Part shown: piece by piece, positions 1-45,827 of the stretch
Position numbering within the stretch: the stretch's first letter is position 1
How the letters are laid out: every line of letters starts with the position of its first letter
Assembly: GCA_964419595.1 (NCBI GenBank)
Contig: CAYQQI010000002.1
Coordinates: 1 to 45,827 of the forward strand
DNA from: an uncultured Candidatus Saccharibacteria bacterium
Lineage (GTDB): Bacteria; Patescibacteriota; Minisyncoccia; Phycocordibacterales; UBA2100
Length of the DNA stretch: 45,827 bases
Direction of reading: 5' to 3'
The notes under the pieces: model-generated
Seen by the model: only the letters and a program-made list of their open reading frames with translations
What the model was told of the DNA's origin: nothing
Database searches by the model: none
Made by a program: the position numbers and the translations under genes

Positions 1-654
1 GTTGAGAGCTTCTTCGATATGCGGTCGCACATGATCTACTTTTTCGTAATGCCGGATGTACTTGAAACCGGTTTTTTTGAACAGCGTGGTCGGATGAATC
101 ACGTGGTCATCATTTGACGGAAATACTGACCGATGAAAAGGTAGCTGGTCGAACCACTTTTTCTTTACGAGCCGATATTCCGCACGCGGAGAAAGAAACT
201 GTTCGTCTGCCGCCATGAACACACCGCCCGGTCGCAGCATTCGACGAATATTTTCCATCGCGCCGGTCACGTCTGCGAACCATGGAAGTCCTCCAAAGGT
301 CGTTATCATGTCGAAGCTTTCGTTGGGAAGTCTAAGTTTTTCGACCGGTGAGACGATATATTCGATCGATGTATCAAGGTCTGCACTATCTCGGTGAGGA
401 AGCTGTCGAGCACGCGCGATCATAAGCGGATCGATATCGTTACCTTTGACCTTTATCCATCCCCAGATCTTTAATTGACGCGTGCTGACCCCGGTTCCAC
501 AACCGACATCGAGTATGTCGATCTCACGTGTCGGTTTACCTACTTTACGTCGCCACAATCGCCCAAAGATCCAACTCGGAAAATATAAGCGTCCCTTATC
601 GTAGACGTCGGCTACATGTCCATAATCACCATACCCGCCAGAGATCCTTGCCAT
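1..654 (-). CDS. Class I SAM-dependent methyltransferase. The 3' end runs off the window, so it is absent from the ORF track.
   Basis: My own reverse-strand translation from the ATG at 654-652 gives MARISGGYGDYGHVADVYDKGRLYF...EIDILDVGCGTGVSTRQL...FDMITTFGGLPWF...MLRPGGVF. LDVGCGTG is SAM-binding motif I. The frame stays open to position 1 (218 codons). AAGGA lies 9 nt upstream of the ATG. Confidence 0.8.
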   Translation of the reverse strand, partial: MARISGGYGDYGHVADVYDKGRLYFPSWIFGRLWRRKVGKPTREIDILDVGCGTGVSTRQLKIWGWIKVKGNDIDPLMIARARQLPHRDSADLDTSIEYIVSPVEKLRLPNESFDMITTFGGLPWFADVTGAMENIRRMLRPGGVFMAADEQFLSPRAEYRLVKKKWFDQLPFHRSVFPSNDDHVIHPTTLFKKTGFKYIRHYEKVDHVRPHIEEALN

Positions 655-688
655 TTCGACCATTCCTTTATGTTGTGTGTCAGCGAAC

Positions 689-733
689 GAGGGCCTTTCG
701 ACCCTGCTGAGTCGAAAAGCCCTCGGGCTTTTC
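689..733 (-). promoter_or_regulatory. Two mutually exclusive hairpins inside the predicted 5' leader of the methyltransferase
   Basis: Hairpin 1 spans 689-724 (13 bp plus 1 mismatch, 8-nt loop). Hairpin 2 spans 714-733 (GAAAAGCC/GGCTTTTC, 8 bp, tetraloop). They share 714-724, so only one can form at a time. Confidence 0.35.
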
Positions 734-801
734 AATTCAGCCGAGGACTTGGGGCTCGTACGGTCCTGAGACCGCGGCTGAAATGAAGTTATGTTGTCAG
801 A

Positions 802-829
802 AATATACACAATATATTGAATTTGTCAA
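802..829 (-). promoter_or_regulatory. sigma70-like promoter TTGACA-N16-TATATT pointing at the methyltransferase
   Basis: The reverse strand reads TTGACA (829-824), a 16-nt spacer, then TATATT (807-802). The implied TSS is near 795, giving a leader of about 140 nt. Confidence 0.55.
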
Positions 830-857
830 GTTTTTTAGAACACACATACACCGATAG

Positions 858-2129
<1,272 letters not shown>

Positions 2130-2132
2130 ACC

Positions 2133-2708
2133 ATGAACCTTATCTTGGGTTCGCAATCTAAACATCGCCGAAAGATCCTTTCGGAGATGGGGTATGAGTT
2201 CGAGGTCATGCGACCTGACTTCGACGAAAAGTCTGTTCGTCACGAGGATCCGGCCGAATTGGTCCGTACCCTCGCGCACAGAAAGGCCGATGTACTTTTG
2301 CCTCAGATATTGGAGCCGAGTATTCTCATTACAGCAGACACCGTCGGCATTTGCGACGGCAAAGTGCTCGAAAAGCCGGTTGACGCAGATGAGGTCCGGG
2401 CGTTCTACAAACTGTACGAAAACCACCCATGTGGCACGGTCGGTGCGGTTGTGGTTACCGATACGGCGACCGGGAAAAGGATCGAAGGTGTGGATATTGC
2501 GGCTGTTCACCTGGCTCCGATACCGGAGCACGTTGTGGAGGCTCTGATCTCCGAGGGCGCAGTTTTTAACTACGCCGGAGCAATTACGCTCTACGAACCG
2601 CTCCTGCAGCCTTACGTTCTGAAGATAGAAGGAGAGGTGGAGAGCCTCGAGGGCCTGCCAAAAGCACTGACCATGCGACTTTTGGGGCACATTGGAGTTG
2701 AAAATTAG
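2133..2708 (+). CDS. maf: Maf-like nucleoside triphosphate pyrophosphatase
   Basis: 191 aa with LILGSQSKHRRKIL at the N-terminus, ITADTV and NYAGAI blocks, and ESLEGLP near the C-terminus. It starts 3 nt after the ahcY stop. Confidence 0.85.
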   Translation: MNLILGSQSKHRRKILSEMGYEFEVMRPDFDEKSVRHEDPAELVRTLAHRKADVLLPQILEPSILITADTVGICDGKVLEKPVDADEVRAFYKLYENHPCGTVGAVVVTDTATGKRIEGVDIAAVHLAPIPEHVVEALISEGAVFNYAGAITLYEPLLQPYVLKIEGEVESLEGLPKALTMRLLGHIGVEN

Positions 2709-2753
2709 GTGAATTTCACAAGTAATTTCGCGTGAAGTCAAATAAAATGGCAT

Positions 2754-2779
2754 AAATGTGGCTCTATAGAGCCATATTT
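2754..2779 (+). terminator. Hairpin downstream of maf (weak terminator candidate)
   Basis: AAATGTGGCTC-TATA-GAGCCATATTT forms an 11-bp stem including one G-T wobble. The following T tract is poor. Confidence 0.35.
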
Positions 2780-2784
2780 ATCTA

Positions 2785-2813
2785 TTGACTCGGCATTGCG
2801 AAAATGCTACTAT
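2785..2813 (+). promoter_or_regulatory. sigma70-like promoter TTGACT-N17-TACTAT
   Basis: TTGACT lies at 2785-2790, followed by an exact 17-nt spacer and TACTAT at 2808-2813. The promoter sits inside the track ORF start (2796), which argues for the downstream start at 2841. Confidence 0.6.
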
Positions 2814-2840
2814 CTTCTGGCTGGGGTGACTCGGCAGCGC

Positions 2841-3452
2841 ATGACAACATTTGGTACAGCGGCCGTTACGGGCGCTTTTCTTTTGCACAGTTTTATCCCG
2901 GTAGCATTTGCCCTGGAAAACGACTCTGTAGAGGAGACGCCGGAACTGCCCACATATCCGACTCTGAACGTAAAGATGACCGCTTATAACGCGCTCGCCG
3001 CTCAGACGGACTCTACTCCGGATCGAACCTCGATCGGTGCATACACCAATCCGGACATCGTTGCGGCTCGATCGAAAGATCTTGCCGACGAGTTGCCGTA
3101 TGGAACTGTTATCGAAGTCGTGCCTGTTGCCACCACCTCTCCTCGGGACGTAAATTGCGGTCGTGAATACGTGCACGACCAGATAGGCCTGCGCGTTATC
3201 TCCGACGCCATGAACCCGCGCATCACCAACACCATCGATATTCTCTTGGACCACAATGAGCTGGTGAAGGTGGGTACAAAGAAACGAAACCCCGCCAAGG
3301 CACTCGGTATGTGCAAGAATGTGACCATCAAAATAATCGGTCGTATTGATACGAAAAAAATGCCGAAAACTCAGGAAGAGTTGAAGCTCGCGCTCGAGAC
3401 CCGCAACATTGCAGCTGACGCGGACCTCGCGCTCGCGAAAGTAAGCAAATAA
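2841..3452 (+). CDS. Secreted 3D-domain (RlpA/MltA-like double-psi beta-barrel) protein
   Basis: It has a signal-like N-terminus MTTFGTAAVTGAFLLHSFIPVAFA. The blocks MTAYNALAAQTDSTPDRTSIG, LPYGTVIEV and ISDAMNPRITNTIDIL resemble the 3D domain. I chose the start downstream of the promoter at 2785-2813. Confidence 0.65.
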   Translation: MTTFGTAAVTGAFLLHSFIPVAFALENDSVEETPELPTYPTLNVKMTAYNALAAQTDSTPDRTSIGAYTNPDIVAARSKDLADELPYGTVIEVVPVATTSPRDVNCGREYVHDQIGLRVISDAMNPRITNTIDILLDHNELVKVGTKKRNPAKALGMCKNVTIKIIGRIDTKKMPKTQEELKLALETRNIAADADLALAKVSK

Positions 3453-3468
3453 GTGATATACATACCGT

Positions 3469-4347
3469 ATGCGTGAAGCCAACGTCATACACATCGTGAC
3501 CCCGAAAGGGGTCAATTTAAATGGACTTTGGTTCGGCCCAAAAAAGCCTGAACGTGTTGTCGTGCTTGTGCACGGACTCATGTCGAGCGCATTTTCCATG
3601 CGACGGGTACTTGAACTCGTGGACAAGACGACCGCGGTCCTCACGTTCAATAACCGCGGTCACGGACTCATGAACTATGTTACGAAGAACAGACCGAACT
3701 CCAAGAAACAGAAATGGATACTTGGTGGCAGCGCCCACGAAGTGTTCACCGATTGCGTCGACGATATTGATGGAGCGCTTTCGTATGTGCGTGCTCAAGG
3801 AGTGAAGGTGATCTACCTCGCCGGCCATTCGACCGGTTGCCAGAAGTCCATATATTTTGCATCACGCGGCAATATCAGAAATCTGAGTGGAATCGTACTG
3901 CTCGCTCCCATCAGCGACTATGCGTCGTACCTTGCGATAGACGATAAGGGAGGTAAGTACAAAAAAGCTCTTGCCGCTGCACGAAAGCTCGTGAAAGCAG
4001 GGATGCCGCACGAAATGCTGCCGGCAGAACTTTCCGGAGAATTTACATGTGATGCACAGCGCTTCATCAGTCTCTATACGCCGAATAGTGCGGAAGAGAT
4101 CTTCTGTTACGCATCTCCGAAGAAAGTTCCGAAGACCTTAAAAAAGGTGAAGGTGCCGATACTGACGGTGCTTGCTGAGAAGGATGAGTACGCCGACCGC
4201 TCGGCGAAATCTATGGCTGATTGGTTCACAGCTCATACCTATTCCGGGGAGGTCGCTATCATTGCAGGGTCCGACCATAGCTTTACCGAGCAGGAAAAAC
4301 CGCTTAGGGACGTGATAGTGCGATTCATGAAAGAGCGCTACAATTAA
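3469..4347 (+). CDS. Alpha/beta-fold hydrolase (DUF1749-like)
   Basis: 292 aa with VVLVHGL, the nucleophile elbow GHSTGCQ, and GSDHSF near the C-terminus. TGaTATACA lies 6 nt upstream of the ATG. Confidence 0.75.
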   Translation: MREANVIHIVTPKGVNLNGLWFGPKKPERVVVLVHGLMSSAFSMRRVLELVDKTTAVLTFNNRGHGLMNYVTKNRPNSKKQKWILGGSAHEVFTDCVDDIDGALSYVRAQGVKVIYLAGHSTGCQKSIYFASRGNIRNLSGIVLLAPISDYASYLAIDDKGGKYKKALAAARKLVKAGMPHEMLPAELSGEFTCDAQRFISLYTPNSAEEIFCYASPKKVPKTLKKVKVPILTVLAEKDEYADRSAKSMADWFTAHTYSGEVAIIAGSDHSFTEQEKPLRDVIVRFMKERYN

Positions 4348-4414
4348 GACGTCTTTATACACGTCCGGCATCGTATGTCGGACATTACGCGTCTAATGAA
4401 CCATTGCCAATTTT

Positions 4415-5035
4415 ATGAACCAAAATAAGGGTATTTGGACAGGTGTAGTCTCTCTTATCGTCATCGCAGCACTCGGTCTGTGGTGGCTTGCCGCTAATCG
4501 CCCACTCGGGATGCTTTCGCAGCTGAGTAGCTCCACACCCGCCGCTACCGAAACGAGCTCGAGTACTGAAACCGGTGCAAAAGGCTCGATAACAGTAAAA
4601 AAGGAAACAAGCAAGAAAAACCAGGATGTTGCAACCATTGTGCGCGGACTTTCGAACGGCTCTACGTTCAACGGATATTTTCGGTCAACGGGTGTAGCTG
4701 CAACAATTAATCCGAAGTCAACATCGAAGTACACGGTATTTGTCCCGACCAACGGTGCCTTTGCACAGTTGCCGCCGGGAACCATCTCGAGCATGACAGC
4801 GGCGGAGAAAAAGCGACTTGTGCAATATCACGTTGTATCCGGTCGTGCGGTTGATCCAGACCAAATGACAGCCGGTCAGATCGAATCTCTCTCGCGCGAT
4901 GTGCTGAACTTCAGCTACGGTGCTGATAAACTCCCGCTCGTGAACAGTGCTATTGTGATCACGCAGTACGAAGGTTCAAATGGCGTAGTTATAGTCATTG
5001 ATAACGTACTCTTGCCTCCTAAGACGACCAACTAA
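4415..5035 (+). CDS. Membrane-anchored fasciclin (FAS1) domain protein
   Basis: It has an N-terminal TM segment. The FAS1 blocks are YTVFVPTNGAF, LVQYHVVSGR and NGVVIVIDNVLLP. Confidence 0.8.
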   Translation: MNQNKGIWTGVVSLIVIAALGLWWLAANRPLGMLSQLSSSTPAATETSSSTETGAKGSITVKKETSKKNQDVATIVRGLSNGSTFNGYFRSTGVAATINPKSTSKYTVFVPTNGAFAQLPPGTISSMTAAEKKRLVQYHVVSGRAVDPDQMTAGQIESLSRDVLNFSYGADKLPLVNSAIVITQYEGSNGVVIVIDNVLLPPKTTN

Positions 5036-5060
5036 CACAGGCTCTACATTCCACAAAAAG

Positions 5061-5082
5061 CATCCCGAAAGGGGTGTTTTTT
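5061..5082 (+). terminator. Rho-independent terminator after the fasciclin gene
   Basis: CATCCC-GAAA-GGGGTG forms the stem-loop, followed by TTTTTT. The GTG start at 5074 in the track lies inside this terminator. Confidence 0.6.
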
Positions 5083-5112
5083 GGCTGGAAAGCGTGTTAT
5101 TATCGCGCCAAC

Positions 5113-5958
5113 ATGCCCGAATCAGTCATGACAGAACATGCTGCCGAGGCCGCTCAGATGAGCGGCCTGCCAGTAGGAGCGGAGCACGCCGCTGAGGCGG
5201 CTCATCAGAGCGGCATTCACGTGGCGCTCTCCGCTGAGCAGATCGGCTCGTTCTTCGGCATTCCTCTTACCAATACACTGCTCATGAGCTGGGTCGTGAT
5301 GGTGCTGCTTTTTGGAATCGCTTTGTATGTGCGAGCAAATTTGAGCCTCATCCCGGGTAAATTTCAGACATTCATTGAGCTGCTGTTCAGCTATATTCAG
5401 GAATTCATTGAGACAACTCTAGAAGACAAAGTGTGGGCGCGCCGCATTTTTCCGCTTTTGCTTACTCTCTTTCTTTTTATCGCGCTTGCGAATCTTATTG
5501 AGTTCACACCGGGCATCGGCTCTATCACCGTGTTACATGATGGAGAGACCGCCCCCTTGCTTCGCAGTATGAACACCGACCTGAATGTAACTCTTGCGCT
5601 CACGTTCATTGTCATGTTTGTCATTGAGTTCGCCGGTATCTTTGCGCTCGGATTGTTCAAGTACGCGGGCAAATTCATCAACTTTTCTTCACCCATCAAC
5701 TTTATCGTCGGGCTTATCGAGCTGGTTTCGGAGCTTTCGCGATTCATTTCCTTCTCGTTCCGACTCTTTGGCAATATTTTTGCAGGCGAAGTACTGATAG
5801 CGGTGGTGTCGTTCTTTGTACCGTACTTCTTGCCTGCGCCGGTCATGGCATTCGAAATGTTCGTCGGTATCGTACAGGGAGCCGTGTTTGCGTTGCTCAC
5901 GCTGTTCTTCGTCAAAATGGCGATCGCGGAACCGCACGGGAGCCATGCTGATCATTAG
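5113..5958 (+). CDS. atpB: F0F1 ATP synthase subunit a
   Basis: It is a polytopic membrane protein with the conserved block SFSFRLFGNIFAGE (essential Arg) and is the first gene of the atp cluster. I moved the start to the ATG at 5113, downstream of the terminator and of TGtTATTAT (5095-5103). Confidence 0.9.
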   Translation: MPESVMTEHAAEAAQMSGLPVGAEHAAEAAHQSGIHVALSAEQIGSFFGIPLTNTLLMSWVVMVLLFGIALYVRANLSLIPGKFQTFIELLFSYIQEFIETTLEDKVWARRIFPLLLTLFLFIALANLIEFTPGIGSITVLHDGETAPLLRSMNTDLNVTLALTFIVMFVIEFAGIFALGLFKYAGKFINFSSPINFIVGLIELVSELSRFISFSFRLFGNIFAGEVLIAVVSFFVPYFLPAPVMAFEMFVGIVQGAVFALLTLFFVKMAIAEPHGSHADH

Positions 5959-6034
5959 GATCTGGAATGGCTTCGGTGCGGCTTTGTGATAAAGTAAGGC
6001 CGAATAAATTAGTAGCAATAAACAAACGAATCCT

Positions 6035-6262
6035 ATGGACATGGAATCAGCACGACTCGTCGGTATGGCGATCGCAGCAGGCTTCGGCGTGCTCGGGCCT
6101 GGCATTGGTGTGGGTCTCATCGGCGCAGGTGCAATGGAAGCAATCGGACGCAATCCGGATGCGGCAGGCAAGATCGTTTCAAACATGATCCTTCCGATCG
6201 TGTTCTCCGAAGCGCTCGGCATCCTGGCACTCGTGGTCGCATTCATTATTAAGTTCGTGTAA
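6035..6262 (+). CDS. atpE: F0F1 ATP synthase subunit c
   Basis: 75 aa forming a two-helix hairpin. It has the GxGxGxG-type helix 1 (GPGIGVGLIGAGA), an RNPD loop, and the carboxylate in FSEALGI. Confidence 0.9.
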   Translation: MDMESARLVGMAIAAGFGVLGPGIGVGLIGAGAMEAIGRNPDAAGKIVSNMILPIVFSEALGILALVVAFIIKFV

Positions 6263-6274
6263 TCCTCACCCTGT

Positions 6275-6727
6275 ATGGAAGGTCTCGTATCAGCATTCGG
6301 ATTGGATCTGCGCCTCCTGATCATTCAGGCGGTGAATTTTGCCGTGCTGCTCGGAGGCTTGACCTATTTTCTCTATACTCCGGTCATGAACATGATCGCA
6401 AAGCGTCGGGAGTTGGTTGCCGAGGGGGTGCGTTCCGCTCAAGAAGCGGATCGTGTGCTCGCGCATTCCAAAGAACAGGGTGAGGGGATCATTGGAAGCG
6501 CCGCGCGCGAAGCGGAAGCACTCGTGGCCTCTGCGCGAGCTCGCGCCGATGAGAAGGGACTTGAGATGGTAAAGGAAGCGGAACACAAGGCGCATGCTGT
6601 CATAGCGGATGCTACAGCGCGCGCCGAGGAGGCAAAGCGATTGGCGCTCATGGAGAGCGAAAAGGAAATTACACGTGCTGCGGTTTTGGCCGCGGAAAAG
6701 ATCTTACGCCGCGAGCTCGCGAAGTAA
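6275..6727 (+). CDS. atpF: F0F1 ATP synthase subunit b
   Basis: 150 aa with one N-terminal TM helix followed by a long charged Ala/Glu/Arg-rich helix. It lies between atpE and atpH. Confidence 0.8.
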   Translation: MEGLVSAFGLDLRLLIIQAVNFAVLLGGLTYFLYTPVMNMIAKRRELVAEGVRSAQEADRVLAHSKEQGEGIIGSAAREAEALVASARARADEKGLEMVKEAEHKAHAVIADATARAEEAKRLALMESEKEITRAAVLAAEKILRRELAK

Positions 6728-6733
6728 ACGGGT

Positions 6734-7123
6734 ATGGAAAAGCTGTACGCACAGGCACTATGGCAACTCGTCTCAAACGGGATGGACGCCAAGGATGCAG
6801 TGCATGCGATCTATGACCGACTGGAGAACGAAGGTCGCGCAATACTTATGCCGCGCGTTGCGCATGCGTTTTTTCGTATCGCGGAGCGCGAAGCAAGAAA
6901 GTCGGACTACACGCTGAGCATCGCGCGGGAGGAAGATTTGGCACATGCGAAGAAGGAATTAAAAGCGTATCACGAGGATCTGGGGATCGATTTCGATAAC
7001 CTCAAGACGCAAGTCGACGATTCATTGATCGGCGGCTGGCGCCTCGAGGGAAACGAGAGGCTCGTGGACGTTTCCTACAAAAAACAGTTACTCGAAATGT
7101 ACAACAGCGTCACGCGCGTATAA
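6734..7123 (+). CDS. atpH: F0F1 ATP synthase subunit delta (short form, 129 aa)
   Basis: It lies between atpF and atpA. The C-terminal block LIGGWRLEGNERLVDVSYKKQLLEMY matches the OSCP/delta C-terminus. Confidence 0.65.
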   Translation: MEKLYAQALWQLVSNGMDAKDAVHAIYDRLENEGRAILMPRVAHAFFRIAEREARKSDYTLSIAREEDLAHAKKELKAYHEDLGIDFDNLKTQVDDSLIGGWRLEGNERLVDVSYKKQLLEMYNSVTRV

Positions 7124-7141
7124 CAGATAGTCATCATTACT

Positions 7142-8713
7142 ATGGATTCATCAACGGTACAGAAGATCATCAAGGAGATCGAACACATCTCGCCGAAGTC
7201 ACACTCGGAGCATGTGGGTCGTGTGGTTTCCGTGGGCGACGGCGTTGTCGCTATAGACGGTCTTTCAAAGTCGGTGATGTCGGAGATCATCATCTTCGAC
7301 GAAGAGAAGGGAAAGAAGCTCGCAGATGCGGTGGAGGAAAGCTCGGTACTCTGGGGGCTCATACTGAATCTTGAAGAGGATGGAGTGAAGGCGACCATTC
7401 TCGGCGATACCTCGCGCGTAAAAGAGGGCATGACGGTAAAGTCGACCGGCAAAGTACTCTCCATCCCGGCAGGCGAGAGCATGCTCGGGCGGGTCGTGAA
7501 CGTGCTTGGCGAGCCCATAGACGGAAAAGGACCGTTCACCAACACCACCATGATGCCTGTTGAGCGCGAAGCCTCGGGTGTTATCGACCGAAAGTCGGTC
7601 TCCGTACCGCTTCAGACCGGTATCAAGGCAATCGATGCCATGATCCCGATCGGTCGCGGACAACGTGAACTCATAATCGGTGACCGGGGTACCGGTAAAA
7701 CGACCGTTGCAATCGACGCTATCATCAACCAAAAGAACGAACCGGAAGACAAACGACCCATTTGTATTTACGTCGCGATCGGTCAAAAAGAGTCAAAAAC
7801 AGCTCGAATCGTGCAGCAGTTGCGCGAGACCGGTGCGCTTGAGTACACCATCATCGTTGATGCTCCTGCCTCAGCGCCGGCTGCACTCCAATACCTGGCA
7901 CCGTTCAGCGGTGTGTCCATCGGTGAATACTTCATGGACAAGGGAAAGGACGTGCTCATCATCTACGACGATCTCTCTAAGCAGGCGGTCGCGTACCGTG
8001 AGCTCTCACTCTTGCTTCGACGCCCGCCGGGCCGCGAGGCATACCCGGGCGATGTGTTCTACTTGCACTCCCGATTGCTTGAGCGCGCAGCACGCCTCTC
8101 TGATGAAAAAGGCGGCGGCTCCATTACTGCGCTTCCTATCGTAGAAACGCAGGAAGGGGACGTGTCAGGCTACATTCCGACGAACGTGATTTCCATCACC
8201 GACGGTCAGATGTTCGTTACGGCGGAGCTCTTCAACAAGGGCATCCGACCGGCGATTGACGTGGGCATTTCGGTCTCCCGCGTGGGCTCTGCGGCGCAAG
8301 CGAAGTCGATGAAATCGGTTGCGGGCGGTTTGAAGCTTGAACTCGCACAGTTCCGCGAACTGGAGGCATTCATGCAATTCGCGTCAGACCTTGATAAGGC
8401 GACGGCGGACCGTATCGCATCCGGCCAGCGCATGGTGGAAGTACTCAAACAAAAGAACGGTCACCCCATCCCGCTCGAAAAGCAGGTAGCGATGATATTC
8501 ATTGCCAACAAAGGCTTCCTGCATCAGACGCCGGTCAATAAGGTTGTCGAAGTGGAGCGATTGTTCATGGAATTCATGGACGGCCAATATTCCCACGTGC
8601 TGGAGACCATCAAAACGAGCGCGGTGCTCTCCGACGAATCAAAGGAGGCGATTCTCAAAGCAGGCGAGGAGTTCAAACTCGCTCATCCGGAACTCTTCAC
8701 ACTCAGGGTATAG
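7142..8713 (+). CDS. atpA: F0F1 ATP synthase subunit alpha
   Basis: 523 aa with the Walker A motif GDRGTGKT. The blocks [28 protein letters not shown] and ITDGQ are also present. Confidence 0.97.
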
Positions 8714-8736
8714 GGAATAGGTGATAGGGAATAGTG
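8711..8736 (+). repeat. Inverted copy of the CTAYAACCT-type leader motif (TAGGGAATAGGTGATAGGGAATAGTG)
   Basis: 19 of its first 21 nt are identical to 27869-27889. It is partly complementary to 8757-8792. Confidence 0.5.
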
Positions 8737-8758
8737 CGAGCGAAAAAAATGCGAATCA

Positions 8759-8792
8759 CTACAACCTAAAACCTACAACCTAAAACCTACCT
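8759..8792 (+). repeat. Tandem 14-nt repeat CTACAACCTAAAAC x2.4 abutting the atpG start codon
   Basis: The direct repeat is read from the sequence: units at 8759-8772 and 8773-8786, and a partial unit at 8787-8792. The ATG is at 8793. No Shine-Dalgarno motif is present. Confidence 0.7.
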
Positions 8793-9707
8793 ATGGCGAA
8801 CCTAAAGACAATTAAACAGAAGATAATCTCGTATAAGAAAACGGGAACAGTAACGCACGCCATGGAGGCGGTTTCTGCGGTAAAGATGCGCAAGGCTCAG
8901 GAGCGCGCAATTTCGGGCCGCTCGTATGCCGCAGCAGCACTCACGGTACTTGAACGAATTTCGAGCACGGCAGATATGTCGCGACACACTTTGATGAGCG
9001 AGCGCGCCGGGAAGACCGCATTTATCGTCGTAACCTCCGATAAAGGGTTGGCCGGCTCACTGAACAGCGCCGTCATCCGCAAAGTGGAAACAGAAATAGC
9101 AAAACGCGGACTTTCTAAGGAAGAGATAGTTATGGCGTGTATCGGACGTCGCGGCGGAGACCACTTTCATGCCCGCGGATTCGATGTGCGACTGCGCGAG
9201 CTCAACAAGCGCGACGATGTGACGGAGGCAGAAATGCGAACCGTCACCGACCTACTGCTTTCCTGGCACCAGTCAGGGGAAATAGGAACCGCTATCATTG
9301 CGTACCAGAACTTTGTATCCACATTTGAACAGGAGCCGACGGTACGACAGATCGTACCGATAACCGCAGACCTGATGCGGGAGACCGTAAAAGGCATTCG
9401 ACCGGCGCGCGGTAAATACGCACCTTCCGGCGAAGTGTCGCAGGCACCGGCTTCCTACGAGATAGAACCGGATTCAGATGCGGTACTTGCGGTGTTGCTC
9501 CCGAAGCTTTTGAACATCGCCGTGTATCACGGATTACTCGAAAGCAAAGCATCGGAGCACTCGGCGCGCATGGTTTCCATGAAAAGTGCTACAGATAAAG
9601 CGAAAGAAATGGCACACAACCTTACGCGCACCTTTAACAAGGTCCGACAGGCTGCGATCACCCGTGAAGTTTCTGAGATAACCTCCGGCATGGAGGCGAT
9701 GCGCTAA
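8793..9707 (+). CDS. atpG: F0F1 ATP synthase subunit gamma
   Basis: 304 aa. The N-terminus is MANLKTIKQKIISYKKTGTVTHAMEAVSAVKMRKAQ. The C-terminus is FNKVRQAAITREVSEITSG. Confidence 0.93.
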   Translation: MANLKTIKQKIISYKKTGTVTHAMEAVSAVKMRKAQERAISGRSYAAAALTVLERISSTADMSRHTLMSERAGKTAFIVVTSDKGLAGSLNSAVIRKVETEIAKRGLSKEEIVMACIGRRGGDHFHARGFDVRLRELNKRDDVTEAEMRTVTDLLLSWHQSGEIGTAIIAYQNFVSTFEQEPTVRQIVPITADLMRETVKGIRPARGKYAPSGEVSQAPASYEIEPDSDAVLAVLLPKLLNIAVYHGLLESKASEHSARMVSMKSATDKAKEMAHNLTRTFNKVRQAAITREVSEITSGMEAMR

Positions 9708-9709
9708 AT

Positions 9710-10147
9710 ATGATGGCCGAGCGCTTCAAGATGCCCGTAGCAGTATTTCTTATTTTAGAGAAGGACGGAAAGATCTGGTTGCAGCGTCGTTTCAATACCG
9801 GCTATAGAGATGGCCATTACGACCTCCCATCTGGGCACGTAGACGGTGGTGAGTCCGCAATACATGCGGTGATTCGTGAAGGGAAAGAGGAAGCAGGAGT
9901 AGATATCCGACCGGACGCACTGAGCGGAAAACACATCCTACACAATAACGACGGGATGGAATATATCCAGGTTTTTTTCAAAGCGGAAGCGTGGACAGGA
10001 GAGCCGAAGAATATGGAGCCGGATAAATGTGACGACTCAGGCTGGTTTCCCTTGCGTGATCTGCCGCAGCCGATGATACCGCATGTAGCTCAGGCTCTTC
10101 AAAATATACAGAATGACGTTCTATACAGCGACATGAACGTAGAATAG
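9710..10147 (+). CDS. NUDIX hydrolase
   Basis: 145 aa with the NUDIX box GHVDGGESAIHAVIREGKEEAGV (Gx5Ex7REUxEExGU). It starts 2 nt after the atpG stop. Confidence 0.85.
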   Translation: MMAERFKMPVAVFLILEKDGKIWLQRRFNTGYRDGHYDLPSGHVDGGESAIHAVIREGKEEAGVDIRPDALSGKHILHNNDGMEYIQVFFKAEAWTGEPKNMEPDKCDDSGWFPLRDLPQPMIPHVAQALQNIQNDVLYSDMNVE

Positions 10148-10149
10148 TC

Positions 10150-10749
10150 ATGCGAGAACTACTTCTAGCCACTGCCAACAAGGGAAAAATACCGGGACTC
10201 CTCGAGGGTTTGAAGGGCACTCCGTTCGTCTTTAAAACACTGAATGATGTCGAAATAGCTGCGGATTTGAAGGTGGCTGAGCCGGGTACAACGTATGAAT
10301 CAAACGCACTGATAAAGGCGTTCATCTACGGAAAGCATACGAATATGCTTTCCATTGCCGATGACTCCGGACTGGAGCTTGATGCTTTCCCAGATGCGAT
10401 GGGAGTGCAAACCGCACACTACTTTCCGGGTACTCGTGAAGAGAGGGTCGCCCAACTGCTGGAAATGATGAAAGACATACCGACAGAGCGGCGTACATGC
10501 AGATACAAGGATGTGATAGCCATCTACGATCCATTGAGTGACAAAGTACGATTTGCACACGGAGTCACTGAAGGAGTGCTCGCTACAGAAGCTATCGGAG
10601 AGAGGGGATTCGGGTTTGACCAACTCTTTATTTCCAACGACTTGGGCAGGGCTTTCGGTGTTCTAACAGACGCGGAAACAGACAGTGTGAGTCACCGAGG
10701 CCGCGCACTTAAAAAAGCAAAAGAGATACTGCTTTCAGAATTTATATGA
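10150..10749 (+). CDS. rdgB: RdgB/HAM1 non-canonical purine NTP (dITP/XTP) pyrophosphatase
   Basis: 199 aa with LLLATANKGK at the N-terminus, DDSGLELDA, GFGFDQLF, and the C-terminal SHRGRAL. Confidence 0.85.
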   Translation: MRELLLATANKGKIPGLLEGLKGTPFVFKTLNDVEIAADLKVAEPGTTYESNALIKAFIYGKHTNMLSIADDSGLELDAFPDAMGVQTAHYFPGTREERVAQLLEMMKDIPTERRTCRYKDVIAIYDPLSDKVRFAHGVTEGVLATEAIGERGFGFDQLFISNDLGRAFGVLTDAETDSVSHRGRALKKAKEILLSEFI

Positions 10750-11168
10750 GTGAACCGCAGAAATACCCCCGCGTCGGGACCGCGATATGGATCGTAAAAG
10801 ACGGCAAGGTCTTACTCGGTAAACGGGAACGCGGAGATGAAGTCGGTACCTGGTGTGTACCGGGCGGAGGAATCGAACTCTACGAGGGCCCCACGGCCGG
10901 CGCCATGCGCGAAGTCGCCGAGGAGACCAAGTTGACGATTGATACTCCGAAATTAATGGCAGTAATGAACGATGTCGACAAGGAGGGCGAAAGACACTGG
11001 ATAACGATGCATTTTGTGGCCAATTGGGTGTCGGGTACCGCGAAAGATGCTCCCGGGGAGATAGGGAATTGGACCTGGTTCTCATTTGAGAAGCTCCCGG
11101 AGAATCTCTTCGGTGCGACTAGAAATTTCGCAAAAAACGGCTATAATCCTCTGAACTTCAACAAATAA
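10746..11168 (+). CDS. NUDIX hydrolase (MutT-like)
   Basis: 140 aa with the NUDIX box GGGIELYEGPTAGAMREVAEETKL. It has a 4-nt ATGA overlap with rdgB. Confidence 0.85.
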   Translation: MSEPQKYPRVGTAIWIVKDGKVLLGKRERGDEVGTWCVPGGGIELYEGPTAGAMREVAEETKLTIDTPKLMAVMNDVDKEGERHWITMHFVANWVSGTAKDAPGEIGNWTWFSFEKLPENLFGATRNFAKNGYNPLNFNK

Positions 11169-12578
<1,410 letters not shown>

Positions 12579-12586
12579 ATACGGAT

Positions 12587-12835
12587 ATGGCACAGAATTC
12601 CTTCCATCTCGTCATCGCATCGGTGGGGCAAACACTGTATGACAGCCGTGCGCAGTCAGTCGTGGTTCCCGGTACTGCAGGAGAGATGACAATTCTCCCG
12701 CATCACGAACCGATCGTTACTACACTCAACAAAGGCTCCATTTCTTTGAAGGACCAGGAAGGAGGTGTACAAAAGATCGCGATAGAAAGCGGAGTGCTCG
12801 AATGTGCGAATAACCGCGTGGTGGTGCTCCTGTAG
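12587..12835 (+). CDS. atpC: F0F1 ATP synthase subunit epsilon (N-terminal beta-sandwich only, 82 aa)
   Basis: It lies directly after atpD. It contains the GEMTILPHHEPIVTTL block. The C-terminal helical hairpin is absent. Confidence 0.8.
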   Translation: MAQNSFHLVIASVGQTLYDSRAQSVVVPGTAGEMTILPHHEPIVTTLNKGSISLKDQEGGVQKIAIESGVLECANNRVVVLL

Positions 12836-12884
12836 TCCACACGTACTCCTCCCCGAGGAGATGTAGAGAGGTACAATATTCGCA

Positions 12885-14156
12885 ATGCCGCGGATAGTTC
12901 TCTACACGGTGGTTCTCATCATTTTCTTCTCATTCGGGAGTGCATACGCCGCCAATACCATCAACTGGACCTTCTACGGTCCCGGCGCGAAAGGGAGAAT
13001 GCAGGGTCCGATGACCGCCGCCTCGAACAATCTCGAAGGCAATAATTCGATCCGAACGCTCGATGATGTGCGAACCGGAAAATCAAAATACGTAACGCTC
13101 GCATCTGCAAATTCGATGCGAGGACGTTACTACTGTATCGGAACCGTTACGTACACATCGCCGTCCGGTAATGGAGGGGACGGGAAGACACACACGATTG
13201 AAAATGTGGTGGGATATGTGCACGACACCGGATGCGCATTCAACGGTACGTGCTCGTGCGGATTCGTAGCACAATTTTGTGACGGCAAAGCGCGCCCTGA
13301 GAAAATGGATATCGCGATCGGCAATTTCACGGGCTATGAGGCGCTCGAGGCTTCTAATTACATAATAAAGAATCCGAATCGCGCACCCAAGGATTGGACG
13401 CAGCTTGCAGGTCTCCCTCAAAAATCGGCAGGTGCACAGTCCGCGGTGAACGCCTGCGGCGGGGAGATACGGGAGCAGGGAATGCCCACACAGGCTCCGT
13501 ATGTATCGCCCCCGTACACACCGCAGCCGCCCGCTACGCCTTCGACCGGGTCGTACCACAATCCGCAAACGTCACAGTCCGCTCCGCAGCCGCAGTCCTC
13601 TCCGACAGGAGGGTCGGCCGGAAGCGGCATGTCGACCGTCGGACAATCGTATACGACCCCGAGCTACGCCGGTACTCCCATGCCAACAACCGCCACGAAT
13701 ATTCCGACCCCGAACATGACACAAAGCCCTCTGCTAACGACATTGTTCCAGCAATCCAGCGCAACTTCCGGCATACGCTCGGTACAAAATACTGCACAGG
13801 CCATTGTTGATCTCTTTACCGTTCCCAATACGAACGCAGGAAGAGCTACTCAGGCGCAGATGGGGCAAAACGTTGTGTTGCCGTTTGATGTGAATGCATC
13901 AAACGTCTCGCTCATGGCGGTTTCTCAGCTTGAGGGATCTGGTCTCGTACCGCCACAGAACATTATTTCGTCAGAGGTACCGCGGCCGAATAATCCGGTG
14001 CTCGCCGCTCTTCAACAGGAAAGCACCTTTGACGCACGTACTGCAGTACAAACTCAGGCAGAATATTCGCCCGCAACAACGAACGCCTTCCTATCCATTT
14101 TGGCGTCATTCCGTACGTTGTTTGAAAGCATGATGCGACTCCTCACGCGTTCGTAG
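12885..14156 (+). CDS. Secreted protein: Cys-containing 3D/DPBB-like N-domain, P/Q/S/T-rich linker, unknown C-domain
   Basis: The signal peptide is MPRIVLYTVVLIIFFSFGSAYA. The stretch KYVTLASA...YVHDTGCAF...KMDIAIG resembles a 3D domain. A low-complexity region covers aa 200-285 (nt 13482-13739). GGTACAAT-N7-ATG precedes the start. Confidence 0.6.
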   Translation: MPRIVLYTVVLIIFFSFGSAYAANTINWTFYGPGAKGRMQGPMTAASNNLEGNNSIRTLDDVRTGKSKYVTLASANSMRGRYYCIGTVTYTSPSGNGGDGKTHTIENVVGYVHDTGCAFNGTCSCGFVAQFCDGKARPEKMDIAIGNFTGYEALEASNYIIKNPNRAPKDWTQLAGLPQKSAGAQSAVNACGGEIREQGMPTQAPYVSPPYTPQPPATPSTGSYHNPQTSQSAPQPQSSPTGGSAGSGMSTVGQSYTTPSYAGTPMPTTATNIPTPNMTQSPLLTTLFQQSSATSGIRSVQNTAQAIVDLFTVPNTNAGRATQAQMGQNVVLPFDVNASNVSLMAVSQLEGSGLVPPQNIISSEVPRPNNPVLAALQQESTFDARTAVQTQAEYSPATTNAFLSILASFRTLFESMMRLLTRS

Positions 14157-14210
14157 TCTTCTCCACATCGTAAAGTCAGATCCGAGTGCGGTAACGGTAC
14201 AATAAACACA

Positions 14211-16145
14211 ATGCGTATCGCTGCCTCTGTTCTTGCATTCTTGTTCGTTGTTGCCCCTTTCACCGCGTCTGCGGCGATTGAATCATTAGACACACTTTGT
14301 AAGGGAAGTACGGGTGACCCATCGGGTTCCGCCACATTTACAGAGGGCCAAGACGCTTCTGTCATGGACACATTTCTCAAGAAAAAGGTCCTTTGCCCCA
14401 ATGCGTGCTACAACGTAACACTTACGCTCTCTATTGAAGCGCAGAAGCTGAAGATCGTCATTTCCGCCGTCAATAAATGCACCTCACCGCAACCGGACGC
14501 GTCAAAGATCAAGAGTGTATTCACTCCGCTTGAAAAACCGAATGAGGGCCGGAATTGTGTGAGCGGTAAAGGTTTACCGTCGATCACGGCTGTAACGAAA
14601 GCACTCGACCCGAATGTTTCAGGGGTTCCGTCATTTGCCTCCGGTATGGTACCTGCGGTTTTTAGAAATCCGAAGACCGTCGGTCCGAAGTCCCGCTGCG
14701 ACCAATCTGCAAACGATGTGATCGCGGCATTCACTCAAAACGGTAACAAGGGTTTGGACGTAGGCCTGAATAAATTAGCCGGGCTCTCAGGCCCTTCTGC
14801 TGTACCGGAGGGTTCCGTCACTCCTCCGGCAACCGTCTCGGATCCCGGAGTCACTCCCACTCCCGAAAAGCCGGCGACCGGTGAACGACCAGTAGGGGAC
14901 CTTACGAGTGATAACGAGGCGCTCTCGAAATTACTACAGGAAAAGTACGGTGTTTCCGAGGAGAGGGCAAACGAGATCGTTCAGAGTGATGCCGACAGAA
15001 TTCAAGCGATTGCAATGGTGGAGAAATCAATGAGTAACGATAAAGAAGGGGCGCAGGCGATCGCGAAGTCGCTGAATCTGAACGAAGACGTGCAGAGAAA
15101 TATCGCTAATATGGAACCGCCTAAACAGTACACACCGGAAGAAGCAAAGACGGTGTATGAAGAACAGCAAAGACAGCGGGAAAGCACATTCAATGAGCAA
15201 CGTGGACAAAAATCGGAGATGGATAGAGCGAAACAGGCGATCGCCAATATTGAAAGCAGTGGGGGACGGTATGACATGCTGGGGCCCGTCACTAAAAGTG
15301 GAGACAGGGCCTACGGAAAGTATCAAGTAATGGGCAACAATGTGGGTCCCTGGACTGAGGCGGCTCTGGGGTATCGCATGACGCCTGAACAGTTCCGCGC
15401 TGACCCGGCCGCACAGGAGAAGGTGTTTGAACATCGTTTCGGAGGCTACGTAGAAAAATACGGCAGTTACGAAAACGCGGCAAAAGTATGGTTCGGAGGA
15501 CCGGGCGGACTCGCAAATCAGTATCGGAGCGACATGCTCGGCACAAGTGTCGTCAGGTACGGTGAGCGATTTACGGCGTATTTTGAGAACGGACAAGTGA
15601 TCGGCGGAGGTAGTAGATACAGCAGCTCAGCGTTCAGCGGAGTCTCCGGCGGCGGTGGCCAGTACTACAATAATTACAGCGGTAGCCCGTTCGGATACGA
15701 CAATTCCGGGTATCAGGGTAATTATCAGACCGGATATTCAACACCGACGAGCTACGGTGGATACGGGTCGGGTTCGAATTCGGGGTGGTCGCAGGTTTTC
15801 TCCTACTTCTCGGGCTCGGGCTCGCAAGCACCACCAAGTCAACCATCCAGACAAGTGTATTATCCGACGCAATCAGTTCAAGCGGTCGCATCTATCATTG
15901 CGCAACCGCAGCAGGCCTATGTGGGTAACTCGATCGTAATATCGTGGTCGAGCGTAGGTATGAGAGCGGATGCTCCGTGCAGAACATTGATGCTCACAAA
16001 GAATTCAACCACAACCATCGGAACCACGAACGAGGGCTCGCGCATAGTCACCGCCACCTCCAGCGGGCTCATGCGATTCCTCATGGAGTGCAAACCACTC
16101 TCAGGGGGAACCGTTAGGCAGGCAACCGCCGTCGGCATACAGTAG
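14211..16145 (+). CDS. Secreted lytic-transglycosylase-like (SLT/lysozyme-fold) protein with a G/S/Y-rich region and a C-terminal Ig-like domain
   Basis: The signal peptide is MRIAASVLAFLFVVAPFTASA. IESSGGRYDMLGPVTKSGDRAYGKYQV fits the ES...AxGxxQ motif of SLT-type transglycosylases. A G/S/Y-rich stretch covers aa 464-553. The C-terminal block IVISWSSVGMRADAPC is typical of an Ig-like domain. Confidence 0.65.
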   Translation: MRIAASVLAFLFVVAPFTASAAIESLDTLCKGSTGDPSGSATFTEGQDASVMDTFLKKKVLCPNACYNVTLTLSIEAQKLKIVISAVNKCTSPQPDASKIKSVFTPLEKPNEGRNCVSGKGLPSITAVTKALDPNVSGVPSFASGMVPAVFRNPKTVGPKSRCDQSANDVIAAFTQNGNKGLDVGLNKLAGLSGPSAVPEGSVTPPATVSDPGVTPTPEKPATGERPVGDLTSDNEALSKLLQEKYGVSEERANEIVQSDADRIQAIAMVEKSMSNDKEGAQAIAKSLNLNEDVQRNIANMEPPKQYTPEEAKTVYEEQQRQRESTFNEQRGQKSEMDRAKQAIANIESSGGRYDMLGPVTKSGDRAYGKYQVMGNNVGPWTEAALGYRMTPEQFRADPAAQEKVFEHRFGGYVEKYGSYENAAKVWFGGPGGLANQYRSDMLGTSVVRYGERFTAYFENGQVIGGGSRYSSSAFSGVSGGGGQYYNNYSGSPFGYDNSGYQGNYQTGYSTPTSYGGYGSGSNSGWSQVFSYFSGSGSQAPPSQPSRQVYYPTQSVQAVASIIAQPQQAYVGNSIVISWSSVGMRADAPCRTLMLTKNSTTTIGTTNEGSRIVTATSSGLMRFLMECKPLSGGTVRQATAVGIQ

Positions 16146-16150
16146 TGAGC

Positions 16151-16450
16151 ATGATATTCAAACGCACTGTAGAGGACTTTGTCTGTGAGCAATGCGGCGA
16201 GGAGGTCGTCGGAACCGGGTATACGAACCACTGTCCGAAGTGCTTGTGGAGTAAGCACGTCGATGTGCATCCGGGGGATCGTGCGGAGGCATGCGGGGGG
16301 ATGATGGAACCGGTTGCGCTCGAAGGTTCTTCGCCCGATTACGATATTGTGCATGTGTGTAAGTCGTGCGGCATGCGCCGCAAGAATCTCGCGAGTACAA
16401 GTGATGATGCGGCGGCACTCGTACTTGTGGCGAAGCGCTCTGCGCTCTGA
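16151..16450 (+). CDS. RNHCP-domain zinc-ribbon protein
   Basis: It contains FVCEQCGEEV...GYTNHCPKCLWSKHVD..PGDRAEACGGMMEP...CKSCG. A GTG at 16145, overlapping the upstream stop by 1 nt, is an alternative start. Confidence 0.7.
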   Translation: MIFKRTVEDFVCEQCGEEVVGTGYTNHCPKCLWSKHVDVHPGDRAEACGGMMEPVALEGSSPDYDIVHVCKSCGMRRKNLASTSDDAAALVLVAKRSAL

Positions 16451-16696
16451 CGCGTTGTTCACGCAAGCGTCAGATACAACATGGTACCCATTGAGAATGA
16501 GTCAAAGTAACGCATAATGAATGTATGACACTGCCCAACAACGGAGACCGGGGGATTGAAATTGAACCAACAGATATTCCGGGTCTCGACGCTGATAAAG
16601 ACGGTATTATAGAGGACGGCCTGGGTGACCCGGCTGCGCCTGAAGACGATTCAGGCGATTAATCGTTTTCGGTAAAGTACCTGCTACACTCTTTTC

Positions 16697-17287
16697 ATGC
16701 AGAAAAAAATATTTTTATTGCTGGGCCATCCCGACAAGGTGGGAATGTGCGGAGCGATAGCGGATACCTACGAAGCTGCCGCGAAAGCTGCCGGACACAC
16801 GGTGGAGCGAATGAACATAGGCGAAATGCAGTTCGACCCGCTCCTGCATCACGGGTATCGCGCAATGCAGGAATTGGAACCCGACCTCAAGCGATTCCAG
16901 GAACTAGTAACGACCTCGGACCATTTTGTAATCATCTATCCGGTGTGGTGGGTCGGGATGCCGGCCATCTTGAAAGGATTGTTCGACCGCGCATGGTTGC
17001 CCGGTTCCGCATTCCGCTATATCAAGACCAAAACGGGGAAGCGCACCATTTTCTGGCACCGACTGTTCCGCGGGAAGACCGCTCGCATTTTCATGACAAG
17101 CGGAACGCAGCCGCTCTTGGTGCGATTTTTGCCCGGCAACGTGAATGCGCAGCTTCGCTGGGGGATTCTCTGGTTCGCAGGATTTTCAGTACGAACAAAG
17201 TGGTACGGACCGGCTGAAAACATACCAGAGGACATCAAGGCAAAGTGGCTCGCCCAGGTGAGTGCTATCGGCTCCAGAGGAGAGTAA
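16697..17287 (+). CDS. Flavodoxin-fold NAD(P)H dehydrogenase (quinone), Flavodoxin_2/KefF-like
   Basis: 196 aa with KIFLLLGHPD, the DHFVIIYPVWWVGMPAILKGLFDR block, and TACACT 6 nt upstream of the ATG. Confidence 0.8.
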   Translation: MQKKIFLLLGHPDKVGMCGAIADTYEAAAKAAGHTVERMNIGEMQFDPLLHHGYRAMQELEPDLKRFQELVTTSDHFVIIYPVWWVGMPAILKGLFDRAWLPGSAFRYIKTKTGKRTIFWHRLFRGKTARIFMTSGTQPLLVRFLPGNVNAQLRWGILWFAGFSVRTKWYGPAENIPEDIKAKWLAQVSAIGSRGE

Positions 17288-17326
17288 AAATGGCATAAAG
17301 CGTTGATTTCGGATAGGATTGTCCGA

Positions 17327-18427
17327 ATGTCTCTGTCTATCGGCATAGTCGGTTTACCGAACGTGGGGAAATCCACGCTTTTTAATGCATTGACCAAGAA
17401 GGGCGTACTGATTGCAAACTACCCGTTTGCCACCATCGACCCGTCGGTCGGTGTGGTTGCGGTGCCGGATCATCGACTGTATGCACTCTCCAAGATGTCG
17501 AACTCACAAAAAACAATTCCGGCGGCCGTTGAGTTCGTCGATATTGCCGGCCTCGTAAAAGGCGCATCAGAAGGCGAGGGTTTGGGAAATCAATTCCTTA
17601 CCAATATCCGTGAGACCGACGCGATCGCGGAAGTCGTTCGCTTATTTGATGACGAAGATATTCACCATGTGGCAGGGCAGGTAGACCCGCGACACGACAT
17701 CGAGATCATCGATATGGAACTTATTCTGGCCGACTTGCAAACTGCAGAGAAGATGCTCGAGCGCGCTGAGCGTGATTCAAAGGGGAGTGACAAAGAAATT
17801 GTTGCAACACGGGACGTGCTTCGTAAGATTGTGCCCGCGCTTCAGAACGGCAAAGCCGCTCGAACCGTGACGCTCAATTCCGATGAAGTACTTGCCGCAA
17901 GGAAACTCCAGTTGCTCACGATGAAGCCGATGCTATATGTACTCAATCGAAAAGCAGGAGTTGTGAATATTGATGCCGAGAATGGTCCTCGCTGGAGAGA
18001 GCTCCAGACGTATTTAAATGAATCCGGGGCGGCACATGTGTTTGTGGATGCCGGCATAGAACACGAACTCTCTGACGTGCACGACGATGAGCGTATGGAT
18101 TTTCGACGAGAGCTCGGCGTATCAGAAGACGGGCTCGACGCGTTGATTAAAGCGGGGTATTCGTTGCTCGATTTGATTTCGTTCTTCACAACAGGAGAGA
18201 AAGAGACCCGTGCGTGGACCATCAAACGGGGGTCTACCGCGCCCGTTGCAGGTGCGGCAATACATACCGATTTTAAGGATAAATTCATCCGTGCAGAAGT
18301 TATCGCCTGGGATAAGCTACTTGAGAACGGCTCGCACTCGAAAGCAAAGGAAAAGGGACAGCTGCGCGTAGAAGGGAAGGAATACGTGGTGCAAGACGGC
18401 GACGTCATGGAGTTCCTCCACTCTTAA
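17327..18427 (+). CDS. ychF: Ribosome-binding ATPase YchF
   Basis: It begins MSLSIGIVGLPNVGKSTLFNALT and has DIAGLVKGASEGEGLGNQFL and a C-terminal TGS-like block KGQLRVEGKEYVVQDGDVMEF. I chose the start at the second Met, 7 nt after TAGGAT. Confidence 0.93.
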   Translation: MSLSIGIVGLPNVGKSTLFNALTKKGVLIANYPFATIDPSVGVVAVPDHRLYALSKMSNSQKTIPAAVEFVDIAGLVKGASEGEGLGNQFLTNIRETDAIAEVVRLFDDEDIHHVAGQVDPRHDIEIIDMELILADLQTAEKMLERAERDSKGSDKEIVATRDVLRKIVPALQNGKAARTVTLNSDEVLAARKLQLLTMKPMLYVLNRKAGVVNIDAENGPRWRELQTYLNESGAAHVFVDAGIEHELSDVHDDERMDFRRELGVSEDGLDALIKAGYSLLDLISFFTTGEKETRAWTIKRGSTAPVAGAAIHTDFKDKFIRAEVIAWDKLLENGSHSKAKEKGQLRVEGKEYVVQDGDVMEFLHS

Positions 18428-18435
18428 CAGGCTTA

Positions 18436-18489
18436 ATGCTCGAGGTTAAACCTCGAGCATCAGGAAAATGGACTGAGGTTGAACCTCGG
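18436..18489 (+). terminator. Two tandem, similar hairpins after ychF
   Basis: The first spans 18436-18460, ATGCTCGAGG-TTAAA-CCTCGAGCAT (10 bp). The second spans 18473-18489, CTGAGGT-TGA-ACCTCGG (7 bp with one G-T). They share the core GAGGTTnAACCTC. No clear T tract follows. Confidence 0.45.
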
Positions 18490-18555
18490 TACATGTAAAT
18501 AAGGCAATGGTTGCGCTTGTATGTCAATAAGGCATGCATACGTTATAGTTTCATC

Positions 18556-19521
18556 ATGAATACACACAAAGTAACCCCGAAGGACTTCTTCTTGTGGGCA
18601 GGCGCACTGGTTGGCCTGTACGGAAGCGTCACGTCGTTTATAACGCTCATATTTGCCTACATTAACCAGGCATTCCCTGATGCGCTTACCCAGGGTTACT
18701 ACAACTACGACCCGTACTCCGGTTCCATCCGCTTTGCGATGGCGAGCCTCATCGTGCTCGTACCGGTTACCATTCTGCTTTTGCAGTTGATACGCAGAGA
18801 TATTACGAAGGACCACGGTAAGGCAGACTTGTGGGTCCGCCGCTGGGCGCTGTTTTTGACACTCTTCTTGGCGGGACTTGCGATGGTGATAGACACCATT
18901 ACGCTCATCAATTACTTCTTAGGAGGTGAACTTACGACACGCTTCGTGCTCAAGGTGGTTACCATTCTCTTGGTTGCAGCTGCGGTGTTCATGCACTTCA
19001 TTGCGGATTACTGGGGCTACTGGATAAAGTTCCCGGGCCGCGCTCGCTCCGTTGGTATTGCCGTCGGGATCCTCGTTATACTCTCCATTGTTTCCGGCTT
19101 CTTTATCATCGGTTCGCCGGCGCAGGTGCGTTTGCAGCGATTCGACGGTCAGAAAGTGAGCGACCTACAGAATATTCAATGGCAGATCATCAACTACTAT
19201 CAGAGCAAGGGAGAGCTGCCCGAGTCACTCTCCGAAGTCGCAGATCCGCTCTCCGGCAACGTCGTCCCGAACGATCCGCAGTCCTCAGAAGCATACGGAT
19301 ATCGCGTTACAAGAGCGCCGTACTCCTTCGAGCTCTGCGCCACCTTCAATACCGACTCAACGGCCGATGTACCGAACCCAAGCATTGCACGACCATATGC
19401 GATGGAGATGGGCGTCGAGGGCGAGAATTGGGCGCACGCTGTCGGCGAGAAGTGCTTCAGTCGCACGATCGACCCTGAGCGATACCCGCCCTATCCGAAA
19501 GGCACTCCCACAAAGGTGTAG
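18556..19521 (+). CDS. DUF5671-type multi-pass membrane protein with a C-terminal extracellular domain
   Basis: The N-terminus MNTHKVTPKDFFLWAGALVGLYGSVTSFITLIF and about 6 TM helices are followed by GELPESLSEV..NDPQSSEAYGY. The start is at the Met 6 nt after TATAGT (18544-18549). Confidence 0.65.
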   Translation: MNTHKVTPKDFFLWAGALVGLYGSVTSFITLIFAYINQAFPDALTQGYYNYDPYSGSIRFAMASLIVLVPVTILLLQLIRRDITKDHGKADLWVRRWALFLTLFLAGLAMVIDTITLINYFLGGELTTRFVLKVVTILLVAAAVFMHFIADYWGYWIKFPGRARSVGIAVGILVILSIVSGFFIIGSPAQVRLQRFDGQKVSDLQNIQWQIINYYQSKGELPESLSEVADPLSGNVVPNDPQSSEAYGYRVTRAPYSFELCATFNTDSTADVPNPSIARPYAMEMGVEGENWAHAVGEKCFSRTIDPERYPPYPKGTPTKV

Positions 19522-19549
19522 CATACCCAATCTGCTTCGTTGCGGTTCC

Positions 19550-19599
19550 AAAGCCCGACTCTCACCGTACGTTCAGTACGACTCGAGATCGGGCTTTTC
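19550..19599 (+). terminator. Long imperfect hairpin with flanking A and T tracts
   Basis: AAAGCCCGA (19550-19558) pairs with TCGGGCTTT (19589-19597). Inner helices are TCTC/GAGA and CGTAC/GTACG. TTTT occupies 19595-19598. Confidence 0.55.
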
Positions 19600-19639
19600 C
19601 CGCGCCTCGCATCTCGGGCATTCTACGCCTTGTGGGGCT

Positions 19640-19668
19640 TTAAGTAAGAATGTGAATCATGATAGTCT
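19640..19668 (+). promoter_or_regulatory. Candidate promoter TTAAGT-N17-TAGTCT ending 7 nt before the ATG at 19676
   Basis: The hexamers and the exact 17-nt spacer are read from the sequence. TG lies one base upstream of the -10 (TGaTAGTCT). Confidence 0.4.
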
Positions 19669-19675
19669 TGTCTGA

Positions 19676-19759
19676 ATGAAGTCGTACGATCATAAGAAAA
19701 TCGAGCAAAAGTGGCCCTCCTTCGCTAAAGCTACGGACGGGCAAGCAACGAGTGTATGA
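19676..19759 (+). CDS. 27-codon upstream ORF that duplicates the leuS N-terminus (MKSYDHKKIEQKWPSFAKATDGQATSV)
   Basis: Codons 1-13 match leuS codons 1-13 at 12 of 13 residues. Its TGA stop overlaps the leuS ATG (ATGA at 19756-19759). Confidence 0.35.
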   Translation: MKSYDHKKIEQKWPSFAKATDGQATSV

Positions 19760-22700
19760 AATCTTACGATCACAAAAAGATCGAGAAAAAGTGGCAGCGT
19801 CAATGGCAGACAGACGGCGCATATAAAACAGATACCGATACATCGAAACCGAAATATTATGTGCTCGACATGTTCCCGTATCCCTCGGGCGCAGGATTGC
19901 ACGTAGGACACCCGAAAGGATACATCGCCTCCGACATCGTTGCTCGAAAGAAGAGAATGGAAGGGTATCGTGTACTCCATCCGATGGGCTGGGATGCGTT
20001 CGGGCTTCCGGCAGAAAATTACGCCATCAAAACAGGCACACCTCCGCAGCAAACAACCGATGAGTCGATAAAAACATTTAAATCTCAGATATCGAATCTT
20101 TCACTCTCATACGATTGGGATCGAGAAATAGGCAGTCACCGCCCGGACTATTATCGCTGGACCCAGTGGCTTTTTACGAAATTCTTCGAGAAGGGACTCG
20201 TGTATAAGAAGAAGGCGCTCGTGAATTGGGACCCGGTGGACCAAACGGTTCTTGCGAACGAACAGGTGCTGCCCGACGGTACAGCGGAGCGTTCGGGAGC
20301 GGTGGTGGAAAAGAAGGACCTTGAACAATGGTTCTATAAGATCACTGACTACGCCGATGAGCTCGCGGATAGTTTGGATATTATCGACTGGCCTGAGAGC
20401 ACGAAAGTGAACCAACGGAACTGGATAGGCCGCTCTGAGGGAGCGGAAATTGATTTCGGACTCAAAATGGGTAAGCCGATGAAGTACGTATTTCTGCACG
20501 GATATAAAAGTCATGCGGACCGACCAAGACACAAATGGTATCGAGAACAGCTTGAAGCACTTGGTCACTCGGTAGTAATACCTGAACTCCCAAACACAGA
20601 TGAACCCGACGAAGGCGAGCAGGTTTCGGCTGCGTTGAATGCGGCTGAGCTCGACGAAAACACGATACTCGTCGGTCACAGCCTCGGAGGCATCGTTGCC
20701 ATGAAGGCGCTTCTAAAGTCAGGAAAGAAAATTGCCGGTCTGGTGCTCGTTGCCCCGGCTATGGGACCGTCAAAAGATAATGCTCCGAAACCGTTCCACA
20801 GTACGTTCACATGGGATATCGATCACGAGGCTATACAAAAGCAGACGCAGTACCGCGTGGTGCTTTCTGATCTTCAGGAGGTTCATCGCGTAAACTATTT
20901 GCAAGATCTGTCGGAGAAATTGGAAGCGAAGCTTATAGAGACAAAAGCGGAAGCCGCGCATTTTACCGCAGATAAAGAACCCGATGTATTGATGTGGATG
21001 CGACCGACAATTCGAGTGTTCACGACACGTCCCGACACACTATACGGCGCAACGTATTTAGTACTCGCACCCGAGCATCCATGGGTAACACTCGCGCTCG
21101 GTCACAATACGGTACTTAAAAATAACGACGAGGTGGCGGCGTATGTGGAAGCGTCAAAGAAAAAGACGGACATCGACAGACTCTCAACTGATAAGGAAAA
21201 GACGGGGGTGAGGCTCGAGGGTGTTGAGGCCGTGAACCCGGCTAATGGAGAGAAGATACCGCTGTACGTGGCAGATTATGTGCTCGCTCACTACGGCACC
21301 GGTGCAATCATGGCAGTACCCGCACACGACGAGCGCGATATGGCATTCGCCCGAAAGTACGATCTTCCCATCTCGCAAGTGGTGATGCCGGTATACGGTT
21401 CAGAAGACAAGCGACCGGATGCCGTGTTTCGAGAGACCATCAACGCAGTCGTGCGACACGACGACGGACGTCTGTTATTCCTCAAGTGGAAAGACTACAA
21501 GTGGGTTACGAACGTTATCGGCGGCGTTGAGCAAGGAGAAACATTGGAGCGCGCCGCAATTCGAGAAGTCCTTGAAGAAACAGGGTATCGGGTGCGCCCG
21601 GTATTTGTATCCCCGATAGCTATTGAGTCGCATTTTTATGCCGATCATAAAAAAGAGTGGCGCTCCCGACTTGATACTCCTATCTTGATGGAGCTTGAAA
21701 GTGACCAAAAAGGACCGCTTTCCGAAGCAGAGCGTGCACAACACGACACGGCATGGATGACATACGAGGAAGCGCTCGCGCACGGACTCTTTCATAACAA
21801 CAAACTGGCACTCGACCTCGCGTTGGGCAAGATCAGTGCCTACAGCGCGCCGCTCTACGGCGAAGGGCAGGTGCTCGTAAACTCCGAAGAATTCAACGGC
21901 ATGAGTGTGGAAGAAGGCAGGAAAGCAATTACCGAGAAGTACGGCCGCATAAAGAAAACGTACAAAATGCGCGACTGGCTTATCTCGCGACAGCGGTACT
22001 GGGGCACTCCGATTCCCATCGTGTACGACCCGGAAGGTAAAGCGCACGCGATACCGGAAGAACACTTGCCGTGGCTACTGCCAACAGACGTCGAATATCT
22101 TCCCAAAGGAACCTCGCCACTCGGGAGCTCACAAGAGCTAAAGAAGAGAACCGAGCGGATATTCGGCAAAGGCTGGACCTCGGAAATAGACACGATGGAT
22201 ACATTTGCCTGCTCCTCGTGGTATTTCTTCCGTTTTGCGGACCCGCACAACGACAAAGAATTTACGTCGAAGCAGGCGCTCGAGGACTGGTTGCCGGTTG
22301 ATCTGTACATCGGAGGAGCAGAGCACACAGTGCTTCATCTTCTCTACGCACGATTTTACACAAAAAGTCTTCGTGACATGGGCTACCTCAATTTCAATGA
22401 GCCGTTCCTCAAACTGCGACACCAGGGACTCATCATGGCGGAAGACGGACGCAAAATGAGCAAACGTTACGGCAACGTGATTAACCCTGACGACATCGTG
22501 GAGAGCTATGGAGCCGATACGCTCCGCGTGTACGAAATGTTCATGGGACCGTTCCAAGACTCCATTGCGTGGAATACGCAGAGCATGATCGGCTCTCGTC
22601 GATTCCTCGAGCGAGCGTGGCGCCTTGCGGATAAACTTGCCGAGGCGCCCGATGAATCTCATGAGCGGTTATTGCACCGGACAATCAAGAAAGTAGGGGA

Positions 22701-23118
22701 GGACATTGATGCGTTTAAGTTCAACACCGCTATTTCAACACTCATGATATTTGTGAACGAATCCGAAAAGAAGGGAGTTACTACAGACCAATACGGGCGA
22801 TTCCTGCAGATGCTCGCACCGTTTGCGCCGCATCTTGCTGAAGAGCGCTGGCACGACATCGGTCACATTGAAAGTATTCTTTCGTTCCCGATGCCAGCTT
22901 ACGACGAAGATATGCTTGAGGAAGATACGGTGACTATAGCCATCCAGATAAACGGTAAGACACGCGGCGAAGTATCTCTCCCTATGGGAACAGGAAAAGC
23001 CGAAACCGAGGCAGCGGCTGCGAGCGCAGTGGAGGCGCGACTACTCGGAAAGAAGGTGACACGCATTATCGTGGTGCCCAACAAACTGGTGAATTTCGTA
23101 ATCCAGTCGGAGGACTAA
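19756..23118 (+). CDS. leuS: Leucyl-tRNA synthetase with two inserted hydrolase-like modules (1120 aa)
   Basis: The canonical LeuRS blocks occur in the usual order: HVGH (aa 49-52), NWIGRSEGAEIDF, FTTRPDT, GTGAIMAVPAHD, RDWLISRQRYWGTPIP, KMSKR, and the C-terminal VVPNKLVNFV. Extra segments lie at aa 238-416 and aa 548-700. Confidence 0.95.
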   Translation: MKSYDHKKIEKKWQRQWQTDGAYKTDTDTSKPKYYVLDMFPYPSGAGLHVGHPKGYIASDIVARKKRMEGYRVLHPMGWDAFGLPAENYAIKTGTPPQQTTDESIKTFKSQISNLSLSYDWDREIGSHRPDYYRWTQWLFTKFFEKGLVYKKKALVNWDPVDQTVLANEQVLPDGTAERSGAVVEKKDLEQWFYKITDYADELADSLDIIDWPESTKVNQRNWIGRSEGAEIDFGLKMGKPMKYVFLHGYKSHADRPRHKWYREQLEALGHSVVIPELPNTDEPDEGEQVSAALNAAELDENTILVGHSLGGIVAMKALLKSGKKIAGLVLVAPAMGPSKDNAPKPFHSTFTWDIDHEAIQKQTQYRVVLSDLQEVHRVNYLQDLSEKLEAKLIETKAEAAHFTADKEPDVLMWMRPTIRVFTTRPDTLYGATYLVLAPEHPWVTLALGHNTVLKNNDEVAAYVEASKKKTDIDRLSTDKEKTGVRLEGVEAVNPANGEKIPLYVADYVLAHYGTGAIMAVPAHDERDMAFARKYDLPISQVVMPVYGSEDKRPDAVFRETINAVVRHDDGRLLFLKWKDYKWVTNVIGGVEQGETLERAAIREVLEETGYRVRPVFVSPIAIESHFYADHKKEWRSRLDTPILMELESDQKGPLSEAERAQHDTAWMTYEEALAHGLFHNNKLALDLALGKISAYSAPLYGEGQVLVNSEEFNGMSVEEGRKAITEKYGRIKKTYKMRDWLISRQRYWGTPIPIVYDPEGKAHAIPEEHLPWLLPTDVEYLPKGTSPLGSSQELKKRTERIFGKGWTSEIDTMDTFACSSWYFFRFADPHNDKEFTSKQALEDWLPVDLYIGGAEHTVLHLLYARFYTKSLRDMGYLNFNEPFLKLRHQGLIMAEDGRKMSKRYGNVINPDDIVESYGADTLRVYEMFMGPFQDSIAWNTQSMIGSRRFLERAWRLADKLAEAPDESHERLLHRTIKKVGEDIDAFKFNTAISTLMIFVNESEKKGVTTDQYGRFLQMLAPFAPHLAEERWHDIGHIESILSFPMPAYDEDMLEEDTVTIAIQINGKTRGEVSLPMGTGKAETEAAAASAVEARLLGKKVTRIIVVPNKLVNFVIQSED

Positions 23119-23120
23119 AT

Positions 23121-23154
23121 ACACGCAACCTGTGCGGTCGCACAGGTTGTGTGT
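23121..23154. terminator. Strong hairpin between the convergent genes leuS and cysS
   Basis: ACACGCAACCTGTGC-GGTC-GCACAGGTTGTGTGT forms a 15-bp stem including one G-T. There is no strong T tract on either side. Confidence 0.6.
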
Positions 23155-23168
23155 ATGTGGTGACACAC

Positions 23169-24725
23169 TCACTTTTTCGGTTTTCTGTACACTTTCGGAC
23201 CTTCCGGCGTGTCCTCCACGCCGAGCGCAAGCACATCGAGCTCTTCGCGCAAAGCATCTGCGGTGGTCCAATTTTTTTCGGCACGTGCCGTTTCTCGTCG
23301 TGTGATGATGTCGGATATCTGTGCCGTTACTTCATTTTCCGAGAGGTAGTCGCGTACCTCTGCCTTTGCAAGAGCAAGAGCAGCGCTATCGGGTATAGCA
23401 AGATTGAGTCCCAACACTCGGTCCGCATCGAGGAGTGTTGCCAATCGTATGCCTTGGCCGAGTGTTTCGTCTTTAACCATTTCCCAGATGATAGCGAGTG
23501 CCCCCGCAGTATCAAGATCGTCATTGATGCGCTCGTGGAACTTGGTGCGATACTCCTCGGATACAACTCCCGGCTCGTCTGTGAATGAAAGACGAGCAGC
23601 TACAAGACGGGAATATGCATTTTGAGCGGCTGTAAGCGCTTCGTAGGTAAAATTCATCGATGTGCGGTAATGCGCACCGAGGAACAAGTACCGAAGTGCA
23701 AGCGGGTGGTAGCCCTTCTCGTGAATATCGGAAAGATAGATAACAGCACCTTTTGACTTTGCGATCTTGCCGCCGTTGATCTGAATATGTGCGCGGTGCA
23801 ACCAAAAGCGCGAGAGGGGCTTTTTGCCGGTTGCCGCCTCTGACTGTGCTATCTCATTGTTGTGGTGCACCGGAATGTGTTCGATGCCACCGGTATGAAT
23901 ATCGATCTGCTCACCGAGCGTTGCGCGTATCATTGCGGAGCATTCGATGTGCCAGCCGGGAAAGCCGAGCCCCCACGGGGATTCCCAGCCTATCTTCTTG
24001 TCGCTCTTCCACAGTAGAAAGTCCGTAGGGCTTCGCTTTTCAGCGGAGACGCCGATGCGGGCACCTTCGCGGAGTCCCGTAAGATCAATATTGCCAAGCT
24101 TGCCGTAGTCCGGGAATTGTGTGGTATCAAAATACACACCGTCCTTCGTTTTGTAAGCGTAGCTCTTTTCTTCGAGCGCTCGTATCATCGCGATCTGTGC
24201 GGGGATATATTCACTGGCATAGGGAAATGTGATCTTCTTCGTGTTGATATTGAGTTCCGTGATATCGGTAAGAAAAAGCTCGGCGTACTTTTTTGCCAGT
24301 ATCGCCATGTTCTCGAGTGTCGGCTTCATGCCTTCTCGCTTCAGACCCTTGGTCATGCGGTCCTCCCCCTCGTCGGCATTACCGTCGTTGTCGCCGGAAA
24401 GGTGTCCGAAGTCTGTAAAGTTGATGACCTGCTTTACAGAGAAGTTGTTGTACTCGAGTGTTCGTCGGAGCACATCGGTGAAAATGAACATCGAAAGATT
24501 GCCGATATGCTGGCGGCCGTACACCGTCGGGCCGCAGTTATACATGCGTACCGTTTTTACCCGAGGCGGGAGAGTAAAGAGCTCTTTATCCCCGGAGAGC
24601 GTGTTGTGAAGATTGAGCGTGGAAGGCTTACGTGCCTTAGCTGCGAGGCGCTGCTCGCTCCACGATCCCCCCGAGCTGATACCGAGTTCAGCAAGAAATG
24701 ACGCAACAAGCTCGGAAAATGTCAT
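23169..24725 (-). CDS. cysS: Cysteinyl-tRNA synthetase
   Basis: 518 aa with NCGPTVYGRQHIGN (HIGH region), GFPGWHIECSAM, and KIAKSKG (KMSKS). About 35 extra N-terminal residues precede the first conserved block. Confidence 0.93.
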   Translation of the reverse strand: MTFSELVASFLAELGISSGGSWSEQRLAAKARKPSTLNLHNTLSGDKELFTLPPRVKTVRMYNCGPTVYGRQHIGNLSMFIFTDVLRRTLEYNNFSVKQVINFTDFGHLSGDNDGNADEGEDRMTKGLKREGMKPTLENMAILAKKYAELFLTDITELNINTKKITFPYASEYIPAQIAMIRALEEKSYAYKTKDGVYFDTTQFPDYGKLGNIDLTGLREGARIGVSAEKRSPTDFLLWKSDKKIGWESPWGLGFPGWHIECSAMIRATLGEQIDIHTGGIEHIPVHHNNEIAQSEAATGKKPLSRFWLHRAHIQINGGKIAKSKGAVIYLSDIHEKGYHPLALRYLFLGAHYRTSMNFTYEALTAAQNAYSRLVAARLSFTDEPGVVSEEYRTKFHERINDDLDTAGALAIIWEMVKDETLGQGIRLATLLDADRVLGLNLAIPDSAALALAKAEVRDYLSENEVTAQISDIITRRETARAEKNWTTADALREELDVLALGVEDTPEGPKVYRKPKK

Positions 24726-24751
24726 TCGCGTATTGTACTAGCTGGCCAGTA

Positions 24752-25663
24752 CTAGAGCCACTTTTTGCGAGTGAAGTACCAGTACAGGAAGCTTCCGCTG
24801 AGAACCACCATGCCTACGATGTACCAGAACCCATTCTCAATGTGCGAGAAGGGATTGCCTGTGCCGTGAAAGTCTGCAATTGCTACAGCGAGGGTGAGCG
24901 GGAAGGTGAGCAATGCCATCACGGTAAGTACGCGCATCGTTTCGTTCTGCTTGGTGGTAAGGAGCGAATTATTTGTCTCGCGCAGCTCATGGAGCGACTC
25001 GGTATTACGCATGATGTGGTTGTGCACGCGGTAGTACTCGTTCGACATACCTTTCAGGAACGGTATGAATTCCGAACCGAAGATCTTCGCACCGTTGTTC
25101 TCGAGATCGTGCAGCACTTCGCGGTGAGGTTCGATGGTCTGACGCAGATTCAATAAGTCGCGAGCACTTCTTGAAATTGCCTGCACCATTTCCACCTCAA
25201 GACCGGTAAATATGTGTTCTTCTATCTGGGAGAGTTCACGGCGAATGTACTCACCCTCGTGATCGATAGCTTTGTAGAGATTCTTGAGCATGTAGAACAG
25301 TACGAACCCGGCGTGCTCGCTTATGTGAGAACGGTCGAGCAGGCTATTGGTCTCAAATATTTTTGAAAACTTGTGAAGCGGATCGACGGTGTCGTAATGA
25401 GTCGTAATGATAAACTTCTCACCGACAACAAAGTCCACCTCTTGCTCTTTCGTTTTTCTTCCGTGACGTAGCGCAGGAAAATGTAGTATGAGATACATCC
25501 ACTTGTCGGTGAATTCAACGCGGGGCTTCAGTGATGGGAGGAGTAGCTCCTCGGCCGTTTGATGATCCAAATTGAACTCAACAGCAATATCGGCAACCTC
25601 TTTTGGACTGGGCGACTGCAGGTCGATCCAGGTAACGCCGTTGTGCGAATGTCTCGCGATCAT
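24752..25663 (-). CDS. CorA-family divalent-cation transporter-like protein (non-canonical pore motif)
   Basis: 303 aa with a cytoplasmic domain and two C-terminal TM helices (LTVMALLTFPLTLAV ... FWYIVGMVVLSGSFLYWYF). FHGTGNPF stands where YGMNF is expected. Confidence 0.75.
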   Translation of the reverse strand: MIARHSHNGVTWIDLQSPSPKEVADIAVEFNLDHQTAEELLLPSLKPRVEFTDKWMYLILHFPALRHGRKTKEQEVDFVVGEKFIITTHYDTVDPLHKFSKIFETNSLLDRSHISEHAGFVLFYMLKNLYKAIDHEGEYIRRELSQIEEHIFTGLEVEMVQAISRSARDLLNLRQTIEPHREVLHDLENNGAKIFGSEFIPFLKGMSNEYYRVHNHIMRNTESLHELRETNNSLLTTKQNETMRVLTVMALLTFPLTLAVAIADFHGTGNPFSHIENGFWYIVGMVVLSGSFLYWYFTRKKWL

Positions 25664-25670
25664 TGGGGTG

Positions 25671-25739
25671 ATTATATCGCATGATACCTGTCACATCGCT
25701 CACTATTCACTTTGTTGCCACGGAGTGACGTGCGATAAT
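25671..25739. promoter_or_regulatory. Divergent promoter pair for the corA-like gene (minus) and the S41 peptidase gene (plus)
   Basis: On the minus strand, TATAAT (25676-25671) lies 7 nt before the ATG at 25663. On the plus strand, TGcGATAAT (25731-25739) lies 6 nt before the ATG at 25746. Confidence 0.55.
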
Positions 25740-25745
25740 GCCTCG

Positions 25746-27020
25746 ATGCAAAACGGTAGGGTTGTTCCTTTGAGCTCCGCAATAGCGCTCGGTATTCTGA
25801 TACTTATCATCGGACTCGTGGGAGGATTCGAGATGGCAGCGTCGCGCTCCCACGTATCACTCACCAGTGTGCAGCAACCGGAAGGAGTCGATTTTTCTCC
25901 CGTGTGGAAAGCGTGGCAAGTTATTGATCAAAAATTTGTGCCGGCTTCTGTTGCTACGAGTACGAAAGTGGCAACCACCACCGAGGGCAGGAACGATGAG
26001 CGAGTCTACGGAATGATAGAAGGACTCGCCGCGTCACTCGGGGATCCGTATACCTATTTTTTACCTCCGGTTGAGGCGACGCAATTCGCAGCAGACATGA
26101 GCGGCTTGTTTGAGGGCGTCGGAATGGAAGTGGCAATTAAAGACCAGGTACTCACAGTCGTTACACCGCTCAAAGGCACACCGGCAGAGCGTGCCGGAAT
26201 AAAGAGCGGGGACCTCATTTTAAAGATAGACGGGGAAACAACAGAGGGACTGGAAGTGGATGCTGCCATCAAACGCATTCGCGGACCAAAAGGGACGCAG
26301 GTAACGCTCTTTATTGCACGCGAGGGCTGGGCGGAGCCGCGCGACATTAAAGTGACGCGCGAAGTTATTAACGTGCCTATTGTAAATTCAACGCTCAGAC
26401 CGGACGGAGTGTTTGTGATCTCTGTCGCTACGTTCACGTCGAACTCGCCGGATCTCTTTCGTGACGCTCTACGCGAATTCGTGCTCTCGAAGTCGAACAA
26501 ACTCATCATCGACATGCGCGGAAATCCCGGCGGTTATCTGGATGCGGCGGTACAGATGGCGAGCTGGTTCATGCCTGCCGGAAAAGTCATCGTGACCGAA
26601 GATTACGCCGGTCACGCGGAGAACGTGGTGCACCGCTCCATGGGGTACGATATCTTTGACGAGAACTTGAAGCTGGTGATACTGCAGGACAAAGGTTCTG
26701 CATCTGCATCCGAAATATTTGCGGGTGCAATGCGACAGAACATGGGTGCAATATTGGTGGGAACGAACTCATTCGGCAAAGGCTCGGTACAGGAACTCGT
26801 TGATATTACATCTGACACATCGCTCAAGATCACGGTTGCTCGCTGGCTCGAGCCGGACGGTGTGCACATTCCGCTCACCGGCATCATTCCGGACTACGAG
26901 GTGAAGGTGACGGAGGAAGACATTAAGGCCGGGTATGATCCGCAGCTGAACAAGGCACTTGAATTGCTCGGCATCAAGGTGCCTCCGCGACCGGCGACAT
27001 CGACTCCCGAAACGAAGTAG
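25746..27020 (+). CDS. ctpA: S41 C-terminal processing (tail-specific) peptidase
   Basis: It has an N-terminal TM anchor, a PDZ segment (PAERAGIKSGDLILKIDG), GNPGGYLD, the catalytic region GSASASEIFAGA, and TNSFGKGSVQ. I moved the start from 25572 to remove the overlap with the corA-like gene. Confidence 0.88.
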   Translation: MQNGRVVPLSSAIALGILILIIGLVGGFEMAASRSHVSLTSVQQPEGVDFSPVWKAWQVIDQKFVPASVATSTKVATTTEGRNDERVYGMIEGLAASLGDPYTYFLPPVEATQFAADMSGLFEGVGMEVAIKDQVLTVVTPLKGTPAERAGIKSGDLILKIDGETTEGLEVDAAIKRIRGPKGTQVTLFIAREGWAEPRDIKVTREVINVPIVNSTLRPDGVFVISVATFTSNSPDLFRDALREFVLSKSNKLIIDMRGNPGGYLDAAVQMASWFMPAGKVIVTEDYAGHAENVVHRSMGYDIFDENLKLVILQDKGSASASEIFAGAMRQNMGAILVGTNSFGKGSVQELVDITSDTSLKITVARWLEPDGVHIPLTGIIPDYEVKVTEEDIKAGYDPQLNKALELLGIKVPPRPATSTPETK

Positions 27021-27042
27021 AAATCGCCCGTTCGGGCTTCAC

Positions 27043-27070
27043 TTGAACTCCTGCGCAGCGCAGTTACACT
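27043..27070 (+). promoter_or_regulatory. Promoter TTGAAC-N16-TACACT, 6 nt before the rplI ATG
   Basis: The hexamers lie at 27043-27048 and 27065-27070. The ATG is at 27077. Confidence 0.55.
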
Positions 27071-27076
27071 GTGCGG

Positions 27077-27517
27077 ATGAAAGTTATCTTCAAAAAGGAC
27101 GTGGGCGGGGTAGGGCAGCGCGGTACCGTAAAAGAGGTCTCAGACGGCTACGCGCTGAATTTTCTGATACCGAACGGAATGGCCGAGCAAGCGACCGCAG
27201 ACAAGGTGGCCGCGCATCAAAAGAATCAAAAGATAACTGAGGCGGAAACTGCTGCTCGCGAAAAAGAGTGGGCTGACATAGTTTTGCGCCTCAACGGGGC
27301 CACCTGTGAAGTGCACGCGCGTGCAAACGAAAAGGGTCATTTGTACAAACAGCTCGGACACGATGAAATAATTGCAGCTCTAAAAAAAATATTCGGCGTG
27401 ACCGTGCCGGACAACGCGATCGTACTCAGTTCACACATAAAAGCCGCCGGAGAACATTCGATTGCAATAAAACTTGGAAAAAGTACCGCAACGATGACTC
27501 TGAAAGTGTTGACCTAA
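27077..27517 (+). CDS. rplI: 50S ribosomal protein L9
   Basis: [36 protein letters not shown] is a typical L9 N-domain. The protein is 146 aa. Confidence 0.9.
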
Positions 27518-27529
27518 CTACAAACAAAA

Positions 27530-27560
27530 AACCGCCCTCATAAGGCGGTTTCTTGTTTTT
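27530..27560. terminator. Bidirectional rho-independent terminator between rplI and rpmA
   Basis: AACCGCC-CTCATAA-GGCGGTT is preceded by an A tract and followed by TCTTGTTTTT. Confidence 0.7.
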
Positions 27561-27573
27561 GAATTCGAGTTCG

Positions 27574-27864
27574 TTAGGCAGCGACCTGAACCGGCAGCAC
27601 GTCAAGTACGCGTCGGACTACCGAGCGGCCGTCGAAGTTTGTCTTTCGCTGTGAGCGGAACGAAACTTTGCCGTCTACGTATGAGAAAAGGGTGTGGTCG
27701 TGTCCGACGCCGACATTCTTGCCTGCCATTATTTTGGTACCGCGTTGTCGCACGAGTACTTCGCCCGTCTTTACCATCTGACCGTCGGAGCGTTTAACGC
27801 CGAGGTACTTCGGATTTGAATCGCGTAGGTTTTTGGCTGAACCGCCAGCTTTTGTATGTGCCAT
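27574..27864 (-). CDS. rpmA: 50S ribosomal protein L27
   Basis: It contains [24 protein letters not shown]...VRQRGTK...[14 protein letters not shown]. Confidence 0.95.
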
Positions 27865-27901
27865 AGATTAGGAAATAGGTTATAGGGAACAGGTTATAGT
27901 G
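27865..27901 (-). repeat. rpmA leader with tandem CTATAACCT units (CACTATAACCTGTTCCCTATAACCTATTTCCTAATCT-ATG)
   Basis: Its architecture is the same as 8757-8792 upstream of atpG. Confidence 0.6.
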
Positions 27902-27927
27902 ATGTGCACAAACCAGACCAATAACGT

Positions 27928-28314
27928 ATGGGCAATATACAAGAACAGTGGCTGAAAATCAAGGCCCGGGCCACAGTTTTGGGAGAGGCCATTCTGGGGG
28001 ATTGGGGGCTGTTTATACTCGTTATTCTTGCCGTTACGGCCTCTTTTGGGCTCGGACGTCTTTCGGTGCTTGTAGGGGCCCAAGGGCCTATTTTGAGCCA
28101 AAATACGGCTTCTGCGGCCACATCCCAGGTAGGAGAGGCTATCCCGCCCAAAGGGGCATATGTTGGCTCAAAATCAGGTGATTTGTACTACTTTCCATGG
28201 TGCTCAGGTGCTACGAAGATAGCCCCCGAAATGAGGCGTTGGTTTGCCGACGAGAAGGCTGCGCAGAAAGCCGGGTATCGACAGGGGAAAGGGTGCCGCG
28301 GTTTGACTGAGTAG
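27928..28314 (+). CDS. Membrane-anchored protein with a C-terminal Ada-like/'sunset' Cys motif
   Basis: One TM helix (WGLFILVILAVTASFGLG) is followed by YVGSKSGDLYYFPWCSGATKI...WFADEKAAQKAGYRQGKGC. Confidence 0.5.
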   Translation: MGNIQEQWLKIKARATVLGEAILGDWGLFILVILAVTASFGLGRLSVLVGAQGPILSQNTASAATSQVGEAIPPKGAYVGSKSGDLYYFPWCSGATKIAPEMRRWFADEKAAQKAGYRQGKGCRGLTE

Positions 28315-28358
28315 CAAGTGGGACCTACCATCCGCAGGGGCTAAAAAGGGAGCGTTCG

Positions 28359-29165
28359 ATGGAGCTGAATCGTATGAACCGCTGGTTCTACCTCTCCTTC
28401 GACGAGAAGGGGGAGCGGCCGGCGGTCGAAGTAGGCATTTATGAACCGCTTGTCGCAGAGTTGTCGCAGTTGTTTGAAAGACGATGTGACCACGCGCAAA
28501 TGCAGGACGACTTCGGTTTCAATCGCAACCGAACGGATCTGATGAAGGGTTTTGGATTCGGTCACGCGCTCAACTTTGCCGGTATTCATAACGGCTATGT
28601 GATCGAGCGAATCGAGTTCTCGCGTGACGAAACCATAGAGGCGCTCTCGGCAAGTCTCGCGTTGCTTATATCATTGCTTAGCGTTGCACCGATCTTGAAG
28701 GGACTCACGTTTGTGACAGATCCCTCGCGGCAGCAGCTCATGCATGTGCAAGCGATGGTAAAGCCGGGCTCGCAGATGCCGGTAAGCGGGATGCAGATTG
28801 GCGGCAGTGTATCACCGGTAGTCACGGAAAAGGTTCGTGCAATCGTCGGCGAGCATGAACTGGTACCACTCGAATGTATTGAGCGAGCAATGTTCCTTAC
28901 CTCGAACGCGCTCGTGCGGTTTCCTATTCCGGAAGAAACGGACGGGCCACGACGCTACGGCAGCTACGAGGCGTACCTGAAAAAAGACGGCTCATTCTGG
29001 TTCAACGGCAAGGGAGGCTCCGGCGTCTTTACCGATGTCATCGGCCCGCACAACCTACTCGAACAGCACAAGTTCGCGTGCAGCAACATGGACTCTTGCA
29101 ATTCTCAGCTTGCTGCACTTGCTGGACTCGCCGCATTCCATGATCTTTTGGACCAGCCACCTTGA
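28359..29165 (+). CDS. Hypothetical protein with no domain I recognise
   Basis: The ORF is 268 aa. AAGGGAG lies 7-8 nt upstream of the ATG, one of the few SD-like sites in the window. It has no signal peptide or TM helix. Confidence 0.5.
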   Translation: MELNRMNRWFYLSFDEKGERPAVEVGIYEPLVAELSQLFERRCDHAQMQDDFGFNRNRTDLMKGFGFGHALNFAGIHNGYVIERIEFSRDETIEALSASLALLISLLSVAPILKGLTFVTDPSRQQLMHVQAMVKPGSQMPVSGMQIGGSVSPVVTEKVRAIVGEHELVPLECIERAMFLTSNALVRFPIPEETDGPRRYGSYEAYLKKDGSFWFNGKGGSGVFTDVIGPHNLLEQHKFACSNMDSCNSQLAALAGLAAFHDLLDQPP

Positions 29166-29208
29166 ACGGGTGGCTGCTTCATTAGTGGGAATACGCTATA
29201 CTGCCGCG

Positions 29209-29799
29209 ATGATAGTCGTAGATGTGGAAGCAACAGGAACAGATGCAAAGAAGCACTCGATAGTGAGTGTAGGTGCGCTCGATATTGCACACCCGGAGAA
29301 TCGTTTTTATATGGAGTGCAAGATTTGGGACGGCGCGCACATCATGCCGGAAGCGATGAAAGTGAACGGCTTTACCGAAGAGCAGGTACGCGATGCATCC
29401 AAGCCGTCAGAAGCCGATTTGACACATGCGTTTTTGGACTGGAGTGAGAAAGTGGAGGAGCGAACTTTTGCAGGGCAGAATGTGTCGTTTGATCGCGACT
29501 TTTTGAAAGAAGCCGCTGAACGCGCCGGACACACCGAATGGCCCTTTGCCTTCCGCACTATTGATACGCACACGCTGGCTTACATGCATATGGTCACACA
29601 CGGCAAACAGCCCCCGACGCAGCATCGCCGCTCTGCACTGAACTTGGACGCGGTACTCAATTACTGCGGCATTCCGGAGGAGCCGACGCCGCACAATGCG
29701 CTTACCGGCGCTCTTTCACACGCCGAAGTGATCTCACGCCTCTTGTACGGCCGCAAACTTCTTCCTGAATTCATGCAATTTGAAATACCGTTCAGGTAA
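29209..29799 (+). CDS. DEDD-family 3'-5' exonuclease (DnaQ/epsilon-like)
   Basis: The Exo I motif is VVDVEATG, Exo II is GQNVSFDRDFL, and Exo III-like is HNALTGALSHAEV. The start is at the Met 6 nt after TATACT (29197-29202). Confidence 0.8.
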   Translation: MIVVDVEATGTDAKKHSIVSVGALDIAHPENRFYMECKIWDGAHIMPEAMKVNGFTEEQVRDASKPSEADLTHAFLDWSEKVEERTFAGQNVSFDRDFLKEAAERAGHTEWPFAFRTIDTHTLAYMHMVTHGKQPPTQHRRSALNLDAVLNYCGIPEEPTPHNALTGALSHAEVISRLLYGRKLLPEFMQFEIPFR

Positions 29800-29828
29800 G
29801 TCCAAAGTGACTAATTGAGTTCATTGCT

Positions 29829-30329
29829 ATGAATATACTCCGACGGCTCGGGATGTATCTTTCGCTTTCTATTATTCAGACAGCGCACGTATCGCGCTAC
29901 ACGCTCGGTAAATTGAGAGGGGAGACCGACTCTCACGGGGTACGCATACTGCTCATAGACGAACGGCGCGTCTTACTCGTGAGTCACTGGTATGCACCGT
30001 GGGCGTGGACACTACCGGGAGGTGGAGTCAATAAAGGAGAAACGCCGGAAGAAGCGGCAATGCGCGAAGCACGCGAAGAAACCGGACTCGAAGTGAATAC
30101 AATCGCAGGGGAGATAGGCACCTACACCGGCACGATGGGGAAGACCGACCGCGTAACCTTTTTCTACACCGGCGACTTTGGTGGCTCGCTCGCGATGCGA
30201 CCTAACTTTGAAATTATGGCGCGCTCGTGGTTTGACATCGATACCTTGCCGGACGAGCTTTCGCCCGGTAATCGCCGCCGCATCGAGGCCTACCGCGACG
30301 GCATTCGCAACGAAACAGGGAAGTGGTAG
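29829..30329 (+). CDS. NUDIX hydrolase
   Basis: 166 aa with the NUDIX box GGGVNKGETPEEAAMREAREETGLEV. Confidence 0.85.
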   Translation: MNILRRLGMYLSLSIIQTAHVSRYTLGKLRGETDSHGVRILLIDERRVLLVSHWYAPWAWTLPGGGVNKGETPEEAAMREAREETGLEVNTIAGEIGTYTGTMGKTDRVTFFYTGDFGGSLAMRPNFEIMARSWFDIDTLPDELSPGNRRRIEAYRDGIRNETGKW

Positions 30330-30414
30330 TACCTATACATATTTACTTATAAAAAAAATCTGTGCAGCACTGGTTATCCTGCAGGCTCGTACTTCTCTAC
30401 ATCCTTGTGAAAAG

Positions 30415-30445
30415 AAATAGCGGCCACCCAACGTGACCGCTATTT
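30415..30445. terminator. Bidirectional terminator hairpin between the NUDIX and ICMT-like genes
   Basis: AAATAGCGGcCAC-CCAAC-GTGaCCGCTATTT forms 12 bp with 1 mismatch. T-rich tracts flank it on both strands. Confidence 0.55.
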
Positions 30446-30464
30446 GCCTTTTCGACAAAAATGT

Positions 30465-30962
30465 TCAGTACCAGCGACGCCAGAGCCATTCGAAGACAAA
30501 ACGTGGAGTGGTCTCGTAGTAGATCAAAGCCTCGCCTCGCCATCTTGCGAGCGTCTCCTTTTCCTGGAACCAGCCCGCGGTACAAATGAGAACGATAAAG
30601 AGCGGCCATGTGATCCAGATGATAGGGTCACGCAGATTGGCCTCAAAAAAAATTGCGGCGTCAGCGATGACCATACCGTGATACATCGGATGCCGCGTAA
30701 GTGCGAATATATCCGTTGTGATTAAGGTCGTTCGCGGCGGCCAGCGATAAATTCGCAACATTGCAACCAACATGATAAAGAAGCCCGCATTCAGAACCAG
30801 TGAGCTCCACTTCCACTCGAAGCCGTACATGACCATTCGACGAAGGTCGAACTCCAGCCCATACGCAGCACGGAAGACCAGGACAGAGATCATTATCAAC
30901 TGAAACCAAAAGCCGTTCAGTACCGCGAGTCGAATCTGCTCTCGCTCACTCGTGATAATCAT
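30465..30962 (-). CDS. Isoprenylcysteine carboxyl methyltransferase (ICMT)/phospholipid methyltransferase-family membrane protein
   Basis: 165 aa with 4-5 TM helices and the block LITTDIFALTRHPMYHGMV. GAGGAG lies 9 nt upstream of the ATG. Confidence 0.75.
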   Translation of the reverse strand: MIITSEREQIRLAVLNGFWFQLIMISVLVFRAAYGLEFDLRRMVMYGFEWKWSSLVLNAGFFIMLVAMLRIYRWPPRTTLITTDIFALTRHPMYHGMVIADAAIFFEANLRDPIIWITWPLFIVLICTAGWFQEKETLARWRGEALIYYETTPRFVFEWLWRRWY

Positions 30963-31423
30963 GTACGTTCACTCCTCGCAACCGACCAACCTTCGCAAAC
31001 TATTCCATACAATTCATTTGCCTCAAACTCCCCCGATAGATCAAAAAGAGGGGAGGGAGCCCCTATCGGCCGAGTTTGAGATGCCTTGCGAGAATATATC
31101 TGCGACAAATATTTCGGCAGATATCTATATGGGAAAGTTTTGACATACACGCCTAAAAAGGAGAGTGTCGCAGAGCCGATTTACCCAGATGAAGTAGATG
31201 AAGGGAGGCTCGTGGCTTAATATGATACACGTCGCACAATATATCTTTTGCGACGCTCAGGCCTAGGAACCAGCTCTGTATTAGACCTTGGCCGGGTCCT
31301 GAGCTCCGCATCCTCTCCCATTGTATCTGTCTCTCCGTCCCTGTTTGCGTATACGCCTCTGTATACGTGTTTATCCTCGTCCGGGTCCCCCGAATCCTGT
31401 CGCGGCACTTATTCTGTCTTGTT

Positions 31424-31467
31424 CGAGATAGGCTATCGGTTTTGCCTATGTCGGTCCCCTTTTTTTT
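31424..31467 (+). terminator. Hairpin plus T8 run with no upstream plus-strand gene (orphan terminator candidate)
   Basis: CGAgATAGGC (31424-31433) pairs with GCCTATgTCG (31444-31453). A 6-nt spacer follows, then TTTTTTTT at 31460-31467. Confidence 0.4.
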
Positions 31468-31608
31468 GAAAATTCACGGGGGAGTCGCGTCTCAGCAATC
31501 CGAGATGCATCCGAGATTGCATGTATTTAAGCGCCATCTCGGCGATTGGCCAATAAGCGGTTCAGGTATATATTCAAGACCGCCTTAAAAAGCCTTTGGA
31601 GCACTCCG

Positions 31609-32052
31609 ATGCGTACCAACCTATGCCTGATTGCGGCCGTTTGGGTCGTTTTGGCGGGTTCCGCGCATGCGGAGCTCCCTTTACCAACATGTGAGGACGG
31701 AGTGCGTGGTTATCAGATACTCACGAGCCAACCGTTCTCGGCTGAAGACGGTTCGCTCTCAATCGCGGTAAACGCAATTGCGGATAATAAACTGATCTAC
31801 AGTGACGACACGAAGACTGCGTTTGCGACACGCGAGCAATTGGCCGAACATCTGAAGTCTCTTTCTCCGATGGATGCGATTTTGTGGCTGTATAAACGCT
31901 ACACTGAGATCGAGAAGAGCCTCATAACAGCCGGCTGCAGCTTCGAGCATAAAGACATTGTGCTAAAGTCTCCGACTTACAAAGCAAAAGAGGGGTCAAA
32001 AACCTGCGGCATGCCAAATCTGCCTGATCTTTCGAAACCACTCAAGGAATGA
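31609..32052 (+). CDS. Small secreted protein of unknown function
   Basis: The signal peptide is MRTNLCLIAAVWVVLAGSAHA. GGAG lies 7 nt upstream of this ATG. The protein has 4 Cys. The track start at 31546 adds an unlikely basic extension. Confidence 0.5.
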   Translation: MRTNLCLIAAVWVVLAGSAHAELPLPTCEDGVRGYQILTSQPFSAEDGSLSIAVNAIADNKLIYSDDTKTAFATREQLAEHLKSLSPMDAILWLYKRYTEIEKSLITAGCSFEHKDIVLKSPTYKAKEGSKTCGMPNLPDLSKPLKE

Positions 32053-32055
32053 GTC

Positions 32056-32091
32056 GGGCCCCGGTGAAAGCTGCCGGGGCCCTGTCTTATT
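32056..32091 (+). terminator. Rho-independent terminator
   Basis: GGGCCCCGG-TGAAAGCTG-CCGGGGCCC forms a 9-bp GC stem, followed by TGTCTTATT. Confidence 0.6.
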
Positions 32092-32107
32092 GAGGTAGAC
32101 TGGTCCC

Positions 32108-32758
32108 ATGAAGAAAAGGAGCCGCATTGGGGGACTCGTATCCCCTGCAGAATCCCGACTTTTCACGAAACTCAACTCCCCTACGAAGATCCAGGACTAT
32201 TTAAATGCGCTACCGTTCAACCACGAATTACACGGCGAAACATATATGAGCCCACGCCGCACCATTGCGGCAGGCACAGCACATTGTTTTGAAGGTGCGC
32301 TATTTGCTGCCGCGGCACTCATGTATCACGATCACAAACCACTGTTGCTCGACTTACAAACGACCTCAGACGACCAGGACCACGTGGTCGCACTCTTTAA
32401 AGAAGGTAAATACTGGGGCGCAATTTCAAAGACCAATCATGCGGTTTTGAGATTTCGCGACCCGATATATGCCTCTGTGCGTGAACTCGCACTCTCCTAC
32501 TTTCACGAATACTTTTTGAGCAACGGCAAGAAAACAATGCGAGCGTATTCGGAACCGTTCGATCTTTCAAAAATGCCGCTCGAAGAGTGGCTTACGGCCG
32601 GAGATGAGCTTATCGACTTAGTGAACACGCTCGATGACTCACCGCATCACCAAATACTGTCTGAGGCCGCAGTAAAACGCTTACGAAAGGCCGATATTAT
32701 TGAGATAAAGACTTTTGACACGGTAGAGTGGAAGCGCTCAGGCAAACGCGGTAAATGA
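32108..32758 (+). CDS. Hypothetical protein, possibly with a transglutaminase/papain-like Cys-His fold
   Basis: 216 aa. GTAHCFEGALFAAAALM (candidate nucleophile Cys) is followed by DQDHVVALF (candidate His). The assignment rests on motif resemblance only. Confidence 0.45.
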   Translation: MKKRSRIGGLVSPAESRLFTKLNSPTKIQDYLNALPFNHELHGETYMSPRRTIAAGTAHCFEGALFAAAALMYHDHKPLLLDLQTTSDDQDHVVALFKEGKYWGAISKTNHAVLRFRDPIYASVRELALSYFHEYFLSNGKKTMRAYSEPFDLSKMPLEEWLTAGDELIDLVNTLDDSPHHQILSEAAVKRLRKADIIEIKTFDTVEWKRSGKRGK

Positions 32759-32795
32759 TATAATTTCCCAACTGCCCGACTCTTTACCCTGGGCA

Positions 32796-32835
32796 CCCCG
32801 GGTCTATAGCCCCCTAGAAACCCGGGGCTTTTTTT
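32796..32835 (+). terminator. Rho-independent terminator
   Basis: CCCCGGGT (32796-32803) pairs with ACCCGGGG (32820-32827), followed by C and TTTTTTT. Confidence 0.7.
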
Positions 32836-32839
32836 ATGC

Positions 32840-34117
32840 TCAGCCCGGCAAGTACGACATCGGGTTCAGGTAACCGGATATCGGCACAACAGGCATGATT
32901 GCGTTCGAACAAGCAGTCTTTGATTTCGTGGCGCTACCCAAATTAATTATCTGCGTTGCGCTCGAAACATATACACCAAAGTGCAGGTGCGGGCCCGTTG
33001 CGTAGCCGGTCTCTCCGGCATAGCCGAGCAACTGCCCGGTGGCTACCGATTGTCCGGTGGAAACTCCTATTTGAGAAAGATGAGAATACATGGTGCTGAG
33101 CCCGTTACCATGTTTTACCATCACCCATTTTCCGAACGAATAGCAGCCCTTCACGGTGTCCGTGTTTCCGGTGCCGATGACCACGCCGGAGAGCGCAGCC
33201 TTAATGGGTGCTCCTATAGAAGCCGCCAAGTCTATACCGTTGTGGCCCTTCCCATTATATGCACCTCCTCTCGCGAACGCCGTGTCACCGAACGTTTGTG
33301 TTACACGTACCTGGTCGACCGGCCATCGCAACACACCTTTTCCTGCCGGCGTGATCTGGTCGGGATTGATGGTGTAGTTGAGTTTTGCCTGCAGGTCCTG
33401 AAGCGAGGCTTCGAAAGCCGCCTCTTGCGCTTTCTTCTTTGCGATCAGTGCCTGGTAGTTTGCCTCAGTGGATTTTGTTTCTGCGAGCAACTCCGCCTGC
33501 GCCCGCCGTGTCGCATCGAGTGAACCTTGCTGGGTTACCAACGTGCGCTTCTGGCCGTCGAGCTCTTTCTTTTTGTCTTCCGCAGTGACTTTGGTCTCGC
33601 TTAGCACAGCTTTTTCTGTTGAGAGAATTCTGATGTCGCCTTGCACGGCCTCCTCAAGCACGGCATGCGCGTCGATATCCTGCCAGGCGTCGGAAAGTGT
33701 ATCTGCAGCGAACACCGAAATAGCGAGCGAAGCTTTCTCTGCCTGGGAGAGTCGTCGAAGTGATTCAGCGAGTCCCGCGCGGTTCACTTCGATAGAACCT
33801 TCACGAGTCTCAATGCCGGTCGCAAGTTGCTGTATCTGCAATTGAGTGTTGTTGATCTGTTTCTGAGTTACGCTTATCTGCGAGGTGAGCTTTTTTCGCT
33901 GCAGGTCCAGTTGGTTCACTTTGTTCTGCAGCGTGTTCTTCTGCTTCGTTGTATCAGTGAGCTGTTTAGTGTATTGATCTATTTCTTTGTTGAGTGCGGC
34001 AATTTGCGCATTTTGCTCGTCTATCTGTGCCTGCAGTTCGCTGGCAGTCTGAGCAAAGGCCATGAGCGGGAGCAGACTCGCAATGGCGAGTATCACGGCT
34101 GCGCGGCGAAGCATCAT
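32840..34117 (-). CDS. M23-family peptidoglycan DD-metalloendopeptidase with an N-terminal coiled coil (EnvC-like)
   Basis: It has a signal peptide and a long Q/L/K-rich coiled coil. The M23 motifs GHNGIDLAA and GYATGPHLHFGVY are present. Confidence 0.88.
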   Translation of the reverse strand: MMLRRAAVILAIASLLPLMAFAQTASELQAQIDEQNAQIAALNKEIDQYTKQLTDTTKQKNTLQNKVNQLDLQRKKLTSQISVTQKQINNTQLQIQQLATGIETREGSIEVNRAGLAESLRRLSQAEKASLAISVFAADTLSDAWQDIDAHAVLEEAVQGDIRILSTEKAVLSETKVTAEDKKKELDGQKRTLVTQQGSLDATRRAQAELLAETKSTEANYQALIAKKKAQEAAFEASLQDLQAKLNYTINPDQITPAGKGVLRWPVDQVRVTQTFGDTAFARGGAYNGKGHNGIDLAASIGAPIKAALSGVVIGTGNTDTVKGCYSFGKWVMVKHGNGLSTMYSHLSQIGVSTGQSVATGQLLGYAGETGYATGPHLHFGVYVSSATQIINLGSATKSKTACSNAIMPVVPISGYLNPMSYLPG

Positions 34118-35466
34118 ACGAGCTTCGAGCGAGCGCTCTCTATGCGTCTGAGTGTCGCTTCGCGACCAATGAGCGACGCAATAGTAAACGGATCAGGGGA
34201 CTTGGCGCGCCCGGAAAGGGCAAATCGGAGCGGCCAGAGTACCGAGCCGCGGCCTGCGTCAGTCGCGTAATCCCACATAATGTCCTTTAGACGTGAGGCG
34301 TCGTTAAAACTTTCCGGAGCCGTTGCCTGCAGCACTTCATACACGTGCGCAAGATGCTTTGCAGCCGTCGCAGTATCGTCCCCTTTTTGCGGTATCAATT
34401 GAGCATTTGGCGCAGGCTCTGCAAAAAAGTAGTCGTACTCCCCTTCAAGTACTTGTTCACGGATGTCTTCCCACACAGAGACTCGCTCCCGGAGTATCGG
34501 AAGCAGCTTCTCCCCTATCATTTGGTCCCATGCAATGCTTTTTGCGCTCAACGCATCTTTCAACACAGTGAGTGCCGAAGCGCGGTATTCGTCGTCACCC
34601 ATAACGCGCAGATACTCGCGGTTGTACCAGCGCAGTTTCTCCATATCAAAAACGGCACCGCTCTTGTGCAGGTCTTTCAGGTCGAATTCAGCTATCATTT
34701 CATCCAATCCGATAATCTCTCTTTCGCTCGGCGGGGTCCACCCGAGAATTGCTATGTAATTGAGCAAAGCTTCCGGAAGTATGCCTTTCTCGCGGTAACT
34801 CTTTACCGCAACATCGCCGGTGCGCTTCGAAAGCTTCGACTTATCTGCTCCTAAATGCAGTGGATAGTGTGCGTATTCTGGGCGCGGAAAGCCGAGCGCC
34901 TCTTGAATGAGTATCTGGCGCGGCGTATTTGATATGTGGTCTTCGCCGCGGATAACATGCGTAACTCCCATGTCGTGATCGTCCATCACAACGGCAAAGT
35001 GATACAGCGGATCCGTCTCTGAGCGCGCAATAACAAAATCCTTAAGTTCCGTTGTGTCGAAGGTAATGTCGCCGCGAATGATGTCGGTAAACGTGATGGA
35101 TTTACCGGGATTTCGCAACCGCACAACGCGGGCCATGACCCCGGGGTCGTTCTTGCTCGGTTCTTCAGATATGTATGCCTTATCCTCTGCCACCAAGCGC
35201 TTCAGTGCTTCCGTGTGAATGCCTGCACGCTCCGATTGTCGTTCGAAGTCGTCCCACGAAAGCCCGAGCCATGTCAGCTGTTCCTTAATATCCTCCTCGA
35301 ATTCAGTCTTTGAACGCTCGCGATCGGTGTCCTCGCTTCGAAAAACAATGGTACCGCCGTGTTTTTTTGCAAAAAGATAGTTCAAAATAGCCATGCGGGC
35401 CGTGCCCACATGACAAAACCCCGTCGGGCTCGGTGGAAATCTAACGCGCACTCCGCTCGTTGTCAT
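34114..35466 (-). CDS. gltX: Glutamyl-tRNA synthetase
   Basis: It has RVRFPPSPTGFCHVGTARMAILNY (HIGH region), DDHDMGVTHVIRGEDH, and KLSKR. It overlaps both neighbours by 4 nt. Confidence 0.95.
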   Translation of the reverse strand: MTTSGVRVRFPPSPTGFCHVGTARMAILNYLFAKKHGGTIVFRSEDTDRERSKTEFEEDIKEQLTWLGLSWDDFERQSERAGIHTEALKRLVAEDKAYISEEPSKNDPGVMARVVRLRNPGKSITFTDIIRGDITFDTTELKDFVIARSETDPLYHFAVVMDDHDMGVTHVIRGEDHISNTPRQILIQEALGFPRPEYAHYPLHLGADKSKLSKRTGDVAVKSYREKGILPEALLNYIAILGWTPPSEREIIGLDEMIAEFDLKDLHKSGAVFDMEKLRWYNREYLRVMGDDEYRASALTVLKDALSAKSIAWDQMIGEKLLPILRERVSVWEDIREQVLEGEYDYFFAEPAPNAQLIPQKGDDTATAAKHLAHVYEVLQATAPESFNDASRLKDIMWDYATDAGRGSVLWPLRFALSGRAKSPDPFTIASLIGREATLRRIESARSKLV

Positions 35467-36599
35467 ACCGTTTCGTGCTCAAGTGCGGTTTCGAGTAAAA
35501 TATTTGCTATCTTCTTTGCCGCCTGCGGCCGCGAATATTCTTTGGCAGCTTCCGACATAGCGGCTCGTTTTTCACCATCATTCAGCAATCGGTCAATTTC
35601 CGCACTCAAAACATGCTGCGTGAGATTACGCTGCTCGATTACGTTCGCAGCGCCCGCTCGTGCGTACGAGAACGCATTCTCTACCTGGTCGTGTGACACG
35701 TCTTCCGGTATCGGGATAAGAATAGCCGGTAGTCCCCACGAAGCGATCTCAAAAATAGTACCGCTGCCTGCGCGTGAGACTACTACTGCAGAGATGCCTG
35801 CTGCCATACGTATAGCGAGCGTGTTCAAGAGGCCGAATGCACGATATCGCTCACGGTGCGGCGTTTCTTTCAGGATCAGGTCTGCGACGGCCGTTACCTC
35901 TTTTACATTGGCGGTACCCGCCTGATGTATCACATTGTAGCGACTCACAAGGTCTTTCACGGCATCGAGCACTACATTGTTTATTGCTTGCGCACCCTGA
36001 GAGCCGCCCATAATGAATATGGCCGGTACAGTAGGGTCTAATTTGAGAAATTCGTAGCCGCCCTCTTTTGCAGGGTGCTCAATTTCAAGGCGAATGGGAT
36101 GACCGACTCGCGCTATCTTGTGACGAACTTTTGCGGGGAACTGTCCCGCCGCTTCGGGATGTGCAGTGCCGATCCACCTTGCGAATTTTGCTGACCACAG
36201 AGTAACGCGGCCCGGTATTGCATCCGCGTCGTATATAACAACGGGAATTGCGAGAATGCGCGCGGCGTAGAGCGTCGGGAACGCTGCGTATCCGCCGGTA
36301 GAAAAGATAACGTCGGGATAGAGGTTGTAGAGAATAAAGATGGACTTCACGACTCCGAAGAATGTGCCCACGAATCCGAAAACATTGAGTTTGTGGCGGT
36401 GCATTTTTCCCGCCGGAGACGGCACGTGAATAATGTCGCGCTCCATGAGCGCATTGGCATCGAACGGTGCCGGGCCGAGATAGTAGAGTTCAGGCTCCAA
36501 TAGTGTACGTTCGCGGCATAGCGCCTCGATGCCCTCTGAAATAGCAATGAGCGGGTAGAAATGCCCGCCGGTTCCCCCGCCGACCAGAACGATGCGCAT
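35463..36599 (-). CDS. murG: UDP-GlcNAc:lipid I N-acetylglucosaminyltransferase MurG
   Basis: It contains MRIVLVGGGTGGHFYPLIAI, IMGGSQGA, and SRAGSGTIFEIASWGLPAILIP. Confidence 0.93.
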   Translation of the reverse strand: MRIVLVGGGTGGHFYPLIAISEGIEALCRERTLLEPELYYLGPAPFDANALMERDIIHVPSPAGKMHRHKLNVFGFVGTFFGVVKSIFILYNLYPDVIFSTGGYAAFPTLYAARILAIPVVIYDADAIPGRVTLWSAKFARWIGTAHPEAAGQFPAKVRHKIARVGHPIRLEIEHPAKEGGYEFLKLDPTVPAIFIMGGSQGAQAINNVVLDAVKDLVSRYNVIHQAGTANVKEVTAVADLILKETPHRERYRAFGLLNTLAIRMAAGISAVVVSRAGSGTIFEIASWGLPAILIPIPEDVSHDQVENAFSYARAGAANVIEQRNLTQHVLSAEIDRLLNDGEKRAAMSEAAKEYSRPQAAKKIANILLETALEHETV

Positions 36600-36729
36600 A
36601 TTGGACTGATTTTAACACGTTTTATGGCCTTTTACGGCCCTATATTGCCCTGTAGACAGCTTCGGCGCCCTCAGGCATAGTTCGGTCGGATAAGAGAGAA
36701 AACAGAGGCCAACAGCTTGGGAGCACACA

Positions 36730-38220
36730 ATGGCAAAGACTCAGATAGAGCTCGACCTGGACGCGGCAAACGCGGAGATCGCGGCGCTTAAGGCCGCGGT
36801 GAGTTACATGACGCTCATGAGCATTAGTCCGGTTGACGGTCGTTACGATCGCTACACAAAGGTGCTGAAGCCGATCGCAAGTGAATTCGGCCTCATCAAG
36901 TATCGGATACAGGAGATGATTCTCTATCTCATTGCGCTTATCAATCACGGAGACCTCGACATCGACGCTCGCGGTATCGATGTTGAACACCTCCTGAAGA
37001 GCATCATCCGCGACTTTACGGTCGAAGATGCAATGGCTATTAAGCAGCTTGAGACTAAAGGTTGGAATGGTATTCCTGCTACCAATCACGACGTGAAGTC
37101 CTGTGAGTTCTGGCTTCGATGGAAGCTGGAACAGCTCGGGCTTGCGCACCTTATCGAATGGATCCATTTCGCAAAGACTTCCGAGGACACCAACAACGTC
37201 GCGTATGCACTCATGCTTCGAGACATCCTCGGCGTAGTCGTGCCGAAGCTTTCGTTGATCAACGAAAGCTTCGAGGCCATGGCAAAGCGCTATGCTCCGC
37301 TCTCGATGCTATCGAGGACGCACGGACAACCGGCCACCCCAACGACGCTCGGAAAAGAGTTCGGTGTGTTTGCACGCAGACTCTCGCGTCAGCTCAACCA
37401 GCTCGTCTCATTTCCGTTGCAGGTCAAACTCAACGGCGCGAGCGGCAACTATGCGGCAATGTATGCCGCGTATCCGAATGTCGACTGGGAATCCTTCGCG
37501 AAGGAGTTCATCGAAAGCGAGATCTACATCAAGGGCAACGACTACATTGTGTTCGAACAGAACGAGCTCACCACGCAGATCGAACCGCACGACACCTACG
37601 CTGAGCTGTTCGCTATCTTCTCGCGCATCAACACCATCCTGATCGATTTCTCACAGGATATGTGGCGATATGTGAGCGATGACTGGATCGTGCAGCGTCC
37701 GGTTGAAGGCGAGATCGGTTCATCGGCGATGCCACATAAAGTGAACCCGATACAGGTTGAGAACTCCGAAGGCAACCTAGGCCTCGCGAATGCGCTCCTC
37801 GGATTCTGCTCTCTAAAGCTGCCGATATCTCGGCTGCAGCGTGACTTGTCGGACTCGACTGTTGAGCGCGTCATCGGTGTGATGTTCGGACACATGATCG
37901 TGTCGTACGAGAATATTCTCGGCTTCATGCAAAAGATATCGGCCAACGAAAAGAAGATCGCCGATGTGCTCAATGAGCATCCGGAGGTCCTCACCGAGGC
38001 CTACCAGAATATTTTGCGAAGCGTCGGCTATCCAAACCCGTACAACGTGTTCAAAACGCTTGCACGGGGCAAGAAGCTCACGCTCGAAGACCTCCATGCG
38101 TTCATCGATTCGATGGACTCAACCTACGCGAATGACGACGTAAAGGCTCGCATGAAGGCGCTCCAGCCCGATATGTACGTCGGTATTGCGCCCAAGCTTG
38201 CGATTCCATCGACGATCTAA
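36730..38220 (+). CDS. purB: Adenylosuccinate lyase
   Basis: It has ISPVDGRY near the N-terminus and the fumarate-lyase signature GSSAMPHKVNP. The start could instead be the Met at 36808, because homologs begin near SPVDGRY. Confidence 0.93.
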   Translation: MAKTQIELDLDAANAEIAALKAAVSYMTLMSISPVDGRYDRYTKVLKPIASEFGLIKYRIQEMILYLIALINHGDLDIDARGIDVEHLLKSIIRDFTVEDAMAIKQLETKGWNGIPATNHDVKSCEFWLRWKLEQLGLAHLIEWIHFAKTSEDTNNVAYALMLRDILGVVVPKLSLINESFEAMAKRYAPLSMLSRTHGQPATPTTLGKEFGVFARRLSRQLNQLVSFPLQVKLNGASGNYAAMYAAYPNVDWESFAKEFIESEIYIKGNDYIVFEQNELTTQIEPHDTYAELFAIFSRINTILIDFSQDMWRYVSDDWIVQRPVEGEIGSSAMPHKVNPIQVENSEGNLGLANALLGFCSLKLPISRLQRDLSDSTVERVIGVMFGHMIVSYENILGFMQKISANEKKIADVLNEHPEVLTEAYQNILRSVGYPNPYNVFKTLARGKKLTLEDLHAFIDSMDSTYANDDVKARMKALQPDMYVGIAPKLAIPSTI

Positions 38221-38242
38221 ACATACGATCCTTACAACGAAG

Positions 38243-38269
38243 AACCCGCGGAGCGATCCGCGGGTTTTT
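38243..38269. terminator. Bidirectional rho-independent terminator between purB and ftsW
   Basis: AACCCGCGGA-GCGA-TCCGCGGGTT forms a 10-bp stem, followed by TTT. Confidence 0.7.
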
Positions 38270-38278
38270 ACTTTTGAC

Positions 38279-39403
38279 TCACGCGCGTGTGCGATGCCGT
38301 GAGACGGCAAGCAGGATGCCTGCGCTCGCGAGGGAAACGAGCATCGCAGAACCGCCTTGGCTCACAAATGTCAGCGGCACACCGGTAAGCGGGGCAAGGC
38401 CCAGCATCGAAGCGATGTTAATGAATGCTTCGGCGGAAAGGTATGTAACGGTTCCGATCCCCAGATACGCAACGAATGGGTCTATCGCTTTTGCCGAAAC
38501 AATAAGCCCGCGAAGTGCAAAGGCCGTAAACAAGGCAACAATCACGACTGCGCCAATAAACCCGAGCTCTTCTGCGGCAACTGCAAAAATAGAGTCTCCC
38601 ATCGGTTCAGGAAGATACGTGAACTTTTGAATCCCCTGCCCGAATCCCCTACCTGTAATTCCACCGGAGCCCACCGCGATAAGCGACTGTTTAATTTGAT
38701 ACGCCTGGTCGTGTTGGCCTTTCGACGGATCAAAGAAAGTCATTACACGCTCACGCACGTACGGCCGAGCAATGGCAAGCACAGAAAGAGAAAGCAATCC
38801 GATGAGGAGGACAATAGCGATGTCCCGCCATGTTGCTCCGGCAGCAATATAGACAGCAAATGCTCCGATAATTACGATGCCGAGTGTGCCCATGTCGGGC
38901 TGTAAGAGCAGAAGCAGCGTCGGAGCCGCAACGATCGCCAAGAAACCGCCGAGACCATATTGCATCGTGCTCACCCGAGATCGAATGGCTGCGAAGTACG
39001 CCGCCGCCATGATAACGGTCGCAATTTTTAACAGTTCAGACGGCTGAAACGAAGTCCCGAACAGTATGATCCACCGCCTTCCGCCGCCATGCTCAGCCCC
39101 GAGTCCGGGAATAAATACCAGCGCAGTCGCAAACAGTGCGAGTCCGAATGCATATGGTGCGTATCGTCGCCATAGCCTCACATCTATGACGGTGCAGAGC
39201 ACGAGCGCGACGAGGCCGAGCCCTACTCCAAGGGCTAAGTGATTGAAGACGACGGACGACGTGTGTGTGGCCCCGCGTGCAAGCAAACCGAACGCGGCGG
39301 ACGCAAAAATAAGACATCCACCGAATAGCAGCGCAGCGAGAATAATGATGAGCGGCCTGTCTATTCGGGAGGAATTTCTCGACATAGGTAGAAATTGTAA
39401 CAC
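38279..39403 (-). CDS. ftsW: SEDS-family peptidoglycan glycosyltransferase FtsW/RodA
   Basis: 374 aa with about 10 TM helices and the block YLPEPMGDSIFAVAAEELGFIG. Confidence 0.9.
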   Translation of the reverse strand: MLQFLPMSRNSSRIDRPLIIILAALLFGGCLIFASAAFGLLARGATHTSSVVFNHLALGVGLGLVALVLCTVIDVRLWRRYAPYAFGLALFATALVFIPGLGAEHGGGRRWIILFGTSFQPSELLKIATVIMAAAYFAAIRSRVSTMQYGLGGFLAIVAAPTLLLLLQPDMGTLGIVIIGAFAVYIAAGATWRDIAIVLLIGLLSLSVLAIARPYVRERVMTFFDPSKGQHDQAYQIKQSLIAVGSGGITGRGFGQGIQKFTYLPEPMGDSIFAVAAEELGFIGAVVIVALFTAFALRGLIVSAKAIDPFVAYLGIGTVTYLSAEAFINIASMLGLAPLTGVPLTFVSQGGSAMLVSLASAGILLAVSRHRTRA

Positions 39404-39456
39404 TCACACCTCGGCGAGGCTTCGCCGGGCGCGACCCCGGAGAATACGCGGGGCAG

Positions 39457-40536
39457 CTACGCCACTGAGATCGATGCTAAAGCGATGATGACCCCCGCAA
39501 CTGCAAACACCACGGAAAGTACCCAATAGCGCATGACAACCTTGTATCCCGGCCAGCCGATGGCCTCAAAATGATGATGGAGCGGCGCAACGCGGAATAG
39601 TTTTCGGCCGAGGAATCGTTTCCAGATGATCTGCAGTATGTCGGACATAACGGTGAGCACCAAGAGCATGCCGATGATGGGCAAAACGGAAATTCCGACT
39701 CCTCCTCCGAGGTTGTCAGTCATGAACGCGATGGTGGCTATGGTGAGCGTGAGCCCCATCGTGCCGGTATCCGACATGTAAAAGCGCGCAGGAGGAATGT
39801 TGTACCAGAGAAAGGCCAATAAGCCGCCCATGATAGCGGCGGAGAATGCCGCCAAATTGATCTGGCTCTGTGCAAAGGCAATGATCGTGTACGAGGCAAA
39901 GATGGATGCAAAAACGCCGCCGGAGAGCCCGTCGATGCCGTCGATAACGCCCGATGCATAGAGCGCGAGCGACATGAGAACAAAGAACGGCACGATCAGG
40001 AACCCGAGTGTGAGCGGATCCGCGAACGGAATATTGATGGCGGTTATATCGAGCTTGTCCCAGAACCACCATCCGATGAATGCGGAAAGTAGTACCACGA
40101 TTATCAGTCGGTATCGCAGCGGAAGACCCTCTCCTTCGGGCTGAATGACCAACAGGTCGTCGACGAGTCCGACAAGAGAGCCGATGACAAGTACCGCGAG
40201 CGGTATCCATGTTTGGCTGCGTGATAGAAAATCGAGTCTCAAAACCTCGGCTCCCGGAATCACATGAGCAAGGATGTATATACCGAATGCGGTCAAAAGA
40301 ACCGAGCCCCAGATCACGATGCCGCCCATTCGCGGCGCACGAACCTCGTGCTTCTCGTGCAAACGATTAAATTCTTCCGCCTTTGTACCGTCGAGTGAGA
40401 GCTTACCTGGCTTCTTCTTCCATGCTTTGAATGTGTACAGGTAGTGAGTGAGTATCGGAGTACATAGAATGCCGATCGAGAACGCGGCTGTCGCCGGTAC
40501 CAGAATGCGGATCATGTCTGTGAGCGATGCGTCCAT
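39457..40536 (-). CDS. mraY: Phospho-N-acetylmuramoyl-pentapeptide transferase MraY
   Basis: 359 aa, polytopic, with DDLL, GIDGLSGG, and the APLHHHFE signature. Confidence 0.95.
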   Translation of the reverse strand: MDASLTDMIRILVPATAAFSIGILCTPILTHYLYTFKAWKKKPGKLSLDGTKAEEFNRLHEKHEVRAPRMGGIVIWGSVLLTAFGIYILAHVIPGAEVLRLDFLSRSQTWIPLAVLVIGSLVGLVDDLLVIQPEGEGLPLRYRLIIVVLLSAFIGWWFWDKLDITAINIPFADPLTLGFLIVPFFVLMSLALYASGVIDGIDGLSGGVFASIFASYTIIAFAQSQINLAAFSAAIMGGLLAFLWYNIPPARFYMSDTGTMGLTLTIATIAFMTDNLGGGVGISVLPIIGMLLVLTVMSDILQIIWKRFLGRKLFRVAPLHHHFEAIGWPGYKVVMRYWVLSVVFAVAGVIIALASISVA

Positions 40537-40675
40537 ACCCGGTCAGTACAATTTCGAATTATTCCTGTCTGTGATCACATGTCGATCCATGGTGGCCTTG
40601 AACGCTATCAAGTGAAATGAATGAGTGGTTTCTGTATTCATATGAAGACTATTCGAATTTGTCCTACCGGGCATA

Positions 40676-41638
40676 CTATTGCGTCATCACCGCCTCACGT
40701 GCTCGGTCCACGAGTATTTTCATATCGCTGAATCGCGCCGCTTCAGTCGAGCCCATCACTACCGCGACAACGGGGTGTGCAAGGCCCACATCGAATACAA
40801 CGGCAAGGTTCCCTCCTGCAAGATCGGTAAAGCCGGTTTTGCCCAGAATGAGCCCGGGAATATCGCCGAGGACTTCGTTGGTATTGGTAACGGATGCTAC
40901 GGAACCGTTCTCTGCGTGAACGAGTCGTCCATTTTCGGTCGTGCCGCTGAACGTGTCCGGGTAGTTAGCCGCAGCGTATGCAAATAGCGTTGCTACATCG
41001 CGCGCAGAACCGTACGCACCGGATTGTGTAAGACTCTCATCGAGTCCGCTCGGATTCAAAAAGTATGTATGCGAAAGACCAAGCTCGGACACCAGATTGT
41101 TCATACGCCACAGTGTTGCGCCCCCCATCGGGGCCTGCGGATATTTCTGATTGATCGATTTCTCCGCTACCGCGCCGAGAATATCCGCGCCTTCGTTAGA
41201 ACTCGCAATCAGTGTGTAGTCTATGAGATCCTGCAATTTCAATACTTCACCCAGGTGCAGCTGCTGAGCATTGCTGTTCCAACCGGTGTCCGCCGGAATC
41301 GTCACCGTTGCGTCCTTGGGCATGGATTCGGCGACCACGACGACAAGCGGCACCTTTGTGAGTGATGCGAGCGGCAACTGCGCGTCGGCGTTCTTCGCAT
41401 ACAAAACCTTGCCGGTAAAGATGTCGATAACAACGGCCGACTTCCCTGCGATAGCAATGTGTTCAAACGGGTCGGCCACGGCTACGGCGGCGGCTTGCTG
41501 CACGACCGGCGGCTGCATTGAATCGAAATATCCGTACACTATGAAAAAAGCGGCTGCCGCAATAAGACAGAGAAGCGTCAGTCCGTAGCGGGCAATAGTG
41601 TGTGCGGATGGGTCATTCCGGTTGGGAGTCTCCCCCAT
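40676..41638 (-). CDS. Serine-type D-Ala-D-Ala carboxypeptidase (S11, PBP5/DacB-like)
   Basis: It has SxxK (ASLTKV), SxN (SSNEG) and KTG (GKTGFT) motifs, plus an N-terminal TM anchor. The track start at 41692 would overlap scpB by 80 nt. I chose the Met at 41638, and 41656 is also possible. Confidence 0.82.
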   Translation of the reverse strand: MGETPNRNDPSAHTIARYGLTLLCLIAAAAFFIVYGYFDSMQPPVVQQAAAVAVADPFEHIAIAGKSAVVIDIFTGKVLYAKNADAQLPLASLTKVPLVVVVAESMPKDATVTIPADTGWNSNAQQLHLGEVLKLQDLIDYTLIASSNEGADILGAVAEKSINQKYPQAPMGGATLWRMNNLVSELGLSHTYFLNPSGLDESLTQSGAYGSARDVATLFAYAAANYPDTFSGTTENGRLVHAENGSVASVTNTNEVLGDIPGLILGKTGFTDLAGGNLAVVFDVGLAHPVVAVVMGSTEAARFSDMKILVDRAREAVMTQ

Positions 41639-42212
41639 ATTCTGATGTGGCGGCATGAATAGTATCGAAGGGATTCTTTTGCTGTGCCTCAAATGCGGCT
41701 AATTCGTTCGTTATTTTAACATAATCCGGCAGTTTTGTCGCCTCGGTGACGCCAAGGTACGCAATGAGCTCCGAGGTCGGCCGGTAGAGGTATTCTCTGG
41801 CATCTTTGGGGTTTGGGATACGCTCGAGTAGTCCGCGAGCCGCAAGCGCGCGAATTGTGGTGGACGTATTTACTCCTCGAATGTAGTCTATCTGTGAGCG
41901 AGTCGAGGGTCCTCGATACAGAATGACGGCAAGTACTTCGAGCCCCGCGTCGCCTATCTCACGACCCACTTCGCGCTCAAATGCTTTCTCAATAGTCTCC
42001 GCCGCCTGGGGAGCGATGGTGAGAGCAACCTCAGTATCTGTTTTGACAAGCGAAATTCCGGTCCCCGCCCGCTTCTGTTCAAGCTCAGTCAATCCGGCTC
42101 GCAATTCATCATCTGAGCAATCGAGCAGTTGGAGTAATTTTTTATACGAAAGCGAGCCGCCCTCCGTAAAGAGGAGCGCTTCGATACGGTCTGAAAGGGG
42201 GAGTGTAGCCAT
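41613..42212 (-). CDS. scpB: Segregation and condensation protein B
   Basis: It contains IEALLFTEGGSLSYKKL and two winged-helix repeats (VLAVILYRGPSTRSQIDYIRGVN). Confidence 0.88.
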   Translation of the reverse strand: MATLPLSDRIEALLFTEGGSLSYKKLLQLLDCSDDELRAGLTELEQKRAGTGISLVKTDTEVALTIAPQAAETIEKAFEREVGREIGDAGLEVLAVILYRGPSTRSQIDYIRGVNTSTTIRALAARGLLERIPNPKDAREYLYRPTSELIAYLGVTEATKLPDYVKITNELAAFEAQQKNPFDTIHAATSEYGGDSQPE

Positions 42213-42220
42213 AGCTCGTA

Positions 42221-42952
42221 TTATACGCCGTAGCGTGGTGCACCCTCGACTCCCTCGCTCTCTATGGTAATGTCGTCGAATAATTTCTCCTGCGTAACCG
42301 ATGCGGAACCGTTTCGAACGAGTTCGAGCATTGCGAGGAAATACACAATGACCTCATGACGGTCTTTCGACTTTGTAAGTTCCCGAAATTGCGTTTTGAA
42401 TGCCGTGCTCAGACGCGCCTTCAAACTTACGATAACGTCTTCGAGTGCAAGGACCGGTGCAACAGCCGCCTCTACCAATGCCTCGGCCTTCGGTAAAAGC
42501 GAAATGAGTCGTTGCAATACTCCGGAGATGGTATCTACCGTCGCCTCCGCAGGGTTGAACACGGGCGCGCGTAGCGGTGCGCGTTTCGGAAATCGGTACG
42601 GCGCTCTTCCCCACTCTTTACGGAGCCCACGAGCAGCTTTTCGTACCACTGCATAGCGGGCCAATCGCCGCTCCAGTTCGTCTACTGATTCGCGTTCATC
42701 TTCGGAAAGCGTGAGCGTGGGGAGGAGTGTTCGAGACTTTATAAGCAAGAGCGTCGAAGCTACAAGAATGAACTGCGCGGTTTCTCCCAGTGGGAGCTCC
42801 GGAAGTTTTTCCACGTACGCAAGGTATGAATCCGTTACATCGGCAAGCGTGACTTCCGAAATGGAAAGTTTTCGCTCCTCAATAAGATCCAAGAGCGCCT
42901 CGAGCGGTCCTTGGAAGGCCTCCGTCTCCAGATTAAATCGTTCATCAGTCAT
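42221..42952 (-). CDS. scpA: Segregation and condensation protein A
   Basis: It contains FQGPLEALLDLIEERKLSISEVTLADVTDSYL and a C-terminal winged helix VIVYFLAMLELVR. Confidence 0.88.
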   Translation of the reverse strand: MTDERFNLETEAFQGPLEALLDLIEERKLSISEVTLADVTDSYLAYVEKLPELPLGETAQFILVASTLLLIKSRTLLPTLTLSEDERESVDELERRLARYAVVRKAARGLRKEWGRAPYRFPKRAPLRAPVFNPAEATVDTISGVLQRLISLLPKAEALVEAAVAPVLALEDVIVSLKARLSTAFKTQFRELTKSKDRHEVIVYFLAMLELVRNGSASVTQEKLFDDITIESEGVEGAPRYGV

Positions 42953-43301
42953 CTTTGATAGTTACGAGGTGAACATGGAAGTGTCCGGGTATTGAAAAGC
43001 GTTTTGCGGTCGATTCCATAAGGTATTCATAATTATCGCCGATGTAGGTGTGCTTGAGTTCATTGTACTCCGTCCATTCCGCTTGGGTGAGCTCAGAAAG
43101 TGCGGCGTGACGTATCGGTAAGATCATATCGTGCCTGTCCGCTATCCGATCGTAAGGATAGTCGTTACCGATGATGCGCCAACACGTGAACGACTTCAAT
43201 GAGCTCTTCTTACAAAGCGGACATTCACCGCTGAACGTCCCTGCAGCCATGAGGTCTTCGTAGATCTTTCGCGAGTCCGGTGTACGGAGCGATCCATTCA
43301 T
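42945..43301 (-). CDS. HIT-family (histidine triad) protein with an N-terminal CxxC
   Basis: 118 aa with CPLCKK near the N-terminus and the histidine triad GHFHVHLV near the C-terminus. Confidence 0.7.
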   Translation of the reverse strand: MNGSLRTPDSRKIYEDLMAAGTFSGECPLCKKSSLKSFTCWRIIGNDYPYDRIADRHDMILPIRHAALSELTQAEWTEYNELKHTYIGDNYEYLMESTAKRFSIPGHFHVHLVTIKDD

Positions 43302-43304
43302 AGA

Positions 43305-44651
43305 TCACTGAGTTTCCTCTTCGCTCAACCGGCCGTCGATGCGGTTCATATCACGCGGGAACATTGTTGCCTCGCGGATATTCTTGAGACCGAGTATCTG
43401 CATCGTCATACGCTCCGCACCGAATGCAAACCCACCTTCGGGTGGAACACCGTAGCGAAATGCTTCGAGGAACATCTCTATCTTTTTCTGATCCATTCCC
43501 CACACCGCCACATGCTCCATCAATTGCTTGTAGTCGTGAATACGACGACCGCCGGAGAGCCATTCAACACCTCGGCACAAAAGGTCCATGCCCTCATTGA
43601 CTTCCGGGTTCTCAACGCTCGGATATACGTAGAAGGGACGCTGACGGGTCGGATAGCCATACACGTATACAAAGTCTGAACCCGTTTCCTCTTTGATCAT
43701 TTCGCAAAGCTGACGCTCGTCCTCTGGGTTGAGGTCTTTCTCACCGCGAACATCACGGCCGGTTTTGGAATGAATTTTTTCCTGCGCCTCTGCAAGGGTC
43801 ATCGTAGGAGTCGATTCGAGCATTACCGGGAGCGTTGCTCCGAGGTACTCCAGTTCTTTCGCGCAGCGCTCACCGACTTGCTGCAGCACATAACGGACCG
43901 TTCCTTCCGACATATCTCGAACGTCACGCCACGAGTCGATGAACGACATTTCGGCATCAAGCGAAACAACTTCGGTGAGGTGGCGCGTGGTCGACGACGG
44001 CTCCGCACGGAATATTTTGTTGACGGAAAACACGCGCTCGAAAGCGGTCATCACTATTTGTTTGTAGAGCTGTGGCGACTGCGACAAATACGCCTGCTTA
44101 TCGAAGTATTGAACTTGAAACACCTCTGCCCCGCCTTCCGCCGTTGCGGGAACTATCGAGGGCGCCTGAAATTCGAAAAAGTCCTGCTGCTTCATGTATT
44201 CGCGGAAAGAATCGATGATGACGGCCTGCACTTTGAATATGGCCTGTAACTTCGGGTGACGCATGGTAAGTGCGCGGTGATCGAGCTCTGTGGTGAGGTC
44301 GACGTTGTAACCGCTCTCAGACATATCAAACGGCAAGGGTTCCGCCTCTGCAAGCACCGTAAGCCCCAGGACCTCGAGTTCGATATCGCCATTCTGCACC
44401 TTTGCGTTGCGATTCTTTTCCGGCCGCTGATTGACCTTGCCCTCAACGGCCACTACAAACTCAACACGAACTTCCTTTGCAGCTTCTATTGCAGCAGAAT
44501 TCGGAAGGACCACTCCCTGCACGGTCCCCGAGCGATCGCGGAAATCAAAGAAGACCATCTTGCCCTGGTCGCGGCGCACCGACACCCACCCCTTAATGAG
44601 TACAGTCTCGCCCGTGCGACCTCCTAAGTCTGTAATGAGTGTTCGTTCCAT
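43305..44651 (-). CDS. aspS: Aspartyl-tRNA synthetase, archaeal/eukaryal type (possibly non-discriminating)
   Basis: 448 aa, class IIb, with an N-terminal OB fold. It has QSPQLYKQ, motif 2 FRAEPSSTTRHLTEVVSLDAEM, and motif 3 GGFAFGAERMTM. Confidence 0.88.
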   Translation of the reverse strand: MERTLITDLGGRTGETVLIKGWVSVRRDQGKMVFFDFRDRSGTVQGVVLPNSAAIEAAKEVRVEFVVAVEGKVNQRPEKNRNAKVQNGDIELEVLGLTVLAEAEPLPFDMSESGYNVDLTTELDHRALTMRHPKLQAIFKVQAVIIDSFREYMKQQDFFEFQAPSIVPATAEGGAEVFQVQYFDKQAYLSQSPQLYKQIVMTAFERVFSVNKIFRAEPSSTTRHLTEVVSLDAEMSFIDSWRDVRDMSEGTVRYVLQQVGERCAKELEYLGATLPVMLESTPTMTLAEAQEKIHSKTGRDVRGEKDLNPEDERQLCEMIKEETGSDFVYVYGYPTRQRPFYVYPSVENPEVNEGMDLLCRGVEWLSGGRRIHDYKQLMEHVAVWGMDQKKIEMFLEAFRYGVPPEGGFAFGAERMTMQILGLKNIREATMFPRDMNRIDGRLSEEETQ

Positions 44652-44653
44652 AT

Positions 44654-45688
44654 TTACTCAAGTTCAACTCCGATACGGCGCCTCACCTTTTCCATCTTAG
44701 CGGAGGCGAATTTGCGCGCTTGTGCCTTGCCTTTGCGTAACACATCAATGATCTCGTCCTTCGTAATATCGCGTCTTCGTACGCGCATATCGTGTGTGGC
44801 ATCGACTATGGTTTTTGCAAGTTGCTCCTTGGCCTCTTTATAGCCAACGGAGCCGGCCATGTAGCGCTCTCGAAGGGATGCAGCTCCCGCCTCGTCGTAC
44901 AGTTTGTATATTTTGAGCACAATGTCATCCGGGTTCAATGGCGAGCCGACCGGTTCTGAACCCGTTTTTATAGCCATGACCGCCCGCATAATATCGGCAT
45001 CGGTGCCGAAAAGCGGAATGGTGTTTTGGTAGCTCTTGCTCATCTTGGCGCCGTCAACTCCCGGAACTGTGCTCGCGCCGGAATAGATGTTCCCTTCTAC
45101 CTTCTCATTGAACATCATTGCTTCGTCGATAACGTCGGCCTGAACATTCTCGTTGAAGAATTCTTCCGAGCCGCGCTTGGGCATGTAGTTGATATTAAAT
45201 TTCGCCGCAATTTCCCGCGTGTACTCGATATGCTGGCGCTGGTCTTCGCCCACCGGTACTTCGGTTGCATCGTAAAGCAAGATATCTGCCGCCATGAGTG
45301 TGGGGTACGAAAAGAGTCCGACGGATGCCGGAATACCTTTTGCTACCTTGTCCTTATACGCGTGACCGAGCTCCAGAAGTGCCATGTTTATCTGGCAGTT
45401 GAATATCCACGCCAGCTCTGTGTGCTCTTTCACTTCAGACTGCTGAAACATGATGACCTTGTCGGGATCGACGCCGGCCGCAATGTAATCACCCGCAATG
45501 GCAATAATGTTGTTCTTGAGCTCTTCCTGGTTCTTAAGCGAGGTGAGCGCGTGGTAATCCGCTATCATCAGGAACACGTGCTCAAACTTAGGGTTCTTGC
45601 TCAATTCGATGAGCGGCTTGAGTGAGCCAAAATAGTTGCCTATATGCAGTGCGCCCGAAGGTTGCAGGCCTGTAAAAAGTCGTGCCAT
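44654..45688 (-). CDS. trpS: Tryptophanyl-tRNA synthetase
   Basis: It has FTGLQPSGALHIGNYFG (HIGH region), GEDQRQHIE, and KMSKS. TATATT lies 7 nt upstream of the ATG. Confidence 0.95.
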   Translation of the reverse strand: MARLFTGLQPSGALHIGNYFGSLKPLIELSKNPKFEHVFLMIADYHALTSLKNQEELKNNIIAIAGDYIAAGVDPDKVIMFQQSEVKEHTELAWIFNCQINMALLELGHAYKDKVAKGIPASVGLFSYPTLMAADILLYDATEVPVGEDQRQHIEYTREIAAKFNINYMPKRGSEEFFNENVQADVIDEAMMFNEKVEGNIYSGASTVPGVDGAKMSKSYQNTIPLFGTDADIMRAVMAIKTGSEPVGSPLNPDDIVLKIYKLYDEAGAASLRERYMAGSVGYKEAKEQLAKTIVDATHDMRVRRRDITKDEIIDVLRKGKAQARKFASAKMEKVRRRIGVELE

Positions 45689-45715
45689 GGGCGTAAATAT
45701 AGCAGAAAAAGCCCC

Positions 45716-45827
45716 TTATGCAGCGGTAAATTCGACGATGAAGCGCGAACCCCTGTCTTTGCCGTCGGATTCCGCCCAAATGCGGCCGCCCTGCACTTCG
45801 ACCAGCCGCCGGCAGACCGTGAGTCCC
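45716..45827 (-). CDS. C-terminal end of a sensor histidine kinase (HATPase_c G2 region). The 5' part lies outside the window.
   Basis: My own reverse-strand translation gives GLTVCRRLVEVQGGRIWAESDGKDRGSRFIVEFTAA-stop. This resembles GLGLxIxxxIVExHGGxIWxES..GxGSxF. Confidence 0.6.
   Translation of the reverse strand, partial: GLTVCRRLVEVQGGRIWAESDGKDRGSRFIVEFTAA

Follow-up and report, generated by a model that had tools for sequence, protein, structure and literature searches.

Nucleotide Hydrolase Genes Between the Gamma and Beta Subunit Genes of the ATP Synthase Cluster in Candidatus Kaiserbacteria

Introduction

Few bacterial gene clusters are as conserved as the ATP synthase operon. Accessory genes found with them include atpI/atpZ upstream of atpB, cyanobacterial atp1/plant CGL160, and atpQ and atpR of the N-ATPases. 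These genes encode small membrane proteins, lie at the 5' end of the cluster and serve assembly or ion handling. Cyanobacteria and chloroplasts have split atp clusters in which atpB-atpE (encoding beta and epsilon) is transcribed apart from the rest. To our knowledge, soluble enzymes between the gamma and beta genes are absent from the textbook picture, and we know of no RdgB/HAM1/MutT-type gene in model organisms that is linked to atp genes. Two studies describe non-subunit accessory genes that travel and are co-expressed with the genes of ATP synthase (PMC4383579, PMC5376962). A NUDIX domain inserted into a major enzyme is known from the IleRS of SR1, an aminoacyl-tRNA synthetase of the CPR (Kantor et al., 2013, PMC3812714). 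The literature searched contains no description of NUDIX or RdgB genes in atp operons or in Patescibacteria.

The 45.8-kb stretch of DNA analyzed here (the window) carries an atp cluster with three genes of the NUDIX and Ham1/RdgB families between atpG and atpD. Judged from the loci of relatives, this cargo slot, denoted atpG|atpD, characterizes the lineage of Candidatus Kaiserbacteria (Paceibacteria, CPR/Patescibacteria) as a whole and is not a one-off.

Organization of the atp cluster

By open reading frames (ORFs), Pfam and NCBIfam, the gene order of the window is atpBEFHAG, NUDIX, Ham1/RdgB, NUDIX, atpDC (Table 1). The genes for subunits a, c, b, delta, alpha, gamma, beta and epsilon are co-directional and follow the canonical order of an F-type operon. 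The gamma and beta proteins exceed the equivalog cut-offs of NCBIfam, and the alternate (N-type) models remain below their own. The PF02823 match of AtpC comprises the N-terminal beta-sandwich only, the C-terminal helical regulatory domain being absent, and AtpC proteins of relatives have the same length of 82 aa.

An earlier note on this DNA had described a NUDIX, RdgB/HAM1, NUDIX block interrupting an otherwise canonical atpB-E-F-H-A-G ... D-C order. Its coordinates proved exact, Pfam and NCBIfam bear out the flanking order, and Pfam bears out the families. The gaps that it gave likewise agree to the nucleotide with the ORF coordinates, at 2 nt between atpG and NUDIX-1, 2 nt between NUDIX-1 and Ham1, a 4-nt ATGA overlap (-4) between Ham1 and NUDIX-2, and 21 nt between NUDIX-2 and atpD. 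Its statement that the block lacks a terminator also stands, as 9710-11189 contains no terminator-like site on the + strand.

Table 1. Features of the atp cluster in the window, with the evidence for each
Feature	Coordinates	Strand	Evidence and remarks
atpB (Fo subunit a)	5074..5958	+	First gene of the cluster; start codon uncertain; orthologues at the same position in relatives (tblastn); PF00119 on orthologues
atpE (c subunit)	6035..6262	+	ORF and tblastn orthologues; PF00137 on orthologues
atpF (b subunit)	6275..6727	+	ORF and tblastn orthologues; PF00430 on orthologues
atpH (delta subunit)	6734..7123	+	129 aa, short; OSCP profile matched only at positions 64-170
atpA (F1 alpha)	7142..8713	+	PF00006 at 3.9e-82; PF00306
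atpG (F1 gamma)	8793..9707	+	TIGR01146, 247 bits, above cut-off
NUDIX-1 (nud1 type)	9710..10147	+	PF00293 at 8.8e-18; Nudix box in sequence
Ham1/RdgB-family non-canonical purine NTP pyrophosphatase (ITP/dITP/XTP-ase)	10150..10749	+	PF01725 at 1.2e-38
NUDIX-2 (nud2 type)	10746..11168	+	PF00293 at 1.3e-19; orthologue alignment
Promoter-like TAGAAA-16 nt-TATAAT	11120..11147	+	Inside nud2 codons T-R-N-F-A-K-N-G-Y-N; 42 nt ahead of the atpD start codon
atpD (F1 beta)	11190..12578	+	TIGR01039, 782 bits
atpC (epsilon subunit)	12587..12835	+	82 aa; PF02823 at 7.5e-21 over residues 6-81

Families of the inserted genes

Ham1 scores 133.4 bits against a PF01725 cut-off of 22.5, with residues 4-192 covering profile positions 1-185 of 186, and it aligns to Escherichia coli RdgB across 191 residues with the motifs conserved. 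These comprise DDSGL and FGFD as well as the two hallmarks singled out in the earlier note, T8-x-N10-x-G12-K13 and SHRG. The triphosphate-binding/catalytic residues of E. coli RdgB are Lys13, Lys53, Arg87, Asp68/69, FGYDP and SHRG (PMC3899018), with which K13, K56 (RdgB K53), D71-D72, FGFDQ and SHRG of Ham1 align. The Arg87 position is occupied by His in the Ham1 proteins of the window's clade and by Arg in the other slot Ham1 proteins. Since Ham1 falls below the equivalog cut-offs of NCBIfam (112.5 bits against 145.35 for TIGR00042, 136.7 against 234 for PRK14822), it is a divergent member that is named at the family level only.

NUDIX-1 (65.1 bits) and NUDIX-2 (71.0 bits) belong to the NUDIX superfamily by the PF00293 gathering cut-off of 21.1. 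The Nudix box reads G42-x5-E48-x7-R56-E57-G-K-E60-E61-A-G63-V in NUDIX-1 and G41-x5-E47-x7-R55-E56-V-A-E59-E60-T-K62-L in NUDIX-2. Both are intact, as had been claimed, with the one exception of the penultimate, non-catalytic Gly, which is K62 in NUDIX-2 and Gly in 16 of 17 orthologues; the R-E..E-E residues of the box are kept in all 17 nud2 orthologues. In NJ trees, nud1 and nud2 each form a position-specific clade, the former type always lying directly after atpG and the latter always last before atpD. The solved structures nearest NUDIX-1 are MutT/NUDX1/NUDT15-type enzymes, and NUDIX-2 is likewise similar to NUDX1. Neither protein was classed as a MutT 8-oxo-dGTP diphosphatase, as both score far below the equivalog cut-offs of TIGR00586 (40.8 and 26.1 bits against 97.9) and PRK10776 (41.6 and 27.1 bits against 148).

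The window further encodes a LeuRS that contains a NUDIX insertion.

Recurrence and turnover of the cargo

Dozens of related genomes share the arrangement, which answers the call of the earlier note for a comparison of atp synteny. A census was made of 101 non-redundant Kaiserbacteria-type loci with a complete atpG|atpD slot, loci that are phylogenetically non-independent. At least one nucleotide hydrolase occupies the slot in 44 of the 101, in the arrangements NUD (16 loci), NUD-HAM-NUD (8), HAM (8), HAM-NUD (7), YjjX-NUD (2), YjjX (1), CYTH (1) and PemK-NUD (1). The full triplet is found throughout the window's clade (L001, L003-L006 and L009) and subsets of it in many other loci. Ham1 homologues at 42-45% identity still lie between atpG and atpD; those outside Kaiserbacteria do not. 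Some Ham1 and strong NUDIX matches that appeared to lie outside the operon were discarded, being slot genes on short contigs. The spacer between atpG and the first cargo gene measures 1-5 nt in 16 of 21 loci, regardless of which gene comes first.

The slot also accepts unrelated cargo, namely a PemK/MazF-like protein, membrane proteins and helical proteins. It is empty in 35/101 loci and holds unknown ORFs alone, small in size, in 22/101, and the linkage of the cargo is therefore dispensable. Pfam found no credible family among some 35 small slot ORFs of relatives (85-266 aa), whose weak coiled-coil matches were below cut-off and disregarded, and an iterative profile search joined only seven of the 107-141-aa ORFs directly after atpG.

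Within this variation, the ITPase position has been refilled. A YjjX-type ITPase replaces Ham1 in three loci and never co-occurs with it in the census. One of these, L002, is nested within the triplet clade, its YjjX matching PF01931 at 9.5e-41; relatives 71-73% identical to this protein occupy the slot as well, again overlapping the NUDIX gene by 4 nt (ATGA). ITPases and YjjX are nucleotide pyrophosphatases that hydrolyze ITP, dITP and XTP and have a common fold (PMC3899018). A swap of unrelated folds was therefore rejected, the shared ITPase-like fold indicating a swap between distant families of one superfamily. No in-place exchange of Ham1 and YjjX within an atp operon is described in the literature searched.

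Other hydrolases have entered the locus as well. A CYTH-domain protein occupies one slot (L044), and a second slot, atpA|atpG, contains a YfbR-like HD nucleotidase or a NUDIX protein of a third clade. Across both slots about half of the cargo ORFs are nucleotide hydrolases, drawn from four superfamilies. As far as family membership can tell, the cargo thus varies but keeps one functional theme, nucleotide hydrolysis. This recurrence argues for selected co-expression over one frozen accident, and the fact that different nucleotide-hydrolase families have repeatedly been recruited to this one position lends weight to the proposed functional link with ATP synthase.

A neutral origin would account for part of the pattern. 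In such a scenario the junction is permissive, and small housekeeping genes gather there with no functional bearing on ATP synthase, the conserved flanking genes serving as homology arms by which cassettes are exchanged among relatives. The cargo is indeed mosaic relative to its flanks. Between the window and L001, identity is 71% for nud1, 42% for ham1 and 58% for nud2, and between the window and L006 it is 44%, 72% and about 38%, against 93-98% for atpA, atpG and atpD and 54-91% for ordinary neighbors in the same comparisons. Trees of Ham1 and of the NUDIX proteins disagree with that of the atp genes, and the number of separate insertion events, as estimated from NJ trees of short proteins, is 6-7. 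Unrelated or unknown genes in the slot, its vacancy in a third of relatives and a probable promoter internal to the cluster before atpD, which would make the site permissive to insertion, all fit such a scenario. Pure neutrality, however, does not predict the prevalence of nucleotide hydrolases among the cargo of the two slots, nor an ITPase position refilled by a different family in the same place with the same coupling, and the flanking DNA, about 680 kb, contains no further Ham1 gene. Neutral hitch-hiking is consequently regarded as possible but doubtful.

A promoter-like element within nud2

The pair TAGAAA-16-TATAAT near the end of nud2 is the best -35/-10 pair of the whole window, with a score of 11/12 under rules assumed to be sigma-70-like for CPR bacteria. 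The 45.8-kb window has just two copies of TATAAT on its + strand. The stretch TATAATCC is invariant in 11 aligned relatives (alignment A1), two of which are without nud2. Where nud2 overlaps the element, its codons are fixed (TAT in 13/13, AAT in 31/32), compared with 16/38 ending in T elsewhere in the gene, and synonymous sites in the overlap are near-invariant (Fisher p = 5.5e-9). Those nud2 genes that encode G-I-N-P instead of G-Y-N-P are followed by a separate TATAAT or TATAGA box in the spacer.

Across 102 loci, the share with an upstream -10 match of at least 5/6 is 85% for atpD, 68% for atpA and 53% for atpE, against 14-28% for atpF, atpH, atpG and atpC. On this distribution, atpDC probably has its own promoter, and the cargo probably forms the end of the atpA-atpG segment, coupled to it in translation. 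The embedded TAGAAA-16-TATAAT most likely drives atpD-atpC. As the promoter-like sites precede the genes for c, alpha and beta, which are needed in many copies, subunit stoichiometry may be partly transcriptional.

The earlier note had pointed instead to TAAATA as a possible internal promoter. That hexamer does sit at 11176-11181 but is not conserved in relatives, and it was set aside in favor of TATAAT at 11142-11147, part of the conserved element at 11120-11147. The note had also held it most likely that the block is co-transcribed and partly coupled in translation with the F1 subunits. This view fares well on the atpG side, where spacers of 2, 2 and -4 nt make coupling to atpG and among the cargo genes the natural reading, but the conserved promoter-like site before atpD makes it improbable that one transcription unit runs on past both sides of the block. 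Co-transcription of the cargo with atpD is possible as read-through only.

If atpD probably has its own promoter, the cluster is not one simple operon, and the block could be imagined as self-contained, equipped with a promoter and a terminator of its own and flanked by atp units that are transcribed apart from each other. This is very unlikely given that a mere 2 nt separate the atpG stop from the NUDIX-1 start, that the 3' end of atpG contains no -35/-10 pair of at least 10/12 and atpG-proximal promoter-like sites are rare in relatives, and that no + strand terminator lies within or after the block. The short spacers after atpG kept in most of the loci compared also speak against it.

High cargo turnover and the PemK/MazF-like toxin of some slots could further recall a mobile or anti-phage (nucleotide-depleting) element lodged in the cluster, and both NUDIX proteins weakly match the PADLOC candidate PDC-S07 (about 1e-10). 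The match amounts to ordinary NUDIX-domain similarity, short of membership in a PADLOC defense system, and Ham1, YjjX, CYTH and the HD protein match no PADLOC model. The block has a GC content of 0.48-0.53, compared with 0.53-0.58 for atpA, atpG and atpD; being near the window average, it bears no foreign-DNA signature. Integrases, transposases and repeats are absent, and neither Rfam (at gathering thresholds) nor a tRNA scan gave any hit in the window, so that no riboswitch, attenuator or integration-site tRNA accounts for the block. With cargo made up of position-specific orthologues inherited across the family, an origin of this kind is highly improbable. A chimeric join made in assembly or binning, confined to one assembly as the earlier note had feared, is a negligible possibility, with nothing in its favor beyond the genomes being metagenome-assembled, since the same gene order and an identical Ham1 appear on contigs of three separate run assemblies spanning both junctions, a 497.6-kb contig holds the identical arrangement, and independent assemblies of dozens of related MAGs from different studies show family-wide conservation. 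Samples with this organism are represented by the DNA runs SRR10388232, SRR10388236 and SRR10388245.

A model for the locus

The explanation that we favor, with some confidence, is that the slot of Kaiserbacteria holds sanitation genes as the tail of an atpA-atpG message, that atpDC has its own promoter, and that selection retains the function at the locus. Spacers this short leave the cargo no room for signals of its own. The cargo genes would most likely be transcribed with atpA-atpG and translated by coupling to atpG, which encodes an F1 subunit present at one copy per complex. Such coupling would give low, constitutive cargo expression that scales with ATP synthase, and from it we infer a coordinated dosage of the two. 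The genes atpD-atpC, with beta at three copies per complex, would be boosted by a sigma-70-type promoter whose -35 and -10 hexamers lie within the final nud2 codons (ACT-AGA-AAT ... TAT-AAT).

The cargo enzymes are predicted to clear ITP/dITP/XTP and damaged (d)NTPs in an organism that probably relies on salvaged nucleotides. Selection would hold this function at the ATP synthase locus. Where Ham1 was lost, a YjjX-type ITPase sits at exactly its position, again overlapping by ATGA, and other nucleotide hydrolases (CYTH, YfbR-like HD, the third NUDIX clade) have been recruited to the slot or to atpA|atpG. The favored reason for the linkage is that sanitation would follow the flux through the producer of purine NTPs, perhaps since IDP/XDP may be phosphorylated by F1Fo as well. 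A literature search on the IDP/ITP specificity of ATP synthase returned nothing usable.

A bolder proposal, which is rather improbable, is that F1Fo and the in-operon ITPase/NUDIX enzymes form a functional pair for by-product control, with the locus as a hub for nucleotide-pool quality control. The ATP synthase of a purine-salvaging cell would then also produce or process ITP/XTP along with further non-canonical NTPs, and pyrophosphatases produced at a fixed ratio to gamma would remove these at the source, perhaps while bound to an F1 without the C-terminal domain of epsilon.

Under the favored model of a sanitation tail on the atpA-atpG message, the upkeep of the slot and the refilling of its ITPase position would provide a genomic-context argument linking ATP synthesis with NTP quality control in CPR organisms, which are thought to live on salvaged nucleotides. 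The element within nud2 would be a clean example of a promoter-like signal inside a protein-coding gene that is upheld purely by codon choice. For annotation, the atp cluster of these genomes should not be treated as one simple operon.

Comparison with known systems

The slot proteins share their families and, save for the Arg87 position in the Ham1 of the window's clade, their catalytic and binding motifs with E. coli RdgB (YggV), HAM1/ITPA and MutT/NUDX1/NUDT15. The presumed chemistry, conversion of non-canonical (d)NTPs to NMP and PPi, would be common to them. Unlike the RdgB/MutT genes of model organisms, the slot genes sit in the F1 half of an atp cluster. The common fold and substrates of the YjjX (PF01931)/ITPase/Maf superfamily fit the replacement of Ham1 by YjjX in the slot.

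CPR synthetases with NUDIX insertions likewise tie NUDIX to a major enzyme that uses or makes ATP. In the IleRS of SR1, however, the NUDIX is a domain fused within one protein, whereas the NUDIX proteins of the slot are encoded by separate genes in an operon. The cargo differs from the known atp accessory genes in encoding soluble nucleotide hydrolases, in lying between gamma and beta, and in varying among close relatives. The closest likeness in transcription is to split atp clusters, in that beta-epsilon of Kaiserbacteria apparently has its own promoter and the break falls between gamma and beta. In contrast to those clusters, the two parts remain adjacent, no terminator is seen between them, and the promoter-like site lies inside the inserted NUDIX gene.

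Anatomy of the block

ORF calls and raw sequence alike reproduce exactly the spacers described in the earlier note (2 nt, 2 nt, a 4-nt ATGA overlap and 21 nt), and its reading of the genes between atpG and atpD as NUDIX, Ham1/RdgB and NUDIX agrees with Pfam and NCBIfam, so that anatomy and families are established. The note had seen no hairpin terminator in the block, and a pattern scan of its + strand likewise found no terminator-like site. The block is close to the window average in GC content by composition profile, and Rfam and tRNA scans across the window were empty.

Features of the window and of related loci (ORFs called mechanically; coordinates refer to the window unless a numbered locus, one of the Kaiserbacteria-type loci compared with it, is named)
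Feature	Position	Strand	Support
atpB	5074-5958	+	ORF list, raw sequence
atpE	6035-6262	+	ORF list, raw sequence
atpF	6275-6727	+	ORF list, raw sequence
atpH	6734-7123	+	ORF list, raw sequence
TATAAC	about 7113-7118		
atpA	7142-8713	+	ORF list, raw sequence
Tandem repeat	8759-8792		
atpG	8793-9707	+	ORF list, raw sequence
NUDIX-1 (nud1)	9710-10147	+	PF00293, 8.8e-18
Ham1/RdgB (ham1)	10150-10749	+	PF01725, 1.2e-38, full length
NUDIX-2 (nud2)	10746-11168	+	PF00293, 1.3e-19
Embedded promoter-like element	11120-11147		Pattern scan
TAAATA	11176-11181		
atpD	11190-12578	+	ORF list, raw sequence
atpC	12587-12835	+	ORF list, raw sequence
GGTACAAT	12870-12884; 14196-14210		
Leucyl-tRNA synthetase	19756-23118	+	
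Fourth NUDIX gene	29829-30329	+	PF00293, 6.4e-23
Non-coding TTAGAAATTTTATTAAAAACGAGTATAATCCTC	L021 about 11340-11387; L032 about 9760-9809		
atpA|atpG ORFs, HD or third NUDIX clade	L008 9206-9985; L012 4480-5265; L072 4059-4760; L014 3341-3778; L017 854-1288; L024 9565-9999		
Small-protein ORFs, examples	L008 10920-11243, L013 8038-8391, L027 2265-2630; L011 10974-11249, L036 10666-10947, L041 7991-8266; L009 11380-11778, L026 10908-11237		
PemK/MazF-like ORFs	L023 10918-11370; L014 3806-4210		
Partial atpG duplicate	L034 10922-12341		

Both Nudix boxes keep the R-E..E-E core, and the penultimate Gly of the box, present in orthologues, is replaced by Lys in NUDIX-2. Ham1 aligns with Escherichia coli RdgB over 191 residues with conserved TxNxGK, DDSGL, FGxD and SHRG motifs, and His occupies the position of RdgB Arg87 in its clade. 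Among solved structures, both NUDIX proteins are closest to NTP pyrophosphatases of the MutT/NUDX1/NUDT15/MTH1 type. All three proteins score below every NCBIfam equivalog cut-off and are therefore named at family level only. The window also encodes a fourth NUDIX protein of 166 aa, away from the atp cluster and different in type from the two in the slot, as the atpG-atpD junction is called here.

Epsilon, at just 82 aa, is missing its helical regulatory domain at the C terminus, and the match of delta (129 aa) to the OSCP profile is confined to the C-terminal two-thirds of that profile; both sizes recur in relatives, with a b-delta gene fusion in L072, and may affect the regulation of ATP hydrolysis in these organisms. 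Directly upstream of the atpG ATG, the atpA-atpG spacer carries a G-poor tandem repeat, CTACAACCTAAAAC twice and then CTACCT. In L019, L040 and L050, atpD is preceded by comparable repetitive leaders rich in C, A and T. The repeat may serve as an unstructured leader for translation initiation.

Distribution in related genomes

The closest gamma subunits, up to 93% identical, come from genomes labeled Candidatus Kaiserbacteria, Paceibacterota or Parcubacteria; all genomes are MAGs, and some record titles ('uncultured Candidatus Saccharibacteria') are at odds with the Kaiserbacteria/Paceibacteria labels of the nearest relatives. The window's own Ham1 protein was found on five contigs, one of 497.6 kb. 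The order atpG-NUDIX-Ham1-NUDIX occurs on three contigs from separate run assemblies (SRR10388245, SRR10388232 and SRR10388236), two of which extend into the gene at the atpD position. The arrangement is therefore not confined to one assembly with a contig-join artefact, one of the outcomes that the earlier note named as refuting it, and an assembly artefact is poorly supported.

Searches by tblastn with the window's proteins covered 71 species-representative and 80 metagenome loci. A census then comprised 127 non-redundant loci with gamma at least 50% identical, 101 of them with a complete slot. At least one nucleotide hydrolase occupies 44 of these 101 slots, counted over loci that are not phylogenetically independent, using NUDIX and Ham1 HMMs derived from the slot genes themselves and biased toward this lineage. 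The contents are NUDIX alone (16 loci), NUDIX-Ham1-NUDIX (8), Ham1 alone (8), Ham1-NUDIX (7), YjjX-NUDIX (2), and YjjX, CYTH and PemK-NUDIX (1 each). The slot is empty (gap <200 nt) in 35/101 loci and holds only unknown ORFs in 22/101. In more distant Patescibacteria and other phyla, atpG is followed directly by atpD.

Conservation of the triplet is established within the window's clade, every member of which has it except L002 in a neighbor-joining (NJ) tree of AtpA+G+D. Ham1 homologues remain in the slot down to 42-45% identity; the next ones, non-Kaiserbacterial, sit outside any such slot, and flanking DNA totaling about 680 kb contained no Ham1 gene beyond those in the slot. NUDIX proteins form three position-specific clades (after atpG, before atpD, and between atpA and atpG) in NJ trees of short proteins.

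Turnover of the cargo

Turnover of the cargo is likewise established. In L002, nested in the triplet clade, NUDIX-1 and Ham1 are replaced by a PF01931 protein (9.5e-41; NTPase_I-T), a YjjX-type inosine/xanthosine triphosphatase. Relatives of this protein (71-73% identical) also occupy the slot: one in the order atpG, YjjX, NUDIX, atpD, with the 4-nt overlap kept, and another as atpG, 106-aa ORF, YjjX, atpD, mirroring an arrangement found elsewhere with Ham1 in place of YjjX. The two never share a slot in the census. ITPases and YjjX proteins are nucleotide pyrophosphatases of common fold that hydrolyze ITP, dITP and XTP (PMC3899018); given this shared fold and substrate range, the exchange is, as judged from family assignments, a displacement in place by a distant family presumed to share the activity of Ham1. 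Elsewhere, the slot holds a CYTH-domain protein (L044, 8.4e-14). In the second slot, between atpA and atpG, at least five loci have a NUDIX gene of the third clade; L008, L012 and L072 have a YfbR-like HD 5'-deoxynucleotidase (PF12917, about 1e-17); and about 29 loci have unknown ORFs of 85-250 aa, several coiled-coil-rich in appearance. The F1 half of the cluster has recruited four superfamilies of nucleotide hydrolases.

Identity to the window varies strongly among the cargo genes: 71% (nud1), 42% (ham1) and 58% (nud2) in L001, and 44%, 72% and about 38% in L006. In contrast, atpA, atpG and atpD are 93-98% identical, and ordinary neighbors 54-91%. These mosaic identities suggest that related genomes have exchanged diverged alleles, a process that the high conservation of the flanks has probably favored.

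Unrelated or unknown cargo in the slot includes PemK/MazF-like proteins, membrane proteins and small helical proteins. Directly 3' of atpG, relatives carry three fast-evolving families of small proteins, none with a Pfam family: a helical one (107-141 aa, seven members joined by iterative profiles), one of 91-109 aa (seven members) and one made up of two membrane proteins. An accessory or regulatory role alongside an F1 lacking the epsilon C-terminal domain is conceivable for these proteins. PemK/MazF-like toxin-domain ORFs lie inside the cluster in L023 and L014, and a 133-aa neighbor in L023 and L055 weakly matches the PADLOC 'CARF, 2 TMs' model (9.6e-6). The slot of L034 holds a partial atpG duplicate, whose 263-aa product shares 56% identity with gamma of the window, with a copy of one 95-aa ORF on each side.

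A probable promoter embedded in nud2

The pattern scan flagged TAGAAA-16-TATAAT inside the 3' end of nud2, 42 nt before the atpD ATG. With 11/12 matches to TTGAAA/TATAAT, it is the top pair of the whole 45.8-kb window under promoter rules assumed for CPR bacteria; TATAAT occurs twice on the + strand versus about eight times expected, as estimated from base composition. The element spans the codons T-R-N-F-A-K-N-G-Y-N. The corresponding DNA in relatives, ...ACTAGAAATTTC..AAAAACGGCTATAATCC..., lies 11-42 nt upstream of atpD, and TATAATCC is unchanged throughout an 11-sequence alignment (A1) that includes L021 and L032, where nud2 is absent and the element is present as non-coding DNA. The non-coding stretch upstream of atpD in these two loci closely resembles the nud2 3' coding end elsewhere; either nud2 was lost there and its end retained for promoter function, or an ancestral promoter was later overlapped by nud2. 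Where nud2 encodes G-I-N-P, not G-Y-N-P (L009, L015 and L025), the spacer carries a TATAAT-like box of its own (TATAAT, TATAGA or TAAACT).

Codon choice establishes constraint on this promoter-like element at the DNA level. Across 17 aligned orthologues, the overlapping codons are nearly fixed (ACT 12/13, AAT 15/15, TAT 13/13, AAT 16/17), and elsewhere in nud2 the same amino acids use both codons; T-ending Asn and Tyr codons make up 44/45 in the overlap versus 16/38 elsewhere (Fisher p = 5.5e-9). The TAAATA hexamer that the earlier note considered as a possible internal promoter is real in the window but not conserved in relatives, and was rejected.

As a control, the 55-nt region ahead of every atp gene in the non-redundant loci was scored for -10 boxes that match at 5/6 positions or more. 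Such matches precede atpD in 85% of loci, atpA in 68%, atpE in 53%, and atpF, atpH, atpG and atpC in 14-28%; composite scores of at least 10/12 were reached in 40%, 33% and 20% for the first three and in at most 1% for the other four. Promoter-like sites thus precede the genes of the multi-copy subunits (c, alpha and beta), which suggests that internal promoters partly set subunit stoichiometry. In the window, TATAAC overlaps the atpH stop codon upstream of atpA. Downstream of the cluster, GGTACAAT occurs twice, 7-8 nt upstream of ATGs at 12885 and 14211; the genes starting there, of 423 and 644 aa, match no Pfam family. In several relatives, just 11 nt separate the atpD TATAAT from the ATG. 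Elements this near to ATGs hint at leaderless or near-leaderless mRNAs.

Expression and function

Expression of the block most likely occurs at the end of the atpA-atpG message, with translational coupling to gamma, which F1 contains in a single copy, because its spacers measure 2, 2 and -4 nt and the 3' end of atpG contains no promoter-like site. The spacer after atpG is at most 5 nt in 16/21 loci, independent of which cargo gene comes first. Such coupling would give low expression proportional to ATP synthase. The embedded promoter would additionally drive atpD-atpC, with read-through also likely as no terminator intervenes; the co-transcription proposed in the earlier note is likely for the block and atpG, and for atpD would depend on such read-through. 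Against these spacers, an autonomous transcription unit is poorly supported.

The slot enzymes would clear ITP, dITP, XTP and damaged NTPs. Because the theme recurs and the ITPase position is refilled like for like, selection is indicated to keep nucleotide-hydrolase function at the atp locus. F1Fo may itself phosphorylate IDP and XDP in a salvage-dependent cell, and the favored reason for the linkage is that sanitation capacity would be matched to purine-NTP production. Neutral hitch-hiking at a promoter-buffered, recombination-prone junction, which we consider rather unlikely, would account for empty slots, unrelated cargo and mosaic identities, but leaves the functional theme and the in-place ITPase replacement unaccounted for.

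Comparison with known systems

The slot enzymes are ordinary members of known families, and a defense or mobile element is a poorly supported reading of the block. The leucyl-tRNA synthetase (1120 aa) is a second case in the window of a NUDIX tied to a major ATP-handling enzyme. It has two inserted domains, an alpha/beta-hydrolase (residues about 245-461) and, just after the editing domain, a NUDIX (residues 559-677, PF00293 1.4e-12), and resembles the SR1 isoleucyl-tRNA synthetase interrupted by a nudix domain (Kantor et al., 2013; PMC3812714). A literature search found no account of an atp operon that contains nucleotide pyrophosphatases, and none of an atpD promoter embedded in nud2. Cyanobacteria and chloroplasts have a separate beta-epsilon unit, to which a probable promoter of its own for atpD-atpC is comparable. 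Known accessory genes of other atp operons lie at the 5' end and encode membrane assembly factors, whereas the block described here consists of nucleotide pyrophosphatase genes between atpG and atpD.

Follow-up and report, generated by a model that had tools for sequence, protein, structure and literature searches.

A dispersed hairpin element between two copies of the leuS start in a Saccharibacteria genome, and a putative stop-restart route to leucyl-tRNA synthetase

The duplicated leuS start

The window, by which we mean the whole 45,827-nt stretch of uncultured Candidatus Saccharibacteria DNA analysed here, contains a leuS gene that is preceded by a second copy of its own first 13 codons. 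The two copies, c1 upstream and c2 at the head of the full-length ORF, flank a 32-nt hairpin, here called E, and c1 opens a short upstream ORF (uORF) that runs through E and stops on the start codon of leuS. The features of the locus are as follows.

19640..19645, plus strand: -35-like hexamer TTAAGT, weak, 17 nt before the -10 box, read from the sequence
19660..19668, plus strand: extended -10 box TGaTAGTCT of a putative leaderless-mRNA promoter, ending 7 nt before the c1 ATG
19676..19714, plus strand: c1, upstream "decoy" copy of leuS codons 1-13 (MKSYDHKKIEQKW), a LeuRS-like N-terminus in all 29 modules described below
19676..19759, plus strand: uORF of 27 codons and stop, consisting of c1, E in frame as PSFAKATDGQA, then TSV
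19715..19746, plus strand: E, 32-nt dispersed hairpin (covariance-model match 57.7 bits, E-value = 1e-10)
19747..19755, plus strand: linker AACGAGTGT between E and the second start
19756..19759, plus strand: ATGA, uORF stop TGA overlapping the leuS start ATG
19756..19794, plus strand: c2, codons 1-13 of the full-length leuS ORF (MKSYDHKKIEKKW)
19756..23118, plus strand: leuS, leucyl-tRNA synthetase (LeuRS) of 1120 amino acids with embedded serine-hydrolase and NUDIX domains (Pfam matches)

The direct repeat spans 43 nt (19673-19715 and 19753-19795, 84% identical, 80 nt apart) and occurs only once in the genome. Recomputation reproduced the 34/40 identity that the initial annotation had reported for the 40-mers at 19676-19715 and 19756-19795, also 80 nt apart, a match for which chance is excluded by a wide margin at this spacing. 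The six differences are likewise those described there: AAG/AAA, TCG/TCT, CAT/CAC, AAG/AAA and AAA/AAG are synonymous, while CAA/AAA exchanges Gln for Lys. The 27-codon uORF was also read correctly, with TGA at 19757-19759 lying over the ATG at 19756-19758 and with no Leu codon in its translation, MKSYDHKKIEQKWPSFAKATDGQATSV*. The proposed promoter hexamers stand where they had been placed: TAGTCT (19663-19668, with TGa in front) ends 7 nt 5' of the upstream ATG, and TTAAGT lies 17 nt farther 5'.

The duplication is no product of misassembly. Two runs of a single drinking-water metagenome study yielded Logan contigs that cover the span 19500-20000 without differences, and those of two further runs tile it with zero differences; the samples may include the one from which the window was assembled. 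Neither an E-less variant nor a joint at the locus was present among the DNA contigs, which cannot reveal rare variants.

A dispersed hairpin between the copies

The initial annotation had missed the nature of the sequence between the copies. Far from being a plain spacer, the 32 nt at 19715-19746 represent a member of a dispersed family of mobile hairpin repeats (CCCTCCTTCGCTAAAGCTACGGACGGGCAAGC), and the duplication is thus one instance of a recurrent, element-associated architecture, not an isolated event. In the window, CCCTCC (19715-19720) pairs with GGAcGGG (19735-19741), and the inner pairs G19724-C19731 and C19725-G19730 close a TAAA loop. The hairpin is the main predicted structure of the region, whose overall folding is unremarkable (z = 0.17).

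Of 101 genus genomes, 79 contained matches to a covariance model of E, with at most 40 copies per genome and three in the genome studied here. In the wider order, a 21-nt core pattern (up to three mismatches) matched in 61 of 401 genomes, giving about 86 matches versus about 12 for a reversed control, and the 5' half of E, CCCTCCTTCGC, is conserved although it was left out of this search. More than 120 stretches of E, about 32-37 nt long, are spread over genomes of many bacterial phyla; covariation of the stem is upheld in 116 of 122 copies, and loop sequence and stem pairing are conserved across phyla. E is a real dispersed structured element and apparently an undescribed one. Rfam returned no relevant match for the region of E at either the gathering or a permissive threshold (E-value <= 10), a full-text literature search for the sequence or its peptide found nothing relevant, and a comparison with viral contigs yielded no match.

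Copies of E occur in diverse positions. Among 111 copies, 27 lie in sense and 8 in antisense orientation no more than 40 nt ahead of a gene start, and several of the neighbouring genes are related to tRNA or translation (leuS, gatB, trmD, mnmA, rpmE and tRNA genes). At dnaE and rpmE, the element is found at the gene start itself: the dnaE design reads TATACT-N6-ATG TCG-E-...ATGA, with the ATGA overlap in three of four modules, whereas rpmE loci have E directly between the -10 box and the ATG and no uORF. An analogous design at gatB was seen in two genomes, and a pattern search for further gatB modules returned only these two. Moreover, E is read in frame within metG, mnmA, an ABC ATPase and the leuS of relatives, and besides such positions inside ORFs it occurs nested in other E copies and in tandem arrays, in both orientations.

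The sense bias upstream of gene starts, the translation-related neighbours and the cross-phylum conservation of loop and stem would suit a regulatory leader, in which pairing of the anti-Shine-Dalgarno-like and Shine-Dalgarno-like arms gates reinitiation or mRNA stability. We consider such gating improbable, whether its trigger were a binding protein, ribosome flux or temperature, and the same holds for the view that the module has been kept for regulation, beyond mere tolerance. Insertion inside ORFs, nesting, tandem arrays and the use of both orientations are the behaviour of selfish DNA; E occupies leuS in just 7 of 116 genus genomes; the region is not unusually structured, as its z value indicates; and the leader has neither Leu codons, nor a terminator U-tract, nor an Rfam or T-box match. 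A T-box or leader-peptide attenuator was rejected on the same absence of Leu codons and of Rfam or T-box matches, together with the lack of any plus-strand terminator-like site across uORF and E.

Recurrence of the layout and expression of leuS

Comparison with related genomes, which the initial annotation had proposed, revealed that the order of -10 box, c1, E and c2 recurs at leuS in those 7 of 116 genus genomes and also in another family (G039). Including metagenomes, we collected 29 distinct leuS modules, and the frame through E is open in every one of them. Presence varies between close relatives: one genus member (G427) carries E at leuS and its sister (G018) does not. In 20 modules c1 and c2 are out of frame, and all 20 retain the c2 ATG, whereas the ATG is absent from all nine modules in which the frame is continuous (20/20 vs 0/9). 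In every one of the 20 out-of-frame modules, the uORF stop falls between -5 and +11 nt relative to the c2 ATG, and in 13 it forms the ATGA overlap. This proximity is partly automatic, since the second codon begins with A and A/T-rich out-of-frame sequence gives early stops, and the in-frame modules may have no ATG through different duplication boundaries, not through its dispensability. In genus modules with a uORF ending at ATGA, the linker is always 9 nt long and variable in sequence.

The nine in-frame fusions, which include G427 of the same genus and G039, imply that an extended LeuRS is viable, and many modules have A-rich linkers. Both observations would fit slippage in the linker that joins c1 to c2 and yields, as in the in-frame relatives, a LeuRS with a 26-residue N-terminal extension. 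Such frameshifting is nevertheless highly improbable, because no slippery heptamer is conserved. The linker of the window lacks an A-run, the shift needed varies between modules (+1 or +2), and in one module (G505) the uORF stop lies upstream of the c2 ATG.

The position of promoter-like boxes distinguishes the two starts. A -10-like box lies 5-12 nt before c1 in 19 of 25 modules versus none of 20 before the c2 ATG, and relatives, whether or not they carry E, have a TGnTAnnnT box 6-10 nt ahead of their (first) leuS ATG. Across the genome, the frequency of TANNNT has its peak at -12 to -15 relative to first ATGs, and about 19-22% of crude ORF starts are preceded at 6-9 nt by a leaderless-type -10 box; the Shine-Dalgarno signal is weak. 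A generic sigma-70 scan called no promoter before c1; the promoter calls rest on the lineage's own -10 pattern. None of the public RNA-seq runs searched for the locus contains it. From the spacing of the box, we infer that leuS transcription starts at the c1 AUG or within a few nucleotides of it.

Our favoured reading, held with moderate confidence, is that E sits in the 5' end of leuS and that LeuRS is made by leaderless loading at c1, termination and reinitiation at c2. The mobile hairpin would have come to lie inside the gene directly after codon 13, with codons 1-13 on both sides and a leaderless-type promoter in front of c1 only. A transcript beginning at or close to the c1 AUG would be bound by 70S ribosomes, which would initiate there, translate c1 and the hairpin (PSFAKATDGQA), terminate at the UGA overlapping the c2 AUG and reinitiate on that AUG to produce LeuRS. 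In this way, a decoy start and a stop-restart junction could preserve the function of an essential gene whose coding region holds an insertion, in an organism with little use of Shine-Dalgarno sequences. Translation of the uORF, reinitiation and a dependence of LeuRS on the uORF are likely parts of this scheme, as judged from the genomic comparison. A duplicated leaderless start followed by reinitiation had already been suggested from the sequence of the window alone. The restriction of promoter boxes to c1 supports this idea, as do the retention of the c2 ATG in out-of-frame modules, its loss in in-frame ones and the coding-type substitutions in c1 described below; leaderless initiation as such is further supported by the commonness of leaderless-type promoters in the genome. 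Reinitiation at ATGA overlaps has published precedent (PMC6728339), and so has, in the MIRUs, the insertion of repeats at start codons together with an ORF in -4 coupling (PMC12548453).

Alternatively, c1 and E could be an inert relic, with leuS expressed from c2 by a start of its own in or after E, or by internal initiation at an SD-like arm, and with no role for the uORF. The 3' arm of E (GGAcGGG) does resemble a Shine-Dalgarno sequence and the 5' arm is CCUCCUU-like; the rpmE loci indicate that genes can be expressed with only E in front, and the generic scan before c1 was empty. We regard this alternative as unlikely. The missing -10-like boxes before c2 speak against a separate start there, and in the leuS module of the window the SD-like arm stops 14 nt short of the ATG, beyond normal Shine-Dalgarno reach. 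Furthermore, a relic would account neither for the disappearance of the c2 ATG whenever the frame is continuous, nor for the constant 9-nt linker, nor for the lack of decay in c1.

Indeed, c1 evolves as a protein-coding sequence. The pattern of purifying selection noted for the upstream copy in the window is borne out across modules: pN/pS is 0.05 among c1 copies and 0.17 for c1 versus c2, and differences in c1 are distributed over the three codon positions as 31/35/89. The downstream copy is as constrained as ordinary N-termini (pN/pS 0.14 vs 0.12). An antisense ORF does not account for the codon-periodic conservation, since the sole antisense frame that would be compatible carries a TGA opposite GAT CAT. 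Saturation of the synonymous sites between c1 and c2 led us to reject gene conversion between the copies, and despite this saturation c1 remains a perfect LeuRS N-terminus. Such strict conservation would be superfluous if c1 only loaded ribosomes, so the stop-restart model is incomplete; dnaE modules make do with "ATG TCG" in place of a duplicated N-terminus. E marks recombination breakpoints between diverged alleles. Recombination there may reset c1, or c1 may serve some purpose in its own right. As to the origin of the arrangement, a simple target-site duplication was rejected, the duplicated lengths ranging from about 3 to 86 nt and always starting near the gene start. Instead, the duplication may have arisen by unequal recombination between E copies, for which two tandem cases (L054 and L326) speak.

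The conservation of c1 would be accounted for if c1 were the genuine N-terminus of LeuRS. This is what a programmed bypass would entail, in which peptidyl-tRNA(Trp) leaves the UGG of c1, slides over E and lands on the c2 UGG 80 nt on, possibly beside reinitiation. Take-off and landing codons are matched (AAR UGG; in the window, AAG UGG precedes E and also closes c2), and the hairpin begins at the A-site codon right after the take-off UGG. Bypass would also account for one module (L328) with a canonical c1 and a degenerate c2, a combination that fits poorly with c2 as the sole N-terminus in use. Translational bypass is known from T4 gene 60 and from the "byps" of Magnusiomyces yeast mitochondria. 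Like these, the leuS module has a hairpin-forming insert between matched codons in an essential gene; unlike them, its insert is an open frame, c2 keeps an ATG and no stop follows directly on the take-off codon, past which there is CCC and no clearly slow codon. Moreover, the in-frame copies in metG, mnmA and the ABC ATPase indicate that ribosomes translate E, and bypass in its pure form predicts neither the retention of the c2 ATG nor the constraint on c2. The dnaE modules, which have no duplicated N-terminus, argue against it as well. We consider bypass very unlikely, and it is not needed to account for leuS expression. If a fraction of ribosomes did take this route, LeuRS would also be made with the c1 N-terminus, and E-type hairpins would represent a widespread bacterial source of programmed bypass.

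Known repeat families and wider meaning

Rickettsia palindromic elements (RPEs), reportedly described by Ogata et al. in 2000, are small palindromic selfish repeats of about 100-150 bp that are restricted to one genus and lie in frame within protein-coding genes. E resembles them in being apparently tolerated in frame in metG, mnmA, the ABC ATPase and the leuS of relatives. To our knowledge, RPEs do not duplicate gene starts or create stop-restart junctions. REP elements, like E, are short dispersed imperfect palindromes. However, the stem of E lacks a 5' GTAG signature at its foot, and REPs are extragenic. Y1_Tnp-like genes are numerous in several E-rich genomes, and membership of the REP/RAYT group was rejected because E occurs within about 1 kb of only 2 of 20 Y1_Tnp loci, a weak association.

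In their layout, the leuS modules come closest to features reported for MIRUs, which are short, apparently mobile dispersed repeats at gene starts with an ORF stop that overlaps the next start (-4, ATGA), a translational coupling thought to preserve expression of the invaded gene (PMC12548453). E is similarly dispersed, present in multiple copies and variably present or absent between relatives, and the ORF through E ends in the same -4 overlap with the downstream start. Unlike MIRUs, E in the window sits after codon 13 between duplicated codons 1-13 and not at a start codon or intergenic junction, it is a covarying hairpin of only about 32-37 nt found in many phyla, and the gene's own leaderless start is duplicated in front of it as a decoy that is conserved as protein-coding. 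The predicted junction also resembles the termination-reinitiation coupling at ATGA and TGATG overlaps studied by Huber et al. 2019 (PMC6728339): stop and start overlap, the downstream cistron lacks its own Shine-Dalgarno sequence, and ribosomes would arrive from the upstream ORF. It differs in that the upstream "gene" is a 27-codon decoy composed of a copied start and a mobile hairpin, presumably on a leaderless mRNA.

Recently, Chenal et al. 2025 (PMC11893778) described Ssn GIY-YIG single-stranded DNA nucleases and hairpin repeats of the NTS/SRM type, which are associated with such small single-domain nuclease genes. Like these repeats, E is a short multi-copy hairpin found across phyla, and some E-like copies lie next to small single-domain GIY-YIG genes. 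An E-like hairpin lies directly upstream, within about 40 nt of the start, in 4 of about 17 small GIY-YIG genes examined, a partial association, and 12 model matches to E fall within 58.7 kb around GIY-YIG genes. Membership of the SRM family itself was rejected, as 0 of 123 E copies fit HGTCWYN(0-2)YYVSBRHN(0-5)WNVSBRGN(0-2)RNCYNB on either strand. E differs further in its much larger loop, and SRMs, unlike E, have not been described inside coding regions or at start codons. Small GIY-YIG nucleases, one of which is encoded in this genome at contig C49:5671-5877, are the best candidates for moving E.

Overall, the locus illustrates how an essential gene can survive the insertion of a mobile element in its coding region in bacteria with leaderless mRNAs and little use of Shine-Dalgarno sequences. 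In the stop-restart model, the old start would serve as a ribosome-loading decoy and the displaced gene would be expressed by stopping and restarting. Gene starts in such genomes are open to mis-annotation, and short "conserved uORFs" may be traces left by mobile elements. Moreover, the module would be a natural coupling device free of Shine-Dalgarno sequences and thus a candidate for synthetic biology.

A hairpin element between two leuS starts

The 40 nt at 19676-19715 (ATGAAGTCGTACGATCATAAGAAAATCGAGCAAAAGTGGC) recur within the window at 19756-19795 (ATGAAATCTTACGATCACAAAAAGATCGAGAAAAAGTGGC); a repeat finder places both in a 43-nt direct repeat of 84% identity with a spacing of 80 nt. The copies differ at six positions, five synonymous and one changing Gln to Lys. 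A 27-codon ORF (product MKSYDHKKIEQKWPSFAKATDGQATSV) begins at the upstream ATG, and its TGA overlaps the ATG of leuS, which encodes 1120 aa. Logan contigs from two drinking-water metagenome runs, both belonging to one study, cover 19500-20000 completely and show no difference, and those of two further runs tile the same interval, again without difference. This agreement excludes an assembly artefact for the repeat, which occurs once in its own 1.0-Mb genome. The repeat, its substitution pattern, the short upstream ORF and the stop-start overlap, all described in the initial annotation, were thus borne out by the sequence, the repeat finder and the Logan contigs. That annotation described a duplication with 80-nt spacing and overlooked a mobile hairpin element (E) between the copies, which is the cause of the duplication. 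The features are as follows.

17303-18427, ychF, two genes upstream of leuS
19552-19595, long imperfect hairpin followed by TTTTCC, 3′ of a DUF5671 gene
19676-19714, c1, the upstream "decoy" copy of leuS codons 1-13
19676-19759, the upstream ORF (uORF)
19715-19746, E, 32 nt
19756-19794, c2, the downstream copy
19756-23118, leuS

The hairpin at 19552-19595 probably serves as terminator for the gene upstream; the scan tool made no terminator call there, and relatives (L013, L014, L017) have comparable intergenic sequence. Translation of leaderless mRNAs is reportedly affected by YchF (work cited in PMC12641178), and the proximity of ychF to leuS is probably a coincidence.

Conservation, spread and settings of E

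Comparison of leuS 5′ regions across 40 relatives revealed the same layout in a congeneric genome (G020: MKRYDHRKIEKKW-ASFAKATDGQTAEV*, then ATGA) and an in-frame version in another family (G039: MEKNYDHKEIEGKW-PASAKASDGQAKE-IYDHRTIEAKWQ…). Across these genomes the 32-nt segment separating the copies is near-identical, third codon positions included, while their LeuRS proteins are only ~55% identical. Of 401 genomes of the order, 61 matched a 21-nt core pattern with at most three mismatches (~86 matches versus ~12 for the reversed control), and the 5′ half of E (CCCTCCTTCGC), which lies outside this pattern, is nevertheless kept in all contexts. With a covariance model, 79 of 101 genus genomes proved to contain E, with up to 40 copies each; the window's own genome has three, the copy at leuS and these two:

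C50:5145-5181, + strand, E with an ATG directly 3′
C65:3402-3439, - strand, E preceded by a terminator-like hairpin

An exact-pattern scan matched more than 120 stretches in species-representative genomes of Patescibacteria, Acidobacteriota, Proteobacteria, Bacteroidota (including an isolate), Verrucomicrobiota, Myxococcota and Planctomycetota, and none in viral contigs. E folds into a stem CCCTCC/GGAxGGG with an internal loop and a GC-NNNN-GC tip; its 5′ arm resembles the anti-Shine-Dalgarno sequence CCUCCUU and its 3′ arm is Shine-Dalgarno-like. At three stem positions left free in the search pattern, 116 of 122 copies covary (CC[T]CC with GG[A.]GGG, CC[G]CC with GG[C.]GGG). This covariation, together with the conservation across genomes, indicates that E is a selected hairpin. 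Rfam holds no entry for E, a full-text literature search with its sequence returned nothing relevant, and we found no publication of E or of this architecture.

Copies of E are found intergenically, inside the loop of a further E, as tandem arrays, in-frame within genes (metG, mnmA, an ABC ATPase, and leuS at another codon) and, very frequently, directly before gene starts; by a crude count, 27 of 111 copies lie in sense orientation no more than 40 nt from a gene start, versus 8 in antisense. Several designs recur.

rpmE: -10 box, 7 nt, E, ATG
dnaE: TATACT-N6-ATG TCG-E-linker-ATGA (three of four genomes)
gatB: codons 1-13 or 1-15 duplicated about E (two genomes, one with the ATGA overlap)
tRNA-Cys: 121-nt tandem unit with E at the junction

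At leuS itself, related hairpins follow codon 3 (G003) or codon 6 (G014), again with a duplicated start. Nested copies sit exactly in the other E's loop with stacked 5′ and 3′ arms (L117, L123, L139, L147, L158 and others; L178, L185, L191, L204), and some of the tandem arrays are in non-Patescibacteria genomes. A further repeated unit in several genomes (L167, L220, L221, L236, L238, L242) comprises a TTGCAA…TATAAT promoter, 7 nt, E, a ~25-nt spacer and a reverse E-like hairpin, and could be a small transcribed unit.

With regard to mobility, a published Ssn-related hairpin motif pattern fits none of 123 E copies (PMC11893778). Of ~17 small GIY-YIG nuclease genes examined, 4 have an E-like hairpin immediately upstream. 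The window's own genome carries four such genes, Slx1/UPF0213-like and ~80-100 aa long.

C49:5671-5877, -10-like hexamer 6-10 nt before the start; preceded by a tRNA-/tmRNA-like CCA end and a reverse E-like hairpin
C49:4856-5068
C39:4234-4452, -10-like hexamer 6-10 nt before the start
C13:846-1052, -10-like hexamer 6-10 nt before the start

Y1_Tnp-like (IS200/RAYT-type) ORFs of ~220-260 aa reach 16 per genome in G471, G453, G001 and other genus members; they are numerous in several E-rich genomes, where they lack flanking E. The start duplication could reflect either a long duplication of the target or unequal recombination among copies of E, and two tandem cases fit the latter. In L054 (G278:C40, 1409-1627), the 121-nt unit repeats the promoter and first 24 nt of tRNA-Cys about E, preceded by a degenerate E-like hairpin and followed by an intact tRNA-Cys. 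In L326 (Ga0209610_1077488, 660-770), the leuS start is triplicated (c-E-c-E-c), and the identity of the last two units points to recent tandem amplification of the E-plus-start unit.

A probable stop-restart route to LeuRS

Pooling of genus searches and a metagenome scan gave 29 distinct leuS modules of the form c1-E-c2, with E after Lys-Trp codons, spanning very diverse LeuRS lineages; the duplicate and its frame, for which an alignment of related genomes had been proposed, recur well beyond the window. Of 25 modules, 19 have a TANNNT box, often preceded by TG, 5-12 nt ahead of the c1 start; none of 20 has one ahead of the c2 ATG. The window's box, TGaTAGTCT, is 7 nt upstream of 19676, and a matching -10 box stands ahead of the single leuS ATG in relatives that lack E. 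In the window's own genome, TANNNT peaks sharply at -12 to -15 from the first ATG in ~19-22% of crude ORFs and the Shine-Dalgarno signal is weak genome-wide, so leaderless mRNAs seem to be common in this organism.

Where c1 and c2 are in different frames, the c2 ATG is kept in every module (20 of 20); it is absent from all nine in-frame modules, although the latter possibly arose without an ATG from the outset. The uORF stop falls -5 to +11 nt from the c2 ATG in out-of-frame modules (ATGA in 13), a closeness that is partly automatic, and genus modules with a uORF ending at ATGA keep a 9-nt linker of variable sequence. Box position, the pattern of frame and ATG, and linker length suggest that transcription and translation would start at c1, that E would be translated as part of the uORF, and that the c2 ATG would be used exactly where the frame is broken, by termination-reinitiation, which is known to operate at ATGA overlaps (PMC6728339). 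The proposal of a leaderless start, a uORF and reinitiation at ATGA thus gains comparative support, and judged from these sequence comparisons it is reasonably likely that LeuRS is made by stop-restart from c1 via ATGA to c2.

Conservation of the decoy and recombination at E

The decoy shows no decay. The eight modules recovered by searching whole genomes (seven of the genus and G039) gave a pN/pS of 0.05 between c1 copies and 0.14 between c2 copies, versus 0.12 among the ordinary N-termini of relatives that lack E here. Between c1 and c2 across the 29 modules, pS is ~0.93 (saturated) and pN ~0.17, with differences by codon position of 31/35/89 (codons outside the search pattern only). These values agree with the purifying selection first read from the window's upstream copy. 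The stop-restart model needs no such conservation, because the dnaE decoy "ATG TCG" suffices, and does not account for it.

One explanation is that c1 may be renewed repeatedly from functional alleles by recombination at E. In metagenome contigs L318, L338 and L348, E and c2 are near-identical, c1 is 18% diverged and the upstream genes differ; identity falls from ~99% to 82% to unrelated sequence, breaking exactly at the c1/E boundary, with a second breakpoint ~100 nt downstream, inside leuS. In G427, the N-terminus of the E-less sister G018 is matched more closely by c1 than by c2. The window's LeuRS itself looks chimeric over the compared residues 1-235 (19756-20460): residues 1-30 are genus-like (identity 0.56-0.63 to three E-free genus members), and from about residue 31 it is nearer the LeuRS of other families (G028, G037; up to 0.82); in the tree it groups with G028. 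The pattern suggests a recombination event just 3′ of E. Within leuS, at 20467-21855, serine-hydrolase (residues 245-406) and NUDIX (559-677) domains are embedded about the editing domain. Near-identity of E in diverged genomes, combined with the breakpoints and chimerism, points to E as a crossover point.

Alternatively, c1 could act directly, for instance if ribosomes bypassed the E hairpin from one UGG to the other. L328 would suit this, with a degenerate c2 (YDDFLKDGGEGKW) and a canonical c1; in L328 and L329 (Ga0208904, Ga0222637 contigs) the downstream copy is degenerate (MNTKKYKIYDDFLKDGGEGKWQKKW) and the decoy reads YDHKKIEAKW. As the main route, however, bypass is opposed by normal constraint on c2, a c2 ATG that is always kept, translation of E within other genes and the absence of a stop after the take-off codon, and we regard bypass as very improbable.

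In function, the stop-restart arrangement resembles both ordinary ATGA-coupled cistrons and the start-codon insertions of MIRUs, a published case of mobile repeats carrying an ORF with -4 coupling to the gene they invade (PMC12548453). Unlike either, it involves a 32-nt hairpin that is spread across bacterial phyla and placed within the coding region, with the gene's own leaderless start duplicated and the decoy conserved.

What the first reader, a model, noticed from the sequence alone, without database searches (positions are those of the whole stretch)
20467..21855. LeuRS with two embedded hydrolase modules (serine-hydrolase fold and a perfect NUDIX box) bracketing its CP1 editing domain
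leuS is one uninterrupted 1120-aa ORF, whereas typical bacterial LeuRS is roughly 800-880 aa. All canonical LeuRS blocks are present and in the usual order, so the extra length comes from two discrete insertions.

Insertion 1 covers aa 238-416 (nt 20467-21003). It lies between NWIGRSEGAEIDF and FTTRPDT, which as I recall are only about 15 residues apart in E. coli LeuRS. It reads YVFLHGY...ILVGHSLGGIVAM...LVLVAPA...AAHF. That gives a nucleophile elbow GHSLGG (Ser309, nt 20680-20682) plus candidate Asp and His, resembling YdeN/RBBP9-type serine hydrolases.

Insertion 2 covers aa 548-700 (nt 21397-21855). It lies between YDLPISQVV and VLVNSEEFNG, which are about 20 residues apart in E. coli. It contains G589-x5-E595-x7-R603-E-V-L-E-E-T-G-Y (nt 21520-21588), an exact match to the NUDIX signature Gx5Ex7REUxEExGU.

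The editing domain itself (TTRPDT ... GTGAIMAVPAHD) is retained between the two inserts. I know of no described LeuRS with either domain.

Hypothesis (inference): the esterase fold could add or replace a deacylation/proofreading activity. The NUDIX module could destroy Leu-AMP, non-cognate adenylates or Ap4A made by the synthetase.
Basis: partly seen in the sequence, partly recalled or inferred. Interest (0 to 1): 0.88.

Follow-up and report, generated by a model that had tools for sequence, protein, structure and literature searches.

The report
LeuRS carrying two nested hydrolase domains
The leucyl-tRNA synthetase of this candidate-phyla-radiation bacterium really does carry two apparently intact extra enzymes (a YdeN/RBBP9-type serine hydrolase and a NUDIX hydrolase) inside its proofreading domain, and relatives encode the same serine hydrolase as a separate gene directly upstream of leuS, which suggests an undescribed partner enzyme of this synthetase.

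Summary
The ORF at 19756-23118 (+) is one uninterrupted 1120-aa bacterial-type LeuRS with intact catalytic and editing motifs. Two complete globular domains replace short loops of the CP1 editing domain. The first (aa 238-418) is a YdeN/RBBP9-family serine hydrolase with a conserved catalytic triad. The second (aa 544-700) is a NUDIX domain with an intact NUDIX box, whose closest matches are ApnA hydrolases by narrow margins.

It is not an assembly artefact. More than 50 independent assemblies from Paceibacteria and Kaiserbacteria-like CPR bacteria share the architecture.

The inserts are modular. Relatives carry both, either or neither. Other relatives carry Ham1-like, HAD, GNAT, LMW-phosphatase or HUH-transposase-like domains instead. 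The same serine-hydrolase subfamily is nested at other LeuRS sites, in Saccharibacteria IleRS and in a ValRS.

Four of six informative free-standing homologues lie immediately upstream of leuS. One sits in an operon with a YbaK-like deacylase and a Ham1-like gene.

Best reading (inferred): these are optional, tethered partner enzymes that clear synthetase side-products. The NUDIX domain would clear Ap4A/ApnN. The serine hydrolase would clear alpha-aminoacyl esters or thioesters. The idea that the hydrolase replaces editing is not supported. Ten full-text searches found no paper describing this.

The parts
19756..23118 (+). leuS: one 1120-aa ORF (bacterial-type LeuRS with two nested domains)
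   Evidence: ORF; TIGR00396, 928.7 bits vs cut-off 548.4; collinear with T. thermophilus and E. coli LeuRS structures
19900..19911 (+). HIGH motif (HVGH, aa 49-52)
20467..21009 (+). Insert 1 (aa 238-418): lid-less YdeN/RBBP9-family serine hydrolase domain, replacing the 5-residue hairpin turn Tt 238-242
   Evidence: Pfam PF06821 48.8 bits. Profile vs PDB: YdeN 1uxo E = 2e-22, RBBP9 E = 7.5e-18. AF2 model pLDDT 95.7, pTM 0.92. Foldseek TM 0.80-0.82 to RBBP9-Phe 7oex and YdeN 1uxo
20497..20502 (+). H248-G249, the 'HG' motif usual for the oxyanion hole of alpha/beta hydrolases
   Evidence: conserved in 71/73 relatives
20674..20691 (+). Nucleophile elbow GHSLGG; Ser309 is nt 20680-20682
   Evidence: Ser conserved in 72/73 relatives and in all 84 copies embedded in LeuRS or IleRS
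20869..20880 (+). D372-L-Q-E375: candidate catalytic acid. E375 aligns to RBBP9 D138; D372 is also conserved
   Evidence: D372 in 68/73; position 375 is Asp or Glu in 71/73; alignment to RBBP9 and YdeN
20959..20961 (+). His402, catalytic His of the triad
   Evidence: conserved in 71/73
21010..21384 (+). CP1 editing-domain core (aa 419-543) retained between the inserts. Includes TTRPDT (nt 21022-21039) and GTGAIMAVPAHDERD (nt 21295-21339)
   Evidence: PF13603 E = 5.7e-55; alignment to Tt LeuRS 243-362; motifs invariant in relatives
21385..21855 (+). Insert 2 (aa 544-700): NUDIX hydrolase domain, replacing the 14-residue loop Tt 363-376
   Evidence: PF00293 52.9 bits. AF2 model pLDDT 92.2, pTM 0.85. 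Foldseek best hits: Ndx1 Ap6A hydrolase 1vc8 and Aquifex Ap4A hydrolase 3i7u, target-normalised TM 0.78-0.80. Profile best hits: Ap4A hydrolases 1f3y and 3i7u
21520..21588 (+). NUDIX box G589-x5-E595-x7-R603-E604-V-x-E607-E608-x-G610-Y611
   Evidence: Conservation in 101 relatives: G589 97%, E604 98%, E607 94%, E608 99%, G610 97%
21637..21639 (+). Tyr628, 17 residues after the box, at the position of the ApnA-hydrolase specificity tyrosine
   Evidence: Columns 627/628 are Phe/Tyr in 96 of 101 relatives each; Tyr at 628 in 66. Motif as described in PMC5389931
21856..23115 (+). C-terminal part of LeuRS (aa 701-1120): end of the editing domain, second half of the Rossmann fold with KMSKR (nt 22453-22467), anticodon-binding and C-terminal domains. 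The leucine-specific domain is absent

Best explanation
SHOWN. This is a genuine single-polypeptide bacterial-type LeuRS from a Paceibacteria/Kaiserbacteria-like CPR bacterium. Two complete hydrolase domains with intact catalytic residues are nested in surface loops of its CP1 editing domain. The first is a lid-less YdeN/RBBP9-family serine hydrolase (HG248-249, S309, E375/D372, H402). The second is a NUDIX pyrophosphohydrolase with an intact box. The synthetic-site motifs (HVGH, KMSKR) and editing-site motifs (TTRPDT, GTGAIMAVPAHDERD) are all intact. The two domains are optional modules. In CPR bacteria the same serine-hydrolase subfamily occurs in several forms: nested at several positions of LeuRS, nested in IleRS and ValRS, or as a separate ~180-aa gene immediately upstream of leuS.

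INFERRED. Both modules are accessory partner enzymes held next to the synthetase to clear its side-products.
- The NUDIX domain most likely hydrolyses dinucleoside polyphosphates (Ap4A/ApnN). Synthetases form these when the enzyme-bound aminoacyl-adenylate is attacked by ATP or another nucleotide.
- The serine hydrolase most likely cleaves an alpha-aminoacyl-X bond through an aminoacyl-Ser309 intermediate. Its closest characterised relative, RBBP9, does this on substrates with a free alpha-amine.
- X would be the 3' end of a mischarged tRNA, AMP in a released non-cognate adenylate, or the thioester of homocysteine thiolactone, which Leu/Ile/Met synthetases produce when they edit homocysteine.
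- This activity would add to CP1 editing, not replace it.
- Because the hydrolase works from different insertion sites and as a separate protein, proximity rather than exact geometry is what matters.
For: Anatomy:
- One ORF.
- Pfam and NCBIfam scores are above the curated cut-offs for LeuRS, PF06821 and PF00293.
- The inserts replace Tt LeuRS 238-242 and 363-376.
- AF2 models of each insert alone are confident: pLDDT 95.7 and 92.2.

Purifying selection on catalytic residues across relatives that share about 50% identity:
- Serine hydrolase: HG 97%, S309 99%, D372 93%, Asp/Glu at 375 97%, H402 97%.
- NUDIX: E604 98%, E607 94%, E608 99%, G589 and G610 97%.

Not an artefact:
- 54 of the 118 classifiable sequences among the 120 best homologues, from independent assemblies, carry both inserts.
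- The loci of two close relatives are syntenic with the window.

Functional link of the serine hydrolase with LeuRS:
- P0123 lies 7 bp upstream of an insert-less leuS, P0152 lies 36 bp upstream of another, and P0146 lies 24 bp upstream of a leuS that has only the NUDIX insert.
- P0147 lies in the gene string Ser_hydrolase, Ser_hydrolase, YbaK-like tRNA_edit, Ham1-like, archaeal-type LeuRS.
- That is 4 of 6 informative contexts, each from a different 50%-identity cluster.
- The same subfamily is nested at LeuRS site 1 (63 loci), at a site after the RDW..SRQRYWG motif (L056, L068, P0134, P0148, P0158), further downstream (P0269), in Saccharibacteria IleRS (12 loci) and in a ValRS (P0176).

Chemistry:
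- The closest solved relatives of insert 1 are YdeN and RBBP9.
- RBBP9 is an aminopeptidase that needs a free alpha-amine (PMC8866121).
- Another alpha/beta-hydrolase, BPHL, is an amino-acid-ester hydrolase and an efficient homocysteine thiolactonase (PMC4198189).

NUDIX:
- The best profile hits are the Ap4A hydrolases 1f3y and 3i7u.
- The best fold hits are the Ap6A hydrolase Ndx1 and the Ap4A hydrolase aq_158.
- Tyr628 lies 17 residues after the box, the position of the ApnA specificity tyrosine.
- Aminoacyl-tRNA synthetases are the main makers of Ap3-5N (PMC7705103).
Against: - No activity was measured, so the substrates are guesses.
- The NUDIX similarity to ApnA hydrolases exceeds that to other subfamilies only slightly (E about 1e-9 vs 5e-8 by profile; 1e-8 vs 1e-7 by fold).
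- The residues RBBP9 uses to hold the alpha-amine (S76, Y99, E108) are not conserved in the alignment.
- Many unrelated domains nest at the same places: GNAT, LMW phosphatase, HAD, Ham1-like and an IS200-like HUH domain. That fits a permissive landing pad as well as it fits a functional module.
- The serine hydrolase is dispensable on short time scales. LeuRSs 84-92% identical in the core lack it, and one insert-less syntenic relative has no hydrolase gene next to leuS.
- Two free-standing relatives of the NUDIX insert are not near leuS, and two of six free-standing serine hydrolases are not either.
- A NUDIX-only subclade has a partly degenerate box: E595 to Q, R603 to M or A.
- Whether these organisms make homocysteine at all was not examined.
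Confidence: 0.5

Rival explanations
1. Landing-pad or hitch-hiking model. The loops of CP1, and a few other loops of class Ia synthetases, are structurally permissive. In CPR genomes they accumulate unrelated housekeeping enzymes, which gain only co-expression with an essential, well-expressed gene. The two hydrolases work independently of LeuRS, for example as a general nucleotide-pool sanitiser and a general esterase or aminopeptidase.
For: - Unrelated domains occupy the same sites: Ham1-like, HAD, GNAT, LMWPc and an IS200-like Y1_Tnp domain.
- Insertion positions vary.
- Presence and absence vary among LeuRSs 84-92% identical, with no change in the editing motifs.
- Free-standing relatives of the NUDIX insert are unlinked to leuS. 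One sits in an island of NUDIX and HIT genes that looks like general nucleotide housekeeping.
Against: - Free-standing members of the serine-hydrolase subfamily lie directly upstream of leuS in 4 of 6 informative contexts. This includes an archaeal-type leuS operon with a YbaK-like deacylase. Co-expression by nesting cannot explain that.
- All hosts found for this domain are the three editing class Ia enzymes Leu/Ile/Val-RS, not other large essential proteins.
Confidence: 0.3
2. Substrate-supply model. The serine hydrolase is an N-terminal aminopeptidase for hydrophobic residues, like RBBP9 and its plant relative. It releases Leu, Ile or Val from imported peptides next to the matching synthetase in an amino-acid auxotroph.
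For: - RBBP9 is an aminopeptidase that removes single N-terminal hydrophobic or aromatic residues (PMC8866121).
- The hosts are Leu-, Ile- and Val-RS.
- The gene sits next to leuS.
- CPR bacteria generally lack amino-acid biosynthesis (my own knowledge).
Against: - RBBP9's alpha-amine and aromatic-pocket residues are not conserved.
- The co-operonic partner in L091 is a tRNA deacylase-type protein, not a peptide transporter or peptidase.
- The model does not explain the NUDIX, Ham1-like or HAD companions.
Confidence: 0.1
3. Non-catalytic role. One or both domains act as ligand sensors or structural modules, for example a nucleotide-binding NUDIX fold that modulates LeuRS activity or contacts tRNA, rather than as hydrolases.
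For: - A NUDIX-only subclade has E595 to Q and R603 to M or A, and sometimes E607 to Q.
- The second serine-hydrolase copy in Saccharibacteria IleRS has lost the HG motif, the conserved Asp at the column of D372 and the His.
- Non-enzymatic NUDIX domains are known (PMC5389931 abstract).
Against: In the window's protein and most relatives every catalytic residue of both domains is present and highly conserved.
Confidence: 0.07
4. Artefact: a chimeric assembly or an undetected frameshift has joined separate hydrolase genes to leuS.
For: None found. The only point in its favour is that the source appears to be a metagenome assembly.
Against: - There is a continuous frame with in-frame junctions on both sides of both inserts.
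- The identical protein is recorded on 2 contigs, one of 497.6 kb.
- 54 independent both-insert homologues share the same junctions.
- Composition is uniform across the gene.
Confidence: 0.01

Closest known systems
Bacterial LeuRS with CP1 editing domain (T. thermophilus 1h3n/2byt, E. coli 4aq7/4arc)
   Same: The domains come in the same order. The HIGH and KMSKS-type motifs, the threonine-rich TTRPDT motif, the GTG...HD.RD editing motif and the anticodon-binding and C-terminal domains are all present. Whole-protein E = 2.7e-204 to 1h3n.
   Different: Two complete enzyme domains (181 and 157 aa) replace 5- and 14-residue loops inside the editing domain. The leucine-specific domain is absent.
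YdeN (B. subtilis, 1uxo) and RBBP9 (human, 2qs9/7oex), Pfam Ser_hydrolase PF06821
   Same: It has the same ~180-aa lid-less alpha/beta-hydrolase fold (TM 0.80-0.82) and aligns over the full length (profile E = 2e-22 and 7.5e-18). The HG motif, the GHS.G elbow, an acid at the RBBP9 D138 position and the His are all present.
   Different: It is nested in, or genetically linked to, class Ia synthetases. Identity is only 21-23%. RBBP9's substrate-holding residues (S76, Y99, E108) are not conserved. The function of YdeN is unknown.
NUDIX ApnA hydrolases (T. thermophilus Ndx1 1vc8, Aquifex aq_158 3i7u, lupin 1f3y, human NUDT2 3u53)
   Same: It has the NUDIX fold and box and a Tyr about 17 residues after the box. 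These enzymes are its best profile and fold matches.
   Different: Identity is only 23-27%, and the lead over other NUDIX subfamilies is small. The last box position is Tyr. The domain is nested in an editing domain, and its activity is untested.
Synthetases with extra catalytic modules: free-standing trans-editing factors (YbaK/ProXp, AlaX, DTD), and NCBIfam NF040702 'isoleucine--tRNA ligase, N-acetyltransferase domain-containing'
   Same: The principle is shared: an accessory enzyme is attached to, or encoded beside, a synthetase. A YbaK-like gene sits in the same operon as the hydrolase in L091. A curated model already exists for an IleRS with a nested GNAT domain.
   Different: The folds differ (alpha/beta hydrolase and NUDIX). 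Neither has been described as a synthetase module in the literature I could search. Here the domains are nested inside CP1, not appended.

Membership tests
Bacterial-type leucine--tRNA ligase (TIGR00396) | Whole-protein score above the curated cut-off | tested here: met
   928.7 bits vs cut-off 548.4, matched in 3 stretches because of the inserts
Bacterial-type leucine--tRNA ligase (TIGR00396) | Class I signature motifs HIGH and KMSKS | tested here: met
   HVGH at aa 49-52; KMSKR at aa 900-904
Bacterial-type leucine--tRNA ligase (TIGR00396) | CP1 editing site: threonine-rich peptide and the GTG...D motif with the conserved Asp | tested here: met
   TTRPDT at aa 423-428; GTGAIMAVPAHDERD at aa 514-528; PF13603 E = 5.7e-55
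Bacterial-type leucine--tRNA ligase (TIGR00396) | Leucylation of tRNA-Leu and hydrolysis of mischarged tRNA-Leu | not testable with these tools
   Needs an enzyme assay
Ser_hydrolase PF06821 (YdeN/RBBP9) | Profile score above the gathering cut-off, with full-length coverage | tested here: met
   48.8 bits vs 22, covering profile positions 2-157 of 172; family profile vs YdeN E = 2e-22 and RBBP9 E = 7.5e-18
Ser_hydrolase PF06821 (YdeN/RBBP9) | Ser-Asp-His triad and the HG motif | tested here: met
   S309, E375 (aligned to RBBP9 D138; Asp or Glu in 71/73), H402, H248-G249; all at least 93% conserved
Ser_hydrolase PF06821 (YdeN/RBBP9) | Minimal lid-less alpha/beta-hydrolase fold | tested here: met
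   AF2 pLDDT 95.7; TM 0.80-0.82 to 7oex, 9fcr and 1uxo
Ser_hydrolase PF06821 (YdeN/RBBP9) | RBBP9-type aminopeptidase site (S76, Y99, E108 holding the alpha-amine) | tested here: not met
   In the profile alignment these positions fall in a variable loop and are not conserved. Membership of the fold family stands; identity of substrate with RBBP9 does not follow.
NUDIX hydrolase superfamily PF00293 | NUDIX box GX5EX7REUXEEXGU | tested here: met
   G589...Y611. Every specified position matches except the last U, which is Tyr
NUDIX hydrolase superfamily PF00293 | Profile score above the cut-off, and the NUDIX fold | tested here: met
   52.9 bits vs 21.1; AF2 pLDDT 92.2; 524 PDB matches at E <= 0.001, and all 50 listed are NUDIX proteins
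ApnA (Ap4A/Ap6A) hydrolase subgroup of NUDIX | Specificity tyrosine about 16-18 residues after the box (Dunn et al. 1999, as cited in PMC5389931) | tested here: met
   Y628 at +17. The column is Tyr in 66 and Phe in 30 of 101 relatives, and the neighbouring column is Phe/Tyr in 96
ApnA (Ap4A/Ap6A) hydrolase subgroup of NUDIX | Closer to characterised ApnA hydrolases than to other NUDIX subfamilies | tested here: inconclusive
   The top hits are ApnA hydrolases by both profile and fold, but the margins are about one order of magnitude in E-value
ApnA (Ap4A/Ap6A) hydrolase subgroup of NUDIX | Hydrolysis of Ap4A or ApnA | not testable with these tools
   Needs an enzyme assay
Known aminoacyl-tRNA editing or deacylase folds other than CP1 (YbaK/INS, AlaX, DTD, ThrRS N2) | Sequence match of either insert to one of these families | tested here: not met
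   No such family appears among the Pfam or NCBIfam hits of either insert. If the serine hydrolase is a deacylase, it is of a new kind.
Inteins or other self-splicing or mobile protein insertions | Hint or homing-endonuclease domains at the insert borders | tested here: not met
   There are no such Pfam hits. The inserts are complete enzyme domains, and no repeats are seen at the DNA junctions.

The most novel reading that the evidence does not exclude
The YdeN/RBBP9-type serine hydrolase is a previously unrecognised quality-control or detoxification factor dedicated to the Leu/Ile/Val class Ia synthetases. It would be a new fold for cis/trans editing, hydrolysing mischarged tRNA, released non-cognate adenylate or homocysteine thiolactone. 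In CPR bacteria it appears in three interchangeable forms: as a gene neighbour of leuS, in an operon with a YbaK-like deacylase, or as a nested domain. Together with the nested ApnA-type NUDIX domain, LeuRS would then be a self-cleaning enzyme that removes its own side-products. This would also give a first functional lead for bacterial PF06821 proteins such as YdeN.
Probability: 0.3. Interest if true: 0.85.

Novelty: new variant of a known kind. Interest (0 to 1): 0.7.

Why it matters
Aminoacyl-tRNA synthetase fidelity is thought to rest on a small, well-catalogued set of editing folds. This LeuRS has an apparently intact serine hydrolase and an apparently intact NUDIX hydrolase built into its editing domain. 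Gene-neighbour evidence independently ties the same hydrolase to leuS. Together these point to a further accessory activity that could be tested directly with recombinant protein and point mutants.

The finding also shows that in CPR bacteria, which have tiny genomes and depend on scavenging, the three editing class Ia synthetases have become scaffolds for a changing set of nested enzymes. That bears on three questions: how domains get inserted into essential proteins, how minimal cells handle Ap4A and mis-activated amino acids, and how these genes should be annotated. Public records name these proteins variously as 'alpha/beta fold hydrolase', 'class I tRNA ligase family protein' or 'hypothetical protein'.

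Tried and rejected
- Chimeric assembly or frameshift: rejected.
- Hydrolase replacing CP1 editing: rejected, because the editing motifs are invariant with or without inserts.
- Recent foreign acquisition: no composition or codon-use anomaly.
- Intein or mobile-element borders: no Hint or endonuclease domain and no junction repeats.
- Conserved C-terminal 'HF...EP..L' segment of insert 1 as evidence of docking on LeuRS: dropped. Free-standing homologues have the same motif, so it belongs to the domain.
- 'This hydrolase subfamily exists only inside synthetases': rejected. Genuine ~180-aa free-standing members exist.
- Abhydrolase at the N-terminus of long proteins (P0125, P0131, P0133, P0169) as N-terminal fusions: rejected. 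In each the LeuRS editing domain follows with no N-terminal catalytic core, so they look like LeuRS fragments that start at site 1.
- The window's free-standing NUDIX (29829-30329) as the source of insert 2: only the box region is similar, 16/28 identities.
- A recombination signal around site 1: sliding-window identity shows no clustering by architecture, so the presence/absence pattern remains unexplained.
- A wider survey of free-standing contexts by a metagenome scan failed, because alignments A4 and A5 had no stretch conserved enough to search with.
- Ten full-text literature searches found no description of LeuRS or other synthetases with nested NUDIX or alpha/beta-hydrolase domains (and others). 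Subscription-only papers were not searchable.
- Rfam and tRNA scans of the window found nothing.
- The structure tools return no coordinates, so I could not measure distances between the nested active sites and the editing or synthetic sites.

Full report
**1.

The window carries one uninterrupted ORF at 19756-23118 on the + strand, 1120 aa.

It is a bacterial-type LeuRS:
- TIGR00396 scores 928.7 bits against a curated cut-off of 548.4.
- Pfam finds tRNA-synt_1, the LeuRS editing domain PF13603 (E = 5.7e-55) and Anticodon_1.
- HVGH (aa 49-52), KMSKR (aa 900-904), TTRPDT (aa 423-428) and GTGAIMAVPAHDERD (aa 514-528) are all present.

Alignment to T. thermophilus LeuRS 1h3n is collinear in four blocks: query 1-237 = Tt 1-237, 419-543 = Tt 243-362, 701-896 = Tt 377-580 and 899-1117 = Tt 636-877. 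It follows that aa 238-418 replace five residues, aa 544-700 replace fourteen, and the leucine-specific domain is missing.

Each insert scores above Pfam's gathering cut-off, both within the whole protein and alone:
- Ser_hydrolase PF06821: 44.0 and 48.8 bits (cut-off 22).
- NUDIX PF00293: 48.2 and 52.9 bits (cut-off 21.1).

GC content and codon use of the inserts match the rest of the gene.

**2. It is not an artefact, and it is not unique**

The identical protein is recorded on two contigs, the longer of 497.6 kb. I classified the 120 best homologues by the lengths of the two sites; 118 could be classified:

| Architecture | Count |
|---|---|
| Both inserts | 54 |
| NUDIX only | 41 |
| Serine hydrolase only | 13 |
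| Neither | 4 |

Other domains occupy the same two sites in a few relatives:
- A Ham1-like domain at site 1 in P0093 and P0110.
- A HAD domain at site 2 in P0101, with the DFDGVLG motif.
- An unassigned ~120-aa segment at site 2 in P0049.

Where the sources give names, they point to Kaiserbacteria, Adlerbacteria, Paceibacterota, Minisyncoccota and Spechtbacterales.

Two close relatives have the same gene neighbourhood as the window: YchF, DUF5671, LeuRS, CysRS on the opposite strand, CorA and an S41 peptidase. One of them carries both inserts and the other carries only NUDIX.

**3. Both nested domains look like working enzymes**

*Insert 1.* Across 73 relatives that are often only about 50% identical, the catalytic residues are conserved:
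- H248-G249: 97%.
- S309: 99%.
- D372: 93%.
- Position 375 is Asp or Glu: 97%.
- H402: 97%.

A family profile matches B. subtilis YdeN (E = 2e-22) and human RBBP9 (E = 7.5e-18) over nearly the full length. In that alignment RBBP9's catalytic D138 falls on E375. The AlphaFold model of the insert alone is very confident (pLDDT 95.7, pTM 0.92). Its best structural matches are RBBP9 bound to phenylalanine (7oex) and YdeN (1uxo), with TM 0.80-0.82. The domain is a minimal alpha/beta hydrolase without a lid.

*Insert 2.* Across 101 relatives the box residues are conserved:
- G589: 97%.
- E604: 98%.
- E607: 94%.
- E608: 99%.
- G610: 97%.

E595 and R603 are less conserved (about 80%). A NUDIX-only subclade reads Q at 595 and M or A at 603.

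The model has pLDDT 92.2. By profile, the best solved relatives are the lupin and Aquifex Ap4A hydrolases. By fold, they are T. thermophilus Ndx1 (an Ap6A hydrolase) and Aquifex aq_158 (an Ap4A hydrolase), with target-normalised TM 0.78-0.80.

Tyr628 lies 17 residues after the box, within a conserved aromatic pair. A tyrosine at that position is the published marker of ApnA hydrolases (Dunn et al. 1999, as cited in PMC5389931).

The lead of ApnA hydrolases over other NUDIX subfamilies is small, so this is a lead rather than an assignment.

**4. The surroundings change the picture**

I scanned one genome per GTDB species with the profile of insert 1. It found 339 stretches encoding a relative, and I examined the best 80:
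- 63 copies of the domain lie at LeuRS site 1. The records are labelled Kaiserbacteria, Paceibacteria, Doudnabacteria, Taylorbacteria, Minisyncoccia, Kerfeldbacteria and others.
- Two loci (L056, L068) have the domain at a different LeuRS site, after the RDW..SRQRYWG motif in the catalytic core.
- Twelve Saccharibacteria loci have it in IleRS, just before the WTTTPWT editing motif.

Some of those IleRSs reach about 1700 aa. They also carry a low-molecular-weight phosphatase domain, a NUDIX domain and a second, degenerate hydrolase copy. Another IleRS carries a GNAT domain.

I also searched 1.84 billion representative proteins with the same profile. It gave 78 hits at E <= 1e-30 and 1631 at E <= 1e-10. 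The strong hits include these further architectures:
- LeuRS with NUDIX at site 2 and the hydrolase after the RDW motif (P0148, P0158).
- LeuRS with NUDIX at another CP1 position (P0179).
- LeuRS with GNAT plus the hydrolase (P0201).
- LeuRS with the hydrolase further downstream (P0269).
- LeuRS with a HAD domain (P0131).
- LeuRS with an IS200-like HUH domain (MPEHVHLLV) at site 1 (P0170).
- A ValRS carrying the hydrolase (P0176).

**5. The decisive comparative result**

The same search also found genuine free-standing proteins of about 180 aa. They start with Met and keep all the catalytic residues. I could look up seven of them:

| Protein | Context |
|---|---|
| P0123 | 7 bp upstream of an insert-less leuS, same strand |
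| P0152 | 36 bp upstream of an insert-less leuS, same strand |
| P0146 | 24 bp upstream of a leuS carrying only the NUDIX insert; this is the split form of the window's gene |
| P0147 | First gene of a tightly packed, in part overlapping string: Ser_hydrolase, Ser_hydrolase, YbaK-like tRNA_edit (PF04073), Ham1-like, LeuRS of archaeal type (TIGR00395, 784 bits) |
| P0137 | Not next to a synthetase |
| P0157 | Not next to a synthetase |
| P0150 | Uninformative |

Four of six informative contexts are therefore next to leuS, and each comes from a different 50%-identity cluster. The chance expectation is roughly one gene in several hundred.

Gene fusion and conserved gene neighbourhood together are the classic signs of a functional partnership. 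The operon also contains a Ham1-like gene, a domain that is nested in LeuRS elsewhere, and a member of a known tRNA-deacylase family.

For the NUDIX domain the picture is weaker. Strong free-standing relatives exist (167 bits). The two contexts I could see were near ftsZ and in an island of four NUDIX and two HIT genes, not at leuS.

**6. How it most likely works**

*Shown:* the anatomy, the conservation of the catalytic residues, the modularity, and the genetic link between the serine hydrolase and leuS.

*Inferred:* both modules are optional partner enzymes kept beside the synthetase to deal with its side-products.
- Synthetases make Ap4A and related ApnN when the bound aminoacyl-adenylate reacts with ATP or other nucleotides (PMC7705103). 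A tethered ApnA-type NUDIX would remove them.
- RBBP9, the closest characterised relative of insert 1, cleaves single aminoacyl groups with a free alpha-amine (PMC8866121).
- The same chemistry on an ester, mixed anhydride or thioester would deacylate mischarged tRNA, destroy released non-cognate adenylate, or open homocysteine thiolactone.
- LeuRS, IleRS and MetRS produce homocysteine thiolactone when they reject homocysteine (my own knowledge of Jakubowski's work).
- Another alpha/beta hydrolase, BPHL, is both an amino-acid-ester hydrolase and an efficient homocysteine thiolactonase (PMC4198189).
- Because the hydrolase occurs at several insertion sites and also as a separate protein, exact geometry relative to the CP1 pocket cannot be essential. 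Proximity may be enough.
- Because the CP1 motifs are always intact, the module adds to canonical editing and does not replace it.

**7. What speaks against this, and the rivals**

- No activity is known.
- RBBP9's substrate-holding residues are not conserved.
- The variety of unrelated nested domains, including an HUH transposase-like one, fits a model in which these loops are simply permissive landing pads in CPR genomes.
- The serine hydrolase is dispensable on short time scales. LeuRSs 84-92% identical in the core carry either the hydrolase or an unrelated hairpin that is 13 aa longer. The two states interleave in the core tree with no extra divergence beside the junction. I could not explain this pattern; recombination between alleles is the obvious candidate.
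- An insert-less relative in the same gene neighbourhood has no hydrolase gene beside leuS.

I give the side-product-clearing partner model 0.5, the landing-pad model 0.3, an aminopeptidase substrate-supply model 0.1, a non-catalytic role 0.07 and artefact 0.01.

**8. Comparison with what is known, and novelty**

The protein is a member of bacterial LeuRS, of Pfam PF06821 and of the NUDIX superfamily; each defining feature I could test was met. It is not shown to be an RBBP9-type aminopeptidase. It is only tentatively an ApnA hydrolase. The inserts match none of the other known editing folds (YbaK/INS, AlaX, DTD, ThrRS N2).

Appended or inserted modules in synthetases are a known theme, and NCBI already curates a model for an IleRS with a GNAT domain (NF040702). 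However, ten full-text searches found no paper describing a NUDIX or alpha/beta-hydrolase domain nested in LeuRS or any other synthetase. They also found none linking PF06821 proteins with leuS (and others). Subscription-only literature could not be searched.

The sequences have been public for years under inconsistent names. I therefore rate this as a new variant of a known kind, with interest 0.7. The architecture would surprise a synthetase specialist, and the fusion-plus-operon evidence makes a specific hypothesis directly testable.

Noticed in passing
L069-L082 (e.g. L079:2384-7468, L078:2465-7057, L061:3287-7762): Saccharibacteria (Nanosynbacter, Saccharimonadales) IleRS genes of 1200-1700 aa carry the same serine-hydrolase subfamily just before the WTTTPWT editing motif. 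Some also have a nested LMW phosphatase (PF01451), a NUDIX domain and a second hydrolase copy that has lost the HG motif, the conserved Asp at the column of LeuRS D372 and the His. L061 has a nested GNAT domain.
   Followed up: partly
L091:6001-10882 (GCA_020049755.1): A tightly packed gene string: Ser_hydrolase (182 aa), Ser_hydrolase (192 aa), YbaK-like tRNA_edit (162 aa), Ham1-like (205 aa), archaeal-type LeuRS (883 aa). The organism was not determined.
   Followed up: partly
window 20467-21009 compared with L001:8667-8800 and proteins P0002-P0012: LeuRSs 84-92% identical in the core carry either the hydrolase or an unrelated hairpin 13 aa longer (YLDFGDETINARTDPQGKRAHITVF). The two states interleave in the core tree (P0002 with the hydrolase vs P0006 without it: 92% identical), with no extra divergence beside the junction. 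This suggests allele exchange by recombination, which I did not resolve.
   Followed up: partly
protein P0170 (998 aa), aa 269-374: A LeuRS with an IS200-like Y1 transposase (HUH, MPEHVHLLV) domain nested in frame at site 1, plus the serine hydrolase after the RDW motif. It could hint at how domains get into these loops, or it could be a domesticated domain.
   Followed up: no
protein P0176 (1260 aa), aa 651-827: A ValRS (it has the Val_tRNA-synt_C arm) carries the same serine-hydrolase subfamily nested in its catalytic core. All three editing class Ia synthetases therefore host this domain.
   Followed up: no
proteins P0027, P0032, P0038, P0040, P0043, P0053, P0055, P0068, P0073, P0091, P0116 (NUDIX-only LeuRS): A subclade has a partly degenerate NUDIX box (E595 to Q, R603 to M or A, sometimes E607 to Q). 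The domain is otherwise retained, so catalysis may be altered or lost there.
   Followed up: partly
window 29829-30329 (+); also L001:17426-17926: A free-standing 166-aa NUDIX gene about 7 kb downstream of leuS, conserved in the close relative. It resembles insert 2 only around the box (16/28 identities), so it is not a recent paralogue.
   Followed up: yes
L042, L054, L057, L059, L062, L063, L064, L071 (about 1.2-1.8 kb downstream of leuS): In loci labelled Saccharimonadales or Saccharibacteria, LeuRS has the hydrolase but no NUDIX insert. A 167-197-aa NUDIX gene with a W-x-I-P-K-G-H-x-E-x-G-E motif, which I recall as typical of NUDT2-like Ap4A hydrolases, lies on the same strand shortly after leuS.
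   Followed up: no
L097:3554-8880: An island of four NUDIX genes and two HIT-family genes around a strong free-standing relative (P0274) of the LeuRS NUDIX insert. It looks like a nucleotide-housekeeping cluster.
   Followed up: no
window 12885-16145 and 1-45827: Two large ORFs (423 and 644 aa) upstream have no Pfam match. The whole 45.8-kb window has no tRNA gene and no Rfam match at gathering score. CysRS (23169-24725, minus strand, 518 aa) has an N-terminal extension of about 56 aa before its catalytic domain.
   Followed up: no
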